A DNA stretch of 64,000 nt from a virus: IMG/VR virus record IMGVR_UViG_3300034418_011250, positions 24,935-88,934 of that record; one strand, given 5' to 3'. Below are positions 1 to 64,000 of this stretch, piece by piece. Within the stretch, counting starts at the first letter, position 1, and the number at the start of each line of letters is the position of its first letter. A program made the translations under genes and the position numbers. The notes beneath the pieces are model-generated. The model was not told the origin of the DNA. It was given only the letters and a program-made list of their open reading frames with translations, and ran no database searches.

Positions 1-1257
1 GAATACATAATCTTTTGAATCATTATCAAGTTTCCAACCATCAGGCACATAAACAATTCCACCTTTCTGATTTATTTCCAGCATCTTTCGATTACCATCT
101 GTTGTATAAAAATGTATTTTTGATTTAACAGGTGTTTCTGAATGATAATCCTGATAATTAGGATCTGTCATCATATCTAGTTCTTTGGTATTTTTTAGAT
201 ATATTGTATTTTCTTTGATTAAACACCGATCAGCCACATTTTTCAACATATTTGCTAATATAACAGACTTCATTCCATAGGAACCATGAACTCCAAGATA
301 GTTTGACATGATTTCCATGACTTCTTTACTATTACTTGTTAAAGAATATTCGGATGGAAATTTATCTGAACCAAATTTTGTTATTTTATAATTTTTATTA
401 TATCCACCATCAATCACCTTGATGAATGATGCATTGAAGAATACTGCTTGTGTTGGTTCTGAACGATGTATGATTCCTGCATCGTTTTTATCAGCAATAC
501 CATGATACCCCAGATCCCTAAAAATTTTATTCCAAAGATTTGTTGGTGAACCTCTCCTGATGTTTTCATACACTTCAATTCTAATTTTTTTGTCTGAAAA
601 ATTAGCACGTTTCTTAGGATCAAGCATTGCTTCTTGAACTTCTTCTTCATATTCTTTCATCAATCTTGTGCTAATTTGGCCTGTCATTATAAAAAATGTA
701 TATCTTGTCATGTTCCAAAATTGACCACCAATGGATCTATTCTTAGAATTCTGTGTTGCTGCTTCTAGAGTTGCTTTCGCCACTTCCCAACTGAACCATT
801 GATTCATCTTATTCTTCTTCATGAAAAAATTGATAATCATTTTGGCAAGTTTATCATAATCTTTATCATAACTAGCAGAACTGTATTTTTTCAGATCAAC
901 AATCTTGTCTGTAGCTTTTGGTTTGAAAATATAAACAAATGGTTGTTCACCAGCAAATGGAACATCCAAAGTTTTATCAACAGGATTTTTGTGTTTCTTC
1001 CAGATTTCTTTCAGAGGATATGAATAAATACCATTTGGTGTATTATATTCTGAATTTGGATTTATTCCAATCTTATAACCTTCTGCACTTTTACTCATTG
1101 AACCTACATCAGCAACATATGTAATATAAACATCACTATCATTGGCTAATGGTTCCAATTTGTCATAAAGAGGAATTTTGGGATTTAATTCTTTTCCTGT
1201 TTTCTTTGAAATAGGATTTCTTCTTGCTTCATCTAAAAAGTTGCGAAATGTTTTCAT
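1..1257 (-). CDS. Probable head-packaged protein with ADP-ribosyltransferase-like (ART-PolyVal-like) region; runs off the left window edge
   Basis: Absent from the ORF track because it has no stop in the window. ATG at 1257 gives MKTFRNFLDEARRNP, resembling the T4 internal-protein targeting peptide MKTYQEFIAE. Motifs IGINPNSEYNTPNGIYSYPL and DLGYHGIADKNDAGIIHRSEPTQAVFF. Frame appears open to position 1. ART call is tentative. Confidence 0.6.
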   Translation of the reverse strand, partial: MKTFRNFLDEARRNPISKKTGKELNPKIPLYDKLEPLANDSDVYITYVADVGSMSKSAEGYKIGINPNSEYNTPNGIYSYPLKEIWKKHKNPVDKTLDVPFAGEQPFVYIFKPKATDKIVDLKKYSSASYDKDYDKLAKMIINFFMKKNKMNQWFSWEVAKATLEAATQNSKNRSIGGQFWNMTRYTFFIMTGQISTRLMKEYEEEVQEAMLDPKKRANFSDKKIRIEVYENIRRGSPTNLWNKIFRDLGYHGIADKNDAGIIHRSEPTQAVFFNASFIKVIDGGYNKNYKITKFGSDKFPSEYSLTSNSKEVMEIMSNYLGVHGSYGMKSVILANMLKNVADRCLIKENTIYLKNTKELDMMTDPNYQDYHSETPVKSKIHFYTTDGNRKMLEINQKGGIVYVPDGWKLDNDSKDYVF

Positions 1258-1259
1258 CT

Positions 1260-1733
1260 TTACGATCCCCAAATAGGTAGTTTTTGTATAATGAATCCTA
1301 GAACAATGGAACCTCCAATGATTAGCCATCTCCATTTTTCTAGAATTCCTATGCGATTTGATATTTCATTATGTAGCTTTTTAAATTCTTCAGTTGTTCG
1401 TTTGTTATGTTCATCCATTACTGTGGTCAGTCTTCGTTCTGTTTCAGCAATATGAAGGAATGTTTCTTTAGAATTGGTTGTAATTCGTGAGTGCAGTTCT
1501 TGTATGTTATCGTGCAATTTCTTTTCCTGACTAATAATGTTATCTTCTTGTCTTGTTAGTTTTTCCTCATGAACTGCCATAATTGTATGCAATGATTGCG
1601 ATACTTCGGCAATCTTTTCAATTGCGGAATCTAAACGTAAATGAATTTGTTTTAAATCGGCTATATCTTTTTTAAGAATAGCAACATCAGTCTCGATTGT
1701 CATTTGGGATGTTTCCTCTAATTGCTTCTTCAT
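1260..1733 (-). CDS. Conserved T4-like phage coiled-coil protein with C-terminal transmembrane helix, next to spanins
   Basis: Heptad-rich helix; C-terminal LEKWRWLIIGGSIVLGFII. Confidence 0.6.
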   Translation of the reverse strand: MKKQLEETSQMTIETDVAILKKDIADLKQIHLRLDSAIEKIAEVSQSLHTIMAVHEEKLTRQEDNIISQEKKLHDNIQELHSRITTNSKETFLHIAETERRLTTVMDEHNKRTTEEFKKLHNEISNRIGILEKWRWLIIGGSIVLGFIIQKLPIWGS

Positions 1734-2094
1734 AGTACTCTATGATTTCTTTTTGTTGTATTATGTATCTGCGAATGTCTGATACATTTAAAGATAAGTT
1801 TTCATAATCTTTGGGTGTCAAAGCAAAGAATACAATCACACCATTTTGTTCTTTTTTTAATTCATCAAAAAAAGAATCAATGGTTTCGTCAGTGACAACA
1901 TACCATTCAAGACCATTCATCTTCAGTGGTTTAGGTCTTGCCTGAATAGGAATTTTTTTATCAATATATTTAGTTTCTACAATAATCTTGGGTGGGAGAG
2001 GTTCAGAGGATGAAAAGAATGAACAACTACTAAGGAGTGGTAGGGACAGCAGTAATATCTTCCAGTTCTTTGAAAATTTTAGTTGTGGCATCAT
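1687..2094 (-). CDS. o-spanin (Rz1-like outer-membrane lipoprotein)
   Basis: Lipobox LLLSLPLLSSC, Pro-rich segment, C-terminal helix YENLSLNVSDIRRYI; overlaps the 3' end of the upstream i-spanin. Confidence 0.7.
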   Translation of the reverse strand: MMPQLKFSKNWKILLLSLPLLSSCSFFSSSEPLPPKIIVETKYIDKKIPIQARPKPLKMNGLEWYVVTDETIDSFFDELKKEQNGVIVFFALTPKDYENLSLNVSDIRRYIIQQKEIIEYYEEAIRGNIPNDNRD

Positions 2095-2419
2095 TCACTC
2101 TTTTTTCTATAAGACCTGGTTTTGCTGTTGACAGTTTTGTTAGATTATGTTCATTAAGTTTCTTTTGAAGGTCATCTTGATATTTTTCAGCTTCTTGTAA
2201 TTCAGTTTGTAACTTTTCTTGAAGAAGCTGCATTTGTACAGATTCTTCTCTCATTCTGTCAATAGCTTCATTTGTTACTTTAACAGCATTCTCGTATGCT
2301 GTGATGTTCTTTTGTAATTGTATTATGGTTTCTTGTGAATCTTTGAAATAAGAATAACCACCATACAATACTGTTCCAAGTATACCTAATACAATCACTG
2401 TTGCATAAAGTTTAATCAT
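2030..2419 (-). CDS. i-spanin (Rz-like)
   Basis: N-terminal TM helix, long coiled coil, KPGLIEKRVN motif typical of T4-like i-spanins. Confidence 0.7.
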   Translation of the reverse strand: MIKLYATVIVLGILGTVLYGGYSYFKDSQETIIQLQKNITAYENAVKVTNEAIDRMREESVQMQLLQEKLQTELQEAEKYQDDLQKKLNEHNLTKLSTAKPGLIEKRVNDATTKIFKELEDITAVPTTP

Positions 2420-2585
2420 ATTTCTTTTTGTGATTCTTTACAATATTCAATACTCTTCTTGGTTGTGTTTCTTCTATTTCTTTCTTTTTGTTCTTCTTTT
2501 GAACAATAACTGTATCTACAGGTTCATCGTCATTTAATGATGCAATTGGTTTATATGTATCTACTGGGACGTATGATGATGCCAT
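2412..2585 (-). CDS. Small hypothetical protein (57 aa, MASSYVPVDT...KKKYD)
   Basis: Translated by hand. The start overlaps the upstream stop (TAATG) and the ORF fills the gap to the i-spanin. Confidence 0.55.
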   Translation of the reverse strand: MASSYVPVDTYKPIASLNDDEPVDTVIVQKKNKKKEIEETQPRRVLNIVKNHKKKYD

Positions 2586-3421
2586 TATTCGTTATCCACT
2601 AAAATGATGTCAAATGTTGTTGATATTTCTGAACCTGTTGAACATAATGCTCTTGCTTCTATATCTGTCTTTTCTAAAAATTTAAGAGGAATATTATAAT
2701 CTCTTGTAAAATGTCCTCCTGGAACACACATTACATCTAGTGTTCTAAAAGCACCACCACCAAAAGGTTTAAACACTAACCATGCTGTACATTGGTCATT
2801 ATATGCTCCAACACCAACATTCCATTGTGTCATGTATCCTGTTTTTCCTGCTGGTATGGTATAAAATCCAGAGAAAGATTGACCTGTTCCATATACTGTT
2901 CCGCCACCCAAAGTATCAATAGTAGTAAGAACTTTTCCTAAACTGGCAGCATCTGATATTGATAGAGTTCCTACATTCGTACCAGTTGAACCAGATGTAA
3001 CAACAAATGCACGAAACACTCTTAAAAATTGTACAGCACTTGGTGCACCACCTACAACAATGGTATCTTCTACAGCAGTATAATTTGCATCTAATCCTTG
3101 AACGGTAACAGTTCTTGCACCAATTGCTGCTGCACCATCGCTTCCACTTGAACTATAACAATAAACAATGGAAGGAGAAGAAAGATAAGAATAAACTCCA
3201 CCACCTCCCCAAATGGTTTCTGGAGCACCACCAATTGAAGGATTTCTTCCAAATTTATGAATAACAGAATATCCTTCTAAATTTCCAGCTGCAATCACAA
3301 CATTTGATGCTGCACCAAATGTGTTGATAATGTTTCCATCTTCATCGCTAATCATCACCACTTCATGATTTGTGGTTTGTTGCGGAAGATAAGCCTGTGA
3401 GTATTTACTCCATTGTGCCAT
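2585..3421 (-). CDS. Hypothetical, likely virion-associated beta-rich protein
   Basis: Gly/Ser/Thr-rich; HKFGRNP, GARTVTVQGLDANY, YTIPAGKTGYM motifs seen in aquatic phage structural proteins. Likely start MAQWSK at 3421. Confidence 0.55.
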   Translation of the reverse strand: MAQWSKYSQAYLPQQTTNHEVVMISDEDGNIINTFGAASNVVIAAGNLEGYSVIHKFGRNPSIGGAPETIWGGGGVYSYLSSPSIVYCYSSSGSDGAAAIGARTVTVQGLDANYTAVEDTIVVGGAPSAVQFLRVFRAFVVTSGSTGTNVGTLSISDAASLGKVLTTIDTLGGGTVYGTGQSFSGFYTIPAGKTGYMTQWNVGVGAYNDQCTAWLVFKPFGGGAFRTLDVMCVPGGHFTRDYNIPLKFLEKTDIEARALCSTGSEISTTFDIILVDNE

Positions 3422-3422
3422 A

Positions 3423-3656
3423 TTATTCTTTCTTTGATGCTCGCTTCTCTCTTGCAAGCATGATTCGTTTTACTAACTCTTTTACAATTTTTGTACGACC
3501 ATCATATGTCATGTCTTTCTTTTTCTTTTTGTCAATCAATGGTCTATCCGGATTAGCAATTGCTGGACCAGTTGAGTTGGTTGGTGCCTCTTCATTACGA
3601 ATTCCTGATTTAGGATCACTGTAATATTTTTGCATTAGTTCTTGAAAAGAAATCAT
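3423..3656 (-). CDS. Small conserved T4-like protein (EEAPTNSTG motif), probable internal head protein
   Basis: MISFQEL N-terminus, EEAPTN motif, basic tail. Confidence 0.55.
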   Translation of the reverse strand: MISFQELMQKYYSDPKSGIRNEEAPTNSTGPAIANPDRPLIDKKKKKDMTYDGRTKIVKELVKRIMLAREKRASKKE

Positions 3657-4231
3657 TTCTTAATCCTTATGTCATCTACTGAAACATATATTGGCTGATT
3701 TGTTCTTTTATGTATTGCTTCATAAATGTCAATTCCCAAAACATTATCAACAGGGCTGGCATCATTCTCAAAAATAATTCTATCACCAAATTTTGCTAAT
3801 GTCTCAAAATCCGGAAGCATCATTTCTGATCTCAATTTATACTCACCAGAAGGAATGCTTCCGAAATAATCTTCAGATATTTCAGAACTGAGATTATTAT
3901 CTTTCATTATTTCTTCTAATAACATTTTCTGTATTTGATCAAAATCTTCTATTTGTTCTTTGAATGTGTCTTTTAAAAGAAATAATGCTGCTGCATATGT
4001 TCCAAGTCTTGTCCCCAATCCTGGAACCTTTCCCATCAATCTTTTGATATTAAAAATCAATTTATGAAGAATAGTGTAAGATGCTTTTTCTTCAGGTGTT
4101 TCTATTTCTTTTTCAGTTCTATAACCTTTATCATCAATAATACCATAGGTAAAAGCATCTTGTTTATTAAATGGTTTTACTAATAATTTTATGAATCTGT
4201 ATGTGACAAATAAATCTACTAATCTTCCCAT
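3653..4231 (-). CDS. Conserved hypothetical T4-like phage protein
   Basis: DLFVTYRFIKLLVKPF, AFTYGIID, YAAALFLLKD motifs; tightly packed in the operon. Confidence 0.65.
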   Translation of the reverse strand: MGRLVDLFVTYRFIKLLVKPFNKQDAFTYGIIDDKGYRTEKEIETPEEKASYTILHKLIFNIKRLMGKVPGLGTRLGTYAAALFLLKDTFKEQIEDFDQIQKMLLEEIMKDNNLSSEISEDYFGSIPSGEYKLRSEMMLPDFETLAKFGDRIIFENDASPVDNVLGIDIYEAIHKRTNQPIYVSVDDIRIKK

Positions 4232-4594
4232 TTAAATTTTCTCTAATATGCTTTTTATTTTTTGATTTATTGGTATTTCTTTTAGTTCGAATTCGTTTAA
4301 CATGTTTAAATATAAAAGAAATGTTTTTAAATAGGACCAATATTTTTGTTCTATTCTAAAAAACAAAAGTGTTGTTCCTGCATCTACCCCAAAAAGATTG
4401 GTGATAATTATAATATGATTTAAAATCAGTCTTTCTTTTAAAATGCCTGATTCATCATATTTTGAAAATAATTTTTTGATGTAGGTGAAGCGTTTCATGT
4501 CATCATAAAACTCTTCTTCACCTACACACTGAGGATTATCGTAATGTTTTATTGCGAATAAAAGAAAATTTTCATTCGTTATCTTCTGAAACAT
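4232..4594 (-). CDS. Conserved hypothetical T4-like phage protein
   Basis: NFLLFAIKHYDNPQC...EFYDDMKRF...ERLILNHIII motif common in marine T4-like phages. Confidence 0.7.
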   Translation of the reverse strand: MFQKITNENFLLFAIKHYDNPQCVGEEEFYDDMKRFTYIKKLFSKYDESGILKERLILNHIIIITNLFGVDAGTTLLFFRIEQKYWSYLKTFLLYLNMLNEFELKEIPINQKIKSILEKI

Positions 4595-4739
4595 TACCTT
4601 CTTCTACATCATCGTTTAAAATCTTCACATTTTCTTCTTTTGGTTGCTCAACTGCTGGCTTGGGCGCTTCATCAACTACTGGTTTGGGCACTTTCTTTTC
4701 AACCATTGGCATACCATTTGCTGCATATCTTATTGCCAT
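4572..4739 (-). CDS. Small hypothetical protein (55 aa, MAIRYAANGMP...)
   Basis: Translated by hand; AAGGA SD upstream; fills the intergenic gap. Confidence 0.55.
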   Translation of the reverse strand: MAIRYAANGMPMVEKKVPKPVVDEAPKPAVEQPKEENVKILNDDVEEGNVSEDNE

Positions 4740-4750
4740 GTATTTATTCC

Positions 4751-5209
4751 TTATGGATTAATTGTTGTTCCATAATTACTAATAACAATCCAATTTGAAT
4801 TAGTAAATAAAAGAACAATAGTTTGTCCAACAGCAGTAAATGTAAATGAGGTTCCATTAGCAAAATTTGTTGGTGTCACTTGCGCATCATCATCATGTCC
4901 TGTCATAGTAATAATTTTAATTTGGCCACGAGAGCCATCTGCAAGTGTATGAGTAGATGCAGAACCAGTCGACAATGAAGATGTATCAATTTCTGTTATA
5001 GATGTTATAAGATTAACTGGATCATTTGTTTGTATAATTGGTTGTGGAACCCCATCCAATCCAATCCATGTTGGAATGTTATTAAAAACATTGGCAACTG
5101 TCACTTTTTTGTTTACTGGGCTTCCACCCATGTCAATAACATGCAATAAATCTATACCTTCAATTCCATCTTGCAAATCTTCTAAAGCAGTAATTTTTTT
5201 ATCAGCCAT
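4751..5209 (-). CDS. Conserved virion structural protein
   Basis: MADKKITAL N-terminus; TLADGSRGQIKII motif. Confidence 0.6.
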   Translation of the reverse strand: MADKKITALEDLQDGIEGIDLLHVIDMGGSPVNKKVTVANVFNNIPTWIGLDGVPQPIIQTNDPVNLITSITEIDTSSLSTGSASTHTLADGSRGQIKIITMTGHDDDAQVTPTNFANGTSFTFTAVGQTIVLLFTNSNWIVISNYGTTINP

Positions 5210-5240
5210 TTATGTTATTCCTTTTAAATTATTTAAACCT

Positions 5241-5483
5241 TCAACTCAGTACTGCACTTACAGCACTATTGTCTTGCGAAGGGATGCTACTTGCGGGACT
5301 CGCATCAAACATTTCTAAAAACACCTCGCATTGTTGTATTGCTCCAGAAAGAGCATAACTTTTAATTGACAATTGAGTTTTTATTTTTTCAACATTTTCT
5401 AACTCTTTCTGGAGAGCTTCTTTTCTCTCTTCAATTTGCTCAATTGTCAATCCATTTTCCATAAATTTACCATTCTTTTTCAT
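5241..5483 (-). CDS. Small coiled-coil protein
   Basis: ALSGAIQQC motif with heptad pattern. Confidence 0.55.
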   Translation of the reverse strand: MKKNGKFMENGLTIEQIEERKEALQKELENVEKIKTQLSIKSYALSGAIQQCEVFLEMFDASPASSIPSQDNSAVSAVLS

Positions 5484-5490
5484 TCATACC

Positions 5491-6042
5491 TTATGCAGAA
5501 ACTGTCAATGTCGAAGCAGAAGCAGCATGTGTTAGAATAGATGGCAATGTTGTTTGATAATCATAGATTGTTCCACTATTCAATGCTACTGCATTTGTTC
5601 CAATACTCAATACATCATTTTCTGCTACAGGCAATGTTCCATTTCCACCTGTGGCAGTAAATGTTACTCTATTTCTTGTATGTGATGCATAATCAAGAGT
5701 AAATGTAGATGTAGCGCCTGTGCTATTGACAGTGACTTGCGGTGTTCCAGTAATATCAACTCTTTCATTGAATGTTACAACCACAGATACAGTTCCACCA
5801 TTTAATTCACTGTAAGCAGAAGCTGCTGAAAATTCAATAGCAGAAATATTTGCTGCACCCAATCCAGCAGTTGCACTGGTTCCACCAGCCAATCCACCGA
5901 TTGCTACAATTACTTCTTCCAATCCCTTTCCATTCAATTGTACCCAACCACGATCAGTTGCATACACATTTTTCTTTTGCTCATCTGTCAACCATTTAGG
6001 CTTTGCCTCGTCGACATTTGCCGTTGTTCCCCATAGTGCCAT
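5491..6042 (-). CDS. Conserved virion structural protein (MALWG family, Ig-like C-terminus)
   Basis: MALWG...GWV...VVVTFNERVDITGTP; strong AAGGAG SD. Confidence 0.6.
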   Translation of the reverse strand: MALWGTTANVDEAKPKWLTDEQKKNVYATDRGWVQLNGKGLEEVIVAIGGLAGGTSATAGLGAANISAIEFSAASAYSELNGGTVSVVVTFNERVDITGTPQVTVNSTGATSTFTLDYASHTRNRVTFTATGGNGTLPVAENDVLSIGTNAVALNSGTIYDYQTTLPSILTHAASASTLTVSA

Positions 6043-6078
6043 TTTAATTTCTCCTTAAGAAATATGCTTTGGTTATAT

Positions 6079-7119
6079 TTATTTGTTTTCAACTCTTATC
6101 TGAGACCATGGTTTGCCTGTCATGGTTTTTTGTCCAGATTCTTCCGTTTTGACTCCATACTTTTTCATATATTTTTTAACAACTTTTTCCATATCAGGAG
6201 TGCCAACACCTCTAAAGGAATCAACATTCTTTCCTTTGTAATAAACATCACCCAAATTACTTTTATCATTATATGTAACATACATATCATCACTTACATG
6301 ATACATAGTCTTTTGGAAACCAGATGCACCAGATGTTGAAGTTTTGACATCCATTCCCATAATCTTTTTCATTGCTGATTTCATATCACCTTCTTGAATA
6401 GATTTATTTTTTGATTCAGCCACCACACCTTTATTTGAGGATTTACATTTCGGACAAAATCCTTTATTTTTTTTCCAAGCAGCTTCAGTTGAAACTTCAT
6501 CACATTCAACACATGCGATTTTTTTAACTGCTTCACTAACCATTTCGTTTTTAGCCTTATAATTGGCATCAACATAATTGAAAAACTTCTTTCTCAATTC
6601 ATCAGTTTTCAACTCAGATGGAGAACTAATATTAAATTTTTTCATTGCAGCGTCAAATACTTTTCTGTATGCAGCAACATTTGTTGATGTATCGGTAGTT
6701 TTTGGATTACTGCTTGTTGAATAAGCCTCTTCAACTGATTCTTTTTTTGATTGTTCTGCTTTACGAATCATAAGTTTAAGTGATTGTGAAGAAGTTCCAC
6801 TAGGCGCTTTTTTACCAGTTAATTTTTCATACTTATCTACTAGATCTTGATGTCTTACCTTTTCATCAATCATATTCTCTTCTTTTTTCATTGGTAGTCC
6901 TTTGTGTTTTGTTTTTGCAAAATCTTCTAAATCCTTTTCACTCATATTCATCATTTCCTTTGCTGGACCTTCCAATTTAGAAGGATCAATTTCACCTCGT
7001 TTTGCAGCAAGTGCAATCCCAGCAGCTTTCTGTTGTGCAACAGAAACTGATTTTTCTTGAATGTTTTTTACGATGGAGTCTTCAAGACTGCCTTCTATGA
7101 TTTCAAAATACCGTGACAT
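6079..7119 (-). CDS. Modular probable internal head protein: DUF3008-like domain, Zn-ribbon and other small modules
   Basis: KSVSVAQQKAAGIALAAKRGE...FAKTKHKGLP is DUF3008-like; CVEC...CPKC; repeated [IV]xE sites between modules. Confidence 0.6.
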   Translation of the reverse strand: MSRYFEIIEGSLEDSIVKNIQEKSVSVAQQKAAGIALAAKRGEIDPSKLEGPAKEMMNMSEKDLEDFAKTKHKGLPMKKEENMIDEKVRHQDLVDKYEKLTGKKAPSGTSSQSLKLMIRKAEQSKKESVEEAYSTSSNPKTTDTSTNVAAYRKVFDAAMKKFNISSPSELKTDELRKKFFNYVDANYKAKNEMVSEAVKKIACVECDEVSTEAAWKKNKGFCPKCKSSNKGVVAESKNKSIQEGDMKSAMKKIMGMDVKTSTSGASGFQKTMYHVSDDMYVTYNDKSNLGDVYYKGKNVDSFRGVGTPDMEKVVKKYMKKYGVKTEESGQKTMTGKPWSQIRVENK

Positions 7120-7120
7120 T

Positions 7121-7528
7121 TTATGCTCCTTGTTTTCTATCTTGTAAAGTGTCTAAGGTTTGTTGTAACGCAGCAATTCTTGACTTGACTTGTGCAATTT
7201 GTTTGTCTAATTGCACTGCTCTATTATCTGCCTTTGGATCTTCTTGTTCTGTCACAGTTCCTTCTGACTCCATATAGTCTCTTACACTATCCAAATAGTC
7301 AACACTTTTTGTGATCTTGGATTGAACCCACTCTGGAAGATTGGTATCATCCTTAATAATATTCATGAGAGAGTCGATGGCGCTCTGTGCAGTTTTCAGT
7401 TGACTGATTGCCATTGAACCTTCTCCATCATACTCGTCTTTTTTAGAAGGGTCAAGTTTTTCTTTGATGCTTATTTCGTTTTCATGAACTTGTTTCATGA
7501 GTTCGTACATCGATGTATATTTCACCAT
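7121..7528 (-). CDS. Conserved hypothetical (EGSMAISQL...LPEWVQSKIT family)
   Basis: Motif common in T4-like head-associated proteins. Confidence 0.6.
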   Translation of the reverse strand: MVKYTSMYELMKQVHENEISIKEKLDPSKKDEYDGEGSMAISQLKTAQSAIDSLMNIIKDDTNLPEWVQSKITKSVDYLDSVRDYMESEGTVTEQEDPKADNRAVQLDKQIAQVKSRIAALQQTLDTLQDRKQGA

Positions 7529-7812
7529 TCTTGTTTTTCCTCTATGTCTAGAATGAGTTCACCTTGTCCTTTGATGATGCGATGATAATCCATCTTTTTT
7601 ATAATATAAGTTTTACCTTTGACCAATTCTTCTGGCAATTTATTATCCATCTGCAACTTCCAACCTTCTCCCTTGACAACAGAAACCACTCTATCTTGTT
7701 TATCTCTATGCCATACTAATTCTTCTTCTTTAATATCACCAGAAAATACTCTTAAAAAATGATCTTGATTAAACCGATCAATGTGTATTTCTGTATATTG
7801 ATTCATGTTCAT
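7522..7812 (-). CDS. Small cupin-like conserved protein
   Basis: ELVWHRD...GWKLQMDN...YHRIIKG motif. Confidence 0.6.
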   Translation of the reverse strand: MNMNQYTEIHIDRFNQDHFLRVFSGDIKEEELVWHRDKQDRVVSVVKGEGWKLQMDNKLPEELVKGKTYIIKKMDYHRIIKGQGELILDIEEKQEW

Positions 7813-8999
7813 AACCAATCTTTAACATTAACAAACACATTAGTTTTTCCTTGCGCAGCCTTTCCTCCAGTATCAGTAAATGTTATGGTCGCCTTTAATA
7901 ATGTCTCACCATTAATTGCTGTAAACATAATATTACCATTATTTGTATTTCCATTTCTTTCAATATTAATAACAAATCCTTTATTCAATTCATTTATTAT
8001 TTTTTTAAATTCTGCGCTTCTCCTTGAGGATAATAATTTTTGATTTTTTCCCTTTCCAATTGAAGCGTAAAAATCATCAGAACTATCTAAACCAAGAAGA
8101 AATAACATTCTTTTATTCAATCTTTCTTTATTTTTTGAATAATGTTGTTTAAATATTTTTGACATTAATTCAATAACATCACCATGAGTGGCCTTTGCTT
8201 CTTTTCTAGCTGCAGCTTTATCCATTCCAGATTGCATTTTATTGCCAATAATATTTTGAAAATCAAGTATTTTATCAATATCAGATTTAGATCCAAAATC
8301 TTTTACAAATTTTTCAACAAACTCAGAAGTGCTTGTTGGCAATGATTTTGGGTCTTCATAAAATAATGTTTTAAATAATGAAATATATGTACTATTAGCT
8401 AAATTAATATTAGTAGATTGATATGCTTTAAGAGAAGCAACAATCGAATCAACTACATTTTTTGGACTTTCTTTATATACATGAAGAATTAAATCTGCCT
8501 TTGTTGTACCCTTTCCAGAGTCTCCCGTCATTTCAATATCAAATGTGAGAAACATTGGATCTTCACCATTAAAACTTATATCACCAACAATTCCCTTTGC
8601 AAGAGTTTGTCCCGCAAAATCCATTCTTTCCAACTCCTTTGTTGGTGCACCTAATCGGTTTAACTCATTTCTCATTTTATCATATACAGCTGTTGTAACT
8701 GATGATTTAGAACGATTAGTTAAATTGTATCCATTTCCTTCCATCAAATCAGACATATATTTGGCAGTAGAATATTCTGACAAATATCCTAATCTGGATT
8801 TCAAATCAATCGTTTCATTAGCAGCTTCAAAAACTTTTTTGGGAATTTGTTTACTAATATTAATGCTAATCTTTTTTCCAAATTTTAATTTTGAAAATGC
8901 ACGTTTAATTAAATTACTAACTGCTCTTCCAATTTTTTTAAAAAAATCAAAAAAACCTTCATCTATTTGATTTTGATTATATTGCTTGAATGTTAACAT
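7809..8999 (-). CDS. Putative PD-(D/E)xK restriction-endonuclease-like protein with head-targeting N-terminus
   Basis: MLTFKQY...IDEG N-terminus; TTKADLILH...VASLKAY catalytic-like spacing; AT-rich. Confidence 0.45.
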   Translation of the reverse strand: MLTFKQYNQNQIDEGFFDFFKKIGRAVSNLIKRAFSKLKFGKKISINISKQIPKKVFEAANETIDLKSRLGYLSEYSTAKYMSDLMEGNGYNLTNRSKSSVTTAVYDKMRNELNRLGAPTKELERMDFAGQTLAKGIVGDISFNGEDPMFLTFDIEMTGDSGKGTTKADLILHVYKESPKNVVDSIVASLKAYQSTNINLANSTYISLFKTLFYEDPKSLPTSTSEFVEKFVKDFGSKSDIDKILDFQNIIGNKMQSGMDKAAARKEAKATHGDVIELMSKIFKQHYSKNKERLNKRMLFLLGLDSSDDFYASIGKGKNQKLLSSRRSAEFKKIINELNKGFVINIERNGNTNNGNIMFTAINGETLLKATITFTDTGGKAAQGKTNVFVNVKDWL

Positions 9000-9005
9000 A
9001 TATTT

Positions 9006-9527
9006 TTACCAGAAAAAATTTCCGCCTCCTGAAAGTCCTAGTTGTTTAGCATATCGAGGAAGATTGCATGCCCAATAAGCAGCTGTTGTTCTATCTTTTT
9101 GTTGATCACATTTATGCCTTGCAGCAAAACTCTTTCTTGCTTCTGGATCATCAATTTTTACTTTTAATCCAGTCGTGTCACCCCACGTGACTTTTTTCAC
9201 ATTTCCAGTTTTTGGATCCTTAACATATACATAATATTTTTTTGGACCACCTTTTTTGGGTTTATTCAATTCAACATCCTTTTCTTCCTCAATCATTGGA
9301 CAATCTAATGGAACATGATTACCTTCATAAACTGCAAATTTACCAATATCTGTTTCTAAAATTTGTTTATCAATACTAGATACATCATGTAACATATTAT
9401 TTTCATACAATTTTCTATATGCATTAAATACTTCAAAATATTTTTCAGATCCTACACGGTAAATATTTGATTCTATAATTGATGATTGGAACTCATCATT
9501 TTCTATGAATTCTTTGAATTCAAACAT
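9006..9527 (-). CDS. Conserved T4-like hypothetical protein
   Basis: KKYYVYVKDPKTGNVKKVTWGD...ARKSFAARHKC...AYWAC; MFEFKEFIE N-terminus. Confidence 0.65.
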   Translation of the reverse strand: MFEFKEFIENDEFQSSIIESNIYRVGSEKYFEVFNAYRKLYENNMLHDVSSIDKQILETDIGKFAVYEGNHVPLDCPMIEEEKDVELNKPKKGGPKKYYVYVKDPKTGNVKKVTWGDTTGLKVKIDDPEARKSFAARHKCDQQKDRTTAAYWACNLPRYAKQLGLSGGGNFFW

Positions 9528-9529
9528 TT

Positions 9530-10810
9530 TTATCCTTTATGTTGTTTCCAAAGATCAGCATCAGCTGTTGTTCTTGTTTTTCCACCTGTAATAAAACTAT
9601 TTACACGAGCATGTCCCCATTGTTCGGGAGTTGTTCCTGGACGATGCCCTGTTCTCCATGCGGCAACACCACGTTTAAATACTTTTGTAAGAATTCCAAC
9701 AGCAATCCCAGATGCCTTTGCTTTCTTTTCTAATGATGAATCTGCAGATTCATCATATAGTTCTGGATACTTTTTCTTGACTGCTTGAGTATATTTGGAT
9801 GGTTTCGTTTCCGCAGTCTTATCTCCAGGAGCAGGTTTATAAGCAGATGGATCATTGTCATCTTTTTCTGCACCTTTCTCAAAATGTCTGGCTCTTGCTG
9901 CCTTTGTTGACTTAGACATCTCATCACCATCAGCATCTTTTGCATAATATTTTGCTGGTTGAGATCCTTCTCGATCCTTAATATCAGAATCTTGTTTTAC
10001 TTCTCTTAATTCAAACAACCAATTCTTATGAATGGTTCCATCAGCTTCAGCAAATACCAAATAATTTGTGCCTCTTCTTACAACTTTACCATATGCTCCA
10101 GTATTAATATCTTCAACAATATCTCCGATATTAAAAATCTTTCCATTCACATATGCATCTCTTAGTTTATGATCATCAGTTGTTTCTGCTACTCTGTTAA
10201 TAAATGATTCTTTTACTCCCATTGCCATTCTTACATCATCAAACAATTTCTTTCCATCACCAAATCCTTTTGGCAATCCTTTAGAAAAAGAATTAAAGTC
10301 GTTTGATGCTGCAGCTGCTCGCATCTTAGATGCTGACATTCCTGTTACACCTTCAGAATCAGGATCTCTTTCACCAGCTGAAACGATTTCTAGTTTATTG
10401 AATTTGTAATAACCATGTCTTGCTTCAACGCCATTGTATTTAGACAAAAGTTCTGTGAATTGTTTAACACGATCACCACCAACTACCATGATGCAACTGG
10501 TGTAACCTTTTTTATGTAAGGATACAGCAACATCAATTGGTGTTTTATCAGTGGCAGAAGCTATAATGTTAGAAGAGTATTTTGGAAACATCTTCTTCAT
10601 ATATGCTATCTTCTTAGCATATGGTAGTGGATCTTTTGTTGGCGATTCAGAGTGGGAAGCGTAGATGAAAAAGTCAGCATTGTTTTTACTTGCAACAGAT
10701 GCTACTTTTTTTAATAACTTTTCATGCCCGATAGTCGGTGGGTTAAATCTGCCAAAAGTGAAGAGTGCTGTCTTCTCACTTGCTTCCATGAAATCAAAAA
10801 ACTTTTGCAT
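9530..10810 (-). CDS. Cytidyltransferase-like (HIGH-family) nucleotidyltransferase fused to SH3-like and DUF5824-like domains
   Basis: FTFGRFNPPTIGHEKL, VVGGDRV, SAGERDPD, MSASKMR; C-terminal VFKRGVAAWRTGHRPGTTPEQWGHARVNSF. Confidence 0.8.
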   Translation of the reverse strand: MQKFFDFMEASEKTALFTFGRFNPPTIGHEKLLKKVASVASKNNADFFIYASHSESPTKDPLPYAKKIAYMKKMFPKYSSNIIASATDKTPIDVAVSLHKKGYTSCIMVVGGDRVKQFTELLSKYNGVEARHGYYKFNKLEIVSAGERDPDSEGVTGMSASKMRAAAASNDFNSFSKGLPKGFGDGKKLFDDVRMAMGVKESFINRVAETTDDHKLRDAYVNGKIFNIGDIVEDINTGAYGKVVRRGTNYLVFAEADGTIHKNWLFELREVKQDSDIKDREGSQPAKYYAKDADGDEMSKSTKAARARHFEKGAEKDDNDPSAYKPAPGDKTAETKPSKYTQAVKKKYPELYDESADSSLEKKAKASGIAVGILTKVFKRGVAAWRTGHRPGTTPEQWGHARVNSFITGGKTRTTADADLWKQHKG

Positions 10811-10813
10811 GTT

Positions 10814-11200
10814 TTATTCCTTGCTGGATTTCTTTTGACTAATTCTTTCCATTTCTTGTTTTTTCAAAACAGGAATCATTTTCAATGCCATCTTTTTAAT
10901 AGCAGCAGATTTACTTTCAATTTTTTTGTCAATTGCTACCTTTTCTTGTGGTGATTTTGCCAAGTAATCAGATTTACTTAATCCTGTTAATTTTTCAATA
11001 ACTTTTATCTTAGCTATTTTCATGGCACGTTTCAACAAATCTTCTTTTGAAGATATTTTTGCCATCTTCTTTTCTCTTTTCTTTTGAAAAGCTGATGTTT
11101 TAGCCATTTTAGCCATTCGTATTGCTGCTTTTTTCCTCTGAGCAACACTCATGGTTTTCTTTTCATTAAGTTCTTCTAATAATTCTTTAAATTTTTTCAT
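10814..11200 (-). CDS. Basic helical hypothetical protein, probable internal head protein
   Basis: MKKFKELLEE N-terminus, Lys-rich. Confidence 0.55.
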   Translation of the reverse strand: MKKFKELLEELNEKKTMSVAQRKKAAIRMAKMAKTSAFQKKREKKMAKISSKEDLLKRAMKIAKIKVIEKLTGLSKSDYLAKSPQEKVAIDKKIESKSAAIKKMALKMIPVLKKQEMERISQKKSSKE

Positions 11201-12441
11201 TTGTCCCAACTTTTTATAGCAGTAAAGTTATTAAAGGAAAATTCCATTCTATCTACAATCTTAACTGCTTCACCAGTAATTCTATCAATAGCTACATATC
11301 CCTCTGGAGTAGTAACTTTAAATCCATTAGCAGTCTTTATAAATGTGTCAGTCAACTGTTTAATACTATTTAGTTTTTTGAGAATTTCTAGTTTTGCAAA
11401 CACCAAATAATTCTGAAAAGTAATCAACTGTTCTATGTTATTAATATGTTTTTTCAACTCACGAATCGTTTCGTCTTTTTTATTTTGTAGAACTTGTTTA
11501 TTTTTTTCTGTTTTTAATTTGTCAATGTTTTTCTGAAACGCATTATCTACCCATTCCAAATATCCTTGAGCATGTGCTCTAGGATTCGAGATTGTCTCTC
11601 CTGCTCTTACCTTTGAATTATTATAAGTCTTCAATGATGCTCCGACCATATTTCCTGTAAATGAATTCTGCATGTCCAGAAAACTTCTAAACAATGGAGC
11701 ATTTATTTTATGAAAAGTTTTTCCAGCATTCGAAACATGTCCTGTCAATACATCAGTTTCTGCTTTTGTCATTACAGCTGAACCAGAAACATCTTTATAT
11801 GTTGCATCATCCATCCAAACTGATGATATTTTATTTAGTTTCGAAATATTTGCGCCAAAACTGGCAGACATATCTTGTAATGCATTTCCTGTGTAAGTTG
11901 TATGCCATACAACTCCAATTTTGGAAATGGCAATTTTCTTTCCTAACTCAGAATTAATCGGAACCGCATATACAATAGTATTAGGCTGAAAAGTATAATA
12001 CTTGACACCATCAATAGTTTCTCGTTTGATGTCGTCAGTAAACATCAAGTCTCCCTGAAGAACACCTTTGATTCCAAGTTTTGGAAATTCCTCAAGTGCA
12101 ACTTTAAATTTTTTGTTCAGAGAACCTTTTATATCATCATCAATTTCTTGATTTGTTTTATAAAGTTTTGGAGTTGCATTGAAAACAGATTTCTTGGCTA
12201 CAAAAAATTTGCCATCAGAAGGATCGATGCCTGCAAAAATAGCAGGAGCACCATCCCATTTGACAGTCATATTAATAGAAGATCTTGATCCACCTGCAAG
12301 CATATCACGCAGTGATCTTAAGAAATTAATTGCAGCACGACCACCATCAATACCAAAATTGATTATTTGATCTTCGATGTGTTCCAAATGCAGATTTTTA
12401 TTTTCTTTTCCTTCAGCCAGAAAATCATTAAAATTTATCAA
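11197..12441 (-). CDS. DUF6267-like ATP-dependent (RNA) ligase-fold protein
   Basis: NLHLEHIED; TVKWDGAPA (ligase motif I KxDG); LQGDLMF; PEGYVA; KIVDR. TTG start with GGAG SD. Confidence 0.7.
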   Translation of the reverse strand: MINFNDFLAEGKENKNLHLEHIEDQIINFGIDGGRAAINFLRSLRDMLAGGSRSSINMTVKWDGAPAIFAGIDPSDGKFFVAKKSVFNATPKLYKTNQEIDDDIKGSLNKKFKVALEEFPKLGIKGVLQGDLMFTDDIKRETIDGVKYYTFQPNTIVYAVPINSELGKKIAISKIGVVWHTTYTGNALQDMSASFGANISKLNKISSVWMDDATYKDVSGSAVMTKAETDVLTGHVSNAGKTFHKINAPLFRSFLDMQNSFTGNMVGASLKTYNNSKVRAGETISNPRAHAQGYLEWVDNAFQKNIDKLKTEKNKQVLQNKKDETIRELKKHINNIEQLITFQNYLVFAKLEILKKLNSIKQLTDTFIKTANGFKVTTPEGYVAIDRITGEAVKIVDRMEFSFNNFTAIKSWDK

Positions 12442-12470
12442 ATCTATCTCCAAATTCTCTTATATCAAAA

Positions 12471-12478
12471 TATTTATA
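12471..12478 (-). promoter_or_regulatory. T4-type late promoter TATAAATA
   Basis: Exact match in the gap between gp41 and the DUF6267-like gene. Confidence 0.8.
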
Positions 12479-12482
12479 ATGA

Positions 12483-13862
12483 TTACATTTTAAAGTCTGA
12501 GAACTTTTCATAATTAGATTGAATTCCAATATCCAAATCAACTCCTGAATCTTGTATATCATTTTGGGCATTCTGTTCACAATCATACAACTTCATTCTA
12601 CTACGATCAACGCCAATCACAAATCTTTTATTAATTGCTGGATCATTATATCGATTCTTCAATTGCTTGACCATAATCTGATTTAATTTTTCAAGTTCTT
12701 CTGTTACAATCAGAGCAATCATTAAATCTGCAGTTGCAGGAAGTCCAAATGATTCTGAAGTATCTGTCAAATCAACATCTGAGTTTGAATATCCTCCTCT
12801 GGTTGTTTGAGTTGCACTGACAATGGGAACATCATTCTCTACAGCCAATCCTCTTAATTCCTCAGCAATTGCCTTTACATACATGTATGATCCAACATTT
12901 GCATTTGTTTTGAATCTAGAGGAAGCACAAATGTTCAAATAATCAATAAAGATTATATCTGGTTTGAAAGATTTCTTCAATGCCAATTCATTGATCAACG
13001 CACGAAAATGCCCAGAATGTGCTGCAGCAGTCGGATACTCTTTTATTATAAGTTTACCCTGTGTTTTTTTCTGAATCTTATCTAGTCTGTCTGTAAACAT
13101 CTTTTTGGAAATTGTTTCCAAATCTGTAATAGGAATATTCATCAAATTAGCATCGATTCTTTCTGCAATCTTTTCCTCAGCCATCTCGAGAGTAATATAC
13201 AAAACATTTCTATTCTGAGAAAGACAGCTGGCAGCATAATGACACATGAACAATGATTTACCAACACCAGTTCCAGCAAGTGCAATGTTCAATGTTTTGG
13301 GTGATAATCCACCTTTTGTAATTTTGTTTAAAAACTCAAGATCGAATTCAATTTTTTCTTCTTTACGATGATAAAACTCAAATCTAGATTCACCATCCTC
13401 AATATAGTCATGTCCAACATGATTATCAAATCCAACAGAAAGTGCTTCAGTTAGAATATTAGGAAGTGCTTCAGGAGAAAGTTTTTTATCTTTTCCTTGA
13501 ATAATTCCAATGCCTTTAAGAATTGCATTATAGACAGCTTTGTCTTTACAAAATTTTTCTGTAGTTTGTACTAACCATTCTTGATCTACATCAGTTTTGT
13601 CAAGATTTTTTATTTCTGACAGAATAGTTTTATATTCTTCATCGGAGAGATCTCTTCTATTGTCAAGATCAATTTCTAGAGATTGTTTGGAAGGAAGATT
13701 TTTGTATTTAAGAATAAATTTTTGAATTTCTTCAAATAATGTTTTATCCTTTCTTTCGTGAAAATATTCTGATTTTAAAAATGGAAGTATTTTTCTGGCA
13801 TACGGCTCATTGTAAATTAACTGAGATAGTATCGTCTTCTCTATCGTTATTTGTTCCGACAT
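12483..13862 (-). CDS. gp41: Replicative DNA helicase gp41
   Basis: LAGTGVGKS Walker A, ITLEMAEE, IDYLN, SESFGLPATAD, KQLKNRY. Confidence 0.97.
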   Translation of the reverse strand: MSEQITIEKTILSQLIYNEPYARKILPFLKSEYFHERKDKTLFEEIQKFILKYKNLPSKQSLEIDLDNRRDLSDEEYKTILSEIKNLDKTDVDQEWLVQTTEKFCKDKAVYNAILKGIGIIQGKDKKLSPEALPNILTEALSVGFDNHVGHDYIEDGESRFEFYHRKEEKIEFDLEFLNKITKGGLSPKTLNIALAGTGVGKSLFMCHYAASCLSQNRNVLYITLEMAEEKIAERIDANLMNIPITDLETISKKMFTDRLDKIQKKTQGKLIIKEYPTAAAHSGHFRALINELALKKSFKPDIIFIDYLNICASSRFKTNANVGSYMYVKAIAEELRGLAVENDVPIVSATQTTRGGYSNSDVDLTDTSESFGLPATADLMIALIVTEELEKLNQIMVKQLKNRYNDPAINKRFVIGVDRSRMKLYDCEQNAQNDIQDSGVDLDIGIQSNYEKFSDFKM

Positions 13863-14157
13863 GAAATCCTTCTTTTTTATTTAATGCTAGTTCTAATAAT
13901 TCTTCAATAATCACGCATATAATATCTGCCAATTCCTCTTTGTTTAGTTCATTTTCTGGAATATCATTATATTTCAATATATCCCAATCAAATGATAATG
14001 TATAAGTTCCATCATCATTTTCTTTATTAGCAAATTTTATTTGTCCATAACGATATACAATTCCTGCATATTTTCCTGCATCTTCTAACAATTCTATCGA
14101 CGCTAATTGATTTAAATTGTTGTCCATTTCCAATATTTTATACAATTTCTTTTTCAT
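13807..14157 (-). CDS. Hypothetical, syntenic with T4 gp40 (head vertex assembly chaperone)
   Basis: Lies between uvsX and gp41; GIVYRYGQIKF...LSFDWDIL. Confidence 0.45.
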   Translation of the reverse strand: MKKKLYKILEMDNNLNQLASIELLEDAGKYAGIVYRYGQIKFANKENDDGTYTLSFDWDILKYNDIPENELNKEELADIICVIIEELLELALNKKEGFHVGTNNDREDDTISVNLQ

Positions 14158-14167
14158 TCCTTTTCCT

Positions 14168-14713
14168 TTAAATGTAGTGCAAATAGCTTCCAACTATATA
14201 TTTTGGTTTTTTGATAGGTTTTAATCCAGCATGATAATGAGTCCATAATGGTGGAAACATTAACACCTTTCCAATCTTCGGTTTTATTTTTATATTAAAG
14301 TCTGGGAATACGGTATCACCACCTTTATTATTATTTAAATATATGAAAAAAACCAAAAATCTTTTTGCTGATGCATAATCTGTAACATCTACATGAGTTC
14401 TAAATTGATCTCCATTATCTGGTAAATATCTCTTCATTCTAAAAATTTCAAATCCATATTTTTCTGGAAATCTATGTAATTCTATCTTTAAATCACTAAC
14501 ATATCTGTATACTAAATTTTTTAAAACATTTTCTAAAATGTCAGAAAAATATTCCCATTCTTTATGTAATTGCAATTTAACTTGAGTAAATGAATAAAAA
14601 CTATCTATACATTCTCTTTCATGATGCTCTGTTTTCTTTTCAAAGAAATCTATAATTTCTTTACAAAAATCTTCAGAAACAACGTTGTTATAACATTTAA
14701 TATAATTATCCAT
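14168..14713 (-). CDS. 2OG-Fe(II) oxygenase (prolyl-hydroxylase-like)
   Basis: HVD...FIYLN...GGDTVF...[11 protein letters not shown]...KYIV. Confidence 0.85.
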
Positions 14714-15764
14714 TCAATAACTCAATTTCTGTAGATTCTTCAGTCTCCTCTATTTTCTGCTGTCCATATTTAAATTCTTTTTTGGCAAAATCATCAAGTT
14801 GTTTCATAATTTCTTCTGTAAAGAATTTCTCAGGATCATTGTTAATTGTTTTTCCAAATGTTTTTGATCCATCTGGCAATTCAATTCTTGTTGATACTGC
14901 TTTGAATATTCCATGCTTCAATGCAAGTTCCAGCAATCCATAATAGCGATCCAATCCACTGTCATACATCAATCTAACATCAACTTGTTTATTCTCAACA
15001 GTCAATCTAGATTTAGCATTTTTACAATGAATTATATTTCCTACAACTTCAGTCCCATCCTTTTCTTTCTTCTTTGAAAGATACACAATAGAACTAGCAG
15101 CATATTTTAATCCTGAACCACCACCCATTTCTTTGGCAGGAAACATCGAACCAACAACATCATAGGTATGATTTGTGACTACCATAGGTATTTTAGCACG
15201 TCCAAGTTTAAGTGTCAAGACTCTAAATGCAGCTTTGATCACCTGAGCTCGAGTCATATCTCTTGTTTCTTTACCATCAGATGTATCTTCGACTTCTTTG
15301 GTTGTTGAAAGCATGCCAAGAGAATCCAGACAAATCATCATTGGTTTTTTATTATCAGATTCAATATATTTGTCAAGAACTTTTATTGCTTGCGTTCTAA
15401 ATTCCTGAACTGTGGTGACTGGAAGTATCACCATGCGACTCGGATCAATTCCTCTGTCAATAATCATCTGCTTTGTAATAGCAGATTCTGATTCAAAATA
15501 CAAAACTCCTGCCTCTGGATTAGAATCTAGAAAACTCTTAACCATTCCCAAAACAAAAAATGTTTTGCCTGTTGCCGACTCACCTGCAATGGCAGTAATC
15601 TTATTTGATGGTAATCCTCCGAAAATAGAGCCAGAAAGAAGTGCATTGAATATATATGATCCAGTATCAATGAATGAATCAACATCTCCTGCCTCAACAC
15701 CATCCGATACCAATGCAGCGTATTCATTTCCAGCAATCTTTGCTATTTCTTGAAAAAAATCCAT
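14706..15764 (-). CDS. uvsX: RecA-like recombinase UvsX
   Basis: [32 protein letters not shown]. Confidence 0.95.
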
Positions 15765-16168
15765 TATACATCCTTCTGCGCTCTTTTCTCAGAGCGAATC
15801 TTTTCAAATCCATTAGGATATCGTTGTTCTAACTTTTTAATATTTGCTTGTAATATGTCCTCAATAGTAACACCCAATGACATGCAGCCTTGTGCCACAT
15901 ACCACATGACATCACCAAGTTCTTTCACCATATGCTCTTTGACTTCAGCATTCAAATCTTTTCCTTGAAACAAACATTTTTTGACTAGATCACCAAATTC
16001 ACCTGCTTCAGCTGATAATCCAAGTGCAGCTGTGATCAATCTTTGAGGTGGAACTGCATGCTGGTTTTCCATTTTTGAAAGTGATGCGTCAAACGGAAAC
16101 TTTAGTCTTGACTCCTCACTTGTCACACTATTCACAAATGCAACATAATCTTCTGTAAATTTACTCAT
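15764..16168 (-). CDS. mazG: MazG-like nucleotide pyrophosphohydrolase
   Basis: [15 protein letters not shown]...KELGDVMWY...[10 protein letters not shown]. Confidence 0.88.
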
Positions 16169-16745
16169 CTATAGATTCTCCATTCATTTTTAGTTGATTC
16201 ATACACCATCTGATGTGCTCTTTCATCTGAGAAACTGTAAGAGCCTTGGCATGCTCTCGTATCATGACTTCTGGACCTTGTCTTCCATCAACAGGAGGTA
16301 ATGATCCATAAACACTTTTATATTCAGAAATCAATTCTGATTCTTTTCCATGAGCTTTCAGTTTAATCTCTGGACCATATCCCATTGGAAAGTATGCTAC
16401 ATACAAATGTCTTTTGTTTTCTTCTCCGTAGATTGCTCGGAAATACATTCCGTTCTCGTATGGATTCTTTTGACTCAATCCACGAATGACTGTTCCTGAG
16501 AAATCTAATGTTCTTGAGCAGATTCCTCTTGCAGTCGAGCTACCAGCTGTTCCAATATAAATCACACGCTCATCTAAATGATCAGGTGTTTCATTTACAA
16601 TCTCACCTGTTGGATCGTATGCATAAAGATAACAACCACCCATGTTAAATCCACGATCATCTTTTTTCGCAAAACCAACATAATCGTTGTCAAACTTGGC
16701 TCGTTGATCATTGGGGAAGATTGACAACCACTTTGTAGCTTTCAT
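16161..16745 (-). CDS. Putative GIY-YIG superfamily nuclease
   Basis: GCYLYAY...VIYIGTAG...ICSR...KESELI...YGSLPP. Confidence 0.55.
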   Translation of the reverse strand: MKATKWLSIFPNDQRAKFDNDYVGFAKKDDRGFNMGGCYLYAYDPTGEIVNETPDHLDERVIYIGTAGSSTARGICSRTLDFSGTVIRGLSQKNPYENGMYFRAIYGEENKRHLYVAYFPMGYGPEIKLKAHGKESELISEYKSVYGSLPPVDGRQGPEVMIREHAKALTVSQMKEHIRWCMNQLKMNGESIDE

Positions 16746-16804
16746 AACAAATCCTGCATTAAATTAACATTCACTAACAATCTGGATTTATTATCTTCTT
16801 TCCC

Positions 16805-17371
16805 TTAGGAAATGTCAAGCATTTTTTTCATGAATTCTACAATTTTTTCTGTATCATCTGGAGTCTCGTGAACAAACGTCTTCACGCAGCCTTCTTCCTC
16901 TCCGAAAAGAGTAGCTCGTGGTCCAAAATGCTCAAGAATATTTTGAACCTTTGTCTTGGTAGTCTGAATGAATTTTTCAGATTGATCAGATCCTCTTTCT
17001 TTGTATCTTCGTTGTCTTTCTTCATCTGAAACTGTCAAGTGAATAATTGTCAACGAATCACCACATGATTCAAAAAACTTCTTGTTGTTGAGACGATCTC
17101 CTTCGCCCACAATCATCTCATTTGTTCTCAAAACATTTGAAATCCAATCAATTGCTTTCGGAGCCACTGCCATCGAAAGTCGATCTGTTCCTCCAAAAAC
17201 TTCTTCATCATTATATTTTCCAAGCACTCTCAATTTTTTTTCTTTAATATATTGAGTATCAAGTAAATCAGCTGGACGATCATCCTTCCAACCTTCAAAT
17301 CCACTCATAAAGTTTCGCATCACAGTGGTCTTTCCAGTTCCTGGAATACCAATCAAATAAACTATCTTCAT
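16805..17371 (-). CDS. P-loop kinase of DNA-modification clusters (candidate 5-hydroxymethylpyrimidine DNA kinase)
   Basis: GIPGTGKT, LGKY...FGGTDRLSM, EGDRL, RYKERGS; overlaps the TET/JBP stop. Confidence 0.75.
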   Translation of the reverse strand: MKIVYLIGIPGTGKTTVMRNFMSGFEGWKDDRPADLLDTQYIKEKKLRVLGKYNDEEVFGGTDRLSMAVAPKAIDWISNVLRTNEMIVGEGDRLNNKKFFESCGDSLTIIHLTVSDEERQRRYKERGSDQSEKFIQTTKTKVQNILEHFGPRATLFGEEEGCVKTFVHETPDDTEKIVEFMKKMLDIS

Positions 17372-18792
17372 TGAAAAAATCCTTCTAATGTAGGTTTTTG
17401 AGCATATGCTTCTGGATGATATTCTTGCACCATATCCCTTCCACCTTTGTCCTCTAGAAAATCATACCATTCTTTCTCATTGAACATATTCGGTGAAACA
17501 CCATTCCAATATTGTTTCCAAAGTCTATGACCTTTATTCAATCTCCTTGTGTCAACAAAGTTTTTACGAATAGCTTCATATTCCCATGATCCAAGATTAT
17601 CCATATCTTCACGGAAATAGAATACTAATGACATTCTCATCATGTTTTCTTCACCAGAATCTGGAGCAGTAATCGGTGTATTCCCATGAATAACACGCAT
17701 GTTGTCAATTAGCAAAAGATCTCCAGGTCTGACATTGACAGCCATCCGAACTTCTGGAACAACCAAATATCCACCTTTCCAGTCTTTGTTATCCTTTGTG
17801 ATTACTGTTAGATTGCTATATCCAGCATTCAAAGAACCTGCATCTCGATGACATGCCATTCTGGCATTTCTTTCCTTTGTTGTTGTATTGACAGTAATCG
17901 TGGTGAATGTAGTATCTTCGCCAATGAGAAATTTATTGTCGAGTCTATCAGCAAATTCTTGTTGTGCCAAATGTCGATTTGGCATTAGTCTTTTGAATTC
18001 TTTCTCCAGTTTTCTAGCAAACGGATAACATTTTGCAAACTGCTCAAGATTATTATCAGTATATGCTGTTGCTCTTCCATATGGAATTCTTGGATATCTT
18101 CCATAGTAACCAGCAATACCTGACCAAAGACCAGCAGCATATGCTGTATTTGAAATCCATTTTTCTCTTACAAGTTTTGAAAACTTTGTTGCCTCTTCAA
18201 TTGGCATTGCTTTTATTCTACTCACCAGCTTAGGAAAAAATCCATCATATTCAGGATAATCTTGTTCTACAACATCTCGCAACCAACAGAATCCTCTGGT
18301 ATTCTTGACATATTTTCCAAGATGTTCTTCCATAATAGTCTGTAATGGATCTGTTCCATCAAGACTTTTTGGTTGTCCTGCCATAAAATACTCAAGCACA
18401 TCATATTGATATGGTGTTACCCATTCTCTTCCTGCTAGCTTTTCTGTTTTTGGACCAGCTGCGAGTCCTCGATTATGAGATTCAGCTGCAGCATCAAACA
18501 ATCCTTCAAATGCACCTTGTTGTTCCTCAGCAGTAAAAACATTTTTTCTAAATTTAAAAGCAATTTTGCTTTCATCCGCAAGATCTGTATGATACTCTTT
18601 TTTATCATAATTGTATTCAGGTGGAAAGTATAAATCTGTATCACTATCAATCAGAATATCATATGATTCATCATTAACATATGTTCCCAAAACTTTTTCT
18701 TCATCAAGAACCTGCATGGCAACATAAACATCTTGTCCTTCATCCCCTTTATATTTCTGCCACTTATTTCCATTTATTTCTAAAATTTCCAT
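17368..18792 (-). CDS. TET/JBP-family 2OG-Fe(II) dioxygenase (pyrimidine 5-methyl oxidase)
   Basis: NRGLAAG, SGIAGYY, FTTITVN, HRDAG (HxD), HGNT, RMSLVFYFRE. Confidence 0.85.
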   Translation of the reverse strand: MEILEINGNKWQKYKGDEGQDVYVAMQVLDEEKVLGTYVNDESYDILIDSDTDLYFPPEYNYDKKEYHTDLADESKIAFKFRKNVFTAEEQQGAFEGLFDAAAESHNRGLAAGPKTEKLAGREWVTPYQYDVLEYFMAGQPKSLDGTDPLQTIMEEHLGKYVKNTRGFCWLRDVVEQDYPEYDGFFPKLVSRIKAMPIEEATKFSKLVREKWISNTAYAAGLWSGIAGYYGRYPRIPYGRATAYTDNNLEQFAKCYPFARKLEKEFKRLMPNRHLAQQEFADRLDNKFLIGEDTTFTTITVNTTTKERNARMACHRDAGSLNAGYSNLTVITKDNKDWKGGYLVVPEVRMAVNVRPGDLLLIDNMRVIHGNTPITAPDSGEENMMRMSLVFYFREDMDNLGSWEYEAIRKNFVDTRRLNKGHRLWKQYWNGVSPNMFNEKEWYDFLEDKGGRDMVQEYHPEAYAQKPTLEGFFQ

Positions 18793-19793
18793 CAGAATGC
18801 CTCCAGTCCCATTAATTGTTTTGTAAATGTATTGTTGTAATCTATAACACCTGTATTTAGAAAAATTTCCATCTTTGTTTTGTTTATTTTGTTTATCAAG
18901 TATTCTCTTCGTATTGACTCATCTCTACATTGCCATAATGGTGTCCAGTCAATTCCATCCCAACCATCACGCTCTACTTGTTTAATTTCTTCAGCTTGTC
19001 GATCTAGATAATAACCAAGATATCTGCCATTTCTTTTACGGAATAGTTTTTTGAATGAACAAAGACATGTTTCCATTGCAAAATAATCAGCCTTGTTTGC
19101 TTGTTCTGGAAACAATGCTTTAACCTCTTTAAGAATCTCAGATCCTTGACTTTCCATCCAATCAATTTGATCTTGATCTAGAACCTTGTCAACCCAATCA
19201 TCTTTTCCAAGAGCAAAGCATAATCCATTTCGATGTGATCTAGATCCTGAATAATCTTTCAACCAAAGATTATCAATATCAATATTTAATCCGCATGTTT
19301 GTTTTAAAGTTTGAATATAGAACCATGACATGTATCTTCCATACTTGTGCCATGTGTTTACTTCTTTCCAAAGATTATAAAAATTGGTAAATGGATCTTC
19401 TGTGAACAAACTTTGGAATGCTTCAAGTTGACTTCTGCCACCTACCCATTCTTTGTATGAAAGAAATTGAGCAGGAAGATGTCCTTTATTCCATTTTGTG
19501 TCTGTTTGGTATCTGAGTCTTTTGTAATTTTCAGTATTCCATTGCTCAAGTCGATCGACTCCAACAAGTTCCATGTCAGGAAATTCATTCCAGATTACGT
19601 ATGCAGTCGGAAAATGATAAGTTGTGCCATATATCCATGTGATCCAAAGTCTTTGTTCGATATTGAATTCAAATCTGTCATAAAAATAATTCAACATGTA
19701 AAGAGCAGGATCGCAATCATCTATAATCAGCGACCATCCAAACCAATCAATGAATGCTCTTTTTCTATTTTCCAGCAAACGATAATCCATCAA
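18792..19793 (-). CDS. aGPT-pyrophosphorylase clade 2 / amino acid:DNA transferase (helix-hairpin-helix fold)
   Basis: DCDPALY, KYGRYMSWFY, SHRNGL, METCLCSFKK, RYLGYYLDR. Confidence 0.75.
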   Translation of the reverse strand: MMDYRLLENRKRAFIDWFGWSLIIDDCDPALYMLNYFYDRFEFNIEQRLWITWIYGTTYHFPTAYVIWNEFPDMELVGVDRLEQWNTENYKRLRYQTDTKWNKGHLPAQFLSYKEWVGGRSQLEAFQSLFTEDPFTNFYNLWKEVNTWHKYGRYMSWFYIQTLKQTCGLNIDIDNLWLKDYSGSRSHRNGLCFALGKDDWVDKVLDQDQIDWMESQGSEILKEVKALFPEQANKADYFAMETCLCSFKKLFRKRNGRYLGYYLDRQAEEIKQVERDGWDGIDWTPLWQCRDESIRREYLINKINKTKMEIFLNTGVIDYNNTFTKQLMGLEAF

Positions 19794-20434
19794 AACTTCT
19801 CTAATGAAGGTACATCAAAAAGATAATTTCTTAGCCAATATTTTCCGACCTTTGTTATGGAGTCCTCAACTTTTTGTCGCTTCACCTTTCCGAACTTATG
19901 ATAATCTATACTCTCTTTTCTCAAAAGATCAAGAACTTTTTTGTCTGTAGGAATCGCAATAGAGGGATTATTTATAGCTTCTTCTCGAAAGCTCAATTGT
20001 TCTTCTTTCGTGGAAAACAATGGTTGATCTGATCTCAGAGATCCGGATGAGTCAACAGCCCAGAATACCAATCCATTTCGAATATGCCAGCTAATAGAAG
20101 TTGGTGTGCAAGATATTTTCAATCTTCTCATTTGATTTTTATATGCATCATTCATCACATATTCCCAGATTAAAGAGGCATATCCTTTTCCTTCATATCC
20201 TTGGAAAGTCACAATCTCGTAAAGATTGATATAAGAAGTTCTTTTACTATATGTAGCGAATACAGCAGAGACTGGTTGATCATTGTCATACATTACTATT
20301 GGAGGATTTTTGTCATAGTTTTTAAAACGAATCCACAAACTATGAGCAGAATTTAAAAACTTGGTATTGGTGCCATTTTCTGAATTCTCAATAATGTTAT
20401 TAATATTTTCATGGTTGTTGGTCTTGAATATCAT
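19790..20434 (-). CDS. GNAT-family acyltransferase
   Basis: INLYEIVT...YEGKGYAS (acyl-CoA binding motif A), RLKISC...SISWH.RNG. Confidence 0.75.
   Translation of the reverse strand: MIFKTNNHENINNIIENSENGTNTKFLNSAHSLWIRFKNYDKNPPIVMYDNDQPVSAVFATYSKRTSYINLYEIVTFQGYEGKGYASLIWEYVMNDAYKNQMRRLKISCTPTSISWHIRNGLVFWAVDSSGSLRSDQPLFSTKEEQLSFREEAINNPSIAIPTDKKVLDLLRKESIDYHKFGKVKRQKVEDSITKVGKYWLRNYLFDVPSLEKF
19969..19976 (-). promoter_or_regulatory. Possible internal late promoter TATAAATA upstream of the transferase/TET/kinase genes
   Basis: Exact match within the GNAT gene; could be chance in an AT-rich genome. Confidence 0.35.
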
Positions 20435-21071
20435 GAGGGTTCTTTACTTTTCTTTCTCCTTGATTTGTGTATTTTACATACATCTCACATCTTTGTGGAT
20501 TTTGCAATCCACTTCGAATGGCAATATCTTTTGTTGATGTGAATATAATTCCTCTTTGCAATTTTGTATACCATAATGGTCTTGATTCATTTCTAAATCC
20601 TGTAATACCATTATCAACATCTAACATCACGACTGCCATGCTAGATGGAACAAAGTCTGTCAATGGATTTTTATTATTCTCAAGTGATTGTAGAATCAAT
20701 TCACTATCATTTGCAGTCTCCGTTTCGTACTTCCATGTACTTTGATCTTCCTGAGAAATCACCCCATTATGAACAATGCTATATTTATCTGAAGAAAATG
20801 GTTGAGGATATCTTAGATCAGATGTTGAATAACGAATATGTCCCAGCAAACAGATCGAACCATCTTCATCGATACATCTTTCAAAATTTATTTTTTCAAG
20901 AAATTTGTCTGCTGGAATATTTTCTTTTTTGGTTAGTATTTCAGAATGCTTTCGATATGAAATACCAGTAGCATGTTTTCCTCGAATCATTGTCTGTTTG
21001 AATATTTTTCTTATCAAAGAAATATCTTGATCATTGACATCCGTTAATTCGATTCCTATAACTCCACACAT
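20409..21071 (-). CDS. Class II (Ntn) glutamine amidotransferase, stand-alone
   Basis: N-terminal nucleophile MCGVIG, RGKHATG, GHIRYSTS, HNGVI, NDSE, RPL. Confidence 0.85.
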   Translation of the reverse strand: MCGVIGIELTDVNDQDISLIRKIFKQTMIRGKHATGISYRKHSEILTKKENIPADKFLEKINFERCIDEDGSICLLGHIRYSTSDLRYPQPFSSDKYSIVHNGVISQEDQSTWKYETETANDSELILQSLENNKNPLTDFVPSSMAVVMLDVDNGITGFRNESRPLWYTKLQRGIIFTSTKDIAIRSGLQNPQRCEMYVKYTNQGERKVKNPHDIQDQQP

Positions 21072-21280
21072 TATGCTACCAGCCAGAATTGTTTATTTAA
21101 AATGGATTCTAATCGTACTGAAGTAATTACTCCATATCCTTTTTCTTTCTCAGGAAGAACTACTGGACTACCATTTTTCCAATGTATGTAGACCATACTA
21201 CCTTTAGGAAGAGCATTTGTCAAGTTCTTTGCTTGTTTAAATATTAATTTCTGTGCATCAATTCTAGTCATACTATTCAC
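21071..21280 (-). CDS. Small hypothetical protein
   Basis: Overlaps the gp43 stop and the amidotransferase start. Confidence 0.5.
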   Translation of the reverse strand: MNSMTRIDAQKLIFKQAKNLTNALPKGSMVYIHWKNGSPVVLPEKEKGYGVITSVRLESILNKQFWLVA

Positions 21281-23784
21281 CCAAAGAAATTGTCAAGTGT
21301 TGGCTGTGTTCCATATGTACGATCAATATCCCAGCCGATTTGGCGAACAATGAACATCAATGGTTCCACAAAAGCCTTTTCGAATTGAACTTCATAATCA
21401 ACATATGAAGCCACATCTAGTTCTTTTGGCAGTTTACTAATAAAAGAAATTACATTTGACTGTAATGGATTGGGCTTTCTTAGATTGAGAAATTTGATCT
21501 TTTCACCTTCTTGAATCAAAGGAAATTTAGAGATCAATTTATTACGTTTGAGAAGATAATTATAAATCAATGCTCCTTTGCAATGCATTGGAGTTGATTT
21601 ACGGTAAATAGAGGATGAATCACTCCACTTGTCAAGTCCATTGACGGATCTTGGAAATGCGATATCCTCTGCAGGAAGTTTCATGAATTCATTTCTAAAG
21701 TTCTGAATGAATTTATTAATCTGTGTTTCATCACCAGACATGATAACCTTGAGAGCCTCCTTAATCTTTTCTCTGCAAGGATATGGAGTTGATGATTTGA
21801 CAGCCTCAATGCCCATAATTTTCAATTGAGGATCAGCATATCTGACACCTTCGATATCCCACGCATTCAGAATATATCTTTTCTTTGCAACCCAGATGCC
21901 TTTGTCAGCAATCACCTCTCGTTTCATCTGCATCTTCTGAGAAAATGCATTCATGTATTGTTTGAGTTCTTCATAGCATTCATCGATGTATGGTTCTACC
22001 TTCTCTTTGGCAACTGTATCAAGAAAAGAAACTACTTTCTCAATAGAAAGATCTTCACCGAATACTTTGTCAATAAGTTTATCAAAACAAATATAAACTG
22101 AATCTGTATCAGATGCAATCACATAATCTTCATTTTTAGTTTTAAGAAGATTGTTGAGATATTCATTTAGCTTTCGTTCAATCCAGCGAATCGAAAGCTG
22201 ACCAGCAGTGGTTACACCTTCAGCAATCGCAAGATCAAAGTATCGGAACCATTCATTACCAATAGCACCATAGGCTGAGTTCAATGAGATCTTTCTTGCC
22301 ATCTGAATGTTATTATAACGTGACACATCATTCAGATATTGAGGATTCTTAGTATTCTCATATTGTTGTTTCGCATGAAGCATCTTTTTCTTGTATGTTG
22401 TTCGATCATCATACAGCTGCTGCATCATGGCAGGAAGAAATCCTTGTTTGGAAATTCTGAATTTGGTTCCATTTGGTGTCATCGTCAAATTCTTTTCCTT
22501 CAGGAATTCTGTATCATACTCCTTGGATACAAACTCACCAATCTTAGTATCACCAAAGTTTACACCATCATCAGCCAGAGTTTCTGGAGAGATATTGTAT
22601 TGAATTATCAAGTGTGGATACAATGAATTCAAGTCAAACGAAAGAACCCATTTATGTTGTCCAACTGCTGGATCCTTGACATATGCTCCGGAGAATTGTC
22701 CAGACTTCGAGGATGAGCTCTTTTGTGGAATCACAATGTTTTGTGTTCGCAGATGATTGTAAATTAGCACATCCCAATATTTTACTGAAGTAAATGCATC
22801 TTGGAAGTTGACTTTTGCTTCATATGCCATAGTCATCAACAAATCCATTAGCTTCATTTTAGCATCTAGACGTTCTACCAGAAGAACATCTTGAATATTG
22901 TAATCAATGAAACTTTGATAATCTGATGTGTACCATTCCTTAAATGTTTCATAAGGATTCTCATCTTTCCTTTCTCCTAGTTCTACAAATGCAATATGGT
23001 CAAGTTTATATGATTCCTGATTTGTATAGGTAAACTTTTGATACAATTGTTGATAATCAAGATTAGAAATGCCTAGAATCTCATAAACAGTATTGGTCTT
23101 TCCGAATTTACCATTTATCTTTTTCTCATTGACAATCTTCCAAGGAGAAAGTCTTTTCAGTGCATCATTACCAAATATACGTTTGATTCGATTGCAGATG
23201 TAAGGAATATCAAAGAATTCAGTATTCCAGCCTGTGATTGCATCTGGATGAATTGATTCCCACCAGTCAATGAATCTGTTTAGAAGTTCGACTTCATTCT
23301 GGCACTGATTGTATTGAACAAATTCATTATCTGTTTTGTATTCACCAATACCCCAAACAATGATGTCATCAAATCCATATCTTTTGACAGTGATTGAAAG
23401 AAGTTCTTCAGCAGCAATTTCTTGATTGGGAAATCCATTTTCGCATTGAACTTCGATGTCAATCGTATAGACTTGCATCAAAGATCGATCGAATCGAATA
23501 TCTTGATAATTGTCCGCAATATAAGTATAGACAAATTGATTCAATCCATAAACCAATTCAGGTTGATTCTCATAATGAGAAACAAATTCTTTGGCTTCTT
23601 TGATTGTTTCGAATTTTATGGGTGAGACTGAGGAACCTTCCAAAGTTTTGAATTTGGAAGGTTTCTGAGAAGGAACATAGAGAGTAGGCTTGTATCGAAT
23701 AGCCTTGTTGAATCTTTCACCATTCTTTACACCACGCAGGAAAATATTGTTTCCCCACTGAGCCACGTGCGTATAGAAATTCAT
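21277..23784 (-). CDS. gp43: Family B DNA polymerase gp43
   Basis: DIEV exonuclease I, SFDLNSLYPH, KISLNSAYG, ASDTDS; C-terminal clamp tail TLDNFFG; no intein or intron. Confidence 0.98.
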   Translation of the reverse strand: MNFYTHVAQWGNNIFLRGVKNGERFNKAIRYKPTLYVPSQKPSKFKTLEGSSVSPIKFETIKEAKEFVSHYENQPELVYGLNQFVYTYIADNYQDIRFDRSLMQVYTIDIEVQCENGFPNQEIAAEELLSITVKRYGFDDIIVWGIGEYKTDNEFVQYNQCQNEVELLNRFIDWWESIHPDAITGWNTEFFDIPYICNRIKRIFGNDALKRLSPWKIVNEKKINGKFGKTNTVYEILGISNLDYQQLYQKFTYTNQESYKLDHIAFVELGERKDENPYETFKEWYTSDYQSFIDYNIQDVLLVERLDAKMKLMDLLMTMAYEAKVNFQDAFTSVKYWDVLIYNHLRTQNIVIPQKSSSSKSGQFSGAYVKDPAVGQHKWVLSFDLNSLYPHLIIQYNISPETLADDGVNFGDTKIGEFVSKEYDTEFLKEKNLTMTPNGTKFRISKQGFLPAMMQQLYDDRTTYKKKMLHAKQQYENTKNPQYLNDVSRYNNIQMARKISLNSAYGAIGNEWFRYFDLAIAEGVTTAGQLSIRWIERKLNEYLNNLLKTKNEDYVIASDTDSVYICFDKLIDKVFGEDLSIEKVVSFLDTVAKEKVEPYIDECYEELKQYMNAFSQKMQMKREVIADKGIWVAKKRYILNAWDIEGVRYADPQLKIMGIEAVKSSTPYPCREKIKEALKVIMSGDETQINKFIQNFRNEFMKLPAEDIAFPRSVNGLDKWSDSSSIYRKSTPMHCKGALIYNYLLKRNKLISKFPLIQEGEKIKFLNLRKPNPLQSNVISFISKLPKELDVASYVDYEVQFEKAFVEPLMFIVRQIGWDIDRTYGTQPTLDNFFG

Positions 23785-23814
23785 AGCAAACACCTGTTAG
23801 CATTATAAAAGAAC

Positions 23815-23843
23815 AGTATACCATATTGAATAAAAAATGTCAA
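23815..23843 (-). promoter_or_regulatory. Sigma70-type promoter upstream of gp43
   Basis: TTGACA-17 nt-TATACT with extended TG. Confidence 0.75.
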
Positions 23844-24235
23844 GCTATTTGTTCCTGCCTCTTTTTTCCAATATTGTATTTTGTCTCAAGAACCCATTCA
23901 TCCTTCTCCTTGAATCCGATGATCTTGATTTGTGAGAGAGGAGCCTTTGGCTCTGCCTCCCCATGAACTGTGACAAGATCCCAGTCCTGAAGAAGCCCAG
24001 CAATGGTATTCCTTCGAGAAATATCATTTTCATTTATGTTGGTTTCTTTTCCATCAAGAGCAAATAATTCCTTGAAATGAACAATATAATATTTGCCTTG
24101 TTTGTGAAGAATATGGCAGGATTGAAATAGTTTCTTTTCTTTACGAGATGCAACACCTATTCTAGAAAGTGTTTCACGAACCTTAAGAAAATCATCAGGT
24201 TCTTTGATTGTTACTTCTAACATGTTATTAATCAT
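23840..24235 (-). CDS. regA: Translational repressor RegA
   Basis: DDFLKVRETLSRIG...QSCHILHKQGKYYIVHFKELF. Confidence 0.96.
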   Translation of the reverse strand: MINNMLEVTIKEPDDFLKVRETLSRIGVASRKEKKLFQSCHILHKQGKYYIVHFKELFALDGKETNINENDISRRNTIAGLLQDWDLVTVHGEAEPKAPLSQIKIIGFKEKDEWVLETKYNIGKKRQEQIA

Positions 24236-24621
24236 TTTCTTCCACCTTTGTTCAAGCTATCTTTGATAGTAGTAATTTGTTCATCAGATAGTAGTTCAAG
24301 AGCAGCTTTAGCTTTATCATTACTATAACCATAATACTCTTTCACATACTCCAGATCCTTAATCTTATTTGCTTTCAACCATGGTGCAAATCTTTTCTTG
24401 GGTCTAATTGTATTTATAAAAAAGTCAAATTTGAGTTTATTATCAATTTGATGATGAACATTCATCTCATTTGCAAACATTATGGTGTCTTGAAATGAAG
24501 ATAAGATATGATTGACAACATATGCTGGATACTTCTTTTCCCACATTGGATCATCAGAATCCATCAAGTTTTCTTTTGTGAAGTTTATTGCATTCAAATA
24601 CTCCTTTAGTTCATAACTCAT
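24232..24621 (-). CDS. gp62: Clamp loader small subunit gp62
   Basis: FANEMN...KRFAPWLK...VKEYYGYSNDKA. Confidence 0.92.
   Translation of the reverse strand: MSYELKEYLNAINFTKENLMDSDDPMWEKKYPAYVVNHILSSFQDTIMFANEMNVHHQIDNKLKFDFFINTIRPKKRFAPWLKANKIKDLEYVKEYYGYSNDKAKAALELLSDEQITTIKDSLNKGGRK
24411..24418 (-). promoter_or_regulatory. Possible late promoter TATAAATA inside gp62, upstream of regA
   Basis: Exact match, intragenic. Confidence 0.4.
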
Positions 24622-25553
24622 TTAAACCTCACATTTGACATGATTTCTGTCATACAAGCTAACAGATTGATCTCTTGGTCACTGACAAATGCAGACTTAT
24701 ATTGGTAATCTGCAATAATTAAAACCAACTGTGGAACACTAGCAGGTTCCAATCGTTCATATAGAGTATCGTAAATTTTACGATAGATTCTAGTAGGATC
24801 ATTATCAAGATTATTTGCAACCCATTTCCTCAAATTACCAAATTCTTTTTCTTTAAGAAAACTTGTCATTTCTTTCAAGTTCTCGTCTGAAATATTTACA
24901 AGAATACCAGCATCGATTTCACCTGATGCTGAATATCTTTGTAACTCATTTAAACACCTTCTCCAATCAGGAAAAAATTTCTCAATTATCCCTGCAACAG
25001 CCTTTGGATTAAACTTGACATTTTCTTCTTCTAATATCTCAGTGATACGTTTAAAGAATTGTGCTGCAAGTTTGGGTTTCTCTTCATTTGGTATTCTAAA
25101 TTCAACGACAGAACATCGTGAATGTAGTGGTTCAATGATGCGATTCTTAAAATTACAAGTTAAAATGAATCCGCAATTTTTATGAAACTCCTCAATGAAT
25201 CCACGAAGAGCAGGTTGAGTTGATTGGGGATTTAGATAATCTGCCTCATCAAGAATTACAAACTTTCTGTTTGTATCAAATGAAACAGTAGATGCAAAGT
25301 TTTTAATCTTGTTTCTGAGAACATCAATACCTGATTCCTCAGAACCATTGATCATCATGTATGTGGCATCAATTTGTTGCAACATAGCCTTTGCAACAGT
25401 AGTTTTACCTACTCCTGGACCGCCTGAAAGCAAAAGATTAGGAATATGTTCATCATCTACAAATTGTTGAAATGTATTCTTCAATTGTACTGGAAGAATA
25501 CAATTCTCAATAGAGTCTGGGCGATATTTTTCTACCCACAAATAATTTTTCAT
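24618..25553 (-). CDS. gp44: Clamp loader AAA+ subunit gp44
   Basis: LWVEKYRP, GGPGVGKT, LDEAD, SRC. Confidence 0.96.
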   Translation of the reverse strand: MKNYLWVEKYRPDSIENCILPVQLKNTFQQFVDDEHIPNLLLSGGPGVGKTTVAKAMLQQIDATYMMINGSEESGIDVLRNKIKNFASTVSFDTNRKFVILDEADYLNPQSTQPALRGFIEEFHKNCGFILTCNFKNRIIEPLHSRCSVVEFRIPNEEKPKLAAQFFKRITEILEEENVKFNPKAVAGIIEKFFPDWRRCLNELQRYSASGEIDAGILVNISDENLKEMTSFLKEKEFGNLRKWVANNLDNDPTRIYRKIYDTLYERLEPASVPQLVLIIADYQYKSAFVSDQEINLLACMTEIMSNVRFK

Positions 25554-25577
25554 AACAAAAACTCCAAAAGGATATTA

Positions 25578-26237
25578 TCAATTAGACTCAAGCGCAACAT
25601 AATACTCTAGATCTTGCCCTTTCTTTTTAAAATGCGAAATACCAACACTAGCAATTCCTACCTCATAATCTCCAGGAAGAACTTTTAGATTTTCAGTCTT
25701 AAAACATGATGTAAGATTGGTTGTTGAAGAATCACCAACTACAAGTGAAAATGTATTTGATGTATCATTCTTTCGATCAGTAACAGTCATTTGAACTTCA
25801 CCTGATTCATATGAATTCACAACAAGATCTGGTGTTCCAAGAATTGCAGCTGATCTTTGAATTTGAGAAAACTCTTCTTGAGTCAATGTAAATTGAACAT
25901 CAATAACTGGCATTTGAATGTCTGTTTTTGGTTCCTTCACCATGTCAGTAGGTGTGTAAAAATATTTACTAGAAGTTTTGCTTCCTTCTTCCTGAATAAG
26001 AATATATTTTTCTTCAAAATTCAAGATTGGTGTTTTGAACAGAGAAAGTGTTGAAAGAAATTCGTTCAAATCATAAATAGCACACTCCTGCTCAAAGTCT
26101 TCTGTAATATTTGCGATTGCTACAATGTTTTTCATTGCACTCATTGTCGCAACTTTATTTCCTGGTTTGATTAACAAGTTTGAATTGATTGTTGAAAAGT
26201 TCTTCAAAATTTCACGAGTTTCATTACTCAGTTTCAT
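25578..26237 (-). CDS. gp45: Sliding clamp gp45
   Basis: MKLSNETREILKNFSTINS...IYDLNEFL...YYVALE. Confidence 0.94.
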   Translation of the reverse strand: MKLSNETREILKNFSTINSNLLIKPGNKVATMSAMKNIVAIANITEDFEQECAIYDLNEFLSTLSLFKTPILNFEEKYILIQEEGSKTSSKYFYTPTDMVKEPKTDIQMPVIDVQFTLTQEEFSQIQRSAAILGTPDLVVNSYESGEVQMTVTDRKNDTSNTFSLVVGDSSTTNLTSCFKTENLKVLPGDYEVGIASVGISHFKKKGQDLEYYVALESN

Positions 26238-26514
26238 TAGTTTCTCCATAGTTTAAATCATGAACATGTAGTGCCATTATGGCATAGTGAACAACCTTCA
26301 GTAGATCCTTTCGGTTGTAACCATCTTTCTTACCGTATCTCTGCGCATACTTCAAGATATTTCCAATACAAAATCCTTCACCATGTCCAGAGTCTATAAT
26401 GAATTCTGTTGCTTGAAAATTGTTTTGTGAATAATGCTGAGCGTAGGTCTTGTTAATATAATCGACAATCTCAAGAATAAGATTATCTTCATTATATTTG
26501 TATTGAATACTCAC
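26224..26514 (-). CDS. DUF3310-like conserved protein
   Basis: HY...GFCIGNILKYAQRYGKKDG...DLLKVVHY. Confidence 0.75.
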   Translation of the reverse strand: MSIQYKYNEDNLILEIVDYINKTYAQHYSQNNFQATEFIIDSGHGEGFCIGNILKYAQRYGKKDGYNRKDLLKVVHYAIMALHVHDLNYGETNETE

Positions 26515-26535
26515 AAGTACATCCTAAAAGTCTGT

Positions 26536-26553
26536 GGCACTCCGAAGAGTGCC
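26536..26553 (-). terminator. C(UUCG)G hairpin downstream of hsp20 (terminator or mRNA-stabilising)
   Basis: GGCACTC-TTCG-GAGTGCC; weak U tract. Confidence 0.6.
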
Positions 26554-26564
26554 GTCATGTTATA

Positions 26565-27005
26565 TTAGTTGATATTGATCACTCTTGGACGTTTCTCATC
26601 CGGAATGATTCTTTCCAACTCGATTTTCAATAGACCATCTACCATGGTAGCATCCTTGACGAATACATCTGATGACAAGGTAAATACTCTGTTGAATTGT
26701 CGCTTCGAAATGCCTCTGTGATAATACACAGGAGCATTTTCAGCTTCCTCTACAGTTTTAGCATAATTTGATCGAATAGTCAACTTATTTTCTTTGGTTT
26801 CCACCTCGATGTCTTCTTTTTTGAATCCTGCGACTGCAAGCTCAATAGTGAAGTGCTCATCGTCATGCTTGAGAATATTGTATGGTGGATAATTAGAAGT
26901 TGTTGAAACATTATCAAAAAAGTGATCAAAGATGTTATCAAATCCGACACTGAATGTTCGAAGTTGATGTGGATCAAATGTAGAGAGTGCGGTTGTGCTT
27001 GTCAT
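26565..27005 (-). CDS. hsp20: Small heat-shock protein Hsp20 (IbpA-like)
   Basis: NYPPYNI...IELAVAGF...HRGISKRQF...DGLLKIEL...PDEKRPRVI. Confidence 0.95.
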   Translation of the reverse strand: MTSTTALSTFDPHQLRTFSVGFDNIFDHFFDNVSTTSNYPPYNILKHDDEHFTIELAVAGFKKEDIEVETKENKLTIRSNYAKTVEEAENAPVYYHRGISKRQFNRVFTLSSDVFVKDATMVDGLLKIELERIIPDEKRPRVININ

Positions 27006-27009
27006 ATCT

Positions 27010-27080
27010 ATCTCCTTGAATAAGCAAGATTATTTGTTAATATTAGAATGTTGAAGAGAACCCGAAGCATTCTCTTCAAC
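27010..27080 (-). promoter_or_regulatory. ROSE-like RNA thermometer in the hsp20 5' UTR
   Basis: 5' hairpin GUUGAAGAGAA...UUCUCUUCAAC, then AUCUU-G-CUU/AUUC/AAGGAGAU pairing UUGCU with the SD, with a bulged G. Confidence 0.7.
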
Positions 27081-27085
27081 AATTC

Positions 27086-27093
27086 TATTTATA
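27086..27093 (-). promoter_or_regulatory. Late promoter TATAAATA for hsp20
   Basis: Exact match 5 nt upstream of the first UTR hairpin. Confidence 0.75.
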
Positions 27094-27119
27094 CAAAAGT
27101 CAACAAAAATTTGAAAAAA

Positions 27120-28085
27120 TTATGCTGCTTCTGCATATTCTAGTGCCATGTCAAGTGCATTCAACTTGACTTTACGATTCTTCCCATACCATGCAGATTC
27201 CAACCGACCATCAGCTGATCTGCCCTGTACATGGTCAGACATGTAGGTAACAGCATTAAATGCTTGCCACCATGAACCTTCAGCATACTCTGCTCCAGGT
27301 TGTGTATGAACAAGCTCAAGTGCCTTTGTTGACAATCTTGAATTTGCCTGCTCAGCTTCGTATTCCTTTTCAGTAGATTCATTTCCGAAGACTTTGTTCA
27401 TATATGCAACCAAATCCTTCTTTGTGTATCTTTTCTTTCCAAGGAATTCTGCCATACTCTTGTACTGATCCATTTTCATTCTTGCAATTCCTAACTGCTC
27501 CTTGACAGAATCTGGATCCCATTCCTTTCGATGATTCAATGTGACCATATGTTCACTATTAGTGCTCAAAGAAAGTGTCAAGGTATTTTGGCAAACAACA
27601 CGAATTGGTGTCATCCGAATATTAATTGTTCGCCCATACTGATGAGGATTAGTGAATAAGAAATAATTTTCTGTCACATCACCACTGAACAATTCGAAGG
27701 ACTCATTGGTTTTAGCCAAAGCCCAAACCAATTCTCCTCCACGCAATGATCCAGCAGTGTGCATTTCCATATCACCTGCCTTCACATATTCATCAAAAAG
27801 TTCAAATGCTTGATGGTTTTGAACTGGATTCCAGCCTTTACCGATATTGGTCAAAACTTTCCCATCAAGATCCCGAACCAATGCTTGTTTGCCTGTTGGG
27901 ATTTTTCTTCCATTGAATTCTACAAATCCATCCAACTTAAGAACTTTCCAGTCCAATCCTGCCATCACCATAAATTCTTGTGGTGATAAATCTGGCTGAA
28001 CCTGAAATCCAAGACCATGCCATGGCACTTCTCCAACGTAGGCCATCTGCGCTTCACCATTGATCACTTCTATTGCATGACTCAT
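27120..28085 (-). CDS. DUF932 (phage/plasmid-like) protein
   Basis: PWHGLG, PVQN, TAGSLRGG, TPIRVVCQNT, WWQAFNAVT. Confidence 0.88.
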   Translation of the reverse strand: MSHAIEVINGEAQMAYVGEVPWHGLGFQVQPDLSPQEFMVMAGLDWKVLKLDGFVEFNGRKIPTGKQALVRDLDGKVLTNIGKGWNPVQNHQAFELFDEYVKAGDMEMHTAGSLRGGELVWALAKTNESFELFSGDVTENYFLFTNPHQYGRTINIRMTPIRVVCQNTLTLSLSTNSEHMVTLNHRKEWDPDSVKEQLGIARMKMDQYKSMAEFLGKKRYTKKDLVAYMNKVFGNESTEKEYEAEQANSRLSTKALELVHTQPGAEYAEGSWWQAFNAVTYMSDHVQGRSADGRLESAWYGKNRKVKLNALDMALEYAEAA

Positions 28086-28144
28086 GCTATTCTCCTAAAA
28101 AAGTTATCAAAACAGATCGAGAGATTCGATCATTACTATATATT

Positions 28145-28173
28145 ATTTTATAATAACTTTTAGAAAAAGTCAA
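28145..28173 (-). promoter_or_regulatory. Early sigma70-type promoter for the DUF932 gene
   Basis: TTGACT-17 nt-TAAAAT with upstream A/T tract. Confidence 0.7.
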
Positions 28174-28190
28174 GCACTTTTTTTAAAAAA

Positions 28191-28535
28191 TTATGAAAAA
28201 ATTTCAGGTGGGTGATAAAGATCTCGAATATGTCGATGGACAGCCTCAACCAGAAGTTCCTCGTTATATATCTTTTTGCTCTGAATGCCCATCGCCATGG
28301 AGATAGCATCAGCAGGTTTATCAATCCATGAAGAATGCCAATACATCTTTCCACTCTCACCCTTTCTATAATTTAAATGAATAACTCCAACAAAAACTTT
28401 GTCGTTGGCATATGATTGAAAAAGATGTTTTATTCCCATACTTGGCATATATTTAAATGCTACATCTTTATATAAAGAATGTCTAAAATTCATTTCACAC
28501 ATGTATCGAACTTGTTCTAATTCTTTTTTGTCCAT
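28191..28535 (-). CDS. Hypothetical protein
   Basis: ORF overlapping the deformylase 3' end; no motif recognised. Confidence 0.5.
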   Translation of the reverse strand: MDKKELEQVRYMCEMNFRHSLYKDVAFKYMPSMGIKHLFQSYANDKVFVGVIHLNYRKGESGKMYWHSSWIDKPADAISMAMGIQSKKIYNEELLVEAVHRHIRDLYHPPEIFS

Positions 28536-29053
28536 TTTTGTTTCTTGATCATTTTTGCTGCTTTTCTTTTAGCTATGTCAAGTTTTAATGGTGAAACCAA
28601 CTGTGTGAAATTTTTTCCTTCCATATGATCATATTCATGTTGAAAAACTCTTGATGTTATTCCTCTGAATTTTCCAGTCTTTTCCTCACCTTTTACATTC
28701 TGATATGTAAATTCAACAATGTCAGGACGTTTAATGCTTAAAAACAAATACGGATATGTCAAACATCCTTCATCATAAAATTCTGTTTCTTCAGACTCCC
28801 AAATAATTCTAGGATTAAAATAAATCTCATGTTCCTTTTTATCCCAATCAGTGTACATCACAAAGGCACGAATCATCAATCCGCATTGATTTGCAGATAA
28901 ACCAATACCTCCATGTTTTTGCATTGATTCTAATAAGTTGTCGTATAATTCTTGTGGAGTTAGATGAAACATTTCTTCAAAATTATCAAAAGAAATGTCA
29001 GACAATGGAACTTTTAAAATTGGACTTTCTGGGTGAATTAATTCATATATCAT
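28517..29053 (-). CDS. def: Peptide deformylase
   Basis: GIGLSANQ, EGCLT, QHEYDHMEG. Confidence 0.95.
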   Translation of the reverse strand: MIYELIHPESPILKVPLSDISFDNFEEMFHLTPQELYDNLLESMQKHGGIGLSANQCGLMIRAFVMYTDWDKKEHEIYFNPRIIWESEETEFYDEGCLTYPYLFLSIKRPDIVEFTYQNVKGEEKTGKFRGITSRVFQHEYDHMEGKNFTQLVSPLKLDIAKRKAAKMIKKQKWTKKN

Positions 29054-30759
29054 GCGGCAATCCTGCTAAAGTTTTTCTCTTTTTTAAATTGAATGACTGA
29101 TCTAAATTTGTCAAACAATATATCTTGTTTGTGGCTAATTACAAACACATTTTGATTTGTAAATGTATTTAGAATTTTTAGGAAATCGTCAGTTCCTGCA
29201 CCATCTAATGAAGAATCAAATATTTCATCAAGAATCAAAAGATTTGTATTTGTAGAATTTTTTATTTTGGCAATTGCTCTCCATGTAAAAAGAAGAGCCA
29301 GATCTATTCTCATTTTTTCACCTTCTGAAAAAGAAGGATATTTGAAATCATCTCGGTGTCTGGAAAGTATTGTTTCATTAAATGAAGAATCTAGATTAAA
29401 AGAAACATAAAAATCCATTTGTGACAAATAAGCATTGATCAGCTTATTCATAATCGGCAAATACTTTTTAATAATCTTTGTTTTGATACCTGCATCTTGA
29501 AGAAGATTCTTTGCAACATCAAGGTATGTTCTTTCTTCATTTAATCTTAACTTGTTATTATTGTATATCTCTAATTGAGTTTCTAATTTTATTAATTCTT
29601 CTTTGTCTTGATCATTAACCTCATTGTTTGTTATCTGTTCAATTTCTTTTATGCTCTTTTTAATAATATCTTCAAGCATTTTGATTGAAGAATCAATTGT
29701 TGCGACTTTAATTGAAATATTCGAAATCTCCTCCTCTAGTATTTCAAACTCTTTCAATCTATCTTCTTCAATGTTTTCTAAACTTTTTAATTCATTTAGA
29801 GCATCACCAATCTCATGAACCTTTTCATGCTTTTCTTTTATTTTTGTTTTTCGAATATCTTCATCAATATCCTGCGTGCATGTAGGACAAACTTTGTTGT
29901 CATCAAAGAAAGCAAGAATCTTATTTTCCTCTCTCCATTTGTTCTCGAGAGCAGCATGAGTCTTTCTGAGTTTTGTAAGTTTCTTGGTAGCTTCTTTTTT
30001 GCTTTCCAATGCTTCTCTGAGCTCTTCTAGCTTCCGTAGTAAGGTCTTTTTACTTTCTGCCTTGTTTTGTATTATCTCTTTATTGTCTTGTATCTTTTGT
30101 TGACGTTCATCAATAATGTTTTCTTTGTTCTCGAGAACTGACTTGATATATTTCTTTTGCATTTGAATCTTCTCTTCAGCAAGCTGTATCTGATATTCAT
30201 TTTCTTGAATATTATCAAGAAGAGATTTGTTTTTACCTTTCAGAATAGCATTCATCAACGTGAATATCCGAATATCAAGAATATCCTCAACAACTTCTCT
30301 ACGATCTCTTGCAGAAAGCTGCATGAATGGAACAAAAGTAGATGATCCTAAAATTACAACCTGAGTAAACGAACGATAGTTTAATTTGAGAATCTGTTGT
30401 TCTAGGAATTGTTGATAATCTTTCAGCGCAGCATCTTGTGTCACTAATTTATTTTGAACATAAATCTCAAATTTGTTTGGCTTGATTCCTCTACAGACTT
30501 TGACATGTTTTCCAGAAACAGCAAATTCAACCTCAACTTCTAATTCACGTTGATTCACACTATTAATCAGTTGTGGTTTATTAATGCTTCTGAATGGTTT
30601 GCCATAAAGTCCAAAGCAAAGTGCATCAAGAATTGTTGATTTACCAGAACCATTCTCACCAATAATTAGAGTTGAAGATTCATTATCAAGTTTAATTTCT
30701 GTAAATGAATTTCCTGTAGAAAGGAAATTCTTCCATTTTACTGTTTTGAATATAATCAT
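29050..30759 (-). CDS. gp46: Recombination nuclease ATPase subunit gp46 (Rad50/SbcC-like)
   Basis: GENGSGKS, CPTC hook, FSEGEK, LILDE. Confidence 0.96.
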   Translation of the reverse strand: MIIFKTVKWKNFLSTGNSFTEIKLDNESSTLIIGENGSGKSTILDALCFGLYGKPFRSINKPQLINSVNQRELEVEVEFAVSGKHVKVCRGIKPNKFEIYVQNKLVTQDAALKDYQQFLEQQILKLNYRSFTQVVILGSSTFVPFMQLSARDRREVVEDILDIRIFTLMNAILKGKNKSLLDNIQENEYQIQLAEEKIQMQKKYIKSVLENKENIIDERQQKIQDNKEIIQNKAESKKTLLRKLEELREALESKKEATKKLTKLRKTHAALENKWREENKILAFFDDNKVCPTCTQDIDEDIRKTKIKEKHEKVHEIGDALNELKSLENIEEDRLKEFEILEEEISNISIKVATIDSSIKMLEDIIKKSIKEIEQITNNEVNDQDKEELIKLETQLEIYNNNKLRLNEERTYLDVAKNLLQDAGIKTKIIKKYLPIMNKLINAYLSQMDFYVSFNLDSSFNETILSRHRDDFKYPSFSEGEKMRIDLALLFTWRAIAKIKNSTNTNLLILDEIFDSSLDGAGTDDFLKILNTFTNQNVFVISHKQDILFDKFRSVIQFKKEKNFSRIAA

Positions 30760-31028
30760 TTGGTTATTTCTATTGTAATTCCTGCTCTGCCTTTTGAAAT
30801 TTCATAACCATTTTTTCTGTTATCAAATTTCATACCATATTTTTTAAAATCAAAAACAACACGCATTTCATCTTCAACAACTCCTTCTAGCAAATTTGTT
30901 GCATAATCTAATCCAAGATTGTATAATCCCTCAACTAAAGTTGGATTATCTTTAAAGTTCGATTCTAAATCTGAAATAGGTATATGTATAATCATATTTT
31001 CCTTTAATAACTTTGATTTAAACGCCAA
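30756..31028 (-). CDS. Hypothetical protein
   Basis: Overlaps the gp46 start; true start is probably near 30995. Confidence 0.45.
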   Translation of the reverse strand: MAFKSKLLKENMIIHIPISDLESNFKDNPTLVEGLYNLGLDYATNLLEGVVEDEMRVVFDFKKYGMKFDNRKNGYEISKGRAGITIEITK

Positions 31029-31843
31029 ACGAGATATTCTTTTGCTCCAATGGTATCATATTTTTGTTCACCTATCAGACTATCAACCTTAACATCATCT
31101 CTTGGATGAACAAAATATGGAAAACTGAAACGACTGATATTCAGATGCTCATTTACGACACGATGCGGAGTTGAGACATAAATATCATTAGTCCAGCGTT
31201 GAAGCAAATCTCCAACATTTACAATACAAGTATTTGTAATGTAAGGAGCATCAATCCATTCATCTGTTCCTCTTGGCTTTATTTGTAATCCAGGATTTTC
31301 ATCCGTGAATAAAATTGTAATTGTTCCATAATCCGTATGTTCTCCTCCACGCATTTGATTTTCTTGTATTCTACCATTCCAAGCAGGATAATGTAGCATT
31401 CTTGCTGTAGTAGATGAAGATTCTCTATGTTTATCAATCAAAAATAATTCTGGCAAATCTAATGCTTTTTCAATCAACCATAAAATACGTTTACTAATAA
31501 GATCTAATACAAGATTCCATTCTAGACATATATCTTCAAATCCTCTATCTGGCCATTTATTGTCATCACCATACTTACACCAATTGAATGCCTCTTTTAA
31601 ATCAGGAGGTGTTCCTGGAGTCAAACTTTCTATCATCCCTTGATATCCAGTGTTTGATTCTGTTGATGTGTACTTGTATTTGTTTTTTTCATCAATTGGT
31701 AAAGCAAAAAATTTCTTAGCATGATTCAATATTTTTGGCCATGTTGTTTGCGTTTCAAAATAAGCAAACCCGATGGTCTTGAATGCTTCATCTAATTTAA
31801 TATGAGCATCATCATCTAAATGATTTATAATTGGTATTTTCAT
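31004..31843 (-). CDS. Isopenicillin N synthase-like 2OG-Fe(II) oxygenase
   Basis: DLKEAF, RMLHYP, HTDYGTITIL, NVGDLLQRWTND, STPHRV, RFSFPYF. Confidence 0.9.
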   Translation of the reverse strand: MKIPIINHLDDDAHIKLDEAFKTIGFAYFETQTTWPKILNHAKKFFALPIDEKNKYKYTSTESNTGYQGMIESLTPGTPPDLKEAFNWCKYGDDNKWPDRGFEDICLEWNLVLDLISKRILWLIEKALDLPELFLIDKHRESSSTTARMLHYPAWNGRIQENQMRGGEHTDYGTITILFTDENPGLQIKPRGTDEWIDAPYITNTCIVNVGDLLQRWTNDIYVSTPHRVVNEHLNISRFSFPYFVHPRDDVKVDSLIGEQKYDTIGAKEYLVWRLNQSY

Positions 31844-31852
31844 AAGAATATA

Positions 31853-31871
31853 TGGGGGATTTACTCCCCCA
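31853..31871 (-). terminator. GC-rich hairpin after the BMP gene
   Basis: TGGGGGA-GTAAA-TCCCCCA followed by TATATTCTT. Confidence 0.55.
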
Positions 31872-31878
31872 ATAAATG

Positions 31879-32937
31879 TTATTGCATCTGAGTAGTTACA
31901 CCATCAACATAATGATCCATTGAATCAATTTCTGATCTTCCTGATCCTGGAGGAACAATTCTTCCATCCTGTCTCATATATCCTCTTGAAAAAGGAAATG
32001 AAGCATCATATTCTCCTGACACAAATTTAGCTTTCTCAACTTCTACAAAAGACTTGACACTTTCTGGAACATTTGGACCCCATGGGCTAAGATCAACACA
32101 TCCCCTTTCCATACCCCAGAATGGTGTGTCTACTTCCCATGTTCCATCTTCAACTGTTTTCATCACATGCTTGTAATAGACATCCCAGTTGAACATTGGA
32201 CCAGTTGCGTATCGATCAGGACCAAATGAATTCATTGGTGCATCATTACCCATTCCCCAAAGTGGATTTTCAGGTGTTGACTTTTTCTGAGCTAGCATAA
32301 CAACCGATGGTGAATCAGTAGTTGTGAAGAAAACATCTACTCCACTTGTATGAAGCGCATCTGCTGCAGCTGCATCTTTACTTGGATCAAACCATGAATT
32401 AATCCAAACAATTGAAACTTCAACATCTGGATTTACTGATTTTGCTCCAAGAGTTGCTGCATTGATGTTTGAAATAATTTCTGGAATTGGATGTGAACCA
32501 ACAAATCCAATCTTGTTTGTTTTTGTAAGCAATCCTGCAGCAACACCAGCTAGGTATCGTGCTTGGAATAATCTACAATTGTAGTTATTCATGTTTTCTG
32601 CAGTTTTGAATCCTGTAGCATGCATGAACTTGACATCTGGAAATTTCTTGGCGACATTAAGCATGGATTCCATATATCCAAATGATGTGCCAAAAACTAC
32701 ATCATGCTTTCTTGCCAAATTTCGAAATACTCTTTCTGATTCTGTTTCTGCCACTGCTTCAACTACATCAAATTCATATCCTGATTCTTTCATCCCTTGA
32801 TAATGCCTCATACTCCAACCACCATCACTTTTCGGACCAACTAAAACTAATCCTGCAGTCGGTTTCTCTGCAGCAAATACAATGGTTGTAAATGCTACAA
32901 ACGTAATCATCATCAATACACTAAAGAATTTTTTCAT
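31879..32937 (-). CDS. BMP-family (purine nucleoside-type) ABC substrate-binding protein
   Basis: Signal peptide; GPKSDGGWS, GTSFGY, YLAGVAAG, KTNKIGFVG, INAATLGAKSVNPD, SWFDP. Confidence 0.88.
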   Translation of the reverse strand: MKKFFSVLMMITFVAFTTIVFAAEKPTAGLVLVGPKSDGGWSMRHYQGMKESGYEFDVVEAVAETESERVFRNLARKHDVVFGTSFGYMESMLNVAKKFPDVKFMHATGFKTAENMNNYNCRLFQARYLAGVAAGLLTKTNKIGFVGSHPIPEIISNINAATLGAKSVNPDVEVSIVWINSWFDPSKDAAAADALHTSGVDVFFTTTDSPSVVMLAQKKSTPENPLWGMGNDAPMNSFGPDRYATGPMFNWDVYYKHVMKTVEDGTWEVDTPFWGMERGCVDLSPWGPNVPESVKSFVEVEKAKFVSGEYDASFPFSRGYMRQDGRIVPPGSGRSEIDSMDHYVDGVTTQMQ

Positions 32938-32976
32938 TGTTCTCCTTTGAGATTAAGTTTAAAACATAACAAAATC

Positions 32977-33016
32977 GGTGCGTACATGCACCATATTAAT
33001 GCGAATTCGCATTAAT
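32977..33016. repeat. Perfect 22-bp palindrome plus adjacent hairpin upstream of the BMP gene
   Basis: ATTAATGCGAATTCGCATTAAT at 32995-33016; GGTGCGTACATGCACC at 32977-32992. Confidence 0.8.
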
Positions 33017-33020
33017 TTCT

Positions 33021-33350
33021 TTATTGTCGATATCTCATTAATCTGGTGATTTTTCCATTATCATCATAATTAATGACATAAACTTGATTATATCCTTTTT
33101 GATTATCCATCATTACAGTTAATTGAGCAAACACGACATTTCCATTTGTTGCCATATTATCAATATGGTTCACAAGCATAACTGATGACGAAAAATAATT
33201 TGTGTAATGCTCATAAATCTTAGGTTTTGTTGTAATAATGTTATTCCAATCATAAAAAACACATATGTCACTAAAGCATTCTAAAACACATGTGGAATCT
33301 TTTTTATTCAAACATTGAAAGAAAGTTGCAGCTTGTTTTATAAAATTCAT
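33021..33350 (-). CDS. NTF2/SnoaL-like fold protein
   Basis: Size and pattern: FSDICVFYD...YVINYDDNGKITRL. Confidence 0.6.
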   Translation of the reverse strand: MNFIKQAATFFQCLNKKDSTCVLECFSDICVFYDWNNIITTKPKIYEHYTNYFSSSVMLVNHIDNMATNGNVVFAQLTVMMDNQKGYNQVYVINYDDNGKITRLMRYRQ

Positions 33351-34321
33351 TATGCCTTGAATTGTTTTTCAAATTCACGAAGTCTTTTGTATACACTCAT
33401 AAGTTCTACAATTTGCAACCAACTACGAATAATAAATTGCAAACTTTCTGCAACTTTACCGAATGCTCTTGTTGTTTGACTCACGATTCCTAATGTGATT
33501 CCACCAGCAATGATGCTTGGTCCAAGCGCAACATAAGGAACAATCACCATACCTTGCAAATAACTCCATTTTGCAATATTGAAATAAAAGTAATGCAAAT
33601 AAGAATGAAAATGAATTGCTTTTACATTATCGAATAATTCTTCTACAGTTGACAACTTTGCTCTTGTTTTTTTATCTTCGCCATGAACCAATTCTTTTCT
33701 GTAAGCAGCTTCTTCTTTTTGAATATCGTATTCAATTCCTGGAAGTTTAGAACCAATTGCGCTTAAAACAGCTGTTCCACCCAATGCTGTAACAATCACA
33801 GCCCAAACAAGTCCATGATCTACTTGCCCAAAAATAGGAAATTCTGTAACTGCTTTACTCAGTCCATATAGAATAGGAACAAATGCAATCAACATCAAAA
33901 CTGATTCAAGTAATCCAACACCAAGATTCTCAGTTAATCTAGCAAATTTTAATGTGTCTTCTTGAACACGTTGACTTGCACCTTCAATGTGTCTAACCTT
34001 TTGCCAGTTCTCATGATAATAATCTGCCATACTTTGTCGCCATCGAAATGTCCAATGATTAACTAAGAATCCATTGAAGATCACATTCACTATAATGTAA
34101 ATACCTGCAATGCTGAAAAAATCAAACATGTATCCATAATATTCATCATAACTTACAGATCCAGGTTCAGACAATGCCTTCTGAAGTGCATCGTAAAATC
34201 TTCCAAACCATTCATTAATTTGAACATCTAATTGAACACTATACCAAATTGCTGCAATAATGGTTAATGTTCCAAGTCTACTCCATAGTCTCCATCTTTT
34301 ATCAGTAAAAAATCTAAACAT
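33350..34321 (-). CDS. sbmA: SbmA/BacA-like peptide transporter
   Basis: INEWFGRFYD, FRWRQSM, IEGASQRVQEDT, KEEAAYRKELVHGED, FGKVAESLQ, ELMSVYKRLREFE. Confidence 0.9.
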   Translation of the reverse strand: MFRFFTDKRWRLWSRLGTLTIIAAIWYSVQLDVQINEWFGRFYDALQKALSEPGSVSYDEYYGYMFDFFSIAGIYIIVNVIFNGFLVNHWTFRWRQSMADYYHENWQKVRHIEGASQRVQEDTLKFARLTENLGVGLLESVLMLIAFVPILYGLSKAVTEFPIFGQVDHGLVWAVIVTALGGTAVLSAIGSKLPGIEYDIQKEEAAYRKELVHGEDKKTRAKLSTVEELFDNVKAIHFHSYLHYFYFNIAKWSYLQGMVIVPYVALGPSIIAGGITLGIVSQTTRAFGKVAESLQFIIRSWLQIVELMSVYKRLREFEKQFKA

Positions 34322-34339
34322 ATATTCCTTTATAAATTA

Positions 34340-35401
34340 TTAAATTTCCAATTCACTTGCTTCTAAATATAATGACTTCATCATTCCAGACAATCTTTGC
34401 TTGTCAAGAGATATTTCAAGTTCATCAATATAATTTTCTAATAACGAAACAGTATCTTCAGATTTCTCAACAATATCATCTGAAACATTATCAGCATCTA
34501 AATCTGAAAAATCCTCAATAATCTTTACTTCATGTGCTGTGCTTTTTAGAAGTTTATCAATGAACAAATCAAATCCATAAAGATCTGTTTTGTTTACAAC
34601 TACAACCTTGGTGTATTTCTCATGTACAGTATTAAAATCAAAATTAGAATAATCATAATTTCTATCGTCATAATATAACTTGTAGAAGATGGTGTGAGGA
34701 TTAACGATTCTTTCTAATTCACGAGTCTTGACATCAAACACATGAAATCCTCTTGGGCATTTATAATCAGCCCATGTTATTTCATATGTATTTCCAAGAT
34801 AATATATTTGTCCATCATCTGACTTCTTATGAAAATGACCAGAAAATACTAAATCAAATTTATTAAACAAATCTTTATCATAACCTCCTTGAGCATAATT
34901 ACCTGAATGCATTTCAAATCCATTGATTTCCAAATGCCCCATGGCAATCTGAGCTTTTGTTGCTTTAATCTTTTCCATGGTGTCAGCATAGTTTTCACTA
35001 TTGATCCATGGAATCATTAAAATAGGAGTATGATTAAATTTAATCTCAGAGCATTCTTGATAAATGTGAACATTTGGAAATTTGCCTGTAATCAATTCTG
35101 TCAATGAATTTACTTCATTGGTGTTTCGATAAAATATATCATGATTACCCACCAACATATGAAGCTCTATCTTCATATCAAAGAAAGGTTGTAAAAATCT
35201 TTCACGAAAATCTTTGGCAATTCTATATGAAACAAATTTTCTTCGATCCATAACATCACCAAGATGAAGAACATGCTTTATATTGTTCTCTTTCAAATAT
35301 GGAAAAAATGTTTCTTCCCAAAATTTGTAAAAGAAATCATTAAAAATGATACTGTCCGACCTAGCTCCGAAGTGACTGTCGGTAATTAATGCTACTTTCA
35401 T
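34340..35401 (-). CDS. gp47: Recombination endonuclease subunit gp47 (Mre11/SbcD-like)
   Basis: DSHFG, LGD, GNHD, GHLE, SGHFH. Confidence 0.96.
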   Translation of the reverse strand: MKVALITDSHFGARSDSIIFNDFFYKFWEETFFPYLKENNIKHVLHLGDVMDRRKFVSYRIAKDFRERFLQPFFDMKIELHMLVGNHDIFYRNTNEVNSLTELITGKFPNVHIYQECSEIKFNHTPILMIPWINSENYADTMEKIKATKAQIAMGHLEINGFEMHSGNYAQGGYDKDLFNKFDLVFSGHFHKKSDDGQIYYLGNTYEITWADYKCPRGFHVFDVKTRELERIVNPHTIFYKLYYDDRNYDYSNFDFNTVHEKYTKVVVVNKTDLYGFDLFIDKLLKSTAHEVKIIEDFSDLDADNVSDDIVEKSEDTVSLLENYIDELEISLDKQRLSGMMKSLYLEASELEI

Positions 35402-35925
35402 GCTTTACAAAATTTCTCAAGTCCTTTTGGTTTGTCAACTTTTTTCTTTTTAGTTTTATAAACTTCTTCATCTGGCAGGTAATTCTTTTGAAGATAATCA
35501 GTATAATAATTGGTTAGATCTTCATTGTCTTCTATTCCAATAATGGATGGATCAAAATTAATGTTTTCAATTATTTTGTGTTTGATATGTTGTTGTTTCT
35601 TTTCCTTTTGAATTCTTCGCACAAAAGCATAGAATACTATTTGTGTGAAATAACCGAATGGATTGTTGTATTTTTCGTGATCAAAATTGTGGGCATATTG
35701 TATACAATTCTCGATTCCATCAAGAATCATTTCATCTTTGTAAGTATAGTTGATGAAGTTTGGGCGATAAGAAAGGTGAGTTGCAATCTTTAAAAAACAC
35801 TCTCCAAGATATTCTGGAATTGGTGGTGTTTCTTCTCCTAAATCCTCAGCTTCAATATAACTTTCCCTCCACTTTTTAATAGCTTCATAAAATTCATCAT
35901 TATTGATGTAATGTTTTTTCTTCAT
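35398..35925 (-). CDS. gp55: Late-transcription sigma factor gp55
   Basis: HYINN, FINYTYKDEMILDGIENC, NPFGYFTQI; start at 35925 with GGAG SD. Confidence 0.95.
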   Translation of the reverse strand: MKKKHYINNDEFYEAIKKWRESYIEAEDLGEETPPIPEYLGECFLKIATHLSYRPNFINYTYKDEMILDGIENCIQYAHNFDHEKYNNPFGYFTQIVFYAFVRRIQKEKKQQHIKHKIIENINFDPSIIGIEDNEDLTNYYTDYLQKNYLPDEEVYKTKKKKVDKPKGLEKFCKA

Positions 35926-35949
35926 AATACTCCATGAAAAATAAAAACC

Positions 35950-35978
35950 ATTATACCTCAGAAAAAAATAATTGTCAA
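35950..35978 (-). promoter_or_regulatory. Consensus sigma70 promoter for gp55
   Basis: TTGACA-17 nt-TATAAT. Confidence 0.85.
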
Positions 35979-35992
35979 GCAAAAAAAATAAC

Positions 35993-36021
35993 TTGACATT
36001 TGCTCTCAGAAAATGTAGAGT
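35993..36021 (+). promoter_or_regulatory. Possible divergent promoter firing antisense into uvsW
   Basis: TTGACA-17 nt-TAGAGT, back-to-back with the gp55 promoter. Confidence 0.45.
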
Positions 36022-36039
36022 AGATGTGTTGGCTGGTGA

Positions 36040-37515
36040 TCAGGAGATTCGAATCCTATGAATCTCATAATTAAACTGTTCGCTGTTATAAATATTGATT
36101 CTCTCTTGAAAATGATTTAAAGTGTAATTACTCTTCTTTCCAGATGAAAGATCATCCGCAATATCAAATAGTGTAGCATATGTTTTTTGTTCGTTCGTTC
36201 TTAATCCTCTTCCTATTGATTGTAATGTTCGAATTCTTGACTTACTTGGGCTCGCAAATATAATGTTATGTAGATTTTTAATGTTGATTCCTGTTGAGAA
36301 GGTTCCATAAGAAGCAACAATAATACAATCATTTTTTTCTTCAGATAGTTTTCTTATATCTTCTCTGACTTCAGTATCTGTAGCTCCATAAACATAATAA
36401 ACTGGTCTTTCTGTTGATGATTTTATTTGATCATACAGAATAGCTCCATGTTTTTCTACATATTGAAATAAAAGTAATGTGTTGTTTTTTAATCTAAGTG
36501 CAAGATCGCAGATGAACTGATTTCTTTTTGAATGAGAAGTGATAAAATCCATTTCTTGAGGATATGACATTTTCTTGACGAGTTTACATTCTTCATCACT
36601 ATAGGTAAGAACTAATGCTTGGATGTTTAGCGTTGCAAGTGTCTTCTTTTCCATTAGTTCTTTGGTCGAGACTACTTTTTTTACTGGACCAAACAATCCT
36701 TCTAAAACAAGTCGATGTGTTTGCGTTCCATCAAGCGTACCAGTCAAACCAAATCTATATTTAGTCATATGCAGCTTATGCATGATATTTGAAAGTGATT
36801 TTGCTTTAAATAAATGGCATTCATCACCAATCACTGCACCAAATGTTTCAAAATATTTTGTTGGAAATTTATAAATAGATTGCCATGTAGAAATAACAAC
36901 AGGATGTGTTACATTTCTATCATGTCCAGAATATATTTTTTGAATGTTTGATTCCTGCCAACCATAATCAACAAAATCAGAAGCAAGTTGTTCAACAAGA
37001 GATGTGGTTGGAACAAGAATCAAAATATTCTGTTGATCTGTTTCTTCTAAAATGTTTAGATAGAATCGAACCAAACAGTAGATAATAAGAGATTTGCCTG
37101 AAGCAGTAGGACTGATAAGTAATGTCCGATTGTTTCGAATTGCGTGTGCCAAGGCATCAATTTGATAGTCACGTGGTTTGACATTTTTTCCAGCTGATTT
37201 TAGCTTGAGATATTTTGTGAATGATTCAACATCTTTTGTTGAAATAGAAACAGCATCATTTAACAACTCCTCAGAAAGTGTATAATTTATTTCTTGTTGT
37301 TGCAGATACTCAGCAAGGTAAGAAAGTAGACCAATATATAATTCTCCTGTCATTACATTAAACAGTCGAATTTTTCCATCCCAAATTCTGTTCCTTACAG
37401 CAGGCATAAATTTTGCCCCTGGAACTTCAAATGTAAAATATGATGAAATTTGTCGTGCTTCGGATGGTTCGCAATCTATTTTAAGATAAACTTCATTTTT
37501 CTTTTTAATTTCCAT
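36040..37515 (-). CDS. uvsW: SF2 helicase UvsW
   Basis: WDGKIRLF, SPTASGKS, DECH, GLTGT, LQSIGRGLR. Confidence 0.96.
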   Translation of the reverse strand: MEIKKKNEVYLKIDCEPSEARQISSYFTFEVPGAKFMPAVRNRIWDGKIRLFNVMTGELYIGLLSYLAEYLQQQEINYTLSEELLNDAVSISTKDVESFTKYLKLKSAGKNVKPRDYQIDALAHAIRNNRTLLISPTASGKSLIIYCLVRFYLNILEETDQQNILILVPTTSLVEQLASDFVDYGWQESNIQKIYSGHDRNVTHPVVISTWQSIYKFPTKYFETFGAVIGDECHLFKAKSLSNIMHKLHMTKYRFGLTGTLDGTQTHRLVLEGLFGPVKKVVSTKELMEKKTLATLNIQALVLTYSDEECKLVKKMSYPQEMDFITSHSKRNQFICDLALRLKNNTLLLFQYVEKHGAILYDQIKSSTERPVYYVYGATDTEVREDIRKLSEEKNDCIIVASYGTFSTGINIKNLHNIIFASPSKSRIRTLQSIGRGLRTNEQKTYATLFDIADDLSSGKKSNYTLNHFQERINIYNSEQFNYEIHRIRIS

Positions 37516-37984
37516 CTTTGTCTGGCAGATAGTGTGGCACATCTAATTCATGAAATATTAAATCAGACCCATCATTGTTATTTCTTTCTTTTTTCTTTTC
37601 TTCGCTTTGGTCTTCACCATCTTTAAACTCACCTTCGAATTCTGCACCTTCATTCATCTGCTGAGACATGTTCTGTAACTTTTTATGCATGTCAGGGCTG
37701 TAAGGCAAAAAGATTGCTTTTGGTTGTTCTTCGTTTTCTAAAAGAATCCAGAAATATATCTTTTTTTGTTCCTCATTAACATCAAATGCAATTAATCTAA
37801 ATTTAGTTTCATCAGTTTTCGGAACAGGATAGCCAAACAATTTATCAAGATAAAAGTATGATCCTGATACAAAAAATAAAGAAAGAGGAATCACATAGAT
37901 TAAATGTATGCTTTTTTTAAGTTCTATCAATAAATAAAGAAAAATACTGAGAAGAACTAATCCTGTTAAAATTATATATATCAT
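37505..37984 (-). CDS. Two-TM membrane protein, third gene of the motor-like operon
   Basis: Two N-terminal hydrophobic helices, then IYFWI...PKAIFLPY; ATGA overlap with the upstream gene. Confidence 0.6.
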   Translation of the reverse strand: MIYIILTGLVLLSIFLYLLIELKKSIHLIYVIPLSLFFVSGSYFYLDKLFGYPVPKTDETKFRLIAFDVNEEQKKIYFWILLENEEQPKAIFLPYSPDMHKKLQNMSQQMNEGAEFEGEFKDGEDQSEEKKKERNNNDGSDLIFHELDVPHYLPDKDGN

Positions 37985-38610
37985 GGTCCTCTGTTTATTA
38001 TTTCAGGATTTTCTGTTGAAATTATTCTTTGGCTTTTAACTATTTCACGCCTTAATTGATTTATATTTTCAACAGTTCCATCTGATTTCATTGTAAATCT
38101 GACAAATGTTTCTTCTTGTCCTCTCCGCTCAAACCTTTTTGTTCCTTGATATATTTGCTTATATGGATTAAGTTTGACAACCTCAACACTTACATGTGTT
38201 GTCAAATCGTCATCTGAATTCTGATAATAAAAAGCATTTACAATATATTCTCCAGGAACAATACCTCGAATATTTACAACTTCACGATTTATGTGGACAA
38301 CTTTTCTTACATTATTCTCAAAATAAGAATCATTTCTATGTCCAAGATCATCACGATCTAGAAACATATTTCCTTGTTCAAGAGAAGTAAATCCAACTTT
38401 ACCAGTTGGACCTTCCATCCATAAATCTATGTCTTTATTATGATCCGCATCCCAATTCATAATAACCATAAATTCTGCTTTTGTTTCTATTCCTTCTTTT
38501 TTTGTGGGTTCATTGATTAGAATAAAACTAACAATGAAAAGAAAAACAAATCCAAGAATCAGATTAAAAAGTAAATCAATAAATGCAAGATTACTATTAT
38601 AAGATTTCAT
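37981..38610 (-). CDS. ExbD/TolR/MotB-type single-TM subunit with YfaP-like soluble domain
   Basis: AFIDLLFNLILGF TM with the conserved Asp; DIDLWMEGP...LDRDDLG...NREVV...GEYIVN. Confidence 0.65.
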   Translation of the reverse strand: MKSYNSNLAFIDLLFNLILGFVFLFIVSFILINEPTKKEGIETKAEFMVIMNWDADHNKDIDLWMEGPTGKVGFTSLEQGNMFLDRDDLGHRNDSYFENNVRKVVHINREVVNIRGIVPGEYIVNAFYYQNSDDDLTTHVSVEVVKLNPYKQIYQGTKRFERRGQEETFVRFTMKSDGTVENINQLRREIVKSQRIISTENPEIINRGP

Positions 38611-39034
38611 CTTTTGCTATGATTAGTTGCCACTTTATGAGAACACTAGACACTAGACCTACTAATGTAGTTAAAAGTGCTGTTCCCATTCCTTGTGCCA
38701 TCATCATCATACTCTGCTGAAGTTTTATTGTATCTGCTATATTTAATTCTGCAAATGCAGAATAAAGCATAAAGATAAATCCTACAACTGTTCCGATCAT
38801 TCCAAGACTAATGACTGTCTCAGATGTAAACCATTCCATTTCAAAATCATAATTTTCTTTGTAATACTTGTACCCAATGTTTAGTGTTGTAAAAGCAAAA
38901 ATAGCAAGTATTACAAAACTTAGTCTTGTGAAATCATTATAGTATAAAAATTCTACAAATGAAAAATACCAGCTTATTGAAGATGCTATGATTATTAGAA
39001 CAAATAATAACCACCATTTTAAAAATATTGACAT
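38597..39034 (-). CDS. MotA/TolQ/ExbB proton-channel family protein
   Basis: LGMIGTVVGF and GMGTALLTTLVGL channel helices. Confidence 0.8.
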   Translation of the reverse strand: MSIFLKWWLLFVLIIIASSISWYFSFVEFLYYNDFTRLSFVILAIFAFTTLNIGYKYYKENYDFEMEWFTSETVISLGMIGTVVGFIFMLYSAFAELNIADTIKLQQSMMMMAQGMGTALLTTLVGLVSSVLIKWQLIIAKDEIL

Positions 39035-39035
39035 G

Positions 39036-39455
39036 TTAATTTAATCCTTCACTAAATTTTTTCCAATCAATTGCGTTTTTAATTTGGAATCCTCTATTAT
39101 TTAGAGACTTTAAAATACCTTCCAGATATGCCAAAATGGTTTTATAAAATTCCCATTTATTTTTTAATTTTAATAATTCTTCGTCTGAATCAAGATATAT
39201 TGGTATATCTTGTTTTAAAATTGTTAAAGGAAAAGGAATTTCGCTCTTTCCAGTGTAAAATTCCCATTTGTTTCTATACAGAATCTTGTAATCAGATTCA
39301 GCTTGTTTGGCAAGAACATTATAATTTGCAAAATAATTAAGGTATTTGTGCTGGAGTTCTGGTATTCTGAGGGATTCAATATCAAGATTATCTTTCTCAA
39401 GTTTCATATCTTTTTCTGCAATATCTCGCAGTTCATCAAAAGTCATAATTTCCAC
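39036..39455 (-). CDS. uvsY: Recombination mediator UvsY
   Basis: ESLRIPELQHKYL...WEFYTGK...RGFQIKNAIDW. Confidence 0.88.
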   Translation of the reverse strand: MEIMTFDELRDIAEKDMKLEKDNLDIESLRIPELQHKYLNYFANYNVLAKQAESDYKILYRNKWEFYTGKSEIPFPLTILKQDIPIYLDSDEELLKLKNKWEFYKTILAYLEGILKSLNNRGFQIKNAIDWKKFSEGLN

Positions 39456-39473
39456 TCCTACATAATTTAAAAT

Positions 39474-39481
39474 TATTTATA
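39474..39481 (-). promoter_or_regulatory. Late promoter TATAAATA for uvsY, the motor genes and uvsW
   Basis: Exact match overlapping the gp3 stop codon. Confidence 0.75.
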
Positions 39482-40010
39482 GTCTTCTTAATTCAATATC
39501 AGAAAATTTAAATGTTGCGGTTGCAGAAAGAGATACAACATCAGTTTGTTGCGTATCATATTCTAATCCAGTCAATGTGATAGGATAAACGTCTTTATAA
39601 ACAATTTGAAGTAATGGATTATTTTTGTTTGACAGGATTGTCAATGTGGCTTCAGAAAACATGTTTTGAGGTTCTTGCTCACTTTCTGTTATCATAGCAG
39701 CAAATTCACCTCTGGTTGCAGGGAAAGCAATTCCTCGAACCCAATTGTAAATTTCTTCCCAATTTTCAAGGGATTCATTTACCATAAATTTTACAGATAA
39801 ATCTTCATATTCTAAAATATCAGCACCATTGTAAAATGCTTTAAATGGAGTATTTATTTCAGCATCACCTGTGTGTGAAACTTGAGGAACATTTGCTGCA
39901 ACAATAAAATATTCTACATTAGGAAGTCTTGCTATTTGAAAACGAAACTGAGAAGGAGCAGCGTAGTCTATATTGGTAGGGATTCGATTTGCGGCAACTA
40001 AATCAACCAT
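39477..40010 (-). CDS. gp3: Tail completion / tube terminator gp3-like
   Basis: FRFQIARLPNVEYF...FMVNESLENWEEIYNW...ATLTIL; position after gp23. Confidence 0.75.
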   Translation of the reverse strand: MVDLVAANRIPTNIDYAAPSQFRFQIARLPNVEYFIVAANVPQVSHTGDAEINTPFKAFYNGADILEYEDLSVKFMVNESLENWEEIYNWVRGIAFPATRGEFAAMITESEQEPQNMFSEATLTILSNKNNPLLQIVYKDVYPITLTGLEYDTQQTDVVSLSATATFKFSDIELRRL

Positions 40011-40023
40011 AATTTTTCCTATA

Positions 40024-40058
40024 AAATAGAGAAGTAGAATTGCTCTACTTCTCTATTT
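40024..40058 (-). terminator. 15-bp hairpin after gp23, overlapping late promoter TATAAATA at 40054-40061
   Basis: AAATAGAGAAGTAGA-GCAAT-TCTACTTCTCTATTT. Confidence 0.75.
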
Positions 40059-40067
40059 ATAAGAGAA

Positions 40068-41354
40068 TTACATCAAGTTAAGAACTTTAACATTTCTGTA
40101 ATATTGGTTTGTTCGAGGAGTTAGTGCTCCACCAAGAACAGCGGATCCACCAGCAAATGGATTAGAAGTCATGCCGTAGCGTGTCTTGAATCCGATTTTT
40201 GGTTGGAAGGAATTGCTGTCAACCGCACGAACCATTTGCAATGGAACGTATGGGCAATAGAATACGCCAGCATCAGCAAAAGATGAACCTTTGTATCCAA
40301 TTACATAGTATTGAGTGGCAGAAGCATTTGCTGCATATGGATCGATGTATACTCGATATCGACCATTCAATACACCAGCAAAAGTATTTCCTGTGTCATC
40401 GTCGCCCAAGTTGTTGCTCAATGCAGGTGTGTAATCCAATTTACCTGCTTGATTCAATGCACTTGCAACATCAGATGAACAGATAATTACGTTACCACGT
40501 CCACGTCTTGTTTGTTGAGCAATTACGTTTGCATCACGCTCAATTTGGTACATCAATCCTTTGAACTTTTCTACACTCCATCGTCCATTTGAATCAACAT
40601 CCAAATCAAATTCTCCAGGATTTGCTGTATCAACAGCAGCACCTTTTACCGCAACACGATAAATGGTTCTGATTACTTCTCGGTTGATTTCTGTCAAGAT
40701 TTCGGAAGAAAGAATGTTGGCCAATTCGGTTTCAGCATCAAGTCCATGAATTGCTTTCAAGTCTTGTGCCAATTCCATTGAATATTCTGCTTTCAATGCT
40801 CTTGATTTTGCTTCTACACTGAACTTCTCAATTGAGAATGCCATTTCAGCAAAAGGATTACCAGCAGAGTCTCCCAATGCTTCTGCAGTAGTAGTTGAAA
40901 ATGCAGTACCTGTGGTGTAGTTAGATCCAGCATTACTGTCATTCAATACTCCAGGATTTGTTCCTGTTTGAGTTCCTGTTCCTGACCATGCTGTATTTGC
41001 TTCATCATAGAATGCTTCTGTTCCTGCTTGAGAATCATATCTGCTTCTCATTGCAAATACCAATCCAGTTGGTCCAGTCATTGGCTGAACGCCAGCAACA
41101 TCATATGCAATCAAGTTAGGCATTGCACGTCTTACCAAAGAAATCAAAATTGGATCCCAGTTAGAAATGCCAGCGCCTGTAGAGTTGGTTGGTGCAGCTT
41201 CTGACAAGAATCTTGCATCTTCTTGCAATGCACGCTCTTGGTTTTCCAAAATTACCGAAGTAACTGCTCTTCGGTGTTTATCATTAATGGGTGACAACTC
41301 TTGATGATTCAAGACGGGAGCCCATTTTTCTTGAAGGTGTTCTGATTTGAACAT
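40068..41354 (-). CDS. gp23: Major capsid protein gp23
   Basis: GVQPMTGPTGLVFAMR, SRALKAEYS, YCPYVPLQ, FQPKIGFKTRYG. Confidence 0.98.
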   Translation of the reverse strand: MFKSEHLQEKWAPVLNHQELSPINDKHRRAVTSVILENQERALQEDARFLSEAAPTNSTGAGISNWDPILISLVRRAMPNLIAYDVAGVQPMTGPTGLVFAMRSRYDSQAGTEAFYDEANTAWSGTGTQTGTNPGVLNDSNAGSNYTTGTAFSTTTAEALGDSAGNPFAEMAFSIEKFSVEAKSRALKAEYSMELAQDLKAIHGLDAETELANILSSEILTEINREVIRTIYRVAVKGAAVDTANPGEFDLDVDSNGRWSVEKFKGLMYQIERDANVIAQQTRRGRGNVIICSSDVASALNQAGKLDYTPALSNNLGDDDTGNTFAGVLNGRYRVYIDPYAANASATQYYVIGYKGSSFADAGVFYCPYVPLQMVRAVDSNSFQPKIGFKTRYGMTSNPFAGGSAVLGGALTPRTNQYYRNVKVLNLM

Positions 41355-41390
41355 TGTATTTAAACTCCTAAAAATTATTTAAATTATTTA

Positions 41391-42524
41391 TTAAAACTTG
41401 TTTTTTGTGATACTAATTGCTTGCAAATATTTTGCCATAGAACCACTTACTTCTACATCCTCAACTGAAGTGTCTTGTGCGTCAACAGATTCAGAAATAG
41501 TTTTTGTCTTTGGGAAGTAACTTTCTTTCAAAGCATTCAATTTGAATCTAAAAGACTCTTCATCAATATACTCTGTTTCAGTTACCAATGACTCAAACTT
41601 TTCTTTTTCTGTATCACTCAAATCTCCAGAAACTTCAACAAAAATAGATTCTCTAATGTATTTTGAAACTTCGTTCTTCAATTCAACACTGTTTTGAATC
41701 TGCTCGTTGAGTTTATTTTCCAAATATTCAATTTGCTGAGCTTGTGACTCAAGGATGTCATATTTCTCATTTGGTACATCAATATAATGCTCTTCAAACA
41801 ATCCTTTCAATCCAGCAATAAAGTCTTCGGCAATTTCACCCTTCAATCCCCGTTCAACTGCTAGTTGATTTTCGGTCATCCATTGTTCTACAACATAATT
41901 CAAGTATTTGTCAACTTTCTCAGTTAGCTCATCTTTATAAACATCAACAAATTCGTTAATTTCTTCTTCTTTTTCTTCTTCCAATCTTTGAATCTCTTCA
42001 CGCAATTTTGATTTAACTGCTGCTTCAAAGATTACAGAAGCCTTTTCTTTAAATTCTTCAGAAAGATCATGACCTTCAGTCAATGCATTAACATCTTCTG
42101 AAACATCAATAGAAGCAAGACGATCTTCAAAAGATTCTTTTTTCATCTTTTTCTTCTCTTCCATCTCTTCTTCTTCATCCTCTTCTTCATCATCTTCCAT
42201 GTCCATGGCTTCGTCCATGTCCTCTTCTTCATCATCTTCTTCGTCTTCGTCTTCCATCTCTTTCATGGACATTTTCTTTTTCTCTTCCAACTCTTCTGCG
42301 TCTTCCATATCAAATTCTGTTGAAGCAGAAATTGTTTTTGGTTGAGCAGCTTTTTTCATTTTACTGGCTGCAGCTTCAGGCTTTTCACCTAAATCTTCAG
42401 TTTCTCCAGAAACGGATTGCATTTTATCTGGACTCTTAGCAGATTTCTTGGGAGCATTTGCATCGTTCATTTCTTCCAAAATTTCTGCTTCAAGTTGTTC
42501 AATTGTCTTGTCTAGTTCTGACAT
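41391..42524 (-). CDS. gp22: Prohead core scaffold gp22
   Basis: LSEEFKEKASVIFEAAV, VDKYLNYVVEQW; acidic tract; start MSELDK. Confidence 0.92.
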   Translation of the reverse strand: MSELDKTIEQLEAEILEEMNDANAPKKSAKSPDKMQSVSGETEDLGEKPEAAASKMKKAAQPKTISASTEFDMEDAEELEEKKKMSMKEMEDEDEEDDEEEDMDEAMDMEDDEEEDEEEEMEEKKKMKKESFEDRLASIDVSEDVNALTEGHDLSEEFKEKASVIFEAAVKSKLREEIQRLEEEKEEEINEFVDVYKDELTEKVDKYLNYVVEQWMTENQLAVERGLKGEIAEDFIAGLKGLFEEHYIDVPNEKYDILESQAQQIEYLENKLNEQIQNSVELKNEVSKYIRESIFVEVSGDLSDTEKEKFESLVTETEYIDEESFRFKLNALKESYFPKTKTISESVDAQDTSVEDVEVSGSMAKYLQAISITKNKF

Positions 42525-42565
42525 TTGGTATACTCCTTGAAAAGTTCGAATATTATATTTATTTA

Positions 42566-43213
42566 TCACATTATTGATTTGAAGAATTTTGCGAATGCAA
42601 GTGCTTGATACTTTGTCTGTTTTGCTCTTGCACCTTTTTCAATATCCTCTTTAATCTCATTCACTGCAACTTCTTTCAACAATCCATTGTCCCAGATCCA
42701 TTCTTTGCCTTCCATAATACCCTCAACAAATGCTTGAGGAGCAGAAGGATCCGCAACAATATCTGCAGCAGTTGCAAGATAAAAATCATCCTTTACATAA
42801 TTGACACCATTTCTTGACTCTAGAGAACCCATTCCTCTAGAAGAAACTCCCAATTTACCACCATCACTAATAAGTGCCTTCGCAATTTCCCCCATAGGTG
42901 TAGAAAGTAATTTTGCTTCACCAATGAAGTTCTTTCCATCCGGTTCTAATCTTGTAATCATGTGTGAAACACGATCAAGATTAACAGTAGGGCCATCTGG
43001 ATGTCCAAGTTCACCAAATGCTCGCCCTTGCTTTATGAATTCTTCGTTATATCTTTTGACTTCTTTTTCTAATACATTAAAAGGATAAACACGTCCATTG
43101 CGATTCTTTTGTTCAGATTGCATGAATATACCACGAATCTTCATACTCTTAGAACCAGATTTATCCTCAATGATATATTCTACATCTTGAATGTGTTCCG
43201 CAATAAGTTTCAT
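42566..43213 (-). CDS. gp21: Prohead protease gp21
   Basis: NRNGRVYP, GELGHP, GVSSRGMGS, DIVADPSAP. Confidence 0.96.
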   Translation of the reverse strand: MKLIAEHIQDVEYIIEDKSGSKSMKIRGIFMQSEQKNRNGRVYPFNVLEKEVKRYNEEFIKQGRAFGELGHPDGPTVNLDRVSHMITRLEPDGKNFIGEAKLLSTPMGEIAKALISDGGKLGVSSRGMGSLESRNGVNYVKDDFYLATAADIVADPSAPQAFVEGIMEGKEWIWDNGLLKEVAVNEIKEDIEKGARAKQTKYQALAFAKFFKSIM

Positions 43214-43221
43214 GTTTGTTC

Positions 43222-43470
43222 CTATACTTCTAATGTTTCTTTTTCAAAATATTGAACCAATGCTTTTGCTTCAACTTTATGTTTTTTGGCAGTCTTTTCA
43301 ATAAACTTATCAAATGTTGCCAGAAAGTCAGATGGATTACTTTCTAAAAACTTAAAAACATCATCAACAGCTTTCTTCATTCTAGGTGATAATGTTTTAT
43401 ATCTATCAGAAAGTTTGTATTCATTCTTTTCTTGTAACTGTGAAAAAAATGTTTCAAACGGTTTATGCAT
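43222..43470 (-). CDS. Small prohead core protein (gp68 position)
   Basis: Synteny between gp20 and gp21. Confidence 0.5.
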   Translation of the reverse strand: MHKPFETFFSQLQEKNEYKLSDRYKTLSPRMKKAVDDVFKFLESNPSDFLATFDKFIEKTAKKHKVEAKALVQYFEKETLEV

Positions 43471-43472
43471 AA

Positions 43473-43934
43473 TTAACTTTTAGGTTCAAAAGATTCAAAG
43501 TATTTCATGCCGTCATCATCAGAAACTGGATTGACTTTTCTTTTTTTCAATTCTTTTCCTATAAGAACAGTCAATGGGTGTAATTTACCGCTACCTGATC
43601 CTCCATACCCCATATTATGAAAATACAAATACAATAAAAATTGTGTAGGAGTTTTAGAAATATTTGCTGTATCATCTTCTATCTTTTCAGCCCAATCATC
43701 TGCTTTTTGATGATCTTTATCAGTAAAAGCCTTTGTGATTTTAAAACCTAAATCGTCTTTAGCTTCTTGTATATCAGAAGAATTAATAAATGATTTTGCA
43801 ACTTCTATTCTTTTTGTTTGTAAAGCATCACTAATTTTTATTGACATCTCAGAATCAAAGTTACTTTGAGCGTTGATATTATCTCCAGCATCAATCGCAT
43901 CAATAAAATCTCTCAAAAAATTATTATCGCTCAT
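43473..43934 (-). CDS. Prohead core protein (gp67-like N-terminus with extension)
   Basis: KISDALQTKRIEVAKSF; directly downstream of gp20. Confidence 0.55.
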   Translation of the reverse strand: MSDNNFLRDFIDAIDAGDNINAQSNFDSEMSIKISDALQTKRIEVAKSFINSSDIQEAKDDLGFKITKAFTDKDHQKADDWAEKIEDDTANISKTPTQFLLYLYFHNMGYGGSGSGKLHPLTVLIGKELKKRKVNPVSDDDGMKYFESFEPKS

Positions 43935-43935
43935 G

Positions 43936-45525
43936 TTATTTTTCCTTTAAATATTGTGCTTTAACTTCTTCTTGTTCATCCTTTTCAGGTTCATTATCTT
44001 TTGGTTCTTCATCAGGTTCTGGAGATGGTGATGAATCATTACTATCAACACCAAATTCATCATACTCACCATCTTCTTTTTCATCTTCAATCTGATCTTC
44101 TATTTCTTCTATTTCTTCATCAGACATTTTAAGAATATTTTTCTTTACCCATTCTTTAGAGAAGAACTGACCAACATATGTTTCGACTTGAGCAAGCATG
44201 TCAAGTCGTTCTCTCATAACTTCTGCATTCTTTAATTCTGTAAAATGTCCATCTTGCAAAAAGTCAAACTGAATATGTTCTTTAAGATCGACCCATTCAT
44301 CTGCAGCAATTACACCTTTGAGAATAAGCTGTGTTTGAAGAAGATCATGAAAAAGAACGACAAACTTTTTTCTTATTCTTTGAACAAATTTTGTAAACTT
44401 TAGCTCATCTCTTGTAATGTTATCAGAACGTCCAATTGAGAATGTTGCTTCCGATTCTAATCTGGAAATTGGAACATTTAATGAGCGATAAAGTTTCTTT
44501 TTGAAATATTCTATGTCATCAATTTCGCCAAGATTAGATCCTCCAGGAAGTGTGGAAATTTCTGTTCCTCTTCCACCTTCTCTTCTTGGAAGCCAGAAAT
44601 CCTCCAACATTGACATGTGATTTCTGTCATCTCGAATCTCACCTGTTTTAGCATCATAAACTAATTTGTTTCTATAACGATTCATTACATCTTTGAGATA
44701 CTGCTCAGCTTTTGCTTTTGGTAGATTACCTACATCGATGTAAAAGATTCTTCTTTCTGGTGCTCTTGAAATACGATATATAACCAGCGCATCTTCAATC
44801 ATTCTCAGTTGATTGACTGGTTTAATTGCTTTGTGGAGATGGGAAAGAACAAGACCTTTCTGGGCATCAATTAGACCAGATGGGCAATATGCTATTGAAT
44901 CTTTGGTCAACCTTAGTCCGGATGCTGACCCTGTTGCATATTCTATACCTTTTTCGTTGTAGACGTAAAACTCATCGACTCCTACAACTACATCGGCTCC
45001 GTCTTTGTTCTTTCCTTTTTGTATCTCCCTCATTTTTTTGATCTTACGAGGATCAATATATCTTAATTCAACAAGACCATTTTTGGGATTATTTGAATCA
45101 ATAATTTTATGATAGTATATTCTTCCATCAACATACCATCTTCTAAAAATGTCATGCCCTTTGGCATTGAAATCCAAAAGACTTAAAATGGTGTCAAATT
45201 CTTCTCGAATTTTCTTTTTTATCTTTTCGGAATATTCTAATCTATCCAATGAGACAGATACTGATTGATCTCTCTCATTGGATACGATTGCTTCATTCAC
45301 AATATCTTCAATTGCAGAATCGCATTCAGGATGCATTGCAATATCCCGATATCTTCTCAGAAGATCAAGTTCTCCTCTATCTCGACCTTCCATGTCAAGA
45401 TATTCTGAGAAGAACCCACCTCCTGCAATATCATAAGAACCATCATCTGAAGTAGGAAGAGTCGGCTGACCCTTCTTTACTTCATCATTAGCTCTTGTGA
45501 TTTTGAAACCAAATATTTGTGCCAT
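43936..45525 (-). CDS. gp20: Portal protein gp20
   Basis: RRWYVDGR, RAPERRIFYIDVGNLPK, EDFWLPRREGGRGTEI. Confidence 0.98.
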   Translation of the reverse strand: MAQIFGFKITRANDEVKKGQPTLPTSDDGSYDIAGGGFFSEYLDMEGRDRGELDLLRRYRDIAMHPECDSAIEDIVNEAIVSNERDQSVSVSLDRLEYSEKIKKKIREEFDTILSLLDFNAKGHDIFRRWYVDGRIYYHKIIDSNNPKNGLVELRYIDPRKIKKMREIQKGKNKDGADVVVGVDEFYVYNEKGIEYATGSASGLRLTKDSIAYCPSGLIDAQKGLVLSHLHKAIKPVNQLRMIEDALVIYRISRAPERRIFYIDVGNLPKAKAEQYLKDVMNRYRNKLVYDAKTGEIRDDRNHMSMLEDFWLPRREGGRGTEISTLPGGSNLGEIDDIEYFKKKLYRSLNVPISRLESEATFSIGRSDNITRDELKFTKFVQRIRKKFVVLFHDLLQTQLILKGVIAADEWVDLKEHIQFDFLQDGHFTELKNAEVMRERLDMLAQVETYVGQFFSKEWVKKNILKMSDEEIEEIEDQIEDEKEDGEYDEFGVDSNDSSPSPEPDEEPKDNEPEKDEQEEVKAQYLKEK

Positions 45526-45557
45526 AATTTATTTTTATCCTACTAATGTTGTAGAAT

Positions 45558-45565
45558 TATTTATA
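45558..45565 (-). promoter_or_regulatory. Late promoter TATAAATA for gp20
   Basis: Exact match, intergenic. Confidence 0.8.
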
Positions 45566-46105
45566 TTAATTGATTTGGAACTCAGTGTATCTCCAAGTCA
45601 CATCAAATGTTTCAACTTCATTTCGAGTATCCCAGTTCAACTCGATAGGTGCAATTACTGTTGGCCAGCAATTTAAAAGAGTATAAGATTTCAATACTTC
45701 ATCCTCTGCGCCTCTTCCCAGTTGTCTAACAGTCATTTGCCCCATGTAAGAAGTAATATTACCTGCAGCAGAACCACCAACTGATACGTTAGTATTCAAA
45801 TTATTGATGGTATTCATCCAATCCTCAAGTTTTTTTCTTACAGCAAAATCAGTATCATTAATGATAGTAGTTGTCCATGTATCGAATGTTCTATCACCAT
45901 CCAAATACAAGATACGACCACGATAGTTAATAGCAACTTCTTCGATGGTATGACCTGGAAGAGATGCTGCTTTAATAAAGAAGCTATCCGAAGTATCTCC
46001 TGGAGCGGTTCCTCCTGGAGTTGCAAGAAATACTTCAAATTGATTAGCTCTTGCACCACCTTTTTGAAATGCGCTGGTAAATCCGTTTAATGCTAAAGTT
46101 GTCAT
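45566..46105 (-). CDS. gp19: Tail tube protein gp19
   Basis: GGARANQF, GDRTFDTWTTTIIND, ETFDVTW. Confidence 0.93.
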   Translation of the reverse strand: MTTLALNGFTSAFQKGGARANQFEVFLATPGGTAPGDTSDSFFIKAASLPGHTIEEVAINYRGRILYLDGDRTFDTWTTTIINDTDFAVRKKLEDWMNTINNLNTNVSVGGSAAGNITSYMGQMTVRQLGRGAEDEVLKSYTLLNCWPTVIAPIELNWDTRNEVETFDVTWRYTEFQIN

Positions 46106-46107
46106 GA

Positions 46108-48324
46108 TTAACCTCCTATCTCGCTAAATGACACACCTGTCCTCACCGCAATGAAGTTAAGTGTGATAAAGTTAATTGAACGAGCAGGTTTGATATAAAT
46201 GTCTGCAACAAATTCATTTCGGTCAATTACCTCGCCTGTATTGTTTGAGCTATCGCAAACAACACTAAAGTCAGTAATACCTCTTCTTCCTTGAACTTGT
46301 CTCAAGAAAGGCTCAACGAGTGCTTTAAACTGCGCTTGAGTAAACGCATCGTTGAACTCAAACAATTGGAATTTAGCTGCTCTTGCAATAGATTTTTCAA
46401 GTACCAAGAACAATCTTCGTACGTTGATTCTATCAAATGCACTTGGTTTGGCCAAAGCAGTCTTGTCACCGAAGAGTAGTGTTCCTTGTCCTGGAAATGT
46501 AACAACAGGGTTGACTCTGGCAGGATAAAGAATATCTCTTTGAGATTTGGTTGGATTGTATGCCAACTTTACTGCGCCTCTAATTTGACCTCTGTTTAAA
46601 CCTCCTGGAGAGAACCAAGGATCAGCAACATTGTCAGTATTAGCACATAGACCTGCAATGTCACCATTCAATGGAACATATCGGTATACATCATTGTATC
46701 GATCATACATGTACTTGTATCCGGAATCGAATACTGCGTATGAAGAACTTGCGATTCCATCAAAGAATTCTTTGACGTTTGTAGTCTGAGTAATACCGCT
46801 AGTAATACCAACAACGTCTTGTCTTCTTGGTGAAACGAAAGCAACACAGTCTTTTCTGCCTTCAACCAAGTCAATCATACCAACAACATGAGTAGTACCA
46901 TATGTACTGTCTGGAGTTTTGCCACCCATTACTAAATTGATATCCACAATATCTGGGTCAGCAAAATAATCATATGCTAACAATGTTTCACCAGCAGTTG
47001 GTGAAAAGTCATCAGCAGCTGTTGACAATGTATCAGCAATAGGTAATGCTGGAGCAGCAAATGATGTATCTGTACTTACTGAAGTTTTATCTTCTCCCCA
47101 ATCAGTTCCAGATTGATCATGATCCATCCACCAAACATATGCTGAATTTCTATTCATAATGTCAACATAGTAATTTGTTCCACCTTGAGATGTTCTTGCT
47201 TTTGGGTGTTTAGAAACAAATTCGAATGTTTCGATTACAGCATTGCCTCTGTTTCCAGCAACATCGCTGTCATAACCAGTAATTTTCCCTTGAGTATCAT
47301 ATACTACAATATGCATCTCATCGACTGAAGATCCAAGTCCAACTCCTGTAGCCCAATCAGAAGTTCCTGGAGCAGCATCAAATAGATCGTAGTATTTCCA
47401 TCTTCTTCTAATCTTAGTTCCAGAAGCAATTTCGGTTTTTACTCCGCCACCTTTTGGATCATCAAATCTGCGAATGGTCAAGTTTCCTGCACCAGAAGAA
47501 GCAGAAATAGCAGTTACTTCATATTGTTGACCAGAAGCAGTTTCTTGGAAAAATACAACATCTCCAACTTGAAATCCTGAAGTTTCATCTACTGCAATAG
47601 AAGTTTCTCCAATAGGCTCAGTAGCCGTAGTTTCTGCAACATCAGCTGTCTCATATGCTGCAGCACTTGCGCAAATTGAAACACCTAATGAATTGCCCCA
47701 TTCTCCTGGATACTTAGATGCCCAGTTACCAAAAGAACCTTGTCCATCAGCATAGTTGTTATCATAGTCATCATCATTGGTAATTTTAGCTCCCAATTTT
47801 ACGCTAATATTTCCTGTTCCAGCTGCTGGAGCAGAATCAAAAGTGATTGATGATCCGCTTACAGAAAATGCTGTGGTAGTAACAAATGTTGTCCCATCTG
47901 CTGTAGTATTATCTACTCTTACATACAACAAATCAGCATCACTTACTGATTGAGCCATTGTAAATACAGTTGTTGAACCATCTCCATCTGGAGCATCAGA
48001 ACCATCTGAATTAGAATTGTTTGTCAACAATTCTACACCGCCACCTGAAACTGCATTTCTTGCACCTGTTTCAATTCTGACAACTCTGAGAGCATTGCCA
48101 TATTGCAAGAAGTTTGCAGCTGTAAACCAATTTTCAAAGTTTGTATTATTTGGTTTACCAAATACTTGAATCAATTCCCGTTCTGAACCAATTGGAATAA
48201 CTTCATTCATTGGGCCTTTTTCAAATGCACCAACTATTGCACCAATGGAAGTAGCAGAAGCAGGAACGACATTCGTCAAGTCTATCTCTTTTACGAGAAC
48301 ACCTGGACTTACTTGAAATGCCAT
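46108..48324 (-). CDS. gp18: Tail sheath protein gp18
   Basis: SPGVLVKEIDLT, PWFSPGGLNRG, FDRINVRRLF, KPARSINFI. Confidence 0.97.
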   Translation of the reverse strand: MAFQVSPGVLVKEIDLTNVVPASATSIGAIVGAFEKGPMNEVIPIGSERELIQVFGKPNNTNFENWFTAANFLQYGNALRVVRIETGARNAVSGGGVELLTNNSNSDGSDAPDGDGSTTVFTMAQSVSDADLLYVRVDNTTADGTTFVTTTAFSVSGSSITFDSAPAAGTGNISVKLGAKITNDDDYDNNYADGQGSFGNWASKYPGEWGNSLGVSICASAAAYETADVAETTATEPIGETSIAVDETSGFQVGDVVFFQETASGQQYEVTAISASSGAGNLTIRRFDDPKGGGVKTEIASGTKIRRRWKYYDLFDAAPGTSDWATGVGLGSSVDEMHIVVYDTQGKITGYDSDVAGNRGNAVIETFEFVSKHPKARTSQGGTNYYVDIMNRNSAYVWWMDHDQSGTDWGEDKTSVSTDTSFAAPALPIADTLSTAADDFSPTAGETLLAYDYFADPDIVDINLVMGGKTPDSTYGTTHVVGMIDLVEGRKDCVAFVSPRRQDVVGITSGITQTTNVKEFFDGIASSSYAVFDSGYKYMYDRYNDVYRYVPLNGDIAGLCANTDNVADPWFSPGGLNRGQIRGAVKLAYNPTKSQRDILYPARVNPVVTFPGQGTLLFGDKTALAKPSAFDRINVRRLFLVLEKSIARAAKFQLFEFNDAFTQAQFKALVEPFLRQVQGRRGITDFSVVCDSSNNTGEVIDRNEFVADIYIKPARSINFITLNFIAVRTGVSFSEIGG

Positions 48325-48379
48325 TTTTCATTTCTCCTAAAAATGTTGAAAATCATATAGTTTAAGTTTTCAATACAAT

Positions 48380-48387
48380 TATTTATA
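48380..48387 (-). promoter_or_regulatory. Late promoter TATAAATA for gp18
   Basis: Exact match, intergenic. Confidence 0.8.
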
Positions 48388-48399
48388 AAAAATGAATTT

Positions 48400-49563
48400 T
48401 CACCATGGTGTGTCATATGAACGAACTACAGAACTCCATTTTGTTCCATATTCATCAATAACTGATTCTTCATTATGATAATCGGTAACACCATCATCGA
48501 TAAATCCAAATGGAGCCATGTCTTGCTCAATCTGACTTTGTTGTTCTAAAAACAATCTGGATCGGATGTCATCATTCGTAAGTTCTTTGAAATACTGTTG
48601 TTGAACAGCCCAACCAAAAATCACACAGCACATTGCTAAATCGTCCGTATGTCCCTCCTCGGCTTCATAGGACTGTCCTCTCTGAATGAATGTTGACCAT
48701 TCAGTGATTAGGTCGTAATCTTGTATGATTAACTTGTCAGTCTCAATGATTTGTTTTATATTAGAACATCCTGTTGATTTGACTGCCTTTGAAGTTCGGA
48801 CTCCCAGTTGAGCCTTTCCACCTGAGAAACCTCCACCAAGAATTTGTCCTGCTCGCCCACGCATAGCAGCCATGATCAAATTTCCGTACTCTAGATCGAA
48901 CTGAAGAGCATGCGCCACCTGCTCACCAATGTCATTTACTTCAACAAGAACATGAGCTGTGTTGTATGCTCTTGCAATCTCACTAATAATATTCGGAAAC
49001 AACATTGGTTTGATTTCATTGTTTCGATATTTGGCAGAAATCTTGTAAGGAACAGTTGTTACATCAAAAACAATAAATGCTGAATAGTCATTGCTTAGTC
49101 CTCTTGCCACATCAGCAACCAGAAAATATGTGTTGCCTTCTATCGGATTTTCATAGACATCCAATCCTGCATTTGATTTGATTGGATTTCGATATGCCAT
49201 TGTTCGTATCTTAGTCGGATGTATTAGTGTATTTGTTGAACCTAAGAAATTGCAATTATGAGATACAATATTATTAGTATAGTATAAATTTTCTTTTTCT
49301 ACTTCAACCAAATCATATAAATCTATTTCATTTTCAACATCTTCTGAATATAGAATTTGTTTCCCATTTAAATACTCACCAACAGATAATGTTTTTGCAA
49401 GTATTTTACTCTCTCCAAAAGCATGATCCAATGAGCATTTTATTTCTGTTTTATCCTCAAAAATAATGTGCCTATAAACATTCTTTTTAATTTGTCTGAT
49501 TCCTCTAAAATCAGACCAACCTGTTGGTGTTAAAACGCAATAACTATTATTCTCTTTAAACAT
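48400..49563 (-). CDS. gp17: Terminase large subunit gp17, C-terminal nuclease half, preceded by a 103-aa C-intein
   Basis: Intein ends VSHN followed by +1 Cys (CNFLGS); then DVARG, DYSAF, EVNDIG, HTDDLAM. Confidence 0.93.
   Translation of the reverse strand: MFKENNSYCVLTPTGWSDFRGIRQIKKNVYRHIIFEDKTEIKCSLDHAFGESKILAKTLSVGEYLNGKQILYSEDVENEIDLYDLVEVEKENLYYTNNIVSHNCNFLGSTNTLIHPTKIRTMAYRNPIKSNAGLDVYENPIEGNTYFLVADVARGLSNDYSAFIVFDVTTVPYKISAKYRNNEIKPMLFPNIISEIARAYNTAHVLVEVNDIGEQVAHALQFDLEYGNLIMAAMRGRAGQILGGGFSGGKAQLGVRTSKAVKSTGCSNIKQIIETDKLIIQDYDLITEWSTFIQRGQSYEAEEGHTDDLAMCCVIFGWAVQQQYFKELTNDDIRSRLFLEQQSQIEQDMAPFGFIDDGVTDYHNEESVIDEYGTKWSSVVRSYDTPW
49255..49563 (-). mobile_element. C-terminal fragment (IntC) of an atypically split intein
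   Basis: Block B-like CSLDH, block F LYD, terminal SHN/C; resembles the AceL-TerL IntC as recalled. Confidence 0.9.
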
Positions 49564-50128
49564 CTTTCCATGTTTTTCTTAATACTATGTTTTTAATATT
49601 TTGAGGTGTCACTTGATAATCTTTTGAATATTTTAAAGAAAATGCTTGAATATATGACATGGCTCTTCCATTTTTTTGAATAACACCAACTCCTTCAATT
49701 TCTGGTTTAGTTTCAAAAATTTTTCTTACTTGAATAACATCTTCTTTGGTCATTTTTGTTGGTTTCCAACATTTACCTTTTCTTATTTTACTCCATCTCT
49801 CTTTAGTTTCTTTGCTAAAAGCATTTTTTACATTTTTATTCCATGGAGTTGTTCCTTTTGGCACGCCACCTATACCCTTTCTAGAATAATCTTCAAATCC
49901 TTCACCACCTGGAGACAAATTCCATCCATTGCCATATGTTTCAAATTTAGATATTAAATGAATTTCTAAATTTTTAGCTTGTTCACGTTCTAAATTTTCA
50001 TATAACACATGAAAAGTATGAGGTGGTTTTTCTCTTTTATGAGAACTTCTTCTTCCTATTGGATTTATTGTTTGTCCAACATATTTAATTTTTTCATCTA
50101 AATCTTTTAAACAATATATTGAATACAT
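49556..50128 (-). CDS. Free-standing GIY-YIG homing endonuclease with NUMOD3-like and HTH C-terminal modules
   Basis: SIYCL...YVGQT...R...E...GWN; KGTTPWNK, SKETKERWS; VTPQNIKNIV.RKTWK. Confidence 0.85.
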   Translation of the reverse strand: MYSIYCLKDLDEKIKYVGQTINPIGRRSSHKREKPPHTFHVLYENLEREQAKNLEIHLISKFETYGNGWNLSPGGEGFEDYSRKGIGGVPKGTTPWNKNVKNAFSKETKERWSKIRKGKCWKPTKMTKEDVIQVRKIFETKPEIEGVGVIQKNGRAMSYIQAFSLKYSKDYQVTPQNIKNIVLRKTWKDV

Positions 50129-50173
50129 AATTCTCCTTTAGATTTTATAATATTATTTATAAATCCAAAGAAT
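50129..50173 (-). promoter_or_regulatory. Late promoter (TATAAATA 50154-50161) inside an SD-occluding hairpin upstream of the endonuclease
   Basis: mRNA AAUUCUUUGGAUUUAUA...UAUAAAAUCUAAAGGAGAAUU-AUG can pair over the SD. Confidence 0.7.
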
Positions 50174-50188
50174 TTACACTCAACATTT

Positions 50189-51073
50189 TTAAAATAATTC
50201 TTCTATTTTAATAGTTTTAATTTCTTTGCTTTGTTTATGCATAACAACAATATTAGTATCTCCAGAAACGCATTCAAATTCTCTCGAGAATTGTTCTGAA
50301 CTTGTGTTTGCAATTGTTTCAGTTTTCCATTTTTCATCTCTTCCAGGAATCTCGCTCCAATGAACTTCTATTGGAACATATGAATTGATTTGATTCTCTG
50401 CATCACTCCAAAGTTTATAAAACAAATTCATACCATTTGGTGTGGAAATGATTACAACCTTTGTTGATTTACCAGAAGAAATGGTGGGATAAACAGAAGA
50501 GAAAAAGTCTTCAGCAATGTTCTGTGGAACAAAGGCAAATTCATCCAAAAAAATCATGTTATAAGAACCGCCACGAACTGCCGAAGAAGAGGTTGCAGAG
50601 GCAACAATTCTTGAACCGTTTTCTAGTTCAAGAGAACCTTTGTTCCAAGAAAGCACACCTTGTTGTAACCATTTAGGAAGATTCTCATAAGCAAGTTGAA
50701 GTCTTGATAAAATATCTCTTGCAGTAGCTGCTTTGTTTGCAAGAATGGCAACATTGATATTGTTATTGAAAAGAACATAATGTAGAATGTAGGCAACCAG
50801 TGTGGTTGTTTTTCCGCTCTGCCGAGGTAATTTGCATATGGTAAATCTATTGTTGTGAATTGTGCCGACAATATCCTTCTGAAAAGGAAAAAGTTTGAAC
50901 GGCACAACACCTTCATCTAGTGAAACAATCTTGATATAGTTTTCCACAAAATACAGTGGATCTTCCATGCATCTCTGGTATTCAGAGATTGTTTCTTCTG
51001 TCCATTCTACTGCAACGTTGGCACGTTTGAGAAGAGGATTTCCTAAGTATGCCGAATTATCATCAAGTTTCAT
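50189..51073 (-). CDS. gp17: Terminase large subunit gp17, N-terminal ATPase half, ending in a 27-aa N-intein
   Basis: YLGNPLLK, PRQSGKTT, FLDEFAF, ISTPNG; ends FSREFE|CVSGDT...IEELF. Confidence 0.95.
   Translation of the reverse strand: MKLDDNSAYLGNPLLKRANVAVEWTEETISEYQRCMEDPLYFVENYIKIVSLDEGVVPFKLFPFQKDIVGTIHNNRFTICKLPRQSGKTTTLVAYILHYVLFNNNINVAILANKAATARDILSRLQLAYENLPKWLQQGVLSWNKGSLELENGSRIVASATSSSAVRGGSYNMIFLDEFAFVPQNIAEDFFSSVYPTISSGKSTKVVIISTPNGMNLFYKLWSDAENQINSYVPIEVHWSEIPGRDEKWKTETIANTSSEQFSREFECVSGDTNIVVMHKQSKEIKTIKIEELF
50192..50272 (-). mobile_element. N-terminal fragment (IntN, 27 aa) of an atypically split intein
   Basis: Block A CVSGDTNIVV...IKIEEL then stop. Confidence 0.9.
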
Positions 51074-51086
51074 AGTGATTTCTGTA

Positions 51087-51113
51087 AATTGCCTCTTTTA
51101 GAAAGAGGCAATT
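51087..51113 (-). terminator. 12-bp hairpin downstream of the fibre-domain gene
   Basis: AATTGCCTCTTT-3 nt-AAAGAGGCAATT. Confidence 0.65.
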
Positions 51114-51119
51114 ATTTAT

Positions 51120-52787
51120 TTAGCGAGCATTGCTGTAAATGAATGGTTGTTCTGCGAAGGACATAAAGATGTAGGTTTCACCGCTTTGATTGTATTCCCC
51201 ACCATTCGCTCTAATTTTGAATCCATTAGATAAAAAGTCTGCACCTGAAAAAGAAAATTCTTGATTAGGCAAATTAGCAGAAAGACCTGGAAGGTTTCCG
51301 TTATACGGACCCCTTGTACTGTCATGGACATACCAATTGTGGTAGGATAATCCCTGTGTTGCAGATTTTATCATCACAAACGCAGGACGGAAACCACAGT
51401 ACACAAACGGACCATCGGTTGACCCATTGCCTGTGTAGGAACCGAACTTACTGTAGCCTTCAACCGAATGCCAGCAGTAGGATATGTTAGTACCGCCACT
51501 TGGATTTAAAGCGGCAGATGTTCCGACAGTAAATGTTGATGATGTTGGTGCTGTGTTATTCCAAATTGCTGTTTCAGTAATTGCCGCTACTGAGCTGTTA
51601 AGTTGAAGCCATTTTGTTGCGCCTAGTCCAGAGTGGTATACCAACCAGTTTTGAGCATAGCTTCTACCTTTAATAATAACCATATCAGGCGCACTAGATA
51701 GACCATGACCAACAGTAGCCACTGAACCTGTACCAGTCCAACTCACAATACTAAACCCTGCATCTGTATTAGCAGACACAGTAGAAGTGATTGAGCCGTC
51801 ATTGTTGGTTACGGCTGCACCTCCTGCTTTCCAGCACCAAGCAACGTAGGTTACGCCTGAGTCGTTTAGCTCAGGATTATTTCCAAGTGTGAACCCATCA
51901 GCATCTAGTGACGTTAATACAGCCGTATTTGTGTTTTCAGAATTTGTTAAGTTAGGAAGTACGCCTTTATTACCACCACGAATAACATCATAAATCCAAT
52001 GATTATATGCAGCACTTCTTGCTTTTGCCCACACCATGTCTGCAGCAAACCCGACACCAGTAATGGATTGCGTAGAGCCATTACCTGTATACAACACAGT
52101 CTTAAAGTAATCCTGCGGAGTATCACCAGTAACATCTGGTGTCATTTCTGGCAGGTTGGCAGTACAAAGTGCTAGTGCGCCAGTTGGTGGTTCGTAATAG
52201 AATTGACCGTATCCTTCAGAATCAGTTGCTCCAGCACCCCCAGAAGCAGTGCCAGCAAAACTTTGATCTTGACCAAAATTCAAAACAATTCCTCTGTCTG
52301 TAGTATATGTAGCAAACCAAATTTCTAGAATATTTGTACTGCAATTGAAGGTTAAATCAGGATTCTGACCATTCTCTATTTCAATCTTTCGTGCAGCACT
52401 CCAGTTTCCATTTGACTGTCTCCATAATTTGCCTTCACTAACATCTATTACCCAACTAACTATTTCATTTTGTCCAACCTGACGATGAACATTAGTTGGA
52501 TTTAAATTTGCACCGTTTTCCTCAAATATCGCTATATATCCATTTGTAGCAGAAGTAGATCCTACACCTCTTGCTTCAAAATAAACTTTATTGATGCCTG
52601 TTTTTGATGGAATTATTGAGGGAAGTTCCCCCGAACCCGCAGTTCCAGATGCAACAGTTTTAAGATTACCTTCCGACAATATTTGAGCGGAATTAGCTCC
52701 GCCTAAATCTTTCCATCCTAAAGGATTCAACGTAGCAAAATTATTCGTTGGACTGTCAGATACAATATCGTGATTACTAAATGCCAT
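51120..52787 (-). CDS. Virion fibre/adhesin-like protein (SPRY/lectin-like plus repeated YTGNG domains)
   Basis: DSPTNNFATLNP, NFGQD, LYTGNGS, AWCWKAGG, GFSIVSWTGTG, YCWHSVEGYSKFGSYTGNG, FAEQPF. Confidence 0.7.
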   Translation of the reverse strand: MAFSNHDIVSDSPTNNFATLNPLGWKDLGGANSAQILSEGNLKTVASGTAGSGELPSIIPSKTGINKVYFEARGVGSTSATNGYIAIFEENGANLNPTNVHRQVGQNEIVSWVIDVSEGKLWRQSNGNWSAARKIEIENGQNPDLTFNCSTNILEIWFATYTTDRGIVLNFGQDQSFAGTASGGAGATDSEGYGQFYYEPPTGALALCTANLPEMTPDVTGDTPQDYFKTVLYTGNGSTQSITGVGFAADMVWAKARSAAYNHWIYDVIRGGNKGVLPNLTNSENTNTAVLTSLDADGFTLGNNPELNDSGVTYVAWCWKAGGAAVTNNDGSITSTVSANTDAGFSIVSWTGTGSVATVGHGLSSAPDMVIIKGRSYAQNWLVYHSGLGATKWLQLNSSVAAITETAIWNNTAPTSSTFTVGTSAALNPSGGTNISYCWHSVEGYSKFGSYTGNGSTDGPFVYCGFRPAFVMIKSATQGLSYHNWYVHDSTRGPYNGNLPGLSANLPNQEFSFSGADFLSNGFKIRANGGEYNQSGETYIFMSFAEQPFIYSNAR

Positions 52788-52814
52788 TTTTATTTTCTCC
52801 TAGTTTTGTTCTTT

Positions 52815-55346
52815 TTAGCTTGCAGTCCAGTGATTGCCTCTACCAGAGACATCATTGATTTGTGTGATTGTTGTTCCGTTGTATACTATGCTTGCAGGAC
52901 TGAAGTCAAGATGGAATCCATTTGTGCCGTAACTATCTGTTGCTGTATCCCCATCAGATGCTGTTGCTGTACCAGATCCAGCAGTGCTGAATGCGTTATA
53001 AGGAACCCAAATATTGTCTTTAAATTCGCCAAAGAAGTATTGGTCTAACGCTTGCCCGTCAATAAATTGGATGTTCGCTTTATAGCATCGTGAATACCTG
53101 TCATTATAGCTTGGTCTTTTGCCAATTGCATGAAGCCGATTATGATTTAACCCAAGAGCAATACTTTGCCCAATTCCAGTATAACTAGAATAAGAAACTT
53201 CCTTACCATTTACAAAGAAATTTATTCTCTTATCTGCTTGGGAGTTGGTTGTATCTGCTCTCATTACAATGTGCATCCATGCTGAATAATCTCTATACAG
53301 ACCTTGAGAGGAAGCATTTAATGTAACAGACCCATTGTAATGCAAATATGTCAAAGTATTCCCATCAATTCTAAAAACCCATTCATTACTACCTTGAGAA
53401 GTGTCAAATAGAGTGACTATTGATTCGGAAGTGTTTTTAACCCAAACAGACCATGTCCAAGTTGTTGTTGATGTCCCTGTGAAATTAGTTGGAGTTCTTG
53501 TTAGGGAACTACCCCCATCAAACCGTAATGACTGGTCAATCGGGTAGGCGTAGACAGGAGTAGGTGTAACTACTGTAATGGTATAAACACGATTATCAGT
53601 TTTTACATTATCAGTTTCGGCAGAACGAGCAGCTGCCACAACTGTGAAATTATAAACAGCAGGTGTAACAGAACTCAAATCAGCTGTTCCAGAAAGCGCA
53701 CCTGTATTTTCATCAATTGCCAAATTGGAAAGTTCGGTTGCCACATTGGTAAGAGAATATGTAATAGTATCATCAGGGTCAACTGGATTGGCATCAAGAG
53801 TTGTAGTTGTAAGAGTTGAATAATCTTGACTTGTTGTTGCAATTAATGATCCAACTGATCCAGATGCTTCATTGAATGTTGGAGTTGGAGCATATTCAAA
53901 TGTGTCAGCAAGAGTATCTTCTTTAGAATATCCACTTGCTGGATTTGTAACTTTCAAGTCAAATCTTTCATCTCCAGAAACTTGTCCTACTGTTTCAATC
54001 GCAGTTGCCATGGCAGCAGTTGTTTGGAATCTGATTTGCGTAGCCGAATCAAAAGTCACAGATGATGCCACATATGGTGTGCTGTCGGGTGCCAACAAAG
54101 TAACAGTTGGAGCATCTTTAAATCCTGTTCCTGTTACTGTGATTTCTGTTCCAGATTGTGAAATATAATCTTGGTCAACACTGGTAACAGTTGGAGCAGA
54201 AACATTACCTTCCAAGGTAATTACAAAATCTCTTGTAGATGTTCTTGTAATACTGGTTTGGTCTGATACTACACTAGCAGTAACCGTAAATGTATAACCA
54301 GTAGAAGTATCATCGGCAGGAAATCCATTTGTTGGAATTCCACCTTCCAATGCACCTGTAGTTGAATTAATTGTCAATCCAGTAAGTTCTGTTGGAAGTG
54401 TAGTAATTGCGTAAGTAACTGCTCCGTCATCAGGATCAAGAGAGATTGCCGAAATAGTCACACCAAGGTCAGCAAATGCATCAGCATTTGGATCATTTGT
54501 TGTAGCTGTTACAAGTCCGAGAGGACTTGCATTTGAAGTCTGGAATGTTGGAGTTGGAGCATATTCAAGAGCATCAGAATTAATAACAAATGAACCATTA
54601 GAATTGAGAATTTTAACATCAAATGGATCTTCTCCAGGTGTTTGTCCAGAAGTAATAACACCAGCAGGAATATCAAAAGTTATTTGATTTGAACTTACAT
54701 AAACCACATTATCTGCTGTGTATTCTGTTGAACCAATTGTATCAATAAGAACAACACTTACACCTTCCATGAATCCAGTACCATTTACTGTAATAGTATC
54801 TCCAGCAGTCTGGAACCATGCTTCACTAGCAGAATTCAATATACCACCAACATTAATTGTTGGAGTTGATGGAAGAAGTGCTTTTACAGTATTCTCATTT
54901 GCAGCATCAGTTACAATCCAACCTTGTGTTGAATCTACATAAACCAGCTGTACACCACCTCTACTGGCACCAATATCTTTGTAATCAGTAGAACCATTAA
55001 TTTTTGAACCATTTGGATTAATCTGAATGCGATTAGTATAGAAACCATTTGCATCAGTCCCCGTTCTGCTATTTGTTCCAGCATAGTCAACAAGTGAAAC
55101 ATAATTACCCACCGAAGGAGAAGCAGGTAGTGTTACTGTTACCACTCCCAAAGTTGTATCTACAAAATATCCATTGGAAGAAACAGCAGTAAAACTTGAA
55201 GTTTGTACAGCATTTGTCCAATTAGTTCCACCCACACCTTGTGGCAGGGTAACATCAAGTGAAGAAAGATTTAGTGGATTTGCAAGTTTTACAGCTGTAA
55301 TTCCACCATCTGCAATGGCAGTAAGTTTAATTCTCGTTAATGGCAT
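52815..55346 (-). CDS. Virion fibre/adhesin with two IPT/Ig-like repeats and C-terminal LamG/ConA-like domain
   Basis: GYFVDTT...TLPASPSVG...YVDSTQGW; duplicated ITVxGTGF...EYAPTPTF...TGAL; SLRFDG...WTWSVWVK...IDGQAL...YGTNGFHLDF. Confidence 0.7.
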   Translation of the reverse strand: MPLTRIKLTAIADGGITAVKLANPLNLSSLDVTLPQGVGGTNWTNAVQTSSFTAVSSNGYFVDTTLGVVTVTLPASPSVGNYVSLVDYAGTNSRTGTDANGFYTNRIQINPNGSKINGSTDYKDIGASRGGVQLVYVDSTQGWIVTDAANENTVKALLPSTPTINVGGILNSASEAWFQTAGDTITVNGTGFMEGVSVVLIDTIGSTEYTADNVVYVSSNQITFDIPAGVITSGQTPGEDPFDVKILNSNGSFVINSDALEYAPTPTFQTSNASPLGLVTATTNDPNADAFADLGVTISAISLDPDDGAVTYAITTLPTELTGLTINSTTGALEGGIPTNGFPADDTSTGYTFTVTASVVSDQTSITRTSTRDFVITLEGNVSAPTVTSVDQDYISQSGTEITVTGTGFKDAPTVTLLAPDSTPYVASSVTFDSATQIRFQTTAAMATAIETVGQVSGDERFDLKVTNPASGYSKEDTLADTFEYAPTPTFNEASGSVGSLIATTSQDYSTLTTTTLDANPVDPDDTITYSLTNVATELSNLAIDENTGALSGTADLSSVTPAVYNFTVVAAARSAETDNVKTDNRVYTITVVTPTPVYAYPIDQSLRFDGGSSLTRTPTNFTGTSTTTWTWSVWVKNTSESIVTLFDTSQGSNEWVFRIDGNTLTYLHYNGSVTLNASSQGLYRDYSAWMHIVMRADTTNSQADKRINFFVNGKEVSYSSYTGIGQSIALGLNHNRLHAIGKRPSYNDRYSRCYKANIQFIDGQALDQYFFGEFKDNIWVPYNAFSTAGSGTATASDGDTATDSYGTNGFHLDFSPASIVYNGTTITQINDVSGRGNHWTAS

Positions 55347-55761
55347 CTTGTTTTTTATCCTTCAGTAGTTTTTGGAGTTCGGCTGTGCTTCCGACATACA
55401 ATGCGTTTGTTACACTTCTTGGACCTTTATTTGGTTCTTCTTTTACTTTTTTCATTTTTTCTTGAAGTATCATTAATTTGTCAGTAACATCAGCAATATT
55501 TTTAATTAGATTTCCTGCAACTTCATATGCTCTTGGTTGTTCAGATTCTCTTGCAATATGCAAAATACCCTCTATTGCATCTTGTCCACGTTCAACCAAT
55601 GTATATAAATTATCTCTTTGATATTTATAATCATTATCAATATCATCCAGATTTAATTTAGGTTTCAGAATTGGTTTTGGTTTATTCACTACAACTGAAG
55701 TTTGTTCAACCACACTTGTTATTCCCAAAACTTCATCTAATGTATCTGTTGAATTACTCAT
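55327..55761 (-). CDS. gp16: Terminase small subunit gp16
   Basis: DYKYQRDNLY...PRAYEVAGNLIK...NALYVGSTAELQKLL. Confidence 0.92.
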   Translation of the reverse strand: MSNSTDTLDEVLGITSVVEQTSVVVNKPKPILKPKLNLDDIDNDYKYQRDNLYTLVERGQDAIEGILHIARESEQPRAYEVAGNLIKNIADVTDKLMILQEKMKKVKEEPNKGPRSVTNALYVGSTAELQKLLKDKKQDAINEN

Positions 55762-56557
55762 CTTGTCCTGTTACTGGATTAAATGTTTTTGCATCTTCAA
55801 AGTATGAAGTTGTCTCATTAAATCCAAAATCATCATCAAAAGATGCAGTAATTGGATCTGGAGTAGCAGTATATCTTTGCTCTCGTGCCACTGCAACATC
55901 TGGTGTATTTGTATATTGATCAACCTGCACTTGTTTAATAACCTTCTGAGAAAGAACAGGACCATACAAAAAGAATTTAGCAGTAAATGCCAAAGTATAA
56001 ACAATAGCCTTTCTTGTGGCAAATTCGCCTTCATATTCATCTGAATATGCTACAGAATTTAAAACAATCGGAACATCACGAACAATATCTAAATCTGGTC
56101 TTTCTTTTATTGTAATTGCATATTCAGGTTGAAAGAAAGGTAATATTTGTTCAACAATCTGTAACGCATCATCAGAATTTTTTGCCATCACATAAAGCTC
56201 AAAATTCATATTATAAGGAACAGGCATATAAGAAGAAACTGCTTGATCTGTCTCTTTTGTATTTGTTAATTTTTTAACTTTTATAGCTTTGTTTAATTTT
56301 CTTGTAGCATCATATTCAAGACCTGTAATTTCAAATCCTATTCTTGGCAAAGTAATTGCGAATTGTTTTTGTAATTTAGGATCATCTGTAATTCTTACTA
56401 ACCATTTTTGTCTTGGTCCATATGCCAATGGAACTTTCAATGTTTGAGTAATTTGTCCTGCTGAATTCTTTCTAATTAAATAAATGTTATTAAAAATACT
56501 ACCAAATCCAACAACCACATCTCTAGAAGTTTGGTGATAAAAATGCCCACCTATCAT
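55754..56557 (-). CDS. gp15: Tail sheath stabiliser / completion protein gp15
   Basis: KVPLAYGPRQKW, TLPRIGFE, QIVEQILPFFQP. Confidence 0.94.
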   Translation of the reverse strand: MIGGHFYHQTSRDVVVGFGSIFNNIYLIRKNSAGQITQTLKVPLAYGPRQKWLVRITDDPKLQKQFAITLPRIGFEITGLEYDATRKLNKAIKVKKLTNTKETDQAVSSYMPVPYNMNFELYVMAKNSDDALQIVEQILPFFQPEYAITIKERPDLDIVRDVPIVLNSVAYSDEYEGEFATRKAIVYTLAFTAKFFLYGPVLSQKVIKQVQVDQYTNTPDVAVAREQRYTATPDPITASFDDDFGFNETTSYFEDAKTFNPVTGQDE

Positions 56558-57300
56558 GTAACATCTCCGAATGGATTAGATTCTGAAAAATCTAGAATAG
56601 CATCATTCAAAATATCAAAATCTAAATTTTGTGAAGTTTTCTCTATGGTTCCTATGTTATAATCTTCATTAATAAGATAAGAAATATCAGAACCTATTAA
56701 TGGATCTTCTATAAGAATGGAACCTGTTTCATTTTCTAGACTTAATTTATAAGTCTGCATATTCAATGAATATGTGTTTTCAATATAATCAATTTCTGTA
56801 ATATCAGTATTAAATTCTTCAGAACTATATTCAAATGTTCTACATTGTAGTTTATAAATAGGTAAATTGCTTAATTGATAAAATGGATTATCATGATCAA
56901 CAAATCCTATTTCAAATACCTTTTTTGTTAATGGAAAATATATTAAATCGCCTTCATTTGGTCTAGATGCTTCTGTAATATTTTCATCAATTGAAACAAA
57001 TTGTTCCCATCTTCTTCTTGAAACAACAAATGTAATTTCATCTTGAACATCAACTCCAAATTTGGTCATTAATTCTTTTTGTCCTTCATAACCTTCTACA
57101 TTTTCAACATACATTTCAATTAAATATGCATCATTAAATGTAGAAATAGGATCTTCTCCAAATATATCGTCAAGATTTACAATTTTTCTTGGAAGATAAA
57201 AAACATCTTGTCCAAATGCTCTAAGCTGTTCAATAATTAAATCTTCATATAATCTTTGCTCTCTTTTTGTGCCTGTATCAAAATAAACTGAAGTTGGCAT
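56554..57300 (-). CDS. gp14: Neck protein gp14
   Basis: GQDVFYLPR, IEMY, RPNEGDLIYFP, DFSESNPFG. Confidence 0.94.
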   Translation of the reverse strand: MPTSVYFDTGTKREQRLYEDLIIEQLRAFGQDVFYLPRKIVNLDDIFGEDPISTFNDAYLIEMYVENVEGYEGQKELMTKFGVDVQDEITFVVSRRRWEQFVSIDENITEASRPNEGDLIYFPLTKKVFEIGFVDHDNPFYQLSNLPIYKLQCRTFEYSSEEFNTDITEIDYIENTYSLNMQTYKLSLENETGSILIEDPLIGSDISYLINEDYNIGTIEKTSQNLDFDILNDAILDFSESNPFGDVT

Positions 57301-57302
57301 AT

Positions 57303-58118
57303 TTACCCTATCATAATTTCAGGAGGCAATTCAAAGGCAAGTTGAATTTGCTCTTCCAATTTTATAATTTCCTCCTGCGCTTGTTGATAAATGGTTTCTC
57401 CATTAATTGTTACAGCACCTAACATTTGCACACCATTGAACTTAATGAGATTTGCACCCCATTGAAGTTTAATTAATTGAGTAGCATATTTTTTTAAAAA
57501 CATATCATTCCAAATATTTGGAAATGTAGAAGGATCAATTTTTCGAATTGCTTCGATCACCAAATATTCACCTACAACAATGTCAGTTTGCCAATCCATA
57601 TCAATATATAATCTATTCATGTGTTGATTATGTCGAATTGGTTTTTGACCTACAAGAATGCTTTCTAGAAGATCTAGATGTTTCATTGTCATGTCGTAAT
57701 GAATAATAGATGTCGAAGAGAAATCATAAAGATCGTTTAATCTTAATTGATACCGAACATCAAACATATTGATGTTACCTTTATCAGAAAAATCAAATAC
57801 CTTTATGACAGAAATAATTGAATCTGGGACAGGAATGTAATTTTTACCTTCTAACCATGTTGCTGTAGTGGCTCCATCCACATCAGTCACAGAAGATAAT
57901 GAATTATTTGATTTTGCTCTATCAATGTCATCTTGAGAAACTTGATATTTTAAATAGACTCTTTCTGCGCCATCATAATGATATTGAGCAAAATATTGAA
58001 GTGCTTGATCAATGCGATCTTCTACTTGATCAGGATCAACATTAATTTCAATAACAGGATGTCCTAATGCACGAAGACAATATTGTCTAAATTCTTCTTT
58101 TGTTGATGGTATTGGCAT
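57303..58118 (-). CDS. gp13: Neck protein gp13
   Basis: YCLRALGHPVIEINV, YHYDG, QWGANLIKF. Confidence 0.94.
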   Translation of the reverse strand: MPIPSTKEEFRQYCLRALGHPVIEINVDPDQVEDRIDQALQYFAQYHYDGAERVYLKYQVSQDDIDRAKSNNSLSSVTDVDGATTATWLEGKNYIPVPDSIISVIKVFDFSDKGNINMFDVRYQLRLNDLYDFSSTSIIHYDMTMKHLDLLESILVGQKPIRHNQHMNRLYIDMDWQTDIVVGEYLVIEAIRKIDPSTFPNIWNDMFLKKYATQLIKLQWGANLIKFNGVQMLGAVTINGETIYQQAQEEIIKLEEQIQLAFELPPEIMIG

Positions 58119-58121
58119 TTT

Positions 58122-58949
58122 TTATCCTAATGCTATTGAAAAAGTAATTCCATTGTTAACTGCTTTATCAGTTACCTCTTGAGAAGAGTCTACATCAAGA
58201 TTTGTTCTTGCACCAGCAGCTGTAGTTGCTCCAGTTCCACCATCAGCAATTGCAATTGCTGATGTTAAACCACTAACTGTTCCATTACTAACATTACCTG
58301 TTAAATTACCTATAAATGTTGATGCTGCAAAATCTTCAGTAGCTACTGTCCAATGATCGTTTGTTTCATCCCAATAAAAAGAAACATTAGTGTCATTTCC
58401 TCTTTCAACTTCAATACCAGCATTTTCTGTTGCCGAACCTGTTGCATTAGAATTTAATAAAATTATATTGTCATCTAAAACAATGGTTTCTGTATTTAAT
58501 GAAGTAGTTGTTCCTTGTACAGTAAGATTGCCTGTCAATGTTAGATCAGTAAATGTTACATTAGAACCACTACCTACTCCTAAATTTGTTCTTGCAGTAG
58601 CAGCATCGTTTAAATCACTAAGATTATTTGCAACGGCTAATGCTTCAGATGTTGAATAAACATCTAAACTTGCTCGAGCAGTTGCACCAGATTCTATAGT
58701 AAAATTTGTTCCATTACCAACTATAAAACTGCCATCAGATGGTGATAATGCGGAAATATCGTCTAAAGTTGCTGCATACGCTTGAATGTCAACACCTATC
58801 TGAAGACCTAAATTATTTCTTGCATCTGAAGCGGTAACTGCTCCAGTACCACCATCAGTAATAGAAATAAAATCAGTAGAAATAAATTCTGCTAATCCAG
58901 TAGGGTCGCTTCCCGTATACGTTGCTTTTATAGGAGACTGTGCAGCCAT
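58122..58949 (-). CDS. Fibre-like structural protein
   Basis: GGTGATTAAGARTNL repeats, GNLTVQGTTT, AGIEVERG. Confidence 0.65.
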   Translation of the reverse strand: MAAQSPIKATYTGSDPTGLAEFISTDFISITDGGTGAVTASDARNNLGLQIGVDIQAYAATLDDISALSPSDGSFIVGNGTNFTIESGATARASLDVYSTSEALAVANNLSDLNDAATARTNLGVGSGSNVTFTDLTLTGNLTVQGTTTSLNTETIVLDDNIILLNSNATGSATENAGIEVERGNDTNVSFYWDETNDHWTVATEDFAASTFIGNLTGNVSNGTVSGLTSAIAIADGGTGATTAAGARTNLDVDSSQEVTDKAVNNGITFSIALG

Positions 58950-58959
58950 TATTTTCCTT

Positions 58960-59421
58960 TTAGCTCATTACCATAGTAGTATATGATGTTCCATTAGAAT
59001 CTGTAAATGGCAAATACAAACTTTGTACTGCTTCTGATAATGTTCCTGCTTCAACTCTTAATTTTAAACTTAATGATGATCCATTTGTATCAGAAAATGG
59101 AATTCCTATTGGAGTTCCTATTGTAATAGTATCTGTGGTTGCATCTGTTGTAATACTATTTAGTCCAGAGCCAACAAGCGTAAGAGTGTCCGTAGAACTA
59201 TCAGCTTGTATTGTAGATTGTCCACTTACAGAAATATTAGTAAATGATGTTCCTGCAGCGCCTGATGATGCACCATTTCCTACAACAACAATTCCAGTGC
59301 TAGAACGAACATAGATTTTTTGATCTGCTGTATTAACAGCAACCTCACCTATTTCTAAATTTGAAGTTGTAGGTATGGAACCGCTAGTTTCAGACCTTTT
59401 TAATTTAATTACAGATGACAT
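58960..59421 (-). CDS. Fibre-associated structural protein
   Basis: IKLKRS...PTTSNLEIGEVAVNTAD N-terminal fibre anchor motif. Confidence 0.6.
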   Translation of the reverse strand: MSSVIKLKRSETSGSIPTTSNLEIGEVAVNTADQKIYVRSSTGIVVVGNGASSGAAGTSFTNISVSGQSTIQADSSTDTLTLVGSGLNSITTDATTDTITIGTPIGIPFSDTNGSSLSLKLRVEAGTLSEAVQSLYLPFTDSNGTSYTTMVMS

Positions 59422-59430
59422 AATTTATTA

Positions 59431-61947
59431 TTAATATGATCCGCCATCAACTGCAGTTATAGTAACAAGTCCAGCAGTAACATTAAAATTAGATGAACTA
59501 TATGTGGAAACCCCTTTGGTACCAGCAGTATTAGCATTTACACCTGAAAAATTACCTGATGATTGATCATATGCTAATCCTGTGCTTGCAGTAACACCTA
59601 CATCTGCTCTTACTCTAGCAGTAGTGTACCACAAATTAGTCGCTCCTGCTCCTTCTTGGAAATCATCCGTATCAAATACATATGAAGCACCTAAAGCAAT
59701 AACTTGACTGTTGATGGTAATTGAAGAATTTGCTAATTTTGCATTTGCAATAGAACCAGCTAACATGTCATTGGTAACACCAAGAGCTTTAATGTACAAA
59801 GCGTCACTACTAATTCCAATTGAACTGTCATCTACATTTACATCCAAACTAATTTGATCTGTTGAATGCGTAGAGGTGATAGCATTTCCACCGATAATAG
59901 AAAGAGTGTCACCTAAATCAACTGCATTTGAATTAGAACCATCAGAAATTGTGACAGTTGAATTTGCTAATTTTGCATTTGCAATAGAACCTGCCAACAT
60001 GTCATTGGTAATTCCGCTTGCTAATACATACAACTGGTCATTTCCGTTCAATCCAATAGAAGAATTGTCATACAAAACATCTAATGTATTTCCTGTTTTT
60101 GATAAAGCATCACCAGCAGAAATTTGTCCTGCTCCAGAAAATTGTTCAAATGTGATATTAGAAACACCTATTGTTGGCGTACCATTATGTGTTGCCACAA
60201 ATCCAGCATCTGCATTATCAGTACCTTCTTCAATAAAAGTAAATGCCCCACCTGTAATTTCATCTGCTTCATTTGCATCTGGTGTTCTTGTAAGAACAAA
60301 TACTGCAGTTGTCGATCCAGTATTTGTAACAGTGTAAATACCATTATCAGTTTGTGCTGTTTGATCTTTTACCAAGATTCTATCACCAACAGAAAGGGTA
60401 ACACCATCAACAATAATAGCACCATTGGATGATGCTGTTAATACGCCAGAACTGTATGTAGCAGAAAGATTTGCTGTTGTTGCAACTCTACAAGATTCTT
60501 TAACATCTAATCCCTGAGCAACTTGGTCAACATAAGTTTTGTTTGTGAGAGAATTGCTTCCAAATCCTGTTCTTGTTTCATATCCAGATGGTACATTAAT
60601 AACACCTTCTCCATCAGGTGTTAATGTGATATTGCCATCAGTATCAGTTGAAGAAATATCATTACCATTAATTGTTAAATTGTCAACTTGAACTGATGTA
60701 AGATTTGCTAAATCAGTAATTGCAGAACCACCCAATGTCACTGTTGCTGCACCTATTGTCACATAATCATAAACCAATTTTGCATTTGTAATTGAACCAG
60801 CTAGTTGTGCATTGGAAACACCACCAGTTTTTATTGTAACATCACCATTTGTTACTAAAAAATCATTAGTATTAAAAGAAGCAACGCCCAAATTGGTATC
60901 AGAAGCAGTCTCAGCAACAATTGTAATGGTATCATTAGTAACAGAAGTGTCAATACCTTCTCCACCAAGAATAGAAAAAGTATCAGAAGCAAGAGAAACA
61001 CCACCTGCTCCAGTTCCATCATCTGCAGCAATTGTAAGTGTTGTGGAAATAGAAGCAGTTCCTGCTGCAGTCAATCGTCCTTGAGCATCAACTGTAAAAG
61101 TAGGAATAGCTGAAGAAGAACCATAACTTCCTGGAGTGACAGCTGTGTTGTCAAGAGCAATGGAAATAGAATCTCCAGAAACAGTTGATGTTAAACCTGT
61201 TCCTCCACCAATGGTAAGCGTGTCGCCCAAATCAACTGCATTAGTGGTTCCACTATCAGCAGCAACACTGATTGTTGAATTTGATAATTTTGCATTTGTG
61301 ATTGAACCAGCTAGTTGCGCATTGGAAACACCACCTGTAGCAATTGTAACATCTCCATTTGTTACCAAAAAATCACTAACATTAAATTTTGCAACACCTA
61401 AATTGCTATCGGAAGCAGTTTCAGCGGTAATAGTTGTAGTACCAGCAGAATCGTCATATGTTACATCAATACCTTCACCTGCAACAATAGAACCACCTGT
61501 CAAATCTTCAATATATTCTTGAAGAGAAGTTGTAGCATCAGTATAGATGTTACTTATGATGGTTTTACCAACACCATTTGGTGTAATTTCAATGTCACCA
61601 TCAGTATCGGTAGAAGTAATTGCTCTTCCATCTAAATCTAAAAAGTCTATTTTTAGATTATCAATTTTTTTATTATTATCTACAATAATTGCGGAATCAG
61701 CAGTTAATGTGCCCTTTGCATGTTCCATCATGTCAGTGTAATACTGTCCACCTATTTTGATAGGAACATCTGTAGAACTTGATGGATTACCGATATATAA
61801 TCTTCTTCCATTACCTCCTGGACCTATAGAGCCAGAGGTAGGAGAAGTATTATAAACATACGCTAGCTCACCTAAATTAAGAGTACCACTATTAGCAGTA
61901 GGTAAATCTGCTGTAGTAGTTCGTTTTATTTGTATTAAAGTAGACAT
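59431..61947 (-). CDS. Long fibre protein with internal repeats
   Basis: IQIKR...GELAY anchor; repeated AGSIxNAKL; YVDQVAQGLDVKESCRVATT, GDRILVKDQT. Confidence 0.7.
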   Translation of the reverse strand: MSTLIQIKRTTTADLPTANSGTLNLGELAYVYNTSPTSGSIGPGGNGRRLYIGNPSSSTDVPIKIGGQYYTDMMEHAKGTLTADSAIIVDNNKKIDNLKIDFLDLDGRAITSTDTDGDIEITPNGVGKTIISNIYTDATTSLQEYIEDLTGGSIVAGEGIDVTYDDSAGTTTITAETASDSNLGVAKFNVSDFLVTNGDVTIATGGVSNAQLAGSITNAKLSNSTISVAADSGTTNAVDLGDTLTIGGGTGLTSTVSGDSISIALDNTAVTPGSYGSSSAIPTFTVDAQGRLTAAGTASISTTLTIAADDGTGAGGVSLASDTFSILGGEGIDTSVTNDTITIVAETASDTNLGVASFNTNDFLVTNGDVTIKTGGVSNAQLAGSITNAKLVYDYVTIGAATVTLGGSAITDLANLTSVQVDNLTINGNDISSTDTDGNITLTPDGEGVINVPSGYETRTGFGSNSLTNKTYVDQVAQGLDVKESCRVATTANLSATYSSGVLTASSNGAIIVDGVTLSVGDRILVKDQTAQTDNGIYTVTNTGSTTAVFVLTRTPDANEADEITGGAFTFIEEGTDNADAGFVATHNGTPTIGVSNITFEQFSGAGQISAGDALSKTGNTLDVLYDNSSIGLNGNDQLYVLASGITNDMLAGSIANAKLANSTVTISDGSNSNAVDLGDTLSIIGGNAITSTHSTDQISLDVNVDDSSIGISSDALYIKALGVTNDMLAGSIANAKLANSSITINSQVIALGASYVFDTDDFQEGAGATNLWYTTARVRADVGVTASTGLAYDQSSGNFSGVNANTAGTKGVSTYSSSNFNVTAGLVTITAVDGGSY

Positions 61948-61962
61948 TTTCTTCCCTTTATT

Positions 61963-63102
61963 TTAATAAGTGCCACCATTTAATCTTAGTTCACCTGTAG
62001 TAGTATCTATTTCAGTTGTTGCTATCCATTTAGCTAATGATTCAGAATATTGTAATAAAGCACCATCTGCTATGTTTGTTATATCTATATCTGAAGTATT
62101 ATTTATTTGTCCAGATATTGTAAAGGTTCCAGGAACACCTTGTTCGCCTTGTATACCTTGTTCGCCTTGTATACCTTGTGGTCCAACTTCACCTTGTGGT
62201 CCAACTTCACCCTGTAAACCTTGTAAACCTTGTGGTCCTACATCTCCTTGTGGACCTTGTGGACCTTGAAGTCCTTGTGGTCCTTGTATGCCTTGTGGTC
62301 CCTGTGAACCAATTTCTCCTTGTGGTCCTTGAAGTCCTTGAATTCCTTGTGGACCTGTTGGACCAGCTGGACCCTGAATTCCTTCTGATCCTTGTGGGCC
62401 AATTTCTCCCTGAATTCCTTGTGGTCCAACATCACCTTGTGGTCCTTGAATTCCTTGTGGTCCAACATCACCTTGTGGTCCTTGAATAACTCCAACATCA
62501 GTCCATTGACTATTTCCCCAAACATATCCATGAGTATCAGCGGCAACTATATATAAATCACCATCGGTAGCACCGCTAGGCAAATCATTTACAGTAGCGA
62601 CTGCACCTTTAAGCAAAATGCTTGTGCCGTCAGCACCATCTGCGCCTTGTGGACCTTGTATGCCTTGTGGACCCTGAATTCCTTGAGGACCAGCATCTCC
62701 TTGTGGACCCTGTGGACCAACATCGCCTTGTGGACCTTGTAAACCTGTTGATCCTATTTCACCTTGAAGTCCTTGAACTCCTTGTAATCCCTGAATTCCT
62801 TGAGGACCAGCATCTCCTTGTGGACCCTGTGGACCAGCATCTCCTTGTGGACCCTGAAGACCTTGAATACCCGTCTCGCCTTGGATTCCTTGTGTGCCTT
62901 GTGGTCCAGTTGTTCCTTGCGGACCTTGCGGACCAGTTATTCCTTGCGGACCTTGCGGACCTTGTGAACCAGTTTCGCCTTGTAAACCAGTTGTTCCCAC
63001 ATCTCCGGATGGTCCCTGTAATCCTGGAACTGAAACTCTTAAAATTTCTTTAGATATGGGAGTTACTGTTTTAATAACACGTGGTTTATTTATTACAGCC
63101 AT
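61963..63102 (-). CDS. Collagen-like (Gly-X-Y) fibre protein
   Basis: Two long GPQ/GIQ/GLQ blocks separated by a short globular segment. Confidence 0.9.
62137..63021. repeat. 9-bp-period collagen tandem repeats in two blocks
   Basis: Repeated ccttgtggt/ccttgtgga units at about 62137-62486 and 62632-63021. Confidence 0.85.
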
Positions 63103-63103
63103 A

Positions 63104-63445
63104 TTAAGATGTCCTAGAAACTCCTGGAGTTACAGTTGCTATTCCTTCTACAACTCTTGTAGATAATCCATTAGTATTTGTAATTAAAACATCATAAACA
63201 TATCTTCCATATTCTAATGCTGCAGTTTGTGCTGCTGTCAAAGAGATGGTTATATTTCCTGTTGTTCTGTCATCATCAAATTCGGCTGTGAATGAAACAG
63301 CATTAACAGATTCATATGTTTTACGAAGTTGAGCAATGACAGAATAATTAGACAAATCGGTTGCATCTCCATTAGAATCACCAACAAATAAAATAGTTAT
63401 GAAATCTGAACCTTGGTCAATAAAAATATTGGAAAGGGAAGCCAT
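63104..63445 (-). CDS. Conserved T4-like baseplate/fibre adaptor-like protein
   Basis: IDQGSDF...[20 protein letters not shown]...[13 protein letters not shown]. Confidence 0.7.
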
Positions 63446-63466
63446 GAAGTTACCTTGTTTTCTTAA

Positions 63467-63480
63467 TATTTATATTTATA
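63467..63480 (-). promoter_or_regulatory. Two overlapping late promoters TATAAATA
   Basis: Matches at 63467-63474 and 63473-63480. Confidence 0.8.
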
Positions 63481-63505
63481 AGGATTGTGTTCTGAGAAAG
63501 GAAGG

Positions 63506-63539
63506 AATTTGCTTCTGAAAACTTTTTCAGAAGCAAATT
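63506..63539 (-). terminator. 15-16-bp hairpin downstream of the second YTGNG-domain gene
   Basis: AATTTGCTTCTGAAAA...TTTTCAGAAGCAAATT. Confidence 0.65.
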
Positions 63540-63549
63540 TTATTTGTGA

Positions 63550-63999
63550 TTAGCGTGCGTTAGCGTAGTTGAATGGTTGTTCTGCGAATGCCATGTAGAT
63601 ATACTTCTGGTTGTTAGAGTTTCCATATATGCTGTTTCTCCACTTGAATCCATTAGACAAAAAGTCTGAGGCTCTTCCAGAAGTTATTTCTCCACTAGAA
63701 CTGTCTGCAGCCAATGACCGAATAACTTGATTATAACTTTCTCTTTCCGAATCAAATATAGACCAGCCTCCCGTACCTGATGTTTGTTTGTATAAAACAA
63801 AAGCAGGTCTAAACCCTGTGTACACAAACGTCCCATCCGGAGACCCATTTCCGGTGTAACTGCCGAACTTACTGTAGCCTTCAACCGAATGCCAGCAGTA
63901 AGCAATAATTGGCCCTGATCCATTTGTATCATTATACTGCTCAACTTTAAAATAAGAATTATTAGCGTACCAAGAAGCAGTATTTGCTGCCGAATTACC
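63550..63999 (-). CDS. 3' end of a fibre/adhesin paralog of 51120-52787; its start lies beyond the window
   Basis: Frame open to the edge: GNSAANTASWY...YCWHSVEGYSKFGSYTGNGSPDGTFVYTGFRPAF...FAEQPFNYANAR. Confidence 0.8.
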   Translation of the reverse strand, partial: GNSAANTASWYANNSYFKVEQYNDTNGSGPIIAYCWHSVEGYSKFGSYTGNGSPDGTFVYTGFRPAFVLYKQTSGTGGWSIFDSERESYNQVIRSLAADSSSGEITSGRASDFLSNGFKWRNSIYGNSNNQKYIYMAFAEQPFNYANAR

Positions 64000-64000
64000 C

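Follow-up and report, generated by a model that had tools for sequence, protein, structure and literature searches.

How the enzymes of post-replicative hypermodification find phage DNA, reach high occupancy on it and spare or ignore the DNA of the host is an open point in recent work on thymidine hypermodification and on the T-dioxygenases of phages, and the locus described here raises it in a specific form: three putative DNA-modifying enzymes of a T4-like phage end in the same short peptide as the DNA polymerase of that phage. The window analysed is a stretch of 64,000 nucleotides from an 88.9-kb viral contig (IMG/VR record IMGVR_UViG_3300034418_011250), in which the operon kinase-TET/JBP-ADDT-GNAT-GATase sits between gp43 and uvsX, and the same contig encodes gp45, gp44 and gp62 (24232-26249). 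The features are collected in Table 1; here and below, protein endings are quoted up to the stop codon.

Table 1. Genes and C-terminal tails of the modification operon and the replication module (positions in the window)
Feature	Position	Strand	Evidence
Cassette protein, no family, 194 aa, no tail	16161..16745	-	ESM Atlas lead GIY-YIG/Eco29kI
P-loop kinase, 5-hmdU DNA kinase type, 188 aa, no tail	16805..17371	-	PF18751, E 6e-15
TET/JBP-family 2OG/Fe(II) dioxygenase (TET), 474 aa	17368..18792	-	PF12851 residues 248-395, E 2.5e-14
TET tail, TLEGFFQ + stop	17368-17391	-	translation
Amino acid:DNA transferase (ADDT, formerly aGPT-Pplase), 333 aa	18792..19793	-	PF18724, E 2.9e-22
ADDT tail, GLEAF + stop	18792-18809	-	translation
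GNAT-fold protein, 214 aa	19790..20434	-	weak Pfam matches; AF2 + Foldseek fold
GNAT tail, SLEKF + stop	19790-19807	-	translation
Class-II glutamine amidotransferase (GATase), 220 aa, no clamp-type tail	20409..21071	-	PF13522
gp43, family-B DNA polymerase, 838 aa	21277..23793	-	PF00136, PF03104, phrog_262
gp43 tail, TLDNFFG + stop, reference clamp-binding-type peptide	21277-21300	-	translation
Clamp loader genes, gp44 (24618-25553) and gp62 (24232-24621)	24232..25553	-	gene order, blastp
gp45, sliding clamp, likely start 26237	25578..26249	-	PF09116, phrog_223
gp55, late sigma factor	35398..35982	-	phrog_234, E 1.8e-60
gp55 tail, GLEKFCKA + stop	35398-35424	-	translation

The gene identities proposed in an earlier note, which had been made from the letters of the sequence, hold for TET and ADDT through Pfam and for gp43, gp45 and gp55 through Pfam or PHROGs. 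The scores lie well above the respective cut-offs for TET (53.3 bits against a gathering score of 34.9), ADDT (80 bits against 26.2) and the adjoining P-loop kinase (55.7 against 27), and the iron triad HxD...H of TET is intact, with H315, D317 and H369 invariant in 24 homologues. The full-length AF2 model of TET, built on a 24-row alignment, reached a pLDDT of 56.6, at which neither a fold search nor a judgement of its N-terminal 245 residues was reliable. The substrate of TET is probably thymine, not 5mC, judging by analogy: its kinase, ADDT and GATase neighbours are those of the published T-dioxygenase clade (PMC13229309), and the contig encodes ThyX. Short of a dedicated search, no dUMP hydroxymethylase and no C5-methyltransferase came to light in the contig.

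The GNAT-like protein stays under the Pfam cut-offs (PF14542, 20.1 against 30; PF00583, 19.0 against 20.7), its family profile finds nothing significant among PDB sequences (best E 0.14), and tblastn against the phage collection returned no match. Its predicted structure, with a mean pLDDT of 93.4, gave 360 Foldseek matches in the PDB at E <= 0.001, of which the top ones listed are GNAT N-acetyltransferases throughout, with TM scores on the target of 0.54-0.70; by this model, the protein has a GNAT fold. The last eight residues of the model (207-214) are coil, with a pLDDT of about 52. Regarding the replication module, gp44 and gp62 lack family matches and were named by their position beside gp45 and regA and by blastp to the annotated clamp-loader subunits of DLP6 and Cr30, and the PDB sequence relatives of gp45 are the clamps of T4 (1czd, 6drt) and RB69 (1b77, 1b8h). 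The cassette protein at the low-coordinate end of Table 1 has no match in Pfam or PHROG; an 86%-identical relative of it (L006:10027-10695) bears an extension that ends STLEGFF.

All five C-termini that the earlier note quoted are present in the translated sequence, each on the minus strand: QKPTLEGFFQ in TET, QLMGLEAF in ADDT, DVPSLEKF in the GNAT-like protein, TQPTLDNFFG in gp43 and KPKGLEKFCKA in gp55. Their general form is [S/T/G]-L-[E/D]-x-F-(F/L/M) with 0-2 further residues before the stop, and T4's own tails, taken from the T4 record, are ASLDFLFG in gp43 and SLDFLYEAND in gp55. The sharing of the motif with the phage's own polymerase and late sigma factor is borne out by a scan of the whole contig, in which [STG]L[DE]xF falls within the last 12 residues of only 5 of 332 ORFs of at least 50 aa, namely these five. 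From the internal frequency of the motif, 0.076 such tails would be expected by chance among 119 called genes, giving a Poisson P(>=5) of 2e-8 for all five and a P(>=3) of 7e-5 for TET, ADDT and the GNAT-like protein alone.

A critic could still see in these endings an artefact of chance or composition, i.e., short hydrophobic C-termini that look alike, as the motif has five residues and was defined after the tails had been seen, as a looser pattern also catches a baseplate protein ending GLQNFF, and as a loose-pattern scan of the whole Cr30 genome stayed at chance level (4 tails against about 2 expected). The pattern replicates, however, in independent loci. Among 80 related IMG/VR viral loci with 1330 called genes, scored in the last 10 residues, 169 genes end in the motif against 0.85 expected, including 73 of 80 TET genes, 35 of 43 ADDT genes, where the form is GLE/DxF(F/M), 18 of 27 GNAT genes and 12 of 14 gp43 genes, these last ending [ST]L[ED]xFFx. 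Nearly all of the best 120 TET homologues (60-90% identity) likewise end [ST]L[ED]xFF(x). A search for related loci with a distant TET representative (P0219) found none. In anchored logos, L, E/D and F are nearly fixed, with an entropy below 0.5 bits at L and F, the 4-6 preceding residues are highly variable (2.2-3.1 bits), and the logos of the TET, ADDT, GNAT and gp43 families coincide; the tails are short linear motifs that have stayed conserved on flexible linkers of variable sequence. With the distance to the stop fixed while the linkers vary, and with the motif confined to one gene neighbourhood, chance is a very improbable source of these tails. Their conservation among T4-like homologues had been set beforehand as a point on which the idea could fail, and the idea came through it.

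The distribution of carriers is informative in its own right. When TET, gp43 and gp55 are left out, 78 of 644 genes at up to 4 kb from TET have the motif against 1 of 538 farther away (Fisher p 1.5e-20, for loci that are not independent of each other), and the carriers that do not belong to the reference families, 27 in number, are no more than about 1.5 kb away from TET. These extra carriers include a TAGT, a GT1, a second GNAT, an HNH protein and a weak methyltransferase-like match, so the earlier remark that unrelated folds bear the tail applies to the 2OG dioxygenase, ADDT and GNAT of this contig and to further folds in its relatives. No motif tail was found in the kinase (0/35), the GATase (0/37) or any gp45, gp44, gp62 or regA of the 80 loci; the GATase homologues have a different conserved ending, DLQ(P/C). 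Enzymes of soluble precursors are tail-less as well, namely the GATase, an NTP-transferase in DLP6 and the UDP-galactopyranose mutase in C48C1. The tails of DLP6 and Cr30 were taken from annotated CDS only; in a loose scan of DLP6, simple ORF picking lost gp43 and TAGT, both known carriers, probably in favour of antisense ORFs that overlap them. The ADDT of Cr30 has no tail. Besides the polymerase and gp55, the motif is restricted to modification enzymes that act on DNA, and it tracks the polymerase tail in other phage families, as described below. As a counter-point, the DNA kinase of the pathway must also act on DNA, yet it is tail-less in this clade (0/35).

That the carriers neighbour each other in one operon could mean that the tails join the modification enzymes to each other, or that they serve folding, stability or turnover, their likeness to the polymerase tail being convergence on an acidic-hydrophobic C-terminus; the ParB-dependent phage T-dioxygenases depend for their activity on a C-terminal extension, on grounds that have nothing to do with a partner (PMC13229309). 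We regard this as quite unlikely, in view of the polymerase and gp55, which share the motif and stand outside the pathway, of two members of this operon, the kinase and the GATase, which lack it, of glycosyltransferase-type cassettes of different chemistry, which bear it too, and of the Ackermannviridae, where the form of the tail changes together with that of the polymerase. We also considered that the tail might mark the proteins for degradation or for packaging, and rejected both because the motif is present in the polymerase and gp55.

In the Ackermannviridae that encode gp45, the kinase and ADDT copy the tail of their own polymerase, which is quite different from that of the T4-like phages. 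In Cba120, the ending V[NS]L[LM]x[LM][LM]... is common to the polymerase, a small protein of phrog_4789, the kinase orf243 and the ADDT orf248, which makes 4 of 205 genes, and the pattern has 0 internal matches in 49,005 residues. Five of 212 proteins of Vibrio phage 1.244.A end K[KR][KR]LW: the polymerase, the orthologous small protein, ADDT, the kinase-type phrog_4409 and phrog_2396, which has no assigned function. Tail and polymerase are not always matched, since the polymerase of Aeromonas phage TSW001 ends VNVLKFFKQKEA and its two ADDT-like proteins end TKKLW. As for phages of other groups, the TET homologues of HTVC112P and S-CBWM1 lack the tail, and no gp45 was found in either phage, a comparison between T4-like and other phages that the earlier note had proposed; the homologue of P12024L, a phage outside the gp45 search, lacks it likewise. 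A complete 306-kb phage is ambiguous and was counted neither for nor against: it has a gp45-like gene (with one in-frame TAA in the match), a TET without a clear tail, a split polymerase that ends SSLIKFKTNI and a neighbour of TET that ends QSLRGFVCKK.

In T4, the tails of gp43, gp55 and gp33 bind gp45 and are interchangeable (PMC2988020), and T4 ligase binds gp45 through GLDFLF (PMC6212786). Complex prediction for the gp45 trimer with TET residues 443-474 gave 0.60 against 0.02 for the best control, a value to be read in the light of its calibration, in which 58 of 80 solved complexes but also 2 of 110 mismatched pairs came up to the mark; scores of 0.60 or less were seen in only 7 of the 80 solved complexes and in both of these mismatched pairs. 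At least 71% of contacts recur between runs, with a partner pLDDT of at least 48, and the score may reflect memory, given that gp45-peptide complexes like this one have already been solved (1b8h, 6drt).

The weakness of this prediction leaves some room for docking on a hub other than gp45, such as DnaN, the beta clamp of the host, gp32, the single-strand-binding protein of the phage, or a different part of the replisome that the polymerase touches as well. The motif has the general form of the peptides that bind the bacterial beta clamp, whose motifs, such as QL[SD]LF, are similar to it, and the enzyme tails of TSW001 differ from the polymerase tail. We nevertheless consider another hub unlikely: the homologous polymerase tail binds gp45 in T4 and RB69 (PMC2988020, PMC6212786), gp55, a known gp45 client, bears the motif as well, and the tails were seen only in gp45-encoding phages and are absent from the two phages in which no gp45 was found.

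Taken together, the best reading of the sequence is a post-replicative thymidine hypermodification tethered to gp45, to which we give a probability of about 0.7: as the three enzymes share the presumed clamp peptide of the polymerase, they probably modify the newly copied DNA of the phage while held on the clamp. The pathway would start with the oxidation of T in DNA to 5-hmU by TET; the kinase would then phosphorylate the 5-hmU, ADDT would add an amino acid to the phosphorylated base, and the GNAT-like protein and the GATase would complete the adduct. The C-terminal tails would most likely make TET, ADDT and the GNAT-like protein clients of gp45. The gp44/62 complex would load gp45 at phage forks, the clamps would stay behind on the new DNA, and the loaded clamps could keep the enzymes on fresh phage DNA and allow one-dimensional scanning. 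We infer from the tails that they would bind gp45, that modification may be stimulated, and that phage DNA might be marked in preference to that of the host. The ViI-type kinases and transferases are active in vitro on naked DNA with no clamp (PMC8989533), which means that catalysis as such cannot require the tail.

More tentatively, and with the odds somewhat against it, copying of the polymerase tail could be a general rule for post-replicative hypermodification in clamp-encoding phages, with the loaded clamp as a mark of 'self'. Oxidases, kinases, amino-acid transferases, acyltransferases and glycosyltransferases would each acquire the clamp-binding dialect of their lineage (LExFF in marine T4-likes, VNLLxMM in Kuttervirus, KKLW before the stop in Vibrio Ackermannviridae), and the loaded phage clamp would confine thymine oxidation and the later steps to newly replicated phage DNA.

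The literature yielded no paper that describes polymerase-type tails on these modification enzymes. T4 alpha-glucosyltransferase, reportedly found to bind gp45 by Sommer et al. in 2004, makes the idea of a clamp tether less new than the earlier note had stated. The predictions of that note at the level of the sequence stood: the tails are conserved, sit on unrelated folds and match the cognate polymerase tail. The comparison of ParB-dependent T-dioxygenases with gp45-tailed ones suggests that two different DNA clamps solve the same problem. Moreover, the tail is a sequence signature by which modification enzymes that act on DNA could be sought in the genomes of T4-like phages and Ackermannviridae, and its removal, or a supplied clamp, could change processivity, which may matter for the use of these enzymes as tools.

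Among known systems, the closest are the gp43, gp55 and gp33 peptides of T4 and RB69 and the GLDFLF loop of T4 ligase, which have the same short acidic-hydrophobic motif, [S/T/G]-L-[D/E]-x-aromatic/hydrophobic. As here, the T4/RB69 tails lie at or near the extreme C-terminus on a variable linker, in phages with genes for gp45 and its loader, whereas the ligase loop is internal. The local form is LExFF here and LDFLF in T4/RB69, and the carriers there are replication and transcription proteins, those here DNA base-modifying enzymes, the likeness being known from sequence. T4 alpha-glucosyltransferase is likewise a DNA-modifying enzyme associated with the phage clamp and was proposed to modify DNA alongside replication, but it has an unrelated fold and chemistry and no polymerase-like tail (it ends EQFDIITK), unlike the canonical tail that recurs here on many unrelated enzymes. 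It co-purifies with gp45 in a pull-down, and a 2026 study found that the gp45 interaction is not the main determinant of the pattern or levels of T4's modification, nor mainly sets the alpha/beta glucosylation ratio (PMC13216743).

The published thymidine hypermodification clusters (Tet/JBP, P-loop kinase, AADT/aGPT-Pplase, GATase) match this operon in gene set and in inferred chemistry (PMC8989533; PMC13229309). Neither paper mentions gp45 or polymerase-like tails; the word 'clamp' occurs 0 times in PMC8989533 and refers to ParB in PMC13229309. The published T-dioxygenases are stand-alone or ParB-dependent, and the TET described here is longer (474 aa) and has a clamp-type tail. No ParB-type gene was noticed beside it. 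Finally, in the pair DNMT1-PCNA, too, a DNA-modifying enzyme reaches DNA that has just been replicated through a short peptide that binds the clamp. This coupling runs in eukaryotes through a PIP box; there is no homology between the two systems, and a eukaryotic maintenance methylase is recruited there, compared with the apparent recruitment of a whole multi-step phage pathway here.

At the C-terminus, within the last 12 residues, the motif [STG]L[DE]xF is found in only five of the 332 contig ORFs of at least 50 aa, namely those of the TET/JBP dioxygenase (TET), the amino acid:DNA transferase (ADDT), the GNAT-like protein, the polymerase gp43 and gp55. An earlier note had proposed that three modification enzymes with gp43/gp55-type tails could ride the sliding clamp gp45 and modify nascent phage DNA selectively, and each of the five C-termini it quoted proved correct on translation. 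From the internal frequency of the motif, 0.076 such tails are expected (P for five or more, ~2e-8), and chance is a very improbable explanation. In the T4 record, gp43 ends in ...ASLDFLFG and gp55 in ...SLDFLYEAND; that these tails bind gp45 is stated in reviews and supported by a crystal structure, and T4 ligase likewise binds it through an internal GLDFLF loop (PMC2988020, PMC6212786).

The contig (88.9 kb, with a low GC of ~33%) belongs to a T4-like myovirus, and the three enzymes lie in a minus-strand run of genes that overlap or directly adjoin at their starts and stops (see table). ThyX (PF02511) and a T4-type RNase H are also encoded. Published thymidine hypermodification clusters that have a Tet/JBP enzyme in place of dUMP hydroxymethylase (PMC8989533) match this gene set, as does a clade of phage T-dioxygenases associated with GATases, P-loop kinases and AADTs (PMC13229309). 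Sequence supports the GNAT label weakly, but the fold makes it firm (AF2 pLDDT 93.4), every listed top Foldseek match being a GNAT.

Location of the genes discussed; plain positions are those of the window, L009 and L010 are loci of the same contig, and other L handles are loci of compared viruses
Feature	Position	Strand	Remark
gp43	21277-23793	-	One border of the gene run
69-aa ORF		-	First from gp43 towards uvsX
Class-II glutamine amidotransferase (GATase)	20409-21071	-	
GNAT-like protein	19790-20434	-	
ADDT	18792-19793	-	PF18724
TET	17368-18792	-	PF12851
P-loop kinase, 5-hmdU DNA kinase type	16805-17371	-	PF18751
194-aa protein of no family	16161-16745	-	No Pfam/PHROG match
MazG		-	Last listed, after the 194-aa protein
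uvsX	14706-15764		Other border
gp45	25578-26249		Follows gp43, with genes in gp44 and gp62 positions
gp55	35398-35982		
488-aa protein	1-1335, onward upstream; L010:11803-13269	-	No family match
RNase H	L010:4636-5493	-	PF02739 + PF09293; upstream of window
Baseplate hub protein	L009:2291-2989	+	phrog_150; upstream of window
phrog_4789 protein, Cba120 (70 aa)	NC_016570.1 28731-28943 (L105:9731-9943)	-	
phrog_4789 protein, Vibrio phage (98 aa)	MG592609.1 60010-60306 (L116:3010-3306)	+	
ADDT-like pair and polymerase, TSW001	PV714136.1 141790-144166 and 1591-4788		
Split family-B polymerase, Vibrio phage	MG592609.1 133401-138842		
Split family-B polymerase, IMG/VR contig behind L134	G001:C1:166297-170638		

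Other endings of the contig deserve mention. RNase H ends in a near-variant of the tail, ...NLTESLSEF, which fits the RNase H-gp45 contact proposed in the literature (mentioned in PMC6212786), and the 488-aa protein has an acidic-hydrophobic end, ...KGLFDDIDDLD. The ...GLQNFF of the baseplate hub protein, a structural protein, likely resembles a looser motif by chance, and warns against loose patterns.

The tails are kept in T4-like homologues, the opposite of the loss that the earlier note had named as grounds against its proposal. Nearly all TET homologues (best 120 of 2100 matches, 60-90% identity) end in [ST]L[ED]xFF plus 0-1 residues, and the stretch downstream of their conserved YHPEA is variable. 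Across 80 related IMG/VR loci, taken with 10-kb flanks and gene calls, 169 of 1330 genes have the motif at their end where 0.85 would be expected, the carriers including TET (73/80), ADDT (35/43), GNAT (18/27) and gp43 (12/14); neither the kinase (0/35) nor GATase (0/37) has it there, nor do the clamp, clamp loader and regA. The motif is under selection. Anchored logos of gp43, TET, ADDT and GNAT agree (S/T, or G in ADDT; L; E/D; any residue; F; F/L/M; end), with high entropy immediately upstream.

Its distribution follows the cassette. With TET, gp43 and gp55 left out, the motif is carried by 78 of 644 genes lying 4 kb or less from TET versus 1 of 538 beyond, a comparison whose p-value overstates independence because the loci are related. 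Outside the reference families, the motif has 27 carriers, all about 1.5 kb or less from TET; among them are glycosyltransferases, both TET-associated (TAGTs; PF20691) and GT1, along with an HNH protein, another GNAT, a weak methyltransferase-like match and small unknowns. In an 86%-identical relative, the 194-aa protein (L006:10027-10695) has gained a C-terminal extension ending in the clamp-type STLEGFF. Tails are lacking in enzymes of soluble precursors, i.e., the GATase, the NTP-transferase of DLP6 and the UDP-galactopyranose mutase of C48C1. Tails serving enzyme-enzyme assembly or stability seem quite unlikely. For the 194-aa protein itself, ESM Atlas offers a GIY-YIG/Eco29kI-type nuclease (score 0.94) as a lead only. 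The GATase has an ending of its own, ...HDIQDQQP (20409-20435), conserved as ...EDLQP, ...DLQ or ...DLQC in homologues from the related loci (L011-L085), which may be a docking peptide for another partner.

Cultured T4-like phages present matched pairs of tails: ATLEDFFG on the polymerase and ISLEEFFV on TET in C48C1; ATLDSFFA on the polymerase, ATLGDFFV on TET and SDLSSFFN on TAGT in DLP6; and ADLSSLFD on the polymerase, SDLSKLF on the TAGT-like protein and GATLF on TET in Cr30. No such tail is present on the TET homologues of Pelagibacter podophage HTVC112P, Nonlabens phage P12024L and Synechococcus phage S-CBWM1; gp45, looked for in HTVC112P and S-CBWM1, was not found, and in HTVC112P a ParB gene adjoins the TET homologue. 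Docking of the tails to a hub other than gp45, for instance the host DnaN or gp32, appears unlikely beside these observations. Among representatives clustered at 50% identity, full-length TET relatives mostly have the tail, a few distant ones bear LExFF-like tails, and the short forms (~300 aa, among P0153-P0269) mostly end in ...EELERAK(R/N)xxxGDPL(Y/W)..., which may correspond to the C-terminal extension described for the ParB-dependent subclass (PMC13229309).

Judging from these sequences, we put at roughly 0.7 the probability that TET, ADDT and GNAT are gp45 clients through their tails. The enzymes would then act on DNA bearing phage-loaded clamps, i.e., newly replicated phage DNA, and would scan it one-dimensionally while clamp-held; gp45 binding, stimulated modification and selectivity for phage over host DNA are what we infer. 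One complex prediction, with the gp45 trimer and TET residues 443-474 each given as an alignment, lends weak support as a minor point for binding: it scored 0.60 versus 0.02 for the best control, with contact agreement between runs of at least 71% and partner pLDDT of at least 48. The mark it passed is one that 58 of 80 solved complexes attain, as do 2 of 110 mismatched pairs, yet scores of 0.60 or less belong to just 7 of those 80 complexes and to both passing mismatches, and the pass may reflect memory because gp45-peptide complexes are already solved (1b8h, 6drt). Four facts argue against a strict requirement. ViI-type enzymes are active in vitro on naked DNA (PMC8989533), and for T4 alpha-glucosyltransferase, modification levels were judged to be set mainly by something other than its clamp interaction (PMC13216743). 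Moreover, the DNA kinase of the pathway in this clade and the Cr30 ADDT have no tail.

In the Ackermannviridae phage Cba120, V[NS]L[LM]x[LM][LM] plus 2-4 residues ends 4 of 205 genes (the polymerase, the 70-aa phrog_4789 protein, kinase orf243 and ADDT orf248) and occurs internally 0 times in 49,005 residues. Phages of this family, in which thymidine hypermodification has been studied experimentally, encode gp45. In Vibrio phage 1.244.A, K[KR][KR]LW ends 5 of 212 genes, those of the C-terminal part of the polymerase, the orthologous phrog_4789 protein, ADDT, the kinase-type phrog_4409 and phrog_2396 of unknown function; thus, the enzyme tails change form with the polymerase tail. Aeromonas phage TSW001 departs from this, with a VN-type polymerase end (...KKVNVLKFFKQKEA) and two adjacent ADDT-like proteins ending in ...TKKLW, which could stem from horizontal transfer of the cassette or from two kinds of docking peptide. 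With their polymerase-type tails, the small phrog_4789 proteins are candidate clamp-binding co-activators of late transcription, akin to gp33, in this family. Family-B polymerases split into separate ORFs, with an in-frame TGA in one piece in the Vibrio phage, suggest interruption by intervening elements, for instance inteins or introns.

Clamp-bound DNA modification is not new as a general idea, and its eukaryotic analogue is DNMT1-PCNA. Full-text searches found no paper tying hypermodification enzymes, whether TET/JBP, ADDT or others, to gp45 or to tails of the polymerase type. The window adds an amino-acid-transfer version, with tailed ADDT and GNAT, the contrast of DNA-acting versus precursor-making enzymes, tail covariation in Ackermannviridae, and the link to the precedent of T4 alpha-glucosyltransferase, whose binding to gp45 was reported in 2004 and confirmed by pull-down in 2026 (PMC13216743) and which, unlike the window enzymes, has no polymerase-like tail.

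What the first reader, a model, noticed from the sequence alone, without database searches (positions are those of the whole stretch)
37505..39034. Phage-encoded miniature ion-driven membrane motor (MotA/ExbB + ExbD-like + 2-TM partner) between uvsY and uvsW
Seen: three overlapping genes downstream of a late promoter. They encode a 145-aa channel protein (GMIGTVVG, GMGTALLTTLVGL), a single-TM subunit with the conserved Asp (FIDLL) followed by a YfaP-like domain rather than an OmpA-type peptidoglycan-binding domain, and a 2-TM protein. Established: MotAB, ExbBD, TolQR and ZorAB are 5:2 ion-powered motors. Inference: the phage builds its own PMF-coupled complex, with the third gene as a possible transducer. 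Possible roles are superinfection exclusion, lysis timing, energising uptake, or a decoy against Zorya. I know of no described function for such a module in a phage.
Basis: partly seen in the sequence, partly recalled or inferred. Interest (0 to 1): 0.75.

Follow-up and report, generated by a model that had tools for sequence, protein, structure and literature searches.

The report
Phage-borne mini MotA/ExbB-type membrane module
A marine T4-like phage carries three tightly packed membrane genes that look like a stripped-down ion-powered motor of the flagellar-stator/Ton/Tol kind; the same unstudied trio is common in marine phages and is also a normal chromosomal operon in many bacteria, so it is a real, conserved machine whose job nobody has yet tested.

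Summary
Three overlapping minus-strand genes (A 38597-39034, B 37981-38610, C 37505-37984) form a 1.5-kb insert between uvsY and uvsW.

- **A** is a 145-aa, 4-TM MotA/ExbB-family protein with almost no cytoplasmic loop.
- **B** has one TM helix whose Asp12 is kept in 87 of 87 relatives that cover it, plus a beta-sandwich closest to TerD, not to OmpA or ExbD.
- **C** is a 2-TM hairpin with a small outward-facing domain of no known fold.

The A-B-C order is kept in 80 viral contigs, in Rhizobium phages, and in bacterial chromosomes outside prophages. B occurs in 10 of 11 genomes of one small-genome alphaproteobacterial order, in 51 of 401 sampled Alphaproteobacteria, and in Azospirillum brasilense Sp7. 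dN/dS is about 0.1, so this is not decaying cargo.

The best reading is an ion-driven A-B complex with output on the periplasmic side, kept by the phage as a long-resident auxiliary envelope module. The 5:2 assembly and the function remain untested. I found no paper on it. This scan's first readers noted the same trio in other phage genomes. The kind is known; the variant is new.

The parts
39474..39481 (-). TATAAATA, T4-type late-promoter-like octamer about 19 nt upstream of uvsY. It is the nearest candidate promoter for a uvsY-A-B-C-uvsW transcript.
   Evidence: 15 matches in the window against 5.6 expected, 12 of them on the coding strand. No terminator-like site lies between it and A; the one terminator-like site in the region falls inside gene B. 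Function not shown.
39036..39455 (-). uvsY (flank, core T4-like gene). Its last codons carry the GAAGGA Shine-Dalgarno-like sequence for gene A.
   Evidence: PF11056 E 1.6e-32, phrog_231; sequence read.
38597..39034 (-). Gene A: 145-aa, 4-TM MotA/ExbB-family channel subunit, N-in/C-in, with a cytoplasmic loop of only about 21 residues.
   Evidence: PF01618 at 28 bits against a cut-off of 22.9. All 120 listed homologues carry PF01618. T82, T122/T123, G78/G81/G85/G126 are invariant or nearly so in 87 proteins. hhalign to TolQ and ExbB. Topology from K/R counts.
37981..38610 (-). Gene B: 209 aa. One N-terminal TM helix carries Asp12, followed by a beta-sandwich (residues about 45-190) with a conserved acidic cluster (D60, D62, D85, D87, D88, D94).
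   Evidence: Alignments A1 and A4. D12 in 87 of 87. AF2 model pLDDT 82. TerD is the best fold match, Z 9.7 and 9.2. No Pfam, PHROG or NCBIfam model.
37505..37984 (-). Gene C: 159 aa. A 2-TM hairpin (N-out/C-out by K/R counts), a GYP motif, a small alpha/beta domain, an acidic disordered loop and a conserved C-terminal strand.
   Evidence: Alignment A3. AF2 model pLDDT 75. No fold or family match. Topology.
37528..39035 (-). Extent of the insert relative to related phages that lack it.
   Evidence: A contig in DNA run X16 joins 37527 to 39036, skipping 1508 nt. In phage Melnitz uvsY and uvsW abut.
36040..37542 (-). uvsW helicase (flank, core gene). The true start is probably the second Met, at about 37515.
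   Evidence: UvsW_N, ResIII and Helicase_C domains; 69% nt identity to Melnitz.

Best explanation
The three genes are a phage-borne copy of a widespread but uncharacterised cellular envelope operon. A contains essentially only the four-helix membrane core of a MotA/ExbB-family subunit. B has a single TM helix with an invariant Asp. Together they most likely form an ion-conducting, stator-like inner-membrane complex; the 5:2 form is assumed by analogy and not shown. A has no cytoplasmic domain, so any work must be delivered on the periplasmic side, as in Ton, Tol and Gld systems. The carriers would be B's TerD/PPC-like, probably Ca2+-binding, beta-sandwich and the outward-facing domain of the 2-TM protein C, the candidate transducer. 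In this phage the module is an old, selected insert. It is probably co-transcribed late with uvsY and uvsW. It probably maintains or boosts a PMF-coupled envelope function of the infected cell, perhaps linked to uptake, since it repeatedly sits beside SbmA/BacA and BMP cargo genes. Shown here: family membership of A, the conserved residues, gene order, distribution and purifying selection. Inferred: complex formation, ion coupling, topology of B and C, timing and role.
For: - A passes the Pfam MotA_ExbB threshold.
- T82 and T123 are invariant or nearly so in 87 proteins. They align with the TolQ 'GTVWG' and 'ALIATAIGL' helices and the ExbB 'ALLATAIGL' helix.
- B's D12 is present in 87 of 87 relatives that cover it and registers with ExbD D25.
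- The A-B-C order and orientation hold in all 80 viral loci and 28 genome loci where the contig allows, in Rhizobium phage RHph_I1_9 and in Azospirillum brasilense Sp7.
- Chromosomal, non-prophage contexts were seen in a SAR11-like clade, in Geminicoccaceae and in Desulfobacterales.
- B is present in 10 of 11 genomes of one order and in 51 of 401 sampled Alphaproteobacteria.
- The B family spans 2120 50%-identity clusters, all of one architecture among the 150 listed.
- dN/dS is 0.085, 0.124 and 0.118 for A, B and C, against 0.12 for uvsY and 0.074 for uvsW.
- GC content matches the phage background.
- Viral B proteins form their own deep clades.
- K/R counts place A's loops as in MotA and put C's domain outside.
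- SbmA abuts C in several lineages, and BMP lies directly upstream in others.
Against: - No complex could be modelled and there are no experimental data.
- hhalign probabilities to TolQ and ExbB are only 35-46%. Profile searches of the PDB sequences found nothing.
- B has no detectable homology to the ExbD/TolR or MotB periplasmic domains.
- Known TerD proteins are cytoplasmic, and B's orientation by K/R count alone is ambiguous.
- Only 6 of 58 phage SbmA loci hold the module within 6 kb, so the uptake link may be mere co-location in cargo islands.
- In one lineage the upstream neighbours are an SLT protein and an M15 peptidase, which would fit a lysis or entry role instead.
Confidence: 0.55

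Rival explanations
1. Passive or gated ion pathway rather than a motor. A and B form a H+, Na+ or Ca2+ conducting channel or sensor, with B's Ca2+-binding-type sandwich as the gate. The phage uses it to tune membrane potential or ion balance. C is only an assembly factor.
For: A lacks every cytoplasmic element that other family members use to deliver work. B's domain resembles Ca2+-binding TerD and PPC-type sandwiches and carries an invariant acidic cluster.
Against: All characterised PF01618 systems with a partner Asp are energy transducers (my own knowledge of MotAB, ExbBD, TolQR, ZorAB). The strict co-conservation of C, with its own outward-facing domain, suggests an output partner.
Confidence: 0.15
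2. Superinfection exclusion or defence. The complex senses envelope perturbation by an incoming phage (Zorya-like) or stiffens the envelope (Ter-like), protecting the infected cell or, in bacteria, the cell itself.
For: The best PADLOC matches are ZorA models (E 1e-6). TerD-fold proteins are linked to phage and colicin resistance, and jumbo phages carry Ter genes that have been proposed to act in competition with superinfecting phages (PMC7824862).
Against: NCBIfam ZorA scores are 13 bits against cut-offs of 500-700. A has no ZorA tail and no ZorC/D/E-type effector is adjacent. Bacterial copies sit among housekeeping genes such as sufBCD, not in defence islands, and are near-universal in one order of 0.6-1.2 Mb genomes.
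Confidence: 0.12
3. Lysis or exit device. A late-expressed membrane trio modulates PMF and so holin timing, or helps breach the envelope.
For: The probable transcript is late. In locus L029 the module directly follows an SLT-domain protein and an M15 peptidase. B has the N-in/C-out layout of an i-spanin.
Against: Only 7 of 60 viral loci have a late-promoter octamer within 260 nt upstream of A. Phage contexts are mostly replication, recombination and cargo genes. Chromosomal non-prophage copies in bacteria make a lysis function unlikely.
Confidence: 0.08
4. Dominant-negative decoy. The tail-less, domain-less A subunit mixes into host TolQ, ExbB or ZorA pentamers and poisons them.
For: A is essentially only the conserved membrane core.
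Against: A decoy would not need a co-conserved Asp-bearing partner and a third protein. The same trio is a core cellular operon in genomes that also keep three canonical PF01618 genes.
Confidence: 0.05

Closest known systems
ExbB-ExbD-TonB and TolQ-TolR-TolA (PMF-driven inner-membrane energisers with periplasmic output)
   Same: Both have a PF01618 channel subunit with the two threonine-bearing helices. Both have a partner with one TM helix and an essential Asp in a '[F/L]ID' context. Both have a third membrane-anchored protein with a periplasmic part, three-gene organisation, and output necessarily on the periplasmic side.
   Different: A has four TM helices and no cytoplasmic domain, whereas ExbB and TolQ have three TM helices and a large cytoplasmic domain. 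B's outer domain is a TerD/PPC-like sandwich, not the ExbD/TolR fold. C has two TM helices and no TonB_C or TolA-like domain or Pro-rich linker. No TonB-dependent receptor or Pal/TolB partner is linked.
MotA-MotB / PomA-PomB flagellar stator units
   Same: A shares the 4-TM N-in/C-in topology of MotA. Both have a partner Asp near the cytoplasmic end of a single TM helix, and the genes overlap.
   Different: The cytoplasmic loop that carries the FliG-contacting charges is reduced to about 21 residues. B has no OmpA-like peptidoglycan-binding domain. No flagellar genes are present.
ZorA-ZorB of Zorya anti-phage systems
   Same: The best PADLOC hits are to the membrane core of ZorA2, with a short loop between the first helices.
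   Different: There is no ZorA tail, no ZorB PG-binding domain and no ZorC/D/E. Scores are far below the family cut-offs.
TerD (tellurite-resistance Ca2+-binding beta-sandwich)
   Same: It is the best structural match to B residues 45-194 (Z 9.7, 134 aligned, rmsd 4.1; Z 9.2 to Klebsiella TerD), and both have an acidic cluster.
   Different: There is no sequence-model match. TerD proteins are soluble and cytoplasmic and have no TM helix or MotA-type partner.

Membership tests
MotA/TolQ/ExbB proton channel family (PF01618) | Match to the family model above the curated threshold | tested here: met
   28.0 bits against a cut-off of 22.9. PF01618 is precomputed on all 120 listed homologues. The bacterial A copies score 31-35 bits.
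MotA/TolQ/ExbB proton channel family (PF01618) | Two C-terminal TM helices with the conserved Thr/Gly pattern that lines the ion path (TolQ T145/T178, ExbB T148/T181; residue numbers from my own knowledge) | tested here: met
   T82 in 87/87 and T123 in 86/87 proteins. hhalign pairs GMIGTVVG with TolQ GLFGTVWG, and ALLTTLVGL with TolQ ALIATAIGL and ExbB ALLATAIGL.
MotA/TolQ/ExbB proton channel family (PF01618) | Sizeable cytoplasmic domain (MotA TM2-TM3 loop; ExbB/TolQ TM1-TM2 domain) | tested here: not met
   The loop is about 21 residues and the C-tail about 13. The Azospirillum copy has a longer loop of roughly 70 residues.
MotA/TolQ/ExbB proton channel family (PF01618) | Pentamer around a dimer of the Asp-bearing partner (5:2) | not testable with these tools
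ExbD/TolR (PF02472) | Single N-terminal TM helix with an essential Asp | tested here: met
   D12 is present in 87/87 relatives that cover it. hhalign registers AFID12LLF with ExbD PFID25VML (17 columns, E 0.02).
ExbD/TolR (PF02472) | Periplasmic ExbD/TolR-fold domain | tested here: not met
   No PF02472 hit at E <= 1. There is no hhalign match to TolR beyond noise. One of 39 relatives hits at E 0.005. The model is an all-beta sandwich.
MotB/PomB/ZorB | C-terminal OmpA-like peptidoglycan-binding domain | tested here: not met
   No OmpA-family hit. The best fold matches are TerD and Ca2+-binding sandwiches.
TerD (PF02342) | TerD beta-sandwich fold | tested here: met
   VIA-align Z 9.7 (2qz7_B) and 9.2 (2kxt), with the next unrelated row at 6.6. 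Foldseek E 3e-4.
TerD (PF02342) | Match to the family sequence model and its Ca2+-binding motifs | tested here: not met
   There is no hit at E <= 1 for this protein or at E <= 0.05 for 39 relatives. An acidic cluster is conserved, but its equivalence to the TerD sites was not tested.
DUF2135 / YfaP (PF09906) | Match to the family model | tested here: inconclusive
   No hit for this protein. One of 39 relatives hits at E 0.0021, below threshold, and PPC hits 5 of 39 weakly. An ESM Atlas neighbour cluster is auto-named YfaP.
TonB / TolA (candidate identity of C) | Single TM anchor, extended linker and a TonB_C or TolA C-terminal domain | tested here: not met
   C has two TM helices, no Pfam hit above noise and no fold match for the soluble part.
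Zorya (ZorA) | Long cytoplasmic tail on ZorA and linked ZorC/D or ZorE effectors | tested here: not met
   A is 145 aa with a 13-residue tail. NCBIfam ZorA scores are 13 bits against cut-offs of 500-700. The neighbours are uvsY and uvsW.

The most novel reading that the evidence does not exclude
The trio is a new, minimal class of 5:2 ion-driven rotary motor. It would have an A5 ring made of little more than the membrane core, a B2 axle ending in Ca2+-binding sandwiches, and a 2-TM transducer C. The motor would power an unknown periplasmic or outer-membrane process in many marine and soil bacteria. Phages would have carried it for a long time to energise a step of infection, for example an uptake route that feeds the SbmA/BacA importer encoded next to it in several lineages.
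Probability: 0.3. Interest if true: 0.82.

Novelty: new variant of a known kind. Interest (0 to 1): 0.62.

Why it matters
MotAB, ExbBD, TolQR, GldLM and ZorAB are the few known machines that carry membrane energy to places that have none.

This trio would add a very small version with new output domains. Its B family spans at least 2,120 50%-identity clusters that Pfam, PHROGs and NCBIfam do not model. It is near-universal in one order of 0.6-1.2 Mb marine genomes, which argues for an important cellular job.

Its long residence in marine T4-like phages and in rhizobiophages means it matters during infection. That makes it a candidate new type of auxiliary gene set that acts on the envelope rather than on metabolism.

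A 145-aa A subunit would also be an attractive minimal system for studying how these motors couple ion flow to movement. Cultured carriers exist (Rhizobium phages P10VF, RHph_I1_9 and 16-3; Azospirillum brasilense Sp7), so the question can be tested now.

Tried and rejected
- Contexts came from the search for related loci, the genome search and the fetch of an annotated region instead.
- **Solved structures by sequence.** Profiles of A and B against PDB sequences gave nothing useful.
- **Family libraries.** PHROGs gave no hit for A, B or C. NCBIfam gave no hit for B or C and only noise for A.
- **Fold of C.** Searches returned only helical-hairpin matches and nothing for the soluble part. The ESM Atlas gave only unnamed, mostly viral clusters.
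- **Dedicated late promoter.** None lies before A. It is absent here and in 53 of 60 related loci.
- **'Decaying host cargo'.** Rejected on dN/dS of about 0.1, intact frames, GC equal to the phage background and deep viral clades.
- **'Prophage remnant' for the bacterial copies.** Rejected for L095, L099 and L108, whose neighbours are housekeeping genes. Several short MAG contigs (L086, L100, L101, probably L085 and L109) are really phage contigs.
- **SbmA link.** Only 6 of 58 SbmA loci hold the module within 6 kb, so I keep this as a lead only.
- **RNA evidence.** One metatranscriptome library has short contigs at 85-89% identity on B and C. Contigs cannot show transcription, and DNA carry-over is possible.
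- **Complex prediction.** A5B2 with or without C could not be modelled with the tools at hand.
- **Literature.** Searches found no description of this trio. One paper lists a phage 'ExbB' as a putative auxiliary gene without analysis (PMC11361711).
Full report
**Observation**

On the minus strand, three ORFs lie at 38597-39034 (A, 145 aa), 37981-38610 (B, 209 aa) and 37505-37984 (C, 159 aa).
- A overlaps B by 14 nt, B overlaps C by 4 nt, and C overlaps the uvsW ORF. A starts one base after the uvsY stop.
- The flanks are uvsY (PF11056, E 1.6e-32) and uvsW (UvsW_N, ResIII, Helicase_C).
- The nearest cultured relatives by DNA are Methylophilales phage Melnitz and Pelagibacter phage Mosig.
- The window's record is an 88.9-kb IMG/VR virus contig, about 49% complete.
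- In Melnitz, uvsY and uvsW abut. A contig in a seawater DNA run joins 37527 directly to 39036, skipping 1508 nt. The trio is therefore a precise insert that some close relatives lack.
- The only T4-type late octamer nearby (TATAAATA, 39474-39481) precedes uvsY, not A. Late co-transcription with uvsY and uvsW is plausible but not shown.

**Gene A**

- It passes Pfam's threshold for MotA_ExbB (28.0 bits against 22.9). All 120 listed homologues, 134-163 aa apart from one 105-aa fragment, carry the same domain.
- Hydropathy and K/R counts give four TM helices with N and C termini inside. This is the MotA layout, but with a cytoplasmic loop of only about 21 residues and a 13-residue tail.
- Profile comparison pairs GMIGTVVG with TolQ GLFGTVWG, and ALLTTLVGL with TolQ ALIATAIGL and ExbB ALLATAIGL (probabilities 46% and 35%). 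From my own knowledge, these are the helices that carry TolQ T145/T178 and ExbB T148/T181.
- Over 87 non-identical A proteins from phages and bacteria, T82 is invariant and T123 is present in 86 of 87.
- PADLOC's best hits are ZorA membrane cores (E 1e-6). NCBIfam ZorA scores are 13 bits against cut-offs of 500-700.

**Gene B**

- It has one N-terminal TM helix. Its Asp12 is present in every one of 87 relatives that cover the position.
- A profile of 39 diverse members registers AFID12LLF with E. coli ExbD PFID25VML (17 columns, E 0.02).
- The rest of B has no Pfam, PHROG or NCBIfam model. Among 39 diverse relatives only sub-threshold hits appear: PPC in 5, DUF2135 in 1, ExbD in 1.
- The AF2 model (pLDDT 82) is an all-beta sandwich. 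Its best solved relatives are TerD proteins: Z 9.7 with 134 aligned residues, and Z 9.2 with 141 aligned. The next group, at Z 6.6-6.4, is a pair of small Bacteroidales proteins, one solved in a calcium-bound form. Foldseek gives E 3e-4.
- A cluster of acidic residues (D60, D62, D85, D87, D88, D94) is nearly invariant.
- B is therefore an ExbD/MotB analogue at the membrane level only. Its outer domain is of another kind.
- I place that domain in the periplasm for three reasons. The Asp sits at the N-terminal end of the helix as in ExbD, TolR and MotB. That position matches the depth of T82 in A. The net flank charge also favours N-in. K/R counts alone are ambiguous, so this placement is an inference.

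**Gene C**

- It has two TM helices joined by a short K/R-rich loop, so both ends should face outward.
- After them come a conserved GYP motif, a small beta-beta-beta-alpha-beta domain, a disordered acidic loop and a conserved C-terminal strand.
- Neither fold search nor the ESM Atlas gives it a name.

**Conservation of the trio**

- In all 80 loci fetched, A, B and C stand in the same order and orientation wherever the contig is long enough.
- Only the ten closest loci share the uvsY/uvsW flanks. Elsewhere the neighbours include gp15, DNA polymerase III alpha, gp46/gp47, ribonucleotide reductase, family-B polymerase, DnaB, peptide deformylase and, once, an SLT protein plus an M15 peptidase.
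- Among 50,697 deposited phage genomes, only 29 Rhizobium and Sinorhizobium phages have B. RHph_I1_9 has the full trio. Phage 16-3 has B and C (p040, p042) and a weak candidate for A (p038).
- Against the closest relative (L005), dN/dS is 0.085 for A, 0.124 for B and 0.118 for C, like uvsY (0.12) and uvsW (0.074). GC content equals the phage background.

**The trio is also cellular**

- All 28 loci found in species-representative genomes show A-B-C.
- In a Desulfobacterales chromosome the neighbours are acyl-CoA dehydrogenases and radical-SAM enzymes. In a Geminicoccaceae chromosome they are trehalose genes. In a clade of small-genome marine Alphaproteobacteria they are sufBCD, aspartate dehydrogenase and an ABC-2 transporter, with synteny kept across species.
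- B is present in 10 of 11 genomes of that order and in 51 of 401 sampled Alphaproteobacteria. Those genomes also keep two or three canonical PF01618 genes.
- Azospirillum brasilense Sp7 carries the trio on its 1.75-Mb chromid, with a longer cytoplasmic loop in A.
- The B family has 2,120 clusters at 50% identity. All 150 listed have the same architecture.
- In a tree of 90 B proteins the bacterial rows cluster together and the viral rows form separate deep clades. Several short 'MAG' contigs nest among the viruses. The tree is unrooted, so no donor or order of events can be named.

**Mechanism**

The shown facts fit an ion-conducting A-B complex of the MotAB/ExbBD kind.
- A has lost nearly everything outside the membrane, so output can only be periplasmic. 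It would go through B's sandwich and through C, whose co-conservation and outward-facing domain make it the candidate transducer.
- The cellular distribution argues for a general envelope function rather than a phage-specific trick.
- A lead on the role comes from neighbours. SbmA/BacA directly follows C in several diverged lineages, and BMP plus an oxygenase directly precede A in others. These are the same cargo genes that lie at 31-34.3 kb in this window.
- Only 6 of 58 SbmA loci hold the module within 6 kb, so this may reflect shared cargo islands only.
- The rivals are a plain channel or sensor, exclusion or defence, lysis timing, and a decoy. The report sections weigh each. None is excluded, but the housekeeping contexts in bacteria speak against the last three.

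**Novelty**

- Searches of the paper library found no description of this trio.
- First readers of this scan noted the same kind of trio in other phage genomes, for example between gp15 and gp16. My locus L014 shows gp15 upstream of the module, separated from A by one unannotated ORF.
- I class it as a new variant of a known kind. Its interest is moderate to high because the family is large, unmodelled and testable in cultured systems.

Noticed in passing
L071:5188-6177, L073:5125-6102, L101:4567-5637, L155:6001-6963, L166:3262-4221; window 33350-34321: An SbmA/BacA-family gene directly follows gene C, with abutting or overlapping stop and start, in several diverged phage lineages. In this window the SbmA gene lies 3 kb away, between gp47 and gp46. 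Only 6 of 58 phage SbmA loci hold the module within 6 kb.
   Followed up: partly
L043:481-2573, L045:466-2558, L077:2254-3342; window 31004-32937: BMP-family binding protein (plus, in L043 and L045, a dioxygenase) lies just upstream of gene A in other phages (adjacent in L045; about 0.1-0.9 kb away in L077 and L043). These are the same cargo genes as in this window's gp47-gp46 island.
   Followed up: partly
window 37527/39036 (DNA run X16): A seawater metagenome contig of a related phage (about 84% identity) joins uvsW directly to uvsY, with AAT in place of the 1508-nt module. This is a natural presence/absence difference.
   Followed up: partly
L029:418-3533: In one viral lineage an 876-aa protein with an SLT transglycosylase domain and an M15 peptidase sit immediately upstream of A-B-C. 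This is a possible link to cell-wall breaching.
   Followed up: no
L043:4608-5288; L048:1531-2031: Cargo genes are inserted between B and C in some phages: an OMP-decarboxylase-family gene in L043 and L045, and a weak 2OG-Fe(II) oxygenase match in L048.
   Followed up: partly
G002:C5:118950-119489; G004:C15:16618-17160: Two large alphaproteobacterial genomes hold a second, much more diverged copy of B (E about 1e-23) besides the main one.
   Followed up: no
L085, L086, L100, L101, L109: Contigs binned into bacterial MAGs (Methylophilaceae, Legionellales, Flavobacteriales, Hellea) look like phage contigs. L086's B is near-identical to viral L035, and L101 has RNR, A-B-C and SbmA like viral L072 and L073.
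   Followed up: partly
L099:2641-3645: A Volactin-family (actin-like) gene lies 1.6 kb upstream of the module in a Geminicoccaceae chromosome. It is probably unrelated.
   Followed up: no
window 36040-39500 (runs X1-X15): The runs that hold this DNA almost whole are labelled freshwater metagenomes, while its relatives and the partial holders are marine. The source may be an estuary.
   Followed up: no
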